A DNA stretch of 15,999 bases from Octopus sinensis (taxonomy: Eukaryota), in assembly GCF_006345805.1 (NCBI RefSeq), contig NW_021825330.1:1-15999 (forward strand), written 5' to 3'. The notes below the pieces were generated by a model. That model had not been told where the DNA came from. It did no database searches and worked only from the letters and a program-made list of their open reading frames with translations. Positions within the stretch are counted from its first letter, which is position 1, and every line of letters starts with the position of its first letter. This document shows, piece after piece, positions 1 to 15,999 of the stretch. Made by a program: the position numbers and the translations under genes.

Positions 1-688
1 CTTGCAATCATTACGCTAGAAGAATAAACCTCGCATCGAACTATTTATATCCGCTTTTCACAGCGGATTTCGGGAAGAAGATCGACTTCTGACATCGTGT
101 GGACCCCATAAATGGCATTGTTCCGCCATTCAAAAGTTCAAAAATGCGACATACATTCTTGGCATCGATATGTCAATGAATCCCTTGATAATCTTCTATC
201 CGATGATCAGGGCACTCTTATCAGAAACCTATCTATCGGTCAGGTACGAGACAAGTGCTCTAAACCATTTGAAACAACATCTGGAACATCTCAAGGGGAT
301 CCGTTATCTCCTATACTGTTTGTCATATATTTGGAAGCTGGCATTGAGAGAACTAAAACCATACTATGAAGGAAACGGATCAATGTGGTGGCTACGCGGA
401 TGACGTGGATTTTATTCTTCCGAAGGTGATGCCAATAGACTTGCTGAGTTGTTCCTCAATGTAAATTTGGAGAAAACAGAATTTACTGAACTAGCAAGAC
501 AGAAATCTAAGCTGGACGAACATTGGAAAAAGTAAAGAAACTCGGATCTCTATTGGAAGACGAAGATTGCGAAAAACACATGCAAACAGTGCACTACGCA
601 GCTTAAAGGAAAATTGGCTAAAACGCAAAGGATTCAGCACAAAAACCGGATAAGACTATACAATTCACTAGTGAAGCCAATACTTCTA
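1..688 (+). mobile_element. Non-LTR retrotransposon (RTE-like LINE) reverse transcriptase, 5' part, frameshifted; cut at 688 by the Tc1-bounded unit
   Basis: RT motifs across frames: HSGFR / RSTSDIVW (~60-105), LGIDMS (~160), GTSQGDPLSPILFVIYLE (ORF 112-369), YADD at 393-404 (tac gcg gat gac), LNVNLEKTEF, KKLGSLL, RIRLYNSLVKPILL ending at 688. Confidence 0.92.
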
Positions 689-870
689 CCTCCATGTAAT
701 AAAAAATCGGATTTTCAAGCATGTTTTTACTAGTATTTTTAAATGTATATCAATTTTTAAATTCTTTTCTGCAGTCGTTTGTTGTATTTTTTACTATTTT
801 TAAATTATAATGTATATTTGAATAACTGATCTTGATAAAATCTTAGCGTGTATTAAAAAACCGGATTTTT
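689..870 (+). repeat. Left IR/DR arm of Tc1 element 1 (outer and inner transposase-binding repeats)
   Basis: Outer CATGTAATAAAAAATCGGATTTT (~694-716) and inner CGTGTATTAAAAAACCGGATTTT (847-869), about 150 bp apart. Confidence 0.8.
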
Positions 871-959
871 TTTGATTAGTCTGTTGCTAAGCCAATTTTA
901 GGTATTGAAAAAATTGCTTGATAAAATCAATAAAGGAAAATTCTAGCTCTCATTCAATT

Positions 960-1900
960 AAATTGGACACCAAAGAAGATTGTTGAGGAGCTGATATCTA
1001 ACTTCGACTCTCAATGATTTTCTGAATAAGTTAAATAAAAAAAGGGACTGTTGATCGTATACCTGGTTCTGGAAGACCCAAAAGCTCTCTAACTTAGATA
1101 TTTGTAAACTTGTCAACATTGTGAAAAAAAATCCAAAAAAAACACTTGCCAACCTGAAAGAAGTCTTCGATTTTACAGGAAAGTTGTCTGCAAAAAAACA
1201 ATAAGCAATTATCTACATGAAATTCATTACAAAGCATGTGTGGTGTAAAGAAACTTTTTTTATCAAAAAAAATAGTGAACAATACGAGCTTTCAATAATC
1301 TTTTCTGCCATAAGCAATGAAACGTGGAGAACTGTTATATAGAGTGACAAGGCTTCCTTTGAAATTTTTTTCATCTAAAAAAAGAAAATTTTGCTTTAGA
1401 AACAAAATAGCCCTAAATTATCCCCATTTAACGCCAACTTTGAAGTTTGGTGGTGGAACAATTATGGTATGGGTTGTATCTCCTATCATGGAAAGGGGAA
1501 TTTGGTTATAGTAAATGAAAAAATAAATTCTTCTGCTGTATATATCAACATTTTAATAAATAATTTGTGGAAATCGGCAGATAAAATGGGGCTAAATCGT
1601 TTTTATTTTCAACAAGATTTGGCCTCCTGTCATAATTCACGGAGAACAAACAATTTTTGGATGAGAAAAAATTGAATTATTAAATTGGGCACCACATCAC
1701 CAGATTTGAACCCAATTGAACATTTGTGGAGCTACATAAAGGAAGAATTGAGTAAAAAAATGCTGCACAGTAAAAGGATTTATGCGAAAATATCATAAAA
1801 ATTTGGGACTAAATACCAATGGAATTTGTGAGAAAATTAACTGAAAGCATGCCAAGAAGAAGCATTGAGCTTTATAAGGCCACATGAGGACACATTAATA
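960..1900 (+). pseudogene. Tc1-family DDE transposase remnant (element 1), frameshifted
   Basis: PGSGRPK (~1062-1082), SDKASFEIF (first D, ~1343), TLKFGGGTIMVW, GCISYHGKGNL, FQQDLASCH (second D), SPDLNPIEHLW (E, ~1697-1730), ESMPRR. Confidence 0.9.
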
Positions 1901-1922
1901 TTAATCATTTTGACTTTTTTCT

Positions 1923-1940
1923 AATCCGGTTTTTTTACAC
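1923..1940 (-). repeat. Right inner DR of Tc1 element 1, with no outer DR after it locally
   Basis: AATCCGGTTTTTTTACAC is the reverse complement of the left inner repeat. The matching outer end appears only at ~9092-9124. Confidence 0.75.
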
Positions 1941-1962
1941 AGAAAAATTTAATTAAAATTAA

Positions 1963-2291
1963 ATCATCGAATTGATCGGCCCAATCATGCTGCATATTAT
2001 CAACGCAAAAACAAAGAGATCGCAGGGGAAAGTTCACAAATTCTCGAAAGGATTTCCCCCCTTGAAAGCCACCTAATTTCAGAATGATAAAGTAGTAATA
2101 GAATGATCACTTCCTAACTCTTCACAAAGAGTTGGAAAATTCGATGATTAAGTGTCGAGATCGAATATAGTTTATCACTTTTACAATAGTGTTTAGTGTT
2201 TTCTCTTAACGACGAACCATAGTTTTTGAACAAAGTGCATATTTGTGCCATGCACAATGTCTTGTAACAATATCAGGAACCAAATCCTTAA
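1963..2291 (-). pseudogene. Buster/ZBED-type hAT transposase 1, downstream part, truncated at ~1963
   Basis: Minus strand reads (R)IKDLVPDIVTRHCAWHKYALCSKTM (CxxH), LYHSEIRWLSRGEILSRICEL (RW motif) and HDWADQFDD, then stops with no hAT terminus. Confidence 0.85.
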
Positions 2292-2293
2292 TA

Positions 2294-3368
2294 CAGTGCT
2301 GGTAGAAAAAAACCGGTTTTGCAGTTACTAACTTTTTTTGGCAGATAGCATTTATTTTTTTTTACTGAATCGAACTCTTTGTAGTTGATTAGATTTATAT
2401 TTTTTTTATTTATAAAAAATTTCATTATCGTTTACAATTCGGATAATTTAAATTGTAGCGTGTGAATAAAAAACCGGTTCTCTTCGGAAGAGTATGTCAA
2501 CGCAAACCGTTGCTTTCGAAGAAAACATAATAAAAAGATGTGAATTGTCAAAAATTTTTATTCTGATGAACAATGATGCATGGAGGACTATTATTTTCTT
2601 TGATGATACATCTTTTCAGATTTTTCCTACTAAAAAAAGGCAATACTGTTATCAAAAAAAAGTTCATGTTATGAATTGAGTCATATAACGCCGACAGTAA
2701 AATTTGGTGGAGGTAGCGTTATAGTTTGGGGCTGTATTTCCTATCAAGGAGTGGGCGATTTAGTTTTTGTTAATGGAACACTCAATTCCGCTAAATATAT
2801 AAATGCAATAACGAATAATTTGTTTGTTTCGACGCGAAAAATGGGACTAAATCAGTTCACTTTCCAACAAGATTTGGCTCCCTGCCATCATCTGCATTGA
2901 CAACCAAGTTTTTAAGAAATAAATTCCAATTCTTGATTGGGCTCCGCAATCTCCAGACATGAACCCAATGGAACATGTTTGGAGCATGATGAAGCAGAAG
3001 TATTCTTTAGATCCTGCAAAAAATAAACTGGATCTGGAAGTCAAATTAACAAAAATTTGGAACGAATTGCCGTCTGAAAGTATTCAGAGTTAATGATAGC
3101 ATGCCTAAAAGGTCATAAGAGCTATTTATAATCGAGATACCACACAACATATTAACTGTTGATTTTGTTAACTCTTTTTGTTTAAAACCGGTTTTTTATT
3201 CACATGCAAAAATTTAAATTTTTAAAATTTCGGCCGATTTTGAAATTTTTTAAAAGAAAAAAGATTAATATATAATCAACTTCAAACTCTTTATTTCATT
3301 TAAAATTAATAGCTATCCGCCAAAAAAAGTTAGTAACTGCAAAACCGGTTTTTTTTCTACCAGCACTG
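2294..3368 (+). mobile_element. Tc1 element 2, internally deleted, 1,075 bp, inserted into hAT 1
   Basis: 56/57-bp TIRs CAGTGCTGGTAGAAAAAAACCGGTTTTGCAGTTACTAAC... (2294-2349, 3312-3368). TA at 2292-2293 and 3369-3370. Inner DRs near 2459-2478 and 3186-3207. Motifs IIFFDDTSF, TVKFGGGSVIVWGCISY, FQQDLAPCH, WAPQSPDMNPMEHVW. The hAT text on both sides joins as ...VTR|IKDLVP. Confidence 0.95.
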
Positions 3369-3370
3369 TA

Positions 3371-4147
3371 CGAGTAACAGTCCAGATTGATGACCAATCA
3401 TCGCAGGTGCACCATCATACATATAGATCCACTTTAATCCCATTGGATTTTATTCGTCTTCATAAATTGTCAAAATATTAAAGATGTCCTCTCCACGAGT
3501 GTGTCCATCCATCTCCAAACAAAATAAAAACTCATCAATAATATTCTCATCATCAACAAAGCGAACATAGGACACCAGCTGACAGACGTTAGAATGTCAG
3601 TTGACTCGTCCAATTGAATACTTATTCTTCATTTACTTTTATTGATTCTTTCAATTAATTGCTTCAGGATATTAGATGACAATTCTGAAATTCTACGGGA
3701 AATTGAATCGTTGGATAATGGTATGTCCTTTAAGTTTGGTAACTGCATCCGGACCAACAAAATCGAGCCATTTCAAGAGCCGCTGTTTTATTAACTTTTC
3801 ACCAGAATTATGTACAGCTTTGTTTTTTTTGCGATAATCATTGAGACCTATTTGTTTTTGATATAAATTAAAATTACAGCATATGATGCTTCTAATCTCG
3901 GTTTATCTGAGATTTATTAAACCACTCAAGCTTTGGCTGTGAATCAAACTTCGTTCTTTTGACTTTAAATATTCATGTGAGGAAGAATTTTTCTCTGGGT
4001 GTACAGACTCTTTGTGGCGCCTAAGTTGAGAAGGTTTTCAGTGAATTGTTTTCCCAAAATTCTATGGCAAATCATGCATTTTGCCTTTATTTCATTATTT
4101 GAGGCAATGAATTTAGTGAATCCAAACGTTGTTAGAATATTTTTCAT
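3371..4147 (-). pseudogene. Buster/ZBED-type hAT transposase 1, upstream part
   Basis: FGFT...KAKCMICHRIL (BED-like, ORF 3965-4147), LEASYA|VSMIIAKK, DIPLSNDSISRRISEL, SIQLDESTD, QLVSYVRFVD, FLFCLEM, DGAPAMIGHQSG. Confidence 0.88.
3848..3877 (-). other. 30-nt GT-AG intron in hAT transposase 1
   Basis: GTAATTTTAATTTATATCAAAAACAAATAG ends in an in-frame TAG. Removing it gives ASYA|VSMIIAKK, matching VSYAVSELVAK in the hAT at 11539-13716. Confidence 0.75.
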
Positions 4148-4427
4148 TTATTAAATATATAGATTATTGTTAATTTTAATAACGAATCTTATTAAATAGT
4201 ATAGATTTATTGTTAATTTTAAAAAATCGATAAAAAATTCATTAAATTTTATTATTTGATATCAATTTTTATTTATTTTTTTTGTAAGAAAGAAATTAAA
4301 GATAGCTAAGTCAATTTTCTTTGTTTTTCGATCTAATTTGTTTCAGACATTTCTTCCTAGTGAAAGCATTTTGAAAACATCTACGATTTGTAAAGAGGAA
4401 TATACTAACCCGGAAAGCATTTCATTA

Positions 4428-4523
4428 TGCTCATAATCCTCCTGTGTAATAAGTACAGCCAAATTGACAAAATGCACGTTCGTTGTGTTGGAAAGCATCA
4501 ATTGACTTGAAAAATGATTTCAG
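4428..4523 (-). repeat. 96-bp inverted copy of SKI3-like coding sequence 7372-7470
   Basis: Reverse complement CTGAAATCATTTTTCAAGTCAATTGATGCTTTCCAACACAACGAACGTGCATTTTGTCAATTTGGCTGTACTTATTACACAGGAGGATTATGAGCA aligns with 7372-7470 apart from a few indels and substitutions. Confidence 0.93.
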
Positions 4524-4545
4524 TAAGGAGGAATAATAAACAATA

Positions 4546-5930
4546 CAGTCCGACCCCCAAATGGGGCACCAAGTGCCCCAAATGCGGGGGTGCCCCAAAA
4601 CAGGGGTTTGTTATTTTTTTAAAAATTAAACCATTAATAAACATCAAAAAACATTTTTATTACTAAAATATTCAGTTATTTTCTTATTTGTAGAGTTTTG
4701 TCTGATATTGTTTCGTCAATTTCAGCCGAAAATCAAAAAAATCTCGGAGCATACTTGGTGCAACATTAGAAATTTTTTTCTTCTAAATTGTTAAGCGTCT
4801 TTTGTTTGTTTTTTTTGTTTTTGCTACGACATTTTCACTATTTTTCGGTTTCTGAATATGTATCATAAACATTATTGTTCATTCTTCGCATTCTCCATCA
4901 ATTGTTTTCGTTAACAACTTGATCTAAATGTTCATCTGTTAGACATTTTTTGTTGCATAAGAATCACGGTTCCTGTCGATTTTCTTCCACCAATTAACAA
5001 TACTTTTAGCATCTATTTTCTCCCATCCTTTTGAAATTAGCATCATAACCTGACGCAAATTTATTTACCAATAGAATGTGTAAAATCGTTTTCGAAATCT
5101 TGAAACATAAAATTCCATTAAGAAAGAGGAATAATAATCTTTAAAATCTTGATTATTCCCATATCCAAAGTTTGTAAATAGGGCGTTGTATTTTTCGGCA
5201 AAATAAAAATTCGATGTTCGAACATTCGGCAGTTTATGGCATCCCGCATTGTCAAGTATTAATAATATTTTTCTGTTGTTTTTGCAAAACGATTCATTTA
5301 TAATGTAAGCCACTCATAAAAGCTTTCCAGTCATCCATGCATTTTGAGAAGATGAATACAATAACCCAAAATCTTGAACATCAAAATTTTTTAGACACCG
5401 AGGTTTTTTATATTTTCCAATAATCATGGAAGGCCTGAAATCGGAATTTTATCTACGCGTAGTCTTTGAAATATTTCAAAGACTTGATCATCAATTTATC
5501 TTTATCGGCTTTAAATGTGTCATATTCCTCAGAAATAGTATTGCCGTGTTGCAAGAAAGGTACAATATTTCGTTTTTATTCTTGATATTGTTCCTTTACT
5601 TGTGTTGTACTTTTTTCATTAGTTTTGCCTCTCAGATAAATTTTTCTTCAAAATTTCTTTAGCAATCTTCATTTAGTTTCGTAATCCATACCACAACAAT
5701 AAAAATATAAATTGAAAATAAAACAAAAATAATTAATTTATTATAATTTTATTTTATTTTTAATTCCTATAAATGATTTTATGGTGCCCCAAAAATTCCA
5801 TAATTTTTTATCGATTTTTATTTTTTTTCTGCCAAAATGTACTTTGGAATAAAGTGCCCCAAATTGCGGGGTGCCCCAAAATCCGAGGGTGCCCCACCCC
5901 TGGGGTCTGCCCCATTTTGGGGTCGGACTG
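4546..5930 (-). mobile_element. pogo/Tigger-family DNA transposon, 1,385 bp, degenerate DDE_1 transposase
   Basis: TIRs CAGTCCGACCCC(C/A)AAATGGGGCA. TA at 4544-4545 and 5931-5932. Minus-strand motifs IIGKYKKPRCLKNF, YSSSQNAWMTGKL, RKILLILDNAGCH. GTGCCCCAAA subterminal repeats. Confidence 0.93.
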
Positions 5931-6243
5931 TAGCCCCTAATTATTTTGCATCAAAGTAATGCAATTCAGGGCTTCTCTCTAGGTTTTCAGGTTGTCTGCT
6001 ATTATTAGAAACTCTCTCAATGTAATTTCGGAAAAGCAGATTCTTAAAATTTTTACAAAATTGTCAGATTTGTTAAACAAGTAGTTTTTATGCCAAAATT
6101 TATTTTTATTAATCAAAATATTGGAAAATCTATTTAATTATTTTTTTAACATATTTATGGTTATATTTTCATAACATATTATCCTAAATAAAATAAAATA
6201 AATACGAAAGAGCTGGCTACAAACCTGGATTCTGAAACATTGA

Positions 6244-8696
6244 TTTAAAAATGCCGAAATGTACACAACCCGTGCCTACTCACACTGCTACAACACAACT
6301 GAAGGACTCTATTCTGCTTTTTTTCCTGTTTTTTTAGAAGCAGTCAAATTAGTTCCAAAGAAGCTCAATTTTCTTAAAATTTGAGATTTTTTCCAATATT
6401 TCATGAACGATTCAACCGTGCTTATTCTTGCTATGAAAGAGCCTACACTCGATTCCTTAGTACCAGAAATTGCCATTGCCTACCACGGAAGTAGCTTCGG
6501 TCTACTAAACAAAGATTCAAGTCAAAAATACCTTCAAAATTTCATTCGAAGTGATCTTTCTCCAGCAATGATCCCCGCACACTCCGCAGACTGGCAATAT
6601 TTTACATGTGCATGGATGAATACTCCAATCTCTGCGGATTTGTGACCTAGCAATTGACATTGACAAAGATTGTTTTCATTTTTGTAATGTTGAGGAACAG
6701 AACTGATTCGACTCAGTGGAATGAGTCTGACTTTTAACCACAAATCTTTTCTCGAAAAGTCTCAAGACATGCCCCAATGGAGGCTTTTAGTTAAACTGAT
6801 TATTACAATCTCTTCCCTCAAAAGCGGGACTTTGAAGAGATCGCCTCAACCCTCGAAGAATTGCTGAATTCAACCAACGAAGAATCGGAAGATTTGACGA
6901 TTTTTAAAGTCCTTTATGCTGAAGTTATGTGCTATTTTGGAGACGATTTGTTATCAAAAATCGTTTTTGGAAGCTTTTACATTTATACAATTGCTTTCGA
7001 AGTCTCTCCGTTTGTTTTTTATCCCAGGAAAGCAGAGATCAGAAAATAGTTCTGTTTTTATTTGGTTATTCTGCCTTTCGTCTTTCCAGCTATGTTTCCA
7101 CCCCGATTCTCCTCCTGGCCATGAAACTCTTCAGACATACGTCAAGTTGAGTATTTGGGCCTTTGGTCATTTGGCCATTATGACCAGGCTGTGTTCTGCG
7201 TTTTTATAACTGTGCTTTGGCTGCCTCATTTCTTTGGAGAATTAATGGAAATGAGAGTGCCCGTGATTTGTCCGTGGGGTGTGCAGTCTCCTCTGTTTGT
7301 GAGAGTGGTGGGAGTTCTGATCGTGGCTTCTTTTGGGGACTGTTGCTTACTTTTCAAGGATTACGTTCTCGCTGAAAAATCATTTTTCAAGTCATTGATG
7401 CTTCTCAACACAACGAACGTGCATTTGTCAATTTGGCTGTACTTTATTACACATGTGAGGATTATGAGCACTCCTTTCGTGTCATTGAAATGTCCAAGAA
7501 TGTTTCATTTTCTCGGGATAGTGAAATTATGTTAAAATTCTTCTAATGAAAGCGGGCACTTCAGATCATTGGGAATTTTTGATGGAATTGACAAGCATTG
7601 ATGGTAGCTATTAATGGCTTCAATCCATCAATTTTACCTATCGATTTTTTGCTGTGCACGTGCGACAAATTTGTGTTCGATATCCTGTTTTCAGAATGGA
7701 AAAAAAAATATTCCGTCTTGTATATCACTAAGGATTTATCTCCAGAGGATCAAGTCACCAAGGCCATTGAAGGTCTTTTTTATTATTTGGAGGCTCGACC
7801 CAACGATGCAATGGCTCAGTCTCTACTTGGGTCGTTCATGAATTTATTGGATTTCAAAACATCAGATGATCGGCATAAAATGGCTTTACAGCTCATCTCA
7901 GAAAAAAACGACGTATTTTCTCTCCGCCCCGAACAACTATCCAGCCTTGATTGTGAGGTTATATTTAACGCAATGAGAAGCCTTGTCGATTTGAGAATGA
8001 CTGGAGAATATATTTCTTCTTTGGTCTCATATCCGGGCACTAATCAATGCGAATTATTAAACGGATTTATTGGCTTGTACAACATTGGGGAGTACACTTC
8101 TGCACTGAATATATTAAATTTACTTCACCGTGATCCTTTCAGTTTTCGACTGCATGGAATTACTATTTTTAAATGTGGGAGACCAAATGATGCCCTTGAC
8201 TATTTGCTGAAGGTCAAATGTCCAGAATTAGTTTATGATATTTTCTATTTGTCCTTTCCTACTGAAAAATCAAGACTCTGCATATCAGGCATTCAAAATC
8301 ATTTTTGCCAAAAAGTCTTGAAGCTCTGTTTGTGAAGAGTTTATGGAAGTTCATGTCAGGAGACAGGTCCCCCATTTGTAATCTGGGTAATATACAACTT
8401 CGTTCTTTTTATAAAATGGGGAAGAATGATTTTATTCAGTATTATCTGGCACTATTATTATCCAATGAAGTGAGAATTGCAGACCTACCCATTTTTCGAC
8501 GTATGGTTGGTCAGTGTGAAAATCCACCGATGTGCTAGCCTCCACAGCTCTTGCAAGCTTTTCAGAAACATTATTACTTGTCTCCGCCTTAGTTCTTATT
8601 TTTATCGTTACTGAAATTTTTCTTTGTTTTATTATATATGGCTTCTTTTTTAATAAAGGCGTATTTATTACGATAATAAATACGCAATACAATTAG
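6244..8696 (+). CDS. SKI3: TPR-repeat protein resembling the central part of SKI3/TTC37 (SKI complex subunit); about 18-20 apparent 1-2 nt deletions; start and end approximate
   Basis: Frame-corrected segments match TTC37 motifs as I recall them, in order: FNRAYSCYERAY (KNRARGCYRKAF); LRRLAIFY (LRRGLYY); WLLLGTVAYFFKDYVLAEKSFFKSI (WNALGVVA...NYALAQHCFIKSI); NERAFVNLAVLYY (NAVAWTNLGVLYL); YYLEARPNDAMAQSLLG (KYVERIQNYAPAFTMLG); MTGEYISS (STGEYDKA). Longest clean ORF is 7598-8335 (245 aa). Orthology not verified by search. Confidence 0.65.
8659..8685. other. Perfect 12-bp hairpin with 3-nt loop
   Basis: GCGTATTTATTA-CGA-TAATAAATACGC. Confidence 0.9.
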
Positions 8697-8700
8697 CTAA

Positions 8701-8985
8701 TTAATTGTAATTTACTATAAGTTAATAAAGTCATCCATCCGAAGTGGACCCCGCCAACATAATTGACGTTGCGTTGCCTCTCACGATAGCAACGGAGATC
8801 AACTGGAGAAGCCACCGGGTCTCACTTGTGTCGTGGCTTTTTAATGTGACTAAGCGTCCAAGGTTCTTTAGGAAGTGAAGCGATTTCCCACTTATTCCTC
8901 CAGTTGTCTCGACCACAATCGGAACACGAATCGGTCTCGCAGCGCTTCATATTTTCTCTTCTTTGGCCTCAGCTAAACTTTAGCT
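8701..8985 (-). mobile_element. 5'-truncated CRE-clade-like non-LTR retrotransposon 3' end (C-terminus of the restriction-like endonuclease domain plus AT-rich tail)
   Basis: AEAK..KRKYEALRDRFVF.PIVVETTGGISGKSLHFLKNLGRL...WLLQLISVAIVRGNATSIM fits the K..KY...F.P..VET.G......FL..LG......QRISIAIQRGNA..I pattern of CRE-like elements. Confidence 0.7.
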
Positions 8986-9124
8986 GTGCAAAAAGATTAT
9001 TGAAAAATTATAAAAAGAAAAGTTACGAAGATTATCATTATAAATTAAAAAAAAGTCTAAAATTAAAAACAGAATATCAAAAAAATTAAGCATTCGAAAA
9101 TCCGGTTTTTTATTACATGGAGTG
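8986..9124 (+). repeat. Outer part of the right arm of Tc1 element 1
   Basis: Ends CATTCGAAAATCCGGTTTTTTATTACATGGAGTG|TA, inverse of 689-716. AT-rich spacer; no inner DR in this segment. Confidence 0.8.
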
Positions 9125-9126
9125 TA

Positions 9127-9604
9127 TATAATGCCGGAAATTGGGAACTTTCCGCTACAGACAATGACAACCTAGACTCTTTCCATAGAGATCATCTCCG
9201 ACGTACACTACCCTCAAAGTGGCATTCAAGGCTGAGTAGCAGAACAGTTTATCCCAGAACATCAAGCAAACCAATCTCGCTCGAAATTACCCAATGCAGA
9301 TGGAGGCTGTTTGGACACATTCTAATGATGGATTTGGATGCACCGGAAACGCCGCTAAGGAGGACTATTTCGAAGCTGGGGGCCATCGTTTTCGTGGGCG
9401 ACCAAGAAATACTCTCCTGGGTACGCTGGATAGAGACCTAAAGAGGGCTGGTAAAGAATTGAAGAACGGGGACGATCTCGATGCACTACGGGACGTCGCC
9501 CAAGATCGCGGGAAATGGAATAAACTAATTACTCGTATTGTTTCCTGTGCTGCACAAGCTTTGTCATGATCCATGGCATCGCGAAAGTGCCTATAATGAT
9601 AATG
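9127..9604 (+). mobile_element. 3' continuation of the LINE from 1-688
   Basis: YNAGNWELSATDNDNLDSFHRDHLRR, RWRLFGHIL, FRGRPRNTLLGTLDRDL, LRDVAQDRGKW, stop at 9567-9569, short TAATGATAATG tail at 9594-9604. Confidence 0.9.
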
Positions 9605-9929
9605 TGCTCTTTATTTTAATAAAATGTGTTTGCTGCCTATTCGAGGCTCTCGTTATAAGGCTAATAATAATGGAAGCGTTTCATGACTTTTTGGCCCGAC
9701 TGTATGCAGATAAGAGAATAGTCAAAGCCCTAAAAGTCAACTCAACGGTAACACCCATCAATCCTAACAGACTCGTTTGGCAGGATACCGGTGCTCGGAT
9801 CGGTAGCAGATAACGCTTTCCAACAATTCTCAGACGTATCTAAGCAATTCCACTCAAATGAAGTTAATTGCAATTTTAATTCTTACTAGTCCATTTAACA
9901 CTAATTAGAGATAAGAAAAGGAGAAAGGA

Positions 9930-10071
9930 AATATTCGAGTAAATCATCAAGTTGCTGTGATCCGAGGGAACGGCTTCGCCATTCGCGAGGCTGGCCGGGT
10001 GTCTCGTGAGGCCTTTAATTAGCTTAGCTATCTTTTTACTTTTAGAATGTACGTAATTATTTGAAAAAAAA
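9930..10071 (+). mobile_element. Possible second CRE-like 3' terminal fragment
   Basis: QVAVIRGNGFAIREAG* resembles ISVAIVRGNATSIMLAG of the 8701-8985 fragment and is followed by an AT-rich tail ending in A8. The match is short. Confidence 0.4.
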
Positions 10072-11538
10072 TTATCAAGTTAGTTAATTATTGACATCCT
10101 AGTATTAAATTAAGTACAATCTTTTCTGCATAAAAAATTGTTTGATGCCTGATACCGGAATAGGTTGCAATTTATTGTTAGTAAACTAACTCACCATATT
10201 TCTCTTCTATTACTAGTAATACCTCGTGAGATGGACTTGCATTTATTCTCACAAGTTTGTCAGTTAATAAGACACCCGTCGAATCTTTCTTTATCATCAT
10301 TTTAGTAATCCTTATATGAGAATATTTTAAGTATATATTGTGGGTTGAGACGCGTTATTAAATATGCACATTTTATTAAATCCATAAATACTACACAGTG
10401 AATATTTTAAAATACGAAATTTCTAGAATACGACTGATTTTGGGGGACTGAAAATGGAATTTTTTGGCATGTAACTTTAATGTTAAAATAAGATTTTTAC
10501 AGAGATTTTAAACTTTGTAGACTTGCCAAGGCATCTACATGCAGGAAACGAAGGGCACTACACGCATACAGATCTCATTATAATTAAAAATCATATTTTA
10601 TTGTGAATAACTCATTGGTTAGTATCGAACTTTATTTGTTAATATATATTACTTTACACTTAATTTTCAGTGATGATGAAAATAGGCAGTTGACTGGTTC
10701 ATTTGGAGACTTGCTGATTATCCTAATGCTAAGATTGCGGGTTTGAGGACACAAACCTATAGTCAAACGTTGAATTATCGGCTTGATTCTTGAATCCTGG
10801 TTCCATATTTAAAAATCCAAAAATACAGATTCGGAGTCACTAGTTACTATTTGATAATTTGAAATAAATATTTAAGTTATAGTTTTGTAAATATGTCAAC
10901 ATTCATGTACTTATTTCAAAAGTTGCATACCCTAATACAACGGAGAATTGATTTGAGATACCAAAAGTTTATTTGGGACATTAATTATTGTGACCGGTCG
11001 AAAATGAGATACGGTTGAATACGAGCCGTTAAAAAAATCGATAGTCAATATACCGATAAAAAAAAGCCAATTAACAAAATGGCACACGGCGCGTACTAAT
11101 GATTGAACCTTTAATCTTTTAAAAAATGAAGTTTTATATCTAAACCAAGTTTGCTTTAAATTAGTCAAATTATTCACAACATTAGCAAATTATAATTTAC
11201 ATCATTTTAATTTTTGATAATATACATTTCATTGATAGGCGGAAAGTATGTATAAAAAGGAGAAGGAAAGAGGCCACGCAGCCCCCAATGAGAGACGCTG
11301 AAACAGCCATTGGGTCTTGCGAGTGTCCTTCATGTACACAGATCAGCGATCCGAGCCATCTGACAAAAGAATTGATTGAATTTTGATTAAACAGAAAAAA
11401 ATTGCTGAACAACTTTTCTTGATCATATTCGGAAATAATTTAAGAAGATCTTGTTCCTGTTATCACTTAAATAATCTTATTTAAATTAATTTGTGAAGAA
11501 AGCTTAGTACATAAACTAGTGTAAAGTTTGCTTTAAAC

Positions 11539-13716
11539 CAGTGTTTCTCAACCTTTTTTTCCCTGAGGCCCATTTTCAGGGTCATATAAAATCTCAGGCC
11601 CATTGCCTTTAATAAAACTTTGATTAACAAAAAAGTATTTTTATTAACATAAAAAATCTTATTAAAATGTCAATGACTACACTGCTCTTGATGTCTATCT
11701 ATCAATTTGTCAAGTTGAATTTCCAGATCTTGGTTCAACCTCAAACGTAAGTCTCCTCTCTTCTCAATCTGCAATTGATTGCGTTTTTTTGTGAGTAAAT
11801 CGTTTGTTGCAGAAAATCCTGTCTCAACCAACCAAGTGGTGGGAAAGCCAAGTACAAACGGAACAACTTTTTCAAAGAGTAATGGATGAATCGATTCTAC
11901 TTTCATCCATCCATATAAGCCATCCCTTTCAATATTTTTCATTAATACTTTGTTCTCCTTCAGTTCAAGAAGTTCTCCAGCAATAATAGGATCAATGTCT
12001 TTTTCACTTAATACGTCAAAATGTGCTATATCTATAATCCAACTAGGCGGATTCATTTCGATGATATCTTTAAATCTTCTAGTCATATCTTCTTTCAAGC
12101 ATTTCAAGTGGTCAGTGCAGCTTGCGATTACTTCTGAGCTCGGAGCAGTTTTGGCAAAATTACAAAAATAAGCAAATTCATTTTTTTGAAGATGCATCTT
12201 CCAGAGACATAACTTGTTCAAAAAAGAGCGTACTTTCTCAGCACTATCTATCAGATTAGCATTTCGCCCTTGCAGTGTCATGTTCAGTTGGTTGACATGT
12301 GCGAATAAGTCAGCCAGGTAAAAAATCCTTGCTTTTGTATCGTTGTTATTTATCACTGAAAACAAAGTCTCAGCTTTATCTTTCTGCTTCTTGCTACAAG
12401 CTTGTTTTTCATGTCATGAACAAAAATAAGAACCATATCCCACATTTCAGCAAGACGAACTAGGGAATTTCCTTTGGAAAGCCATCTCACTTCAGTGTGC
12501 ATGAGGAGTCTCTGGTGGTCCTCATGTTCACATAAATGTTGAAATAGGCGGTCATGCAAAGCATTGGCTTTGACAAAATTCACTGTTGAAACAGCGACTT
12601 TCAATGCATGTTCCATGTCATCATTGAGAGATTTAGCACAAAGATGTTCTCGATGGATGATGCAATGAATTGCCAATATATGAGGGGCAACTTTTTTTAA
12701 TTTAGCTACAAAGCCATTCTGTTTGCCGGTCATAGCGCTGGCACCGTCTGTTGCAATCTGCAACAGATTTGACAGAGGGATCCCATTATCGTACAGATAG
12801 TCGTAAACAGCCGCATATATAGTGTCGCTTCGTGTGTCAATCAACTTTTTTATAATAACATTTCTTCATGAATTGCCATTGCATCAATATATCGGACATA
12901 AGTAAGTAATAAGGCAGAATTGTTGATTGTTGTCTCATCAATTTGTAGTGAGAACTTAGAAACTTTTAATTTTTCCACAAGCTGTTTCTCGAGGTTTTCT
13001 GCCATTTCAATTTGCCTTCTCTTCACTGTGTCATTAGACAATGGGATTTTTTGTAGAATGTTGGCAGCCTGTTCTCCTAGCAGTTCTTTAGCACAGATCA
13101 ACATTGCTGGCTTCACCAGACGTTCTGCAATTGTATGTGGCTTCCCCACCTTAGCAACCAGTTCACTCACTGCATAACTGACTTTTAGTGTCTTGTTATT
13201 ATGCTCATTTGCTTTTTTTAAGCAGAATTCTAAAGTTTTTGGAGCATTCTTTTGGCGTAACTCCACTTTCTTCCTGAAATAGCTGCGCTCCTTTCCAACA
13301 GAAGCAGGATGCTTCAACTGTTGATGGGCGAACAATTTTGATTTCTTCATGGAAACATTTGTCATTACTAAGCCACAGTCCACACATTCAGGCCTCTTAG
13401 AATCAGCACTTGATGGGATGAAGCCTAGTAATAAAAAATCAGTCTGGTATTTGCGTGTAGTCTTCCTTTTTTCCTTGTGTACTTTTGACATGAACTATAC
13501 AATCAGGCCTATAATATTTAAATTTAAATATGACAATATCATTAAATTAAAAACAAATCAAATCAATTTGAAAATAATAACGAATAAAGATTTATTAGTA
13601 TTAGTATTAACATATTTTCTTTGAGGCCCACTCCAGGCCCAATTAAATCTTCAGGCCCATTTCAAAATTTCTCAGGCCCACAAGTGGGCCTGGGGCCCAA
13701 CGTTGAGAAACACCTG
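11539..13716 (-). mobile_element. Buster-type hAT transposon 2, 2,178 bp, nested in the Ginger element
   Basis: TIRs CAG(G)TGTTTCTCAAC. 8-bp TSD CTTTAAAC (11531-11538, 13717-13724) with central TA. AGGCCCA subterminal repeats near both ends. Confidence 0.96.
11670..13491 (-). CDS. hAT (Buster/ZBED5-like) transposase, ~607 aa after two single-base corrections
   Basis: Three consecutive ORFs (213, 163, 231 aa) with CVDC...HQQLKH, QIDETT, TDGASAM, HCIIH, EVRWLS and LVETGFS. Adding one T near 12855 (EEMLFIKKL) and one A near 12391 (VAKKQKDK) joins them. Confidence 0.9.
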
Positions 13717-13916
13717 CTTTAAACTAGTCAATTATTCCCTACAAATCATTTTTATTTTTGAAAAGATAAATTTTATTGAATTAAATTTCGATTAAGCTAT
13801 TCTACCTCGCTAAGTCCTCTCTGCTATTTTTCTGAATCACAGTACCATCTTCTGCTTCGGATCAACATTCCTGTGCAGATACTCCTCTAACATAATATGT
13901 GAATGTATCAATGTGC

Positions 13917-14889
13917 TCATTTAGGCACTTTCCGTGTTTTTTTATTATTGTCAAGATACACCCTCCTGACAACTCGATCGCCGATGTTAAAAATGGAAAT
14001 ATCATTCTTCCAGGTTCTTTTTCCTAACATTTTTCTTTCGGCATGGTCTGAATTCGAAATTGCTTTCGTTCTCGTGGTTTCATTCGATGACAAAAACCAT
14101 GCAAGATATTCAGTTGCTTCACTTTGTGTTTCTTTATTCCCCGAATCAATTTGGTGGAATATTTCATTCATTTCGTTTTCTGAGTAGTGATTATTAACGG
14201 TGTCATCGGCAGAATCGAACTTTTTTTCGTTTACGAATTCCTTGCCATTGTCTGTGTGCAAAATGGTTGGTTTTCCAAACATCAGAATTATACTTTTTAT
14301 TGCACTTGACACCTCCATGGCCGATTTAGTCTTTAGAGGTCTTGTCCAACAAAATTTAGAAAAAGAATCCAACCCAACCAAAAGCCAGCAAAAATTGTCA
14401 TTGGCATTTGAATAATGCCGTAGATCAACTAAATCAAAAATATATCTGATATTAGAGTAGATAACTACTACCTTTCTCTGACTATATATGCTCTGATAGG
14501 TGTTATACTTGGTCGAGTGTTCATAAGTCGTCTTGCAAGACATTGTGGACAAGACCTGAGAACAAGCATAACTTCATCTCTGCAAGATCCATAGACTAAT
14601 TCTTTAAAAGAGAAAGAAGTCTATCACGACCAGGATGTCCATTTTTGAGGTGAACATTTTTAATAAATATCCTCTGCTGTTCATCCTCTTCCACAGCGAA
14701 CACATGCAAAAGAATTCCACTTGTTTTGAAAAAAAATAATTGATCCGGCGAGGAGTCTATTAATCTGAATAAGGATGTAGTTCTTATAAAATTTCGCTTC
14801 TCCTTTAGCAAATTGGATGGTATAATTTGATATTTCAGATAGGTTATAATTCCTGGCTTTTGTAGCAGACTGAAACGGACAACCTTCAT
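13917..14889 (-). CDS. Ginger-type integrase/transposase (HHCC plus partial rve core), with an intron and an internal deletion
   Basis: HLKNGHPGRDR...SCPQC (HHCC), RERYIFDLVD after splicing (first D), GLDSFSKFCWTRPL, ILHTDNGKEF (second D). The G...QG.VER.N segment carrying the catalytic E is absent after ~14222. Confidence 0.85.
14446..14471 (-). other. 26-nt GT-AG intron in the Ginger integrase
   Basis: GTAGTAGTTATCTACTCTAATATCAG, with a CTAAT branch-like motif. Removal joins frames: ...PIRAYIVRE(AG|A)YIFDLVDLRHY. Confidence 0.8.
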
Positions 14890-15060
14890 AAAAAAAAAAC
14901 TAACGTGAGGAAAAATCTATTACTATTCTATCTGACGTAAACCGTTAAGAAAACAAAAATTTTGAAAAATTTAGAATTATTAAAATTACAAATCATTATA
15001 AAGGTATAAATTAATTTTGATTAATTTTTTCATTAAAAAAATATTGACGATTTTTTTAAC

Positions 15061-15135
15061 GGCTCGTATTCAACCTGGGCTCGTATTCAACCGGTCACAA
15101 TTGTGACCTGGGCTCGTATTCAACCGGTCACAATT
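15061..15135. repeat. Repeat cluster and palindrome at the Ginger right terminus
   Basis: GGCTCGTATTCAACC three times; 27-bp direct repeat at 15076-15102 and 15109-15135; palindrome GGTCACAATTGTGACC at 15093-15108. Confidence 0.9.
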
Positions 15136-15139
15136 ATTA

Positions 15140-15815
15140 TTTAATTAGGATAGGTTAGGTTATCTAATTAAGTGTGTCCGACGCTTTGGAGATCTTATAA
15201 GCAAATCTTCTCCACCCCTTCCGGTCATTCTCAAGCCTTAATAAAGGCAATCCCGTGACGTTTTCTACTGTTGATAGCAATCGAGTCTTCGGTCGGCTGG
15301 GACTTCTCTTCCCAGTAATTTTGCTCGGAATAATGGTTCTTTACAGTAAATTAAAGCGGGCGACATGTCCAAAGAACGTCAAGCTGTGTTTTACAATTTT
15401 TTCTTAAAGCAAAATGTCCGTTTGAGTATATAAATGTTTGTTATTTTGAATGTCCAAAGTAAACTCCTCCAGCACCAAATTTCAAAAGCATTAATTTTTT
15501 GTCTATCTGTATCATATTTCAGCACCGTATAGAAAAACCGGAAAAACAATTACATTTGGCCTTTAAGCAAATATCTCTGCTTTTTCATGTACTGTTTATT
15601 TTCAGAAAAGCACACTGTCCTGTGGCAATTTGCTTTTTGATTTCCAAGCCTCTGTCACCATTTCGATTAATTAGGCATCCAAGAAAGACAACATTATCGC
15701 GATTATCTATTTCTCATTCCTAATTTTTAATTCCATTATTAGCAGACGTCATAAATTTAGTCTTACTGACATTTACATTTAGCAGTAAACCAATCAGGCT
15801 TATAACCAAAAATGC
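15140..15815 (-). mobile_element. RTE-clade LINE, 5'-truncated 3' end
   Basis: GLLLN..SKTKFM, VFLGCLINRNGD, VFPVFLYGAE, INAFEIWCWRSLL, FFGHVAR, GKRSPSRPKTR, DRKGWR, then a TAACC-like tail (plus strand TAGGATAGGTTAGGTTA). Confidence 0.88.
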
Positions 15816-15825
15816 ACTTACTATA

Positions 15826-15999
15826 AAGCACGGATGAGAAAGTATCATTCTGTAAGGCTGTTTTTCATCAAAAAGCGTCGGTAAATTATTTGTAATAGAT
15901 GGAATAATGAATTCGCTCAAATATTACAAAATCCAGGAAGAATGTCTGTTTTATTCGATCGTTAAATTAAATTTGACACAACAATGAACGTTCCAGAAT
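15826..15999 (+). pseudogene. Third Tc1-family transposase fragment running off the window
   Basis: KHG*ESIIL*GCFSSKSVGKLFVIDGIMNSLKYYKI...TFQ fits KHGGGSIMVWGCFS..GVG.L..IDG.MNS.KY...FQQD. Confidence 0.8.

Follow-up and report, generated by a model that had tools for sequence, protein, structure and literature searches.

A window of 15,999 nucleotides from Octopus sinensis, which makes up a whole 16-kb contig (C1801), contains Tc1 transposon ends at positions 689 and 9124 that enclose a complete gene together with fragments of unrelated elements. Its arrangement raises the question of whether a Tc1 element picked up a host gene and moved it as cargo, or whether the gene arrived in an element that was already in place. 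We find that the locus is a well-documented example of ordinary nesting and break repair, both known processes, rather than a giant gene-carrying Tc1. The explanation that we regard as probable is a nested Tc1/hAT insertion, followed by repair of a break that was filled with a 4.85-kb ectopic copy.

The outer Tc1 and its LINE insertion site

The left flank of the unit (1–688, + strand) is the reverse-transcriptase region of a LINE, with a weak match to RVT_1 in an ORF at 112–369, and the right flank (9125–9620, +) is a LINE 3′ part. Read directly from the sequence, the joined flanks GTGAAGCCAATACTTCTA/TATAATGCCGGAAATTGG (the slash marks the junction) translate in frame as VKPILL/YNAGNW, and the LINE family includes at least 25 copies that run across this junction uninterrupted, at 86–92% identity. 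Comparison within the window shows that the inverted ends of the Tc1 (690–716 and 9096–9122) match at 96% over 27 nt. The element is bordered by TA at 687–688 and 9125–9126, and comparison of the filled site, CTTCTA[...]TATATAATGCC, with the empty site, CTTCTATATAATGCC, identifies this TA as its target-site duplication. Contig C268 has a literal empty site, CTTCTATATAATGCCGG, in another copy of the LINE; a search for an empty allele of the exact same LINE copy (at least 96% identity) returned only other family members. The Tc1 ends, flanking TAs and in-frame LINE flanks seen in a sequence-only reading of this DNA are all present, as is an empty site of the kind that it proposed to look for.

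The outer element has terminal inverted repeats and two transposase-site direct repeats per arm, and so belongs to the IR-DR type. Its main body (689–1953, +) contains a decayed transposase (~900–1890), left-arm direct repeats at 696–714 and 850–868, and the inner direct repeat of the right arm at 1923–1940, while the distal right arm (8979–9124, +) contains the outer direct repeat (9097–9117) and the terminus ...CATGGAGTG. At least 40 further copies of this family occur elsewhere in the genome, and the intact ones are ~1.45 kb long, end in ...CATGGAGTG/TA, and have two direct repeats in each arm. As Pfam scans of ORF fragments from the window were mostly empty, with no match for the decayed transposase fragments of the Tc1, family copies were scanned instead, and the ORF of one matches HTH_Tnp_Tc3_2 at 47.2 bits (E = 2.7e-12; cut-off 31.5 bits).

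Comparison with intact arms bears out the earlier suggestion that the right arm is split. Its two pieces (1921–1953 and 8979–9124) are contiguous in at least 14 other family copies; in the window the arm ends ...CTAATCCGGTTTTTTTACACAGAAAAATTTAAT at 1953 and restarts with TTTAGCTGTGCAAAAAG at 8979, with only ATAGTCAG (8 bp) absent.

A hAT remnant inside the Tc1 arm

The identity of the DNA that splits the arm is revealed by C268, where the arm reads ...ATATAGTCAGTTTAGCT/CAGCGGTTCTCAACC and the 7-kb block opens with a true hAT terminal repeat. Exactly this 15-bp repeat, CAGCGGTTCTCAACC, is found at both ends of four independent hAT-family copies, each flanked by a perfect 8-bp duplication (ATGTAGAA, GGCTATAC, GTATAGCC and ATTTAGAA). 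Intact Tc1 arms contain GTTTAGCT once; here GTTTAGCT lies to the left of the block and TTTAGCT (8979–8985), with 7 of its 8 bases, lies to the right. Together, the terminal repeat and the 7/8-bp target duplication identify the block as the result of a 2.35-kb hAT insertion in the arm of the Tc1. The hAT copy is a remnant rather than an intact member of its family, as the left CAGCGGTTCTCAACC is retained only in C268 and neither repeat is retained in the window. The description of the ~7-kb block as having no termini of its own thus holds for the window copy and fails for C268, which keeps both the hAT terminal repeat and the target duplication.

In the window the remnant comprises a fragment from the C-terminal side of the putative transposase (1954–2293, −), delimited by comparison with C268, and a continuation that includes the putative BED zinc-finger region (3371–4126, −), delimited by family copies. 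Homology to more than 35 hAT-family copies stops at 4126, and full copies extend ~350 bp beyond this point to the far terminal repeat, ending ...GGTTGAGAACCGCTG. A candidate hAT end on contig C10756, ~215 bp past the breakpoint, was rejected when a pattern search placed the true repeat ~350 bp past it, on the far side of a terminal tandem duplication. Signs of the transposase itself, which in hATs combines a BED finger, a DDE/RNase-H-like core and a hAT dimerisation domain, are weak, with zf-BED at E = 8e-4 (below cut-off) and DUF4371 at E = 0.073, and the hAT-like motifs EIRWLSRG and FPTTYHCEMAMS...RNRL were picked out only by visual inspection.

The captured segment and its source loci

Beyond the hAT lies a 4.85-kb segment in which a complete TPR gene is preceded by its upstream DNA and followed by 273 bp of a retroelement. 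Positions 4176–8971 recur at 95% identity at five source loci, on contigs C10135 (twice), C8901, C12218 and C9495, and none of these has a Tc1 or hAT alongside, so the proposed search for copies of the block with or without Tc1 ends found it lacking them. The captured upstream DNA (4176–4545, +) includes a 95-bp inverted copy of a piece of the gene at 4428–4520. It is followed, after a later insertion, by the promoter side and the whole TPR-gene copy (5931–8698, +; gene ~6223–8586), which matches all five sources at 95%, and by the tail of a putative RLE-type non-LTR retroelement (8699–8971, −) that is cut at 8971 and continues past this breakpoint in the source loci. The 807-codon frame of the gene is intact in the source loci, while the window copy has several frame changes, its frames having been traced by tblastn. 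Pfam gives only TPR-repeat matches for the protein, at cut-off, and a word-based search returned no homologue. In the retroelement, termed CRE in the sequence-only reading, the ORF (L031) has readable C-x-C...H...C and RPD...D...K motifs, resembling the CCHC motif and PD..D..K nuclease motif that lie downstream of a reverse transcriptase in RLE-type elements, and no Pfam match. The segment as a whole (4127–8978) has no ends or duplication of its own, and nesting alone does not explain it.

Junctions of the captured segment

Both new junctions look like repair scars. The junction on the hAT side (4127–4175), defined by alignment to the source, is a patchwork of a ~20-bp source copy, CGTTGTTAGAATATTTTT, and a ~32-bp duplicate of the source just downstream, with ~110 bp of source skipped. 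It is unlikely that a source allele already carried the 4127–4175 patchwork before capture, as none of the 35 candidates scored, all that were available, has it. On the arm side, the junction is a 7-nt filler, GCTAAAC (8972–8978), that is absent from the retroelement and from intact arms; it is the reverse complement of the adjoining arm and target-duplication bases, with which it forms the palindrome AGCTAAA-C-TTTAGCT. The central base of this palindrome is C instead of the G expected from a simple hairpin on GTTTAGCT, and a 7-nt inverted insert suits snap-back synthesis as well as a hairpin, so transposase need not have been involved. Because of the hairpin-like palindrome near 8971 a Helitron was also considered; it was rejected, as the palindrome (8971–8985) is built of arm rather than element sequence and the left end of the block is a hAT repeat with a target duplication, whereas Helitrons have 5′-TC...CTRR-3′ ends with a 3′ hairpin and insert between A and T, leaving no target duplication.

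The ends of the captured segment lie at non-homologous positions with 1–3 nt of microhomology. An intact source elsewhere, the lack of ends or a target duplication belonging to the segment, and microhomology or templated patches at the junctions are the features by which break-repair (filler) DNA is recognised, and all are found here. Both the patchwork (4126/4127) and the filler (8971/8979) junctions occur only in C1801 and C268.

The sister copy and later changes

The structure, 6.9 kb long and accompanied by ~570 bp of LINE flank, is present in two contigs. Of this flank, the window and C268 have 551 bp in common on the left side and 21 bp on the right side. The window agrees with C268 and differs from all five sources at 18 sites, which indicates a single capture that was followed by a split of the two copies. 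C268 keeps ...GTTTAGCT/CAGCGGTTCTCAACC and 925 bp that are missing from the window, where the deletion takes in 15 bp of the Tc1 arm together with the initial 910 bp of the hAT, terminal repeat included. This loss removed the very repeat that would have identified the block.

Two further elements are nested in the window copy. A Tc1-like IR-DR element (2294–3368, +; CAGTGCTGG...CCAGCACTG), recognised by its inverted repeats, is flanked by a TA duplication (2292–2293 and 3369–3370) where C268 has a single TA. A pogo-like element (4546–5930, −), with 25-nt inverted ends CAGTCCGACC... and a weak match to DDE_1, has its TA duplication at 4544–4545 and 5931–5932 and is absent from C268 and from the source loci. 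C268 thus displays empty TA sites for both later insertions. We rejected C268 as a simple allele of the window since the flanks diverge beyond window positions 138 and 9145; a segmental duplicate, LINE–LINE conversion and a rearranged haplotype are the candidates for their relation. The two contigs measure only 16 and 21 kb and are indel-rich, with 34 private indel columns per 2.4 kb in the window and none in the contigs that hold the source copies.

A model for the locus and its alternatives

In the history that we favor, a 1.45-kb IR-DR Tc1 would have entered a TA inside the LINE, and a 2.35-kb hAT would then have entered between the inner and outer direct repeats of its right arm, duplicating the 8-bp GTTTAGCT. 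A break at the far end of the hAT, most likely a cut by hAT transposase that left a hairpin on the flanking DNA, would have led to the loss of ~350 bp of hAT. A 4.85-kb copy of an unlinked locus would have closed the gap, running from intergenic DNA through the whole TPR gene, which has no introns, into the first 273 bp of the retroelement; this filling was probably replicative (synthesis-dependent) rather than a ligation of a loose fragment. Copying would have begun with several short template jumps and finished by joining the arm by way of a 7-nt inverted repeat that came from snap-back synthesis or a hairpin. After the copies separated, the window copy would have gained the Tc1-like and pogo-like insertions and lost 925 bp across the arm/hAT boundary. 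We infer the order of the Tc1 and hAT events, and the placing of Tc1 entry into the LINE before the capture. The literature offers precedents: hAT transposases make hairpins on flanking DNA, and footprints remain after repair (PMC5499845), excision breaks mended by a synthesis-dependent route can take up foreign filler DNA (PMC4423477), Ds (hAT) elements contain filler DNA that is sometimes gene-derived (PMC3260210), and germ-line repair of transposon breaks yields templated inserts from nearby sequence (PMC4490562, PMC4912351).

If instead the hAT and gene had been assembled inside a Tc1 elsewhere and a ~6.9-kb unit had then jumped into the LINE, the locus would represent a naturally occurring Tc1 with an entire host gene as cargo. 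The intact outer ends and TA duplication and the clean LINE site suit such a composite or Pack-type Tc1, and the order of events is unreadable from two copies at one common site. We nevertheless consider it very unlikely. A cargo-carrying Tc1 should appear at no fewer than two independent TA sites whose flanks are unrelated, and the search for the unit at a second TA site, which the sequence-only reading had proposed as the mark of movement, found none. The defining junctions are confined to a single site, as C268 has the same LINE flank (551 and 21 bp) and must be a DNA-level duplicate or allele rather than a product of transposition; moreover, no other family copy has cargo in its arm. The inner right direct repeat is also displaced 5.5–7 kb from the outer, while the best-studied IR-DR element requires all four repeats and loses efficiency with size (PMC7827188). 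The other proposal made from the sequence, copying of the block into an arm that was already in place, gains support in a narrower form, as a hAT insertion and then a 4.85-kb ectopic copy, with the order inferred only.

Rather more plausible, if still improbable, is that a loose 4.85-kb fragment was ligated into the break by end joining with no repair synthesis, given that both ends sit at non-homologous positions with 1–3 nt of microhomology; yet the two short, out-of-order source pieces at the hAT-side junction fit repeated template switching better, and the source copies are intact. Aberrant hAT transposition can produce composite insertions, as in maize Ac/Ds, and a hAT beside the TPR gene could in this way have taken its flank into the Tc1 arm. 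Such transduction has little to recommend it here: none of the five source loci has this hAT nearby, the hAT/source junction is internal to the hAT, 350 bp from its end, and the near-complete 8-bp duplication shows that the first event was a normal insertion by both ends. The many private indels of the window, which is an entire 16-kb contig, might raise the suspicion that the internal junctions are chimeric joins in a small contig that was poorly polished. The chance of such an artefact seems slight, as a second contig, distinct by its private substitutions, three large indels and flanks, has both key junctions with identical bases, and the target duplication and empty sites are biologically coherent.

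Comparison with known systems

Break repair in a nested Tc1/hAT insertion therefore remains the explanation that we prefer, and it means that an apparent giant gene-carrying Tc1 can result from ordinary steps. While the case opens no new question, it provides a natural cephalopod example of a break at a transposon end patched by a multi-kb copy of an unlinked locus, with both scars legible, and, as a whole gene was copied with its upstream DNA, it illustrates one route to DNA-level gene duplication.

The locus resembles nested transposon insertions in its layering, with a Tc1 in a LINE, a hAT in the Tc1, and Tc1-like and pogo-like elements in the hAT and captured DNA; each of these elements has a separate target duplication, and an empty site can be shown for each. 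Like Pack-MULEs, Helitrons and CACTA elements, it has host gene sequence between transposon ends; the units captured by those elements, however, can move and are present as multiple copies that bear element ends, whereas the present structure is known from a single site and its Tc1 ends belong to an ordinary element disrupted in its arm. The scars recall polymerase-theta-type end joining, in which short inserts are templated beside the break, also in inverted orientation, with minimal homology (PMC4490562, PMC4912351). Scars of that kind are typically small deletions whose inserts measure from a few bases to tens of bases. In the octopus a multi-kb ectopic copy lies between them, which additionally calls for strand invasion. 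The locus is also like filler-DNA capture by hAT elements (maize Ds-like, "abortive gap repair"), in which an internal part of the hAT is replaced from an identifiable source locus with short junction homologies (PMC3260210, PMC4423477). The octopus case differs from this plant system in that one terminal repeat was lost, leaving a product that is immobile as a hAT, and in that the 4.85-kb copy comprises a complete gene with its upstream DNA rather than a fragment.

Nested insertions at the LINE site

The unit at 689–9124 is a set of nested insertions (a Tc1 in a LINE, a hAT in the Tc1 and two later elements), on top of which, we infer, a whole gene region was captured in one break-repair event. 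The genome searched was the 2.72-Gb assembly of 13,516 contigs, in which the window is the entire contig C1801 (15,999 bp). The structure described in the sequence-only reading is real: the outer Tc1 ends match as 27-nt inverted repeats (690–716 and 9096–9122, 96% identity) with TA on either side, and the LINE flanks rejoin in frame (VKPILL joined to YNAGNW), the joined 400 bp having at least 25 matches of 86–92% identity among LINE-family copies that lack the interruption. The empty LINE site that the reading had proposed as a check exists literally, as CTTCTATATAATGCCGG, in another LINE copy on contig C268. The outer Tc1 family has at least 40 further copies genome-wide, the intact ones ~1.45 kb long with the terminus CATGGAGTG abutting TA and two direct repeats per arm (an IR-DR layout), and an ORF of one copy scores above the Pfam cut-off for a Tc1 transposase DNA-binding domain. 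Comparison with intact arms bears out the split of the right arm, which breaks off at 1953, resumes at 8979 and is short of ATAGTCAG alone; at least 14 other members of the family have the two pieces contiguous.

The nature of the interruption is seen on C268, which also carries a second copy of the whole structure. There the arm reads ...ATATAGTCAGTTTAGCT followed directly by CAGCGGTTCTCAACC..., the latter being a terminal repeat that belongs to a 2.35-kb family with many genomic copies. In four independent copies CAGCGGTTCTCAACC stands at either end and the 8-bp target duplication is perfect (ATGTAGAA, GGCTATAC, GTATAGCC and ATTTAGAA), hallmarks that identify the family as hAT; its protein signals are weak, with a BED finger scoring slightly under the cut-off plus motifs recognized by eye. 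GTTTAGCT, which occurs once in intact Tc1 arms, lies directly left of the hAT repeat in C268, and TTTAGCT lies directly right of the whole foreign block, so a complete hAT was inserted in the arm, with the inner direct repeat on one side and the outer on the other. The alignment shows 925 bp in C268 that are absent from the window, comprising 15 bp of arm and 910 bp of hAT, with 1–2 nt of homology at the joint. A deletion in the window, later than the hAT insertion, took out the terminal repeat, which is why the block had seemed to begin within a truncated hAT and to have no termini of its own; that description holds for the window copy and fails for C268, where the repeat is kept. On the far side, homology to the window ends at 4126 in more than 35 hAT copies, and full copies run ~350 bp past this position to the second repeat. 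One hAT copy (on C10756) has a ~130-bp tandem duplication of the subterminal region at 2330–2609 of its locus, where the true terminal repeat is preceded by a degenerate internal one.

The sister copy

C268 is the best genomic match to the body of the outer Tc1, which it carries at the corresponding position of a LINE fragment, and is collinear with window 138–9145 apart from the 925 bp and two insertions. Window 2294–3368 (Tc1-like) and 4546–5930 (pogo-like) are absent from C268, where a single TA stands at each place; these are thus later insertions, for which C268 supplies the empty sites. Near both ends of the pogo-like insert (4571–4600 and 5852–5899) are repeated GTGCCCCAAA(A/T)... motifs, candidate subterminal transposase-binding repeats. 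Outside the collinear stretch both C268 flanks differ (reverse-complement coordinates 1–156 and 7656–19060): on the left 156 bp of unrelated sequence, and on the right 11 kb starting 21 bp past the Tc1 end. These 11 kb hold TTAGGG-like repeats in degenerate form, pieces of retroelements, a coiled-coil ORF run and, after these, the LINE again in a longer copy whose Tc1 site is empty. Missing from the matching stretch of C268 is a 4.1-kb insert at window 10982–15139, bounded by ~55-nt inverted repeats, with hAT-like transposase remains (11670–13494, minus strand), an integrase-core ORF (13917–14573, rve at 1.9e-10) and a 30-bp tandem repeat at 15073–15135.

The captured segment and its source

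Window 4176–8971, minus the pogo-like insert, is 95% identical to a locus found at five places (two on C10135, and on C8901, C12218 and C9495). The sequence-only reading had suggested looking for copies of the block with or without Tc1 ends; no Tc1 or hAT sequence lies beside the locus at any of the five. The TPR gene there is an intact intronless frame of 807 codons, and its predicted 793-aa protein gave TPR-repeat hits only, with no homologue found. An intronless TBC1D19-like gene precedes it (side by side at 1443–2720 and ~3800–6200 of C10135); in one of the source loci this ORF matches the NCBI protein 'TBC1 domain family member 19-like [Octopus sinensis]' at 100% identity, and its identity to TBC1D19 from O. 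bimaculoides and other animals is only ~35%. Downstream of the TPR gene is a retroelement whose tail has CCHC and RPD..D..K motifs. As this retroelement extends beyond the stop point of the window copy and the source gene is intact, the window holds a truncated copy, not the original. C10135 carries two copies of the source unit, separated by 32,453 bp and showing 0 differences over 2.4 kb; they come either from a very recent tandem duplication or from duplication in the assembly. Upstream of the TPR gene, a piece of it (codons ~388–420) recurs as a 95-bp inverted copy (window 4428–4520 versus 7377–7470); it is present in C8901 and C9495, and hence older than the capture, and deleted in C10135 and C12218.

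Across 2.4 kb of the TPR gene, 18 sites set the window and C268 together apart from all five sources, a pattern that points to one capture with divergence afterwards. About 2% of aligned bases differ between the two copies, a figure inflated by misaligned indels, and the differences are mainly indels (85 gap positions versus 36 mismatches in 3.2 kb). Private indel columns per 2.4 kb (window 6300–8700) number 34 in the window, 23 in C268 and 0 in the five sources, whose contigs span 37–509 kb. The small contigs look poorly polished, and frameshifts there should not be accepted as they stand. Since the captured gene's frame breaks mostly differ between the two copies and private indels are confined to small contigs, some of the apparent decay may be consensus error, and we claim the captured gene as neither dead nor alive.

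Origin of the captured block

The sequence-only reading offered two routes, a Pack-type or composite Tc1 carrying the gene block into the LINE on its outer ends, or copying of the block into the arm after insertion. The evidence favors the latter. The unit is seen at a single LINE site, and the C268 copy has the same LINE flank, 551 bp of it to the left and 21 bp to the right, past which the flanks diverge on both sides; a common LINE flank followed by differing outer flanks indicates DNA-level duplication, conversion or a rearranged haplotype, not transposition. In the right arm, the insertion has placed the inner direct repeat 5.5–7 kb from the outer one, whereas the best-studied IR-DR element requires all four repeats and loses efficiency with size (PMC7827188), and the arm is free of cargo in every other family copy. 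Movement as a composite Tc1 is therefore very improbable; the slight chance we leave it reflects that the order of Tc1 into LINE, then hAT, then capture is one we infer.

Both junctions, used as queries, return only C1801 and C268 in the genome. On the hAT side, hAT sequence ...GAATCCAAA is followed by ~20 bp matching the source locus, AAACGTTGTTAAGAATATTTTT, with AAA common to both, then by a ~32-bp duplicate of source sequence from further on, after which the source resumes with ~110 bp skipped; with all 35 candidates scored over this patchwork, the five source copies match from 4176 onward only. On the arm side, the retroelement ends ...CCCTCA, followed by GCTAAAC and the arm, TTTAGCTGT...; in reverse complement, GCTAAAC gives the bases with which the arm itself starts, and the two form the palindrome AGCTAAA-C-TTTAGCT.

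The simplest account would be a cut at the far end of the hAT, with loss of ~350 bp of the element, after which the broken end would have invaded the TPR locus, gone through a few brief template jumps that aborted, copied ~4.8 kb processively and finally been connected to the arm by a short stretch templated in inverted orientation. Ligation of a loose fragment into the break is a less likely route, fitting the patchwork at the hAT-side junction less well than copying does. hAT transposases leave a hairpin on flanking DNA, whose opening and joining give footprints (PMC5499845); synthesis-dependent repair of transposon breaks can import foreign 'filler' DNA (PMC4423477), occasionally genic in hAT-family Ds elements (PMC3260210); and germ-line repair of such breaks yields inserts templated from nearby sequence, snap-back included (PMC4490562, PMC4912351). 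The locus is a new example of known processes, with scars that are unusually readable.

What the first reader, a model, noticed from the sequence alone, without database searches (positions are those of the whole stretch)
6244..8696. Hidden SKI3/TTC37-like TPR gene inside the transposon-bounded block
Seen: the short ORFs from 6244 to 8696 link into one ~800-aa TPR-like protein when frames are shifted, and at least six motifs match human TTC37 in order as I recall it. Only the central part is represented; about 500 N-terminal residues are not found upstream, where AT-rich DNA starts near 6200. Established: SKI3 scaffolds the SKI2-3-8 complex that feeds cytoplasmic RNA to the exosome and restricts dsRNA viruses in yeast. 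Inference: this is either a reduced native ortholog of a parasite-like genome or a captured, 5'-truncated copy of an RNA-surveillance gene inside a mobile element, which could act as a dominant-negative or a small-RNA source.
Basis: partly seen in the sequence, partly recalled or inferred. Interest (0 to 1): 0.72.

Follow-up and report, generated by a model that had tools for sequence, protein, structure and literature searches.

The report
Decayed SKI3/TTC37 pseudogene fragment among transposons
The region really is derived from the RNA-surveillance scaffold gene SKI3 (TTC37/SKIC3), but it is a truncated copy broken by frameshifts in a transposon-rich stretch, so it is most likely an ordinary dead pseudogene and not a working or weaponised gene.

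Summary
On the + strand, about 6800-8600 is a former coding region. It can be read through with 9 frame changes and no stop, where control DNA of the same length needs about 20-25 lesions. It is specifically homologous to human SKIC3/TTC37. The core (7324-7504) matches SKIC3 residues 828-890 at 26/60 identities. It scores 86 in a frameshift-aware alignment, against 40 or less for any other SKIC3 repeat and 46 for consensus TPR. Weaker blocks match residues about 700-744, 972-1056 and 1297-1348 in the same order, and both flanks beat all 100 shuffles.

The copy is not intact. Two 1-nt deletions lie inside the best-conserved TPR, and further frame changes or stops lie at about 7544-7603, 8300 and 8500. 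About 83 residues are missing at 7322/7324. Nothing matches the N-terminal ~400 or C-terminal ~200 residues. The only long ORF is 247 codons (7592-8332).

A neighbouring hAT element differs from a marine-metagenome relative by 118 substitutions but only 2 indels, so assembly error does not explain the breaks. Two introns seen in other animals' SKI3 genes are absent, which weakly favours a retrocopy. The "Tc1-bounded cargo" idea rests on two inverted-repeat remnants 8.3 kb apart with several other transposon pieces between them, and it is untested. Interest is low.

The parts
6244..6812 (+). Membership of the SKI3-like copy is not supported.
   Evidence: Human SKIC3 1-395 against 5900-6812 scores 28, with a shuffle mean of 33. 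Sliding minimal-lesion cost is 6-7 on + and 7-8 on -, so there is no strand-specific coding signal. No Pfam hit.
6813..7122 (+). Weak upstream SKI3-like block in the expected order, broken by about 3 frame changes. It aligns to human residues ~396-501, or alternatively 598-611 at 6986-7027.
   Evidence: Local score 52 against 39.1 +/- 4.0 (0/100 shuffles). The chained alignment picks 598-611 at 6986-7027. The whole upstream flank scores 83 against 56 +/- 8.3 (0/100), and the wrong half of the protein gives z = 0.7.
7196..7322 (+). Block matching human SKIC3 700-744 (LEYFTCAL...LWKLAGD...VHVLGVLL), with one frame change near 7265. Human residues 745-827 have no counterpart between 7322 and 7324.
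   Evidence: Score 42 against 24.7 +/- 3.8 (1/300 shuffles). Human 745-827 and the matching exon of L005 score below the null mean.
7324..7504 (+). Core anchor: the TPR pair matching human SKIC3 828-890 at 26/60 identical. It is read in three frames (1 to 0 to 2) because of two 1-nt deletions at about 7358-7364 and 7396.
   Evidence: Specificity is 86 against <=40 for the rest of SKIC3 and 46 for consensus TPR x8. PDB search gave E = 6e-4 with SKIC3 as best natural hit. tblastn linked HSPs gave E = 0.03. SKI3 exon fragments of two other animals hit the same place: 52 and 55 against 36-37 +/- 4.5, 0/200, and BLASTP E = 1e-6 and 2e-6.
7544..7603 (+). Damaged junction before the long ORF. It holds either four in-frame stops (TAA TGA at 7544-7549, TGA at 7577, TGA at 7589) or two more frame changes (about 7547 and 7603). 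No canonical GT-AG intron restores the frame.
   Evidence: The splice-site check was made by reading the sequence.
7592..8332 (+). The only long open stretch (247 codons). It is all-helical and weakly matches human SKIC3 ~899-1133 in the expected order. It starts at the QAL(I/M) motif that follows WIG in SKI3.
   Evidence: The best local alignment against the whole 1564-aa protein falls at 971-1133, score 51 against 38.7 +/- 4.8 (p about 0.03). It is chained to the anchor. No homolog was found in 5.8e9 or 1.84e9 proteins. The AF2 single-sequence model is helical with pLDDT 39.6.
8266..8573 (+). Downstream remnant. The frame drops 2 to 1 near 8300 and 1 to 0 near 8486-8520, with a stop at 8517. 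Positions 8434-8573 match human 1297-1348 weakly.
   Evidence: The downstream flank as a whole scores 80 against 58.2 +/- 6.8 (0/100), and the swapped control gives z = -0.5. Nothing matches beyond 8573.
4428..4520 (-). Inverted 96-bp duplicate of 7377-7470 (92% identical, with several 1-2-nt indels). It lies 23 nt from the left end of a pogo-like element. It keeps 'SFFKSIDAFQHNERAF' in one frame where the main copy has lost a base.
   Evidence: ORF 4431-4598; I4. The predicted duplex between the two arms is -135 kcal/mol against -24.6 +/- 3.9 for shuffles.
8991..9127 (-). Remnant of a Tc1-like inverted repeat (right end, outer transposase-binding motif only). Its partner is the left inverted repeat at 686-880.
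   Evidence: (I5), 40, 59, 60: 27 nt at 96%, and 130 nt at 69% to the reverse complement of 690-808. The A-rich DNA at 9000-9095 belongs to this repeat and is not a poly(A) tail.

Best explanation
Positions ~6800-8600 (+) are a non-functional, truncated pseudogene copy of the host's SKI3 (TTC37/SKIC3) gene. It covers roughly the equivalent of human residues 400/600-1350. It lacks the N-terminal arm and the C-terminal end, has an internal loss of about 83 residues, and is broken by at least 6-9 small frame-destroying mutations. It most likely does nothing.

Its most likely origin is a LINE-mediated, 5'-truncated retrocopy of the mRNA that landed in a transposon-rich region. This origin is inferred, not shown. 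The 96-bp inverted patch at 4428-4520 is most simply filler DNA copied from the pseudogene during a local rearrangement or break repair next to the pogo-like element. That too is inference.

Shown: the homology, its specificity, the shared order of blocks, the lesions and the truncations. Inferred: that the lesions are real mutations, the retrocopy origin, and the lack of function.
For: Homology and specificity.

Former coding region: cost 18 against 44-57; signal confined to ~6800-8600.

Broken frame inside the best-conserved TPR, with no spare sequence that could be an intron. The duplicate keeps the base that the main copy lost at 7396.

Assembly quality: the 1821-nt hAT coding region differs from a short-read marine-metagenome contig by 118 mismatches and only 2 one-nt gaps. 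An A9 run inside the 247-codon ORF is read in frame. Homopolymer miscalls are therefore an unlikely cause.

Truncation: no match to human 1-395 or 1349-1564 anywhere in the window.

Retrocopy: genomic contigs of two other animals have ~60-nt introns inside the CYSGIG loop and at WIG|QALIAE. The window is contiguous at both positions, and about 1.7 kb of coding sequence has no intron-sized interruption. LINE fragments lie nearby.
Against: No poly(A) tail and no convincing target-site duplication were found. The only flanking repeat is a 10-mer at 6197/8675, about what chance gives.

The parent gene of this organism is unknown, so the lack of introns could be native.

The first frameshift coincides with an intron position seen in other animals, and a retrocopy model does not predict that.

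The 247-codon ORF is long for a dead gene. By my own rough estimate, not a tool result, the probability that some gap between lesions is this long is about 0.1.

Most blocks outside the anchor are weak on their own, and human SKIC3 was the only full-length comparator.

The 96-bp duplicate differs from the main copy mostly by indels (about 6 indels against 2 substitutions), which is odd for ordinary divergence.
Confidence: 0.72

Rival explanations
1. It is an unprocessed pseudogene. Either it is the native SKI3 locus decaying in place (a unitary pseudogene in a lineage losing the SKI complex), or it is a DNA-level partial duplicate, in a genome whose SKI3 gene simply has few introns.
For: No poly(A) tail or target-site duplication. 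A second DNA-level fragment of the same sequence lies 2.9 kb away. One frameshift sits at an intron position known from other animals, as imprecise intron loss might leave. Transposon insertions could have separated the missing 5' part beyond the window edge.
Against: Two intron positions shared by two other animals are empty, and about 1.7 kb of coding sequence is uninterrupted. No N-terminal homology appears in the 6 kb upstream on either strand.
Confidence: 0.2
2. It is cargo of a composite Tc1-like element (transduplication). The fragment was captured between the inverted repeats at 686-880 and 8991-9127 and can move with them.
For: The two repeat ends share 26/27 bases of a subfamily-specific terminal motif and face each other. 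Both are flanked by TA.
Against: The right repeat lacks its inner binding motif, and the spacer is only 69% identical. The transposase remnant stops at 1753, and no remainder lies next to the right end. The 8.3-kb interior holds at least three other transposon pieces. No second copy was found in the collections available, though these do not contain the source genome. TA flanks are trivial in AT-rich DNA.
Confidence: 0.06
3. It is a working native SKI3 gene of reduced size. The apparent lesions would be assembly errors or unusual (tiny or non-canonical) introns.
For: There is a 247-codon ORF, a strong near-ORF signal over 1.8 kb, and 43% identity to human in the core. Several indel differences between the two 96-bp copies fall in short homopolymers.
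Against: The two core frameshifts leave no room for introns, and no GT-AG solution exists at 7544-7603. The indel rate elsewhere in the window is low. The N-terminal and C-terminal parts and ~83 internal residues are missing. No predicted protein like it exists in 1.84e9 representatives, although that library is poor in eukaryotes.
Confidence: 0.05
4. The similarity to SKI3 is a chance resemblance of generic TPR-like helices, and the region derives from some other TPR gene.
For: No Pfam model passes threshold. The unstitched 56-aa piece hits only designed consensus TPRs. Most blocks outside the core are individually weak.
Against: The core scores 86 against SKIC3 828-890, but <=40 against all other SKIC3 repeats and 46 against consensus TPR. 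Both flanks match only the correct half of SKIC3. The best local hit of the long ORF lands at the position expected from the block order.
Confidence: 0.02

Closest known systems
SKI3 / TTC37 / SKIC3, the TPR scaffold of the cytoplasmic SKI2-SKI3-SKI8 complex (human structures 7QDR, 9G8O)
   Same: Specific sequence homology to the TPR pair at residues 828-890. Weaker similarity in the same order from ~700 (possibly ~400/600) to ~1350. All-helical repeat character.
   Different: Only about 600 of ~1564 codons are represented. The N-terminal arm and the C-terminal end are absent and ~83 internal residues are missing. The frame is broken repeatedly, so no SKI3-like protein can be made.
Processed (retrotransposed) pseudogenes made by LINE machinery
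   Same: It has no introns where other animals have them. It is 5'-truncated, carries disabling mutations, and sits among LINE and other transposon debris.
   Different: No poly(A) tail or target-site duplication is recognisable. The parent gene and its intron map in this organism are unknown.
Gene fragments captured by DNA transposons (transduplication, Pack-MULE-like elements)
   Same: A host gene fragment lies between two facing Tc1-like inverted-repeat ends.
   Different: The ends are 8.3 kb apart and one is incomplete. Several unrelated transposons lie inside, and there is no evidence of mobility or of further copies. Capture is not a known habit of Tc1/mariner elements (my own knowledge, not tested).
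Hairpin-RNA / pseudogene-derived endo-siRNA loci (Drosophila hpRNAs, mouse oocyte pseudogene siRNAs)
   Same: An inverted duplicate of a gene fragment (96 bp, 92%) could pair with the main copy if both were on one transcript.
   Different: The arms are short, the loop is 2.9 kb and holds a transposon, and there are no expression or small-RNA data.

Membership tests
SKI3/TTC37/SKIC3 (sequence descent) | Significant similarity that is specific to SKI3 and not generic to TPR repeats | tested here: met
   Score 102 against nulls of 44.5 +/- 4.6 and 56 +/- 5.6. The core scores 86 against <=40 for other SKIC3 repeats and 46 for consensus TPR. SKIC3 is the best natural PDB hit.
SKI3/TTC37/SKIC3 (sequence descent) | Several blocks matching in the same order along the protein | tested here: met
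   Upstream flank 83 against 56 +/- 8.3 and downstream flank 80 against 58 +/- 6.8, both 0/100. Swapped halves give z = -0.5 and 0.7. Blocks are listed. Individual blocks are weak.
SKI3/TTC37/SKIC3 (functional protein) | One intact reading frame encoding the full scaffold, including the N-terminal arm and the C-terminal region | tested here: not met
   The longest ORF is 247 codons. There are frameshifts at ~7364 and 7396 and further lesions. There is no match to human 1-395 or 1349-1564, and 745-827 is missing.
SKI3/TTC37/SKIC3 (functional protein) | Binds SKI2 and two SKI8 subunits and feeds RNA to the exosome | not testable with these tools
   No expression or interaction data. The structure model is unusable (pLDDT 39.6).
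Processed pseudogene (retrocopy) | Absence of the parent gene's introns | tested here: inconclusive
   Two intron positions present in two other animals' SKI3 contigs are empty here. The parent gene of this organism is not available.
Processed pseudogene (retrocopy) | 3' poly(A) tract and flanking target-site duplication | tested here: not met
   There is no poly(A). The A-rich 9000-9095 is a Tc1-like inverted repeat. The only direct repeat is a chance-level 10-mer at 6197/8675.
Processed pseudogene (retrocopy) | 5' truncation and disabling mutations | tested here: met
Transposon-captured gene fragment | The fragment lies between the two ends of one element | tested here: inconclusive
   Facing repeat ends lie at 686-880 and 8991-9127. 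The right end is incomplete, the interior is a nest of other elements, and the transposase remnant ends at 1753.
Transposon-captured gene fragment | The same composite is present at other genomic sites | not testable with these tools
   The source genome is not in the searchable collections. There were no hits in JGI metagenomes or GTDB contigs, and none of 10 window ORFs is in the protein collection.
hpRNA / endo-siRNA locus | Inverted duplicate of a gene fragment able to form dsRNA | tested here: met
   96 bp at 92% identity. The duplex is -135 kcal/mol against -24.6 for shuffles.
hpRNA / endo-siRNA locus | Co-transcription of both arms and production of small RNAs | not testable with these tools
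   No RNA data.

The most novel reading that the evidence does not exclude
The pseudogene and its 96-bp inverted duplicate are transcribed together, for example from a neighbouring transposon promoter. They would form a ~90-bp dsRNA whose siRNAs dampen the functional SKI3 mRNA. The effect would be a transposon-associated brake on cytoplasmic RNA surveillance, analogous to hairpin-RNA loci that target their parent genes.
Probability: 0.03. Interest if true: 0.6.

Novelty: new member of a known kind. Interest (0 to 1): 0.15.

Why it matters
As a dead gene copy it matters little. Pseudogenes of housekeeping genes in transposon-rich DNA are routine. Its practical value is for annotation: this locus should not be called as the organism's SKI3 gene, and it should not be taken as evidence of a 'reduced' SKI complex. 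It would become interesting in three cases. The genome might have no intact SKI3, which would mean loss of the SKI complex in an animal-like lineage. The fragment might recur with the same Tc1-like ends, which would be gene capture by a Tc1/mariner element. Or the inverted duplicate might yield small RNAs against the parent gene.

Tried and rejected
1. Protein-database searches with the 247-aa ORF gave nothing. The word-indexed search of 5.8e9 proteins and exhaustive HMMER over 1.84e9 representatives both returned zero hits. A 70-aa human SKIC3 fragment retrieved only two exon fragments, so these libraries hold few eukaryotic SKI3 proteins. No family profile could be built.

2. Pfam scans gave no hit above threshold on single ORFs, on all three frames with X at stops, or on the stitched chain.

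3. Plain tblastn with human SKIC3 detects only the core (E = 0.03). Finding the weaker blocks needed my own frameshift-aware alignment.

4. The AlphaFold single-sequence model of the ORF had pLDDT 39.6. I did not run a fold search because the result would be meaningless.

5. I looked for the source genome or extra copies in JGI metagenome contigs, GTDB contigs and by exact protein look-up. None was found.

6. I first read the A-rich DNA at 9000-9095 as a possible poly(A) tail and 8895-9029 as the SKI3 C-terminus. I rejected both: that DNA is part of a Tc1-like inverted repeat, and the match scores at the null mean.

7. I suspected an all-deletion (-1) cascade of frameshifts. The reference-free path gives 5 x -1 and 4 x +1, so there is no general bias.

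8. I tried canonical GT-AG introns to rescue the frame at 7531-7595. None works (sequence).

9. A literature search for TTC37 pseudogenes found nothing relevant.
Full report
**Context.** The window is AT-rich (30-42% G+C) and looks eukaryotic. It is packed with transposon remains.
- A LINE reverse-transcriptase fragment lies at 112-369, and a LINE-type 3' coding tail at 9294-9569 (named from its sequence; no Pfam hit).
- There are two Tc1-like elements whose inverted repeats carry repeated AAAAAACCGG(A/T)TTTT motifs. One has its left end at 686-880 and transposase remnants up to 1753. The other is complete at 2292-3370.
- A probable hAT fragment lies at 3450-4147 (named by eye only; no Pfam hit).
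- A pogo-like element with 25-nt terminal repeats lies at 4544-5932 (DDE_1 at E = 0.0018, below Pfam's cut-off).
- A nearly intact FAM200/ZBED5-type hAT transposase gene lies at 11654-13472 on the minus strand.
- A retroelement integrase lies at 13917-14549.

The hAT gene is 93.4% identical in DNA to a Tara Oceans marine-metagenome contig. The source is therefore probably a marine planktonic animal or a close relative of one. This is an inference.

No single frame of 6244-8696 is open except for 247 codons at 7592-8332. The + strand can nevertheless be threaded with very few lesions. A reference-free dynamic programme charged 3 per stop and 2 per frame change. It crosses 6385-8693 at cost 18 (nine frame changes, no stop). 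Ten equal-length control stretches cost 27-57: nine cost 44-57 and the one carrying the hAT transposase costs 27. The region's own reverse complement costs 47. In 450-nt windows the strand-specific signal is clear only from about 6800 to 8600.

**Is it SKI3/TTC37?**

Database routes failed. The 247-aa ORF has no homolog in 5.8e9 or 1.84e9 predicted proteins. Pfam gives nothing above threshold.

A hand-stitched chain searched against PDB sequences gave human SKIC3/TTC37 as the best natural hit. Chain residues 316-383 matched SKIC3 826-895 at E = 6e-4, and the next natural TPR protein had E >= 0.2.

To remove my own stitching from the test, I first obtained the human sequence in a tool-verified form. 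It is 100% identical to chain 7qdr_B over all 1564 residues. I then wrote a protein-against-DNA aligner that allows frame changes. Its best local alignment joins human 828-1133 to window 7324-8293 with score 102. The nulls were as follows:

| Null | Score |
|---|---|
| 150 residue shuffles | 44.5 +/- 4.6, max 61 |
| 150 shuffles of 34-aa blocks | 56.2 +/- 5.6, max 79 |
| Reversed protein | 41 |
| Reverse-complemented DNA | 41 |
| Other parts of the window, either strand | 35-52 |

Most of the signal is the TPR pair at 7324-7504. It matches human 828-890 at 26 of 60 positions and scores 85 even after paying for two frame changes. That DNA scores 86 against this part of SKIC3, at most 40 against all the other repeats of SKIC3, and 46 against eight copies of the consensus TPR. 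The match is therefore specific, not generic TPR. Exon fragments of SKI3 from two other animals (P0001 and P0002) hit the same place.

**Do the blocks follow the order of SKIC3?**

With the core excluded, I used a chaining version of the aligner. The upstream DNA matches the N-terminal side of SKIC3 (83 against 56.0 +/- 8.3, 0/100 shuffles). The downstream DNA matches the C-terminal side (80 against 58.2 +/- 6.8, 0/100). The swapped pairings are at the null (z = -0.5 and 0.7).

The individual blocks are:
- human 700-744 at 7196-7322 (42 against 24.7 +/- 3.8, 1/300);
- human 971-1133 inside the long ORF, which is the best local alignment against the whole protein and falls at the position expected from the block order (p about 0.03);
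- human 1297-1348 at 8434-8573 (6/100);
- an ambiguous upstream block at 6813-7122.

Nothing matches human 1-395 or 1349-1564, and human 745-827 has no counterpart.

**Is it a gene?** No, not as assembled.

In the core the ancestral reading runs through three frames:
- WLLLGTVAYFS in frame 1;
- (K)DYVLAEKSFFKS in frame 0;
- IDASQHNERAFVNLAVLYYT in frame 2.

There are two 1-nt losses only 32 nt apart. The alignment to human is gap-free apart from two residues, so there is no room for introns.

The second loss is absent from a 96-bp inverted duplicate of this very segment at 4428-4520 (92% identical). That copy reads SFFKSIDAFQHNERAF in one frame. The main copy therefore lost the base after the duplication.

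Between 7544 and 7603 there are either four in-frame stops or two more frame changes, and no canonical GT-AG intron rescues the frame. The frame drops again near 8300 and near 8500.

Assembly error is an unlikely cause. The 1821-nt hAT gene differs from its metagenome relative by 118 substitutions but only two 1-nt gaps. An A9 run inside the long ORF is in frame.

The 700 lesion-free bases of the long ORF are not very surprising given the spacing of the other lesions. My own rough estimate puts the probability at about 0.1.

**Origin.**

Genomic contigs carrying SKI3 exons of two other animals show ~60-nt introns at two positions: inside the loop before NYALAQ, and at WIG|QALIAE. The window is contiguous at both, and about 1.7 kb of coding sequence has no intron-sized gap.

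Together with the missing 5' part and the LINE debris nearby, this favours a 5'-truncated retrocopy. However, there is no poly(A) tail. The A-rich DNA at 9000-9095 turned out to be part of a Tc1-like inverted repeat. The only flanking direct repeat is a chance-level 10-mer. A DNA-level duplicate, or the native locus decaying in an intron-poor genome, therefore remains a serious rival.

**The transposon-cargo idea.**

The two 'Tc1 ends' are real inverted-repeat remnants of one subfamily. They share 26 of 27 terminal bases, and 69% over 130 nt. But they lie 8.3 kb apart, and the right one lacks its inner binding motif. The transposase remnant stops at 1753, with no continuation near the right end. 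The interior contains at least three other transposon pieces. This looks like a nest of insertions, not a composite element. The decisive test is whether other copies exist in the genome, and I could not run it.

**The one mildly unusual feature.**

The 96-bp inverted duplicate lies 23 nt from the end of the pogo-like element. The duplicate and the main copy would form a near-perfect duplex if they were co-transcribed (-135 kcal/mol). I read the duplicate as filler DNA from break repair or a local rearrangement. A role as a small-RNA source cannot be excluded, but there is no positive evidence for it.

**Verdict.**

The sequence observation is confirmed in substance and trimmed to about 6800-8600. 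It is SKI3-derived, but it is a truncated, frame-broken pseudogene. This is a known kind of object and of low interest unless the genome-wide tests listed under next steps give unexpected answers.

Noticed in passing
window 11532-13721 (-), coding part 11654-13472: A nearly intact FAM200/ZBED5-type hAT transposase (607 aa, conceptual translation) is broken only by two 1-nt frameshifts. It is 93.4% identical in DNA to a Tara Oceans marine-metagenome contig (L003) and 80% identical to two places on a 934-kb ENA contig (L001, L002). This points to a marine planktonic source and a recently active element family.
   Followed up: partly
window 4428-4520 (-) and 7377-7470 (+): A 96-bp inverted duplicate of the SKI3-like core abuts a pogo-like element. 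The two copies differ mostly by small indels (about 6) and less by substitutions (about 2), an unusual ratio. The arms could form a ~90-bp duplex.
   Followed up: partly
window 4544-5932: A pogo/Tigger-like DNA transposon with 25-nt terminal inverted repeats (TACAGTCCGACCCCCAAATGGGGCA, 96%) and DDE_1 remnants on the minus strand. G/C-rich 'GGTGCCCCAAAA' subrepeats lie near both ends.
   Followed up: partly
window 10982-11040 and 15048-15139: A 54-nt inverted repeat pair (87%) lies 4 kb apart, and the right arm is tandemly doubled (15073-15102 / 15106-15135, 100%). The pair encloses both the hAT element and the integrase fragment, so it may mark the ends of a further, larger element.
   Followed up: no
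window 2292-3370: A complete but internally deleted Tc1-like element with long inverted repeats of ~190 bp. Each repeat carries two copies of the AAAAAACCGGTTTT motif (IR/DR architecture), and the transposase is decayed.
   Followed up: partly
window 8659-8685 and 6197-6206: An AT-rich palindrome (CGTATTTATT ACGAT AATAAATACG) sits just past the pseudogene. This is probably chance.
   Followed up: partly
L004 and L005 (Logan contigs SRR23946959, SRR28250313): Genomic contigs of two unidentified animals carry clear SKI3 exons (human residues 764-972) separated by ~60-nt introns. They are useful as an intron map for this part of the gene.
   Followed up: partly
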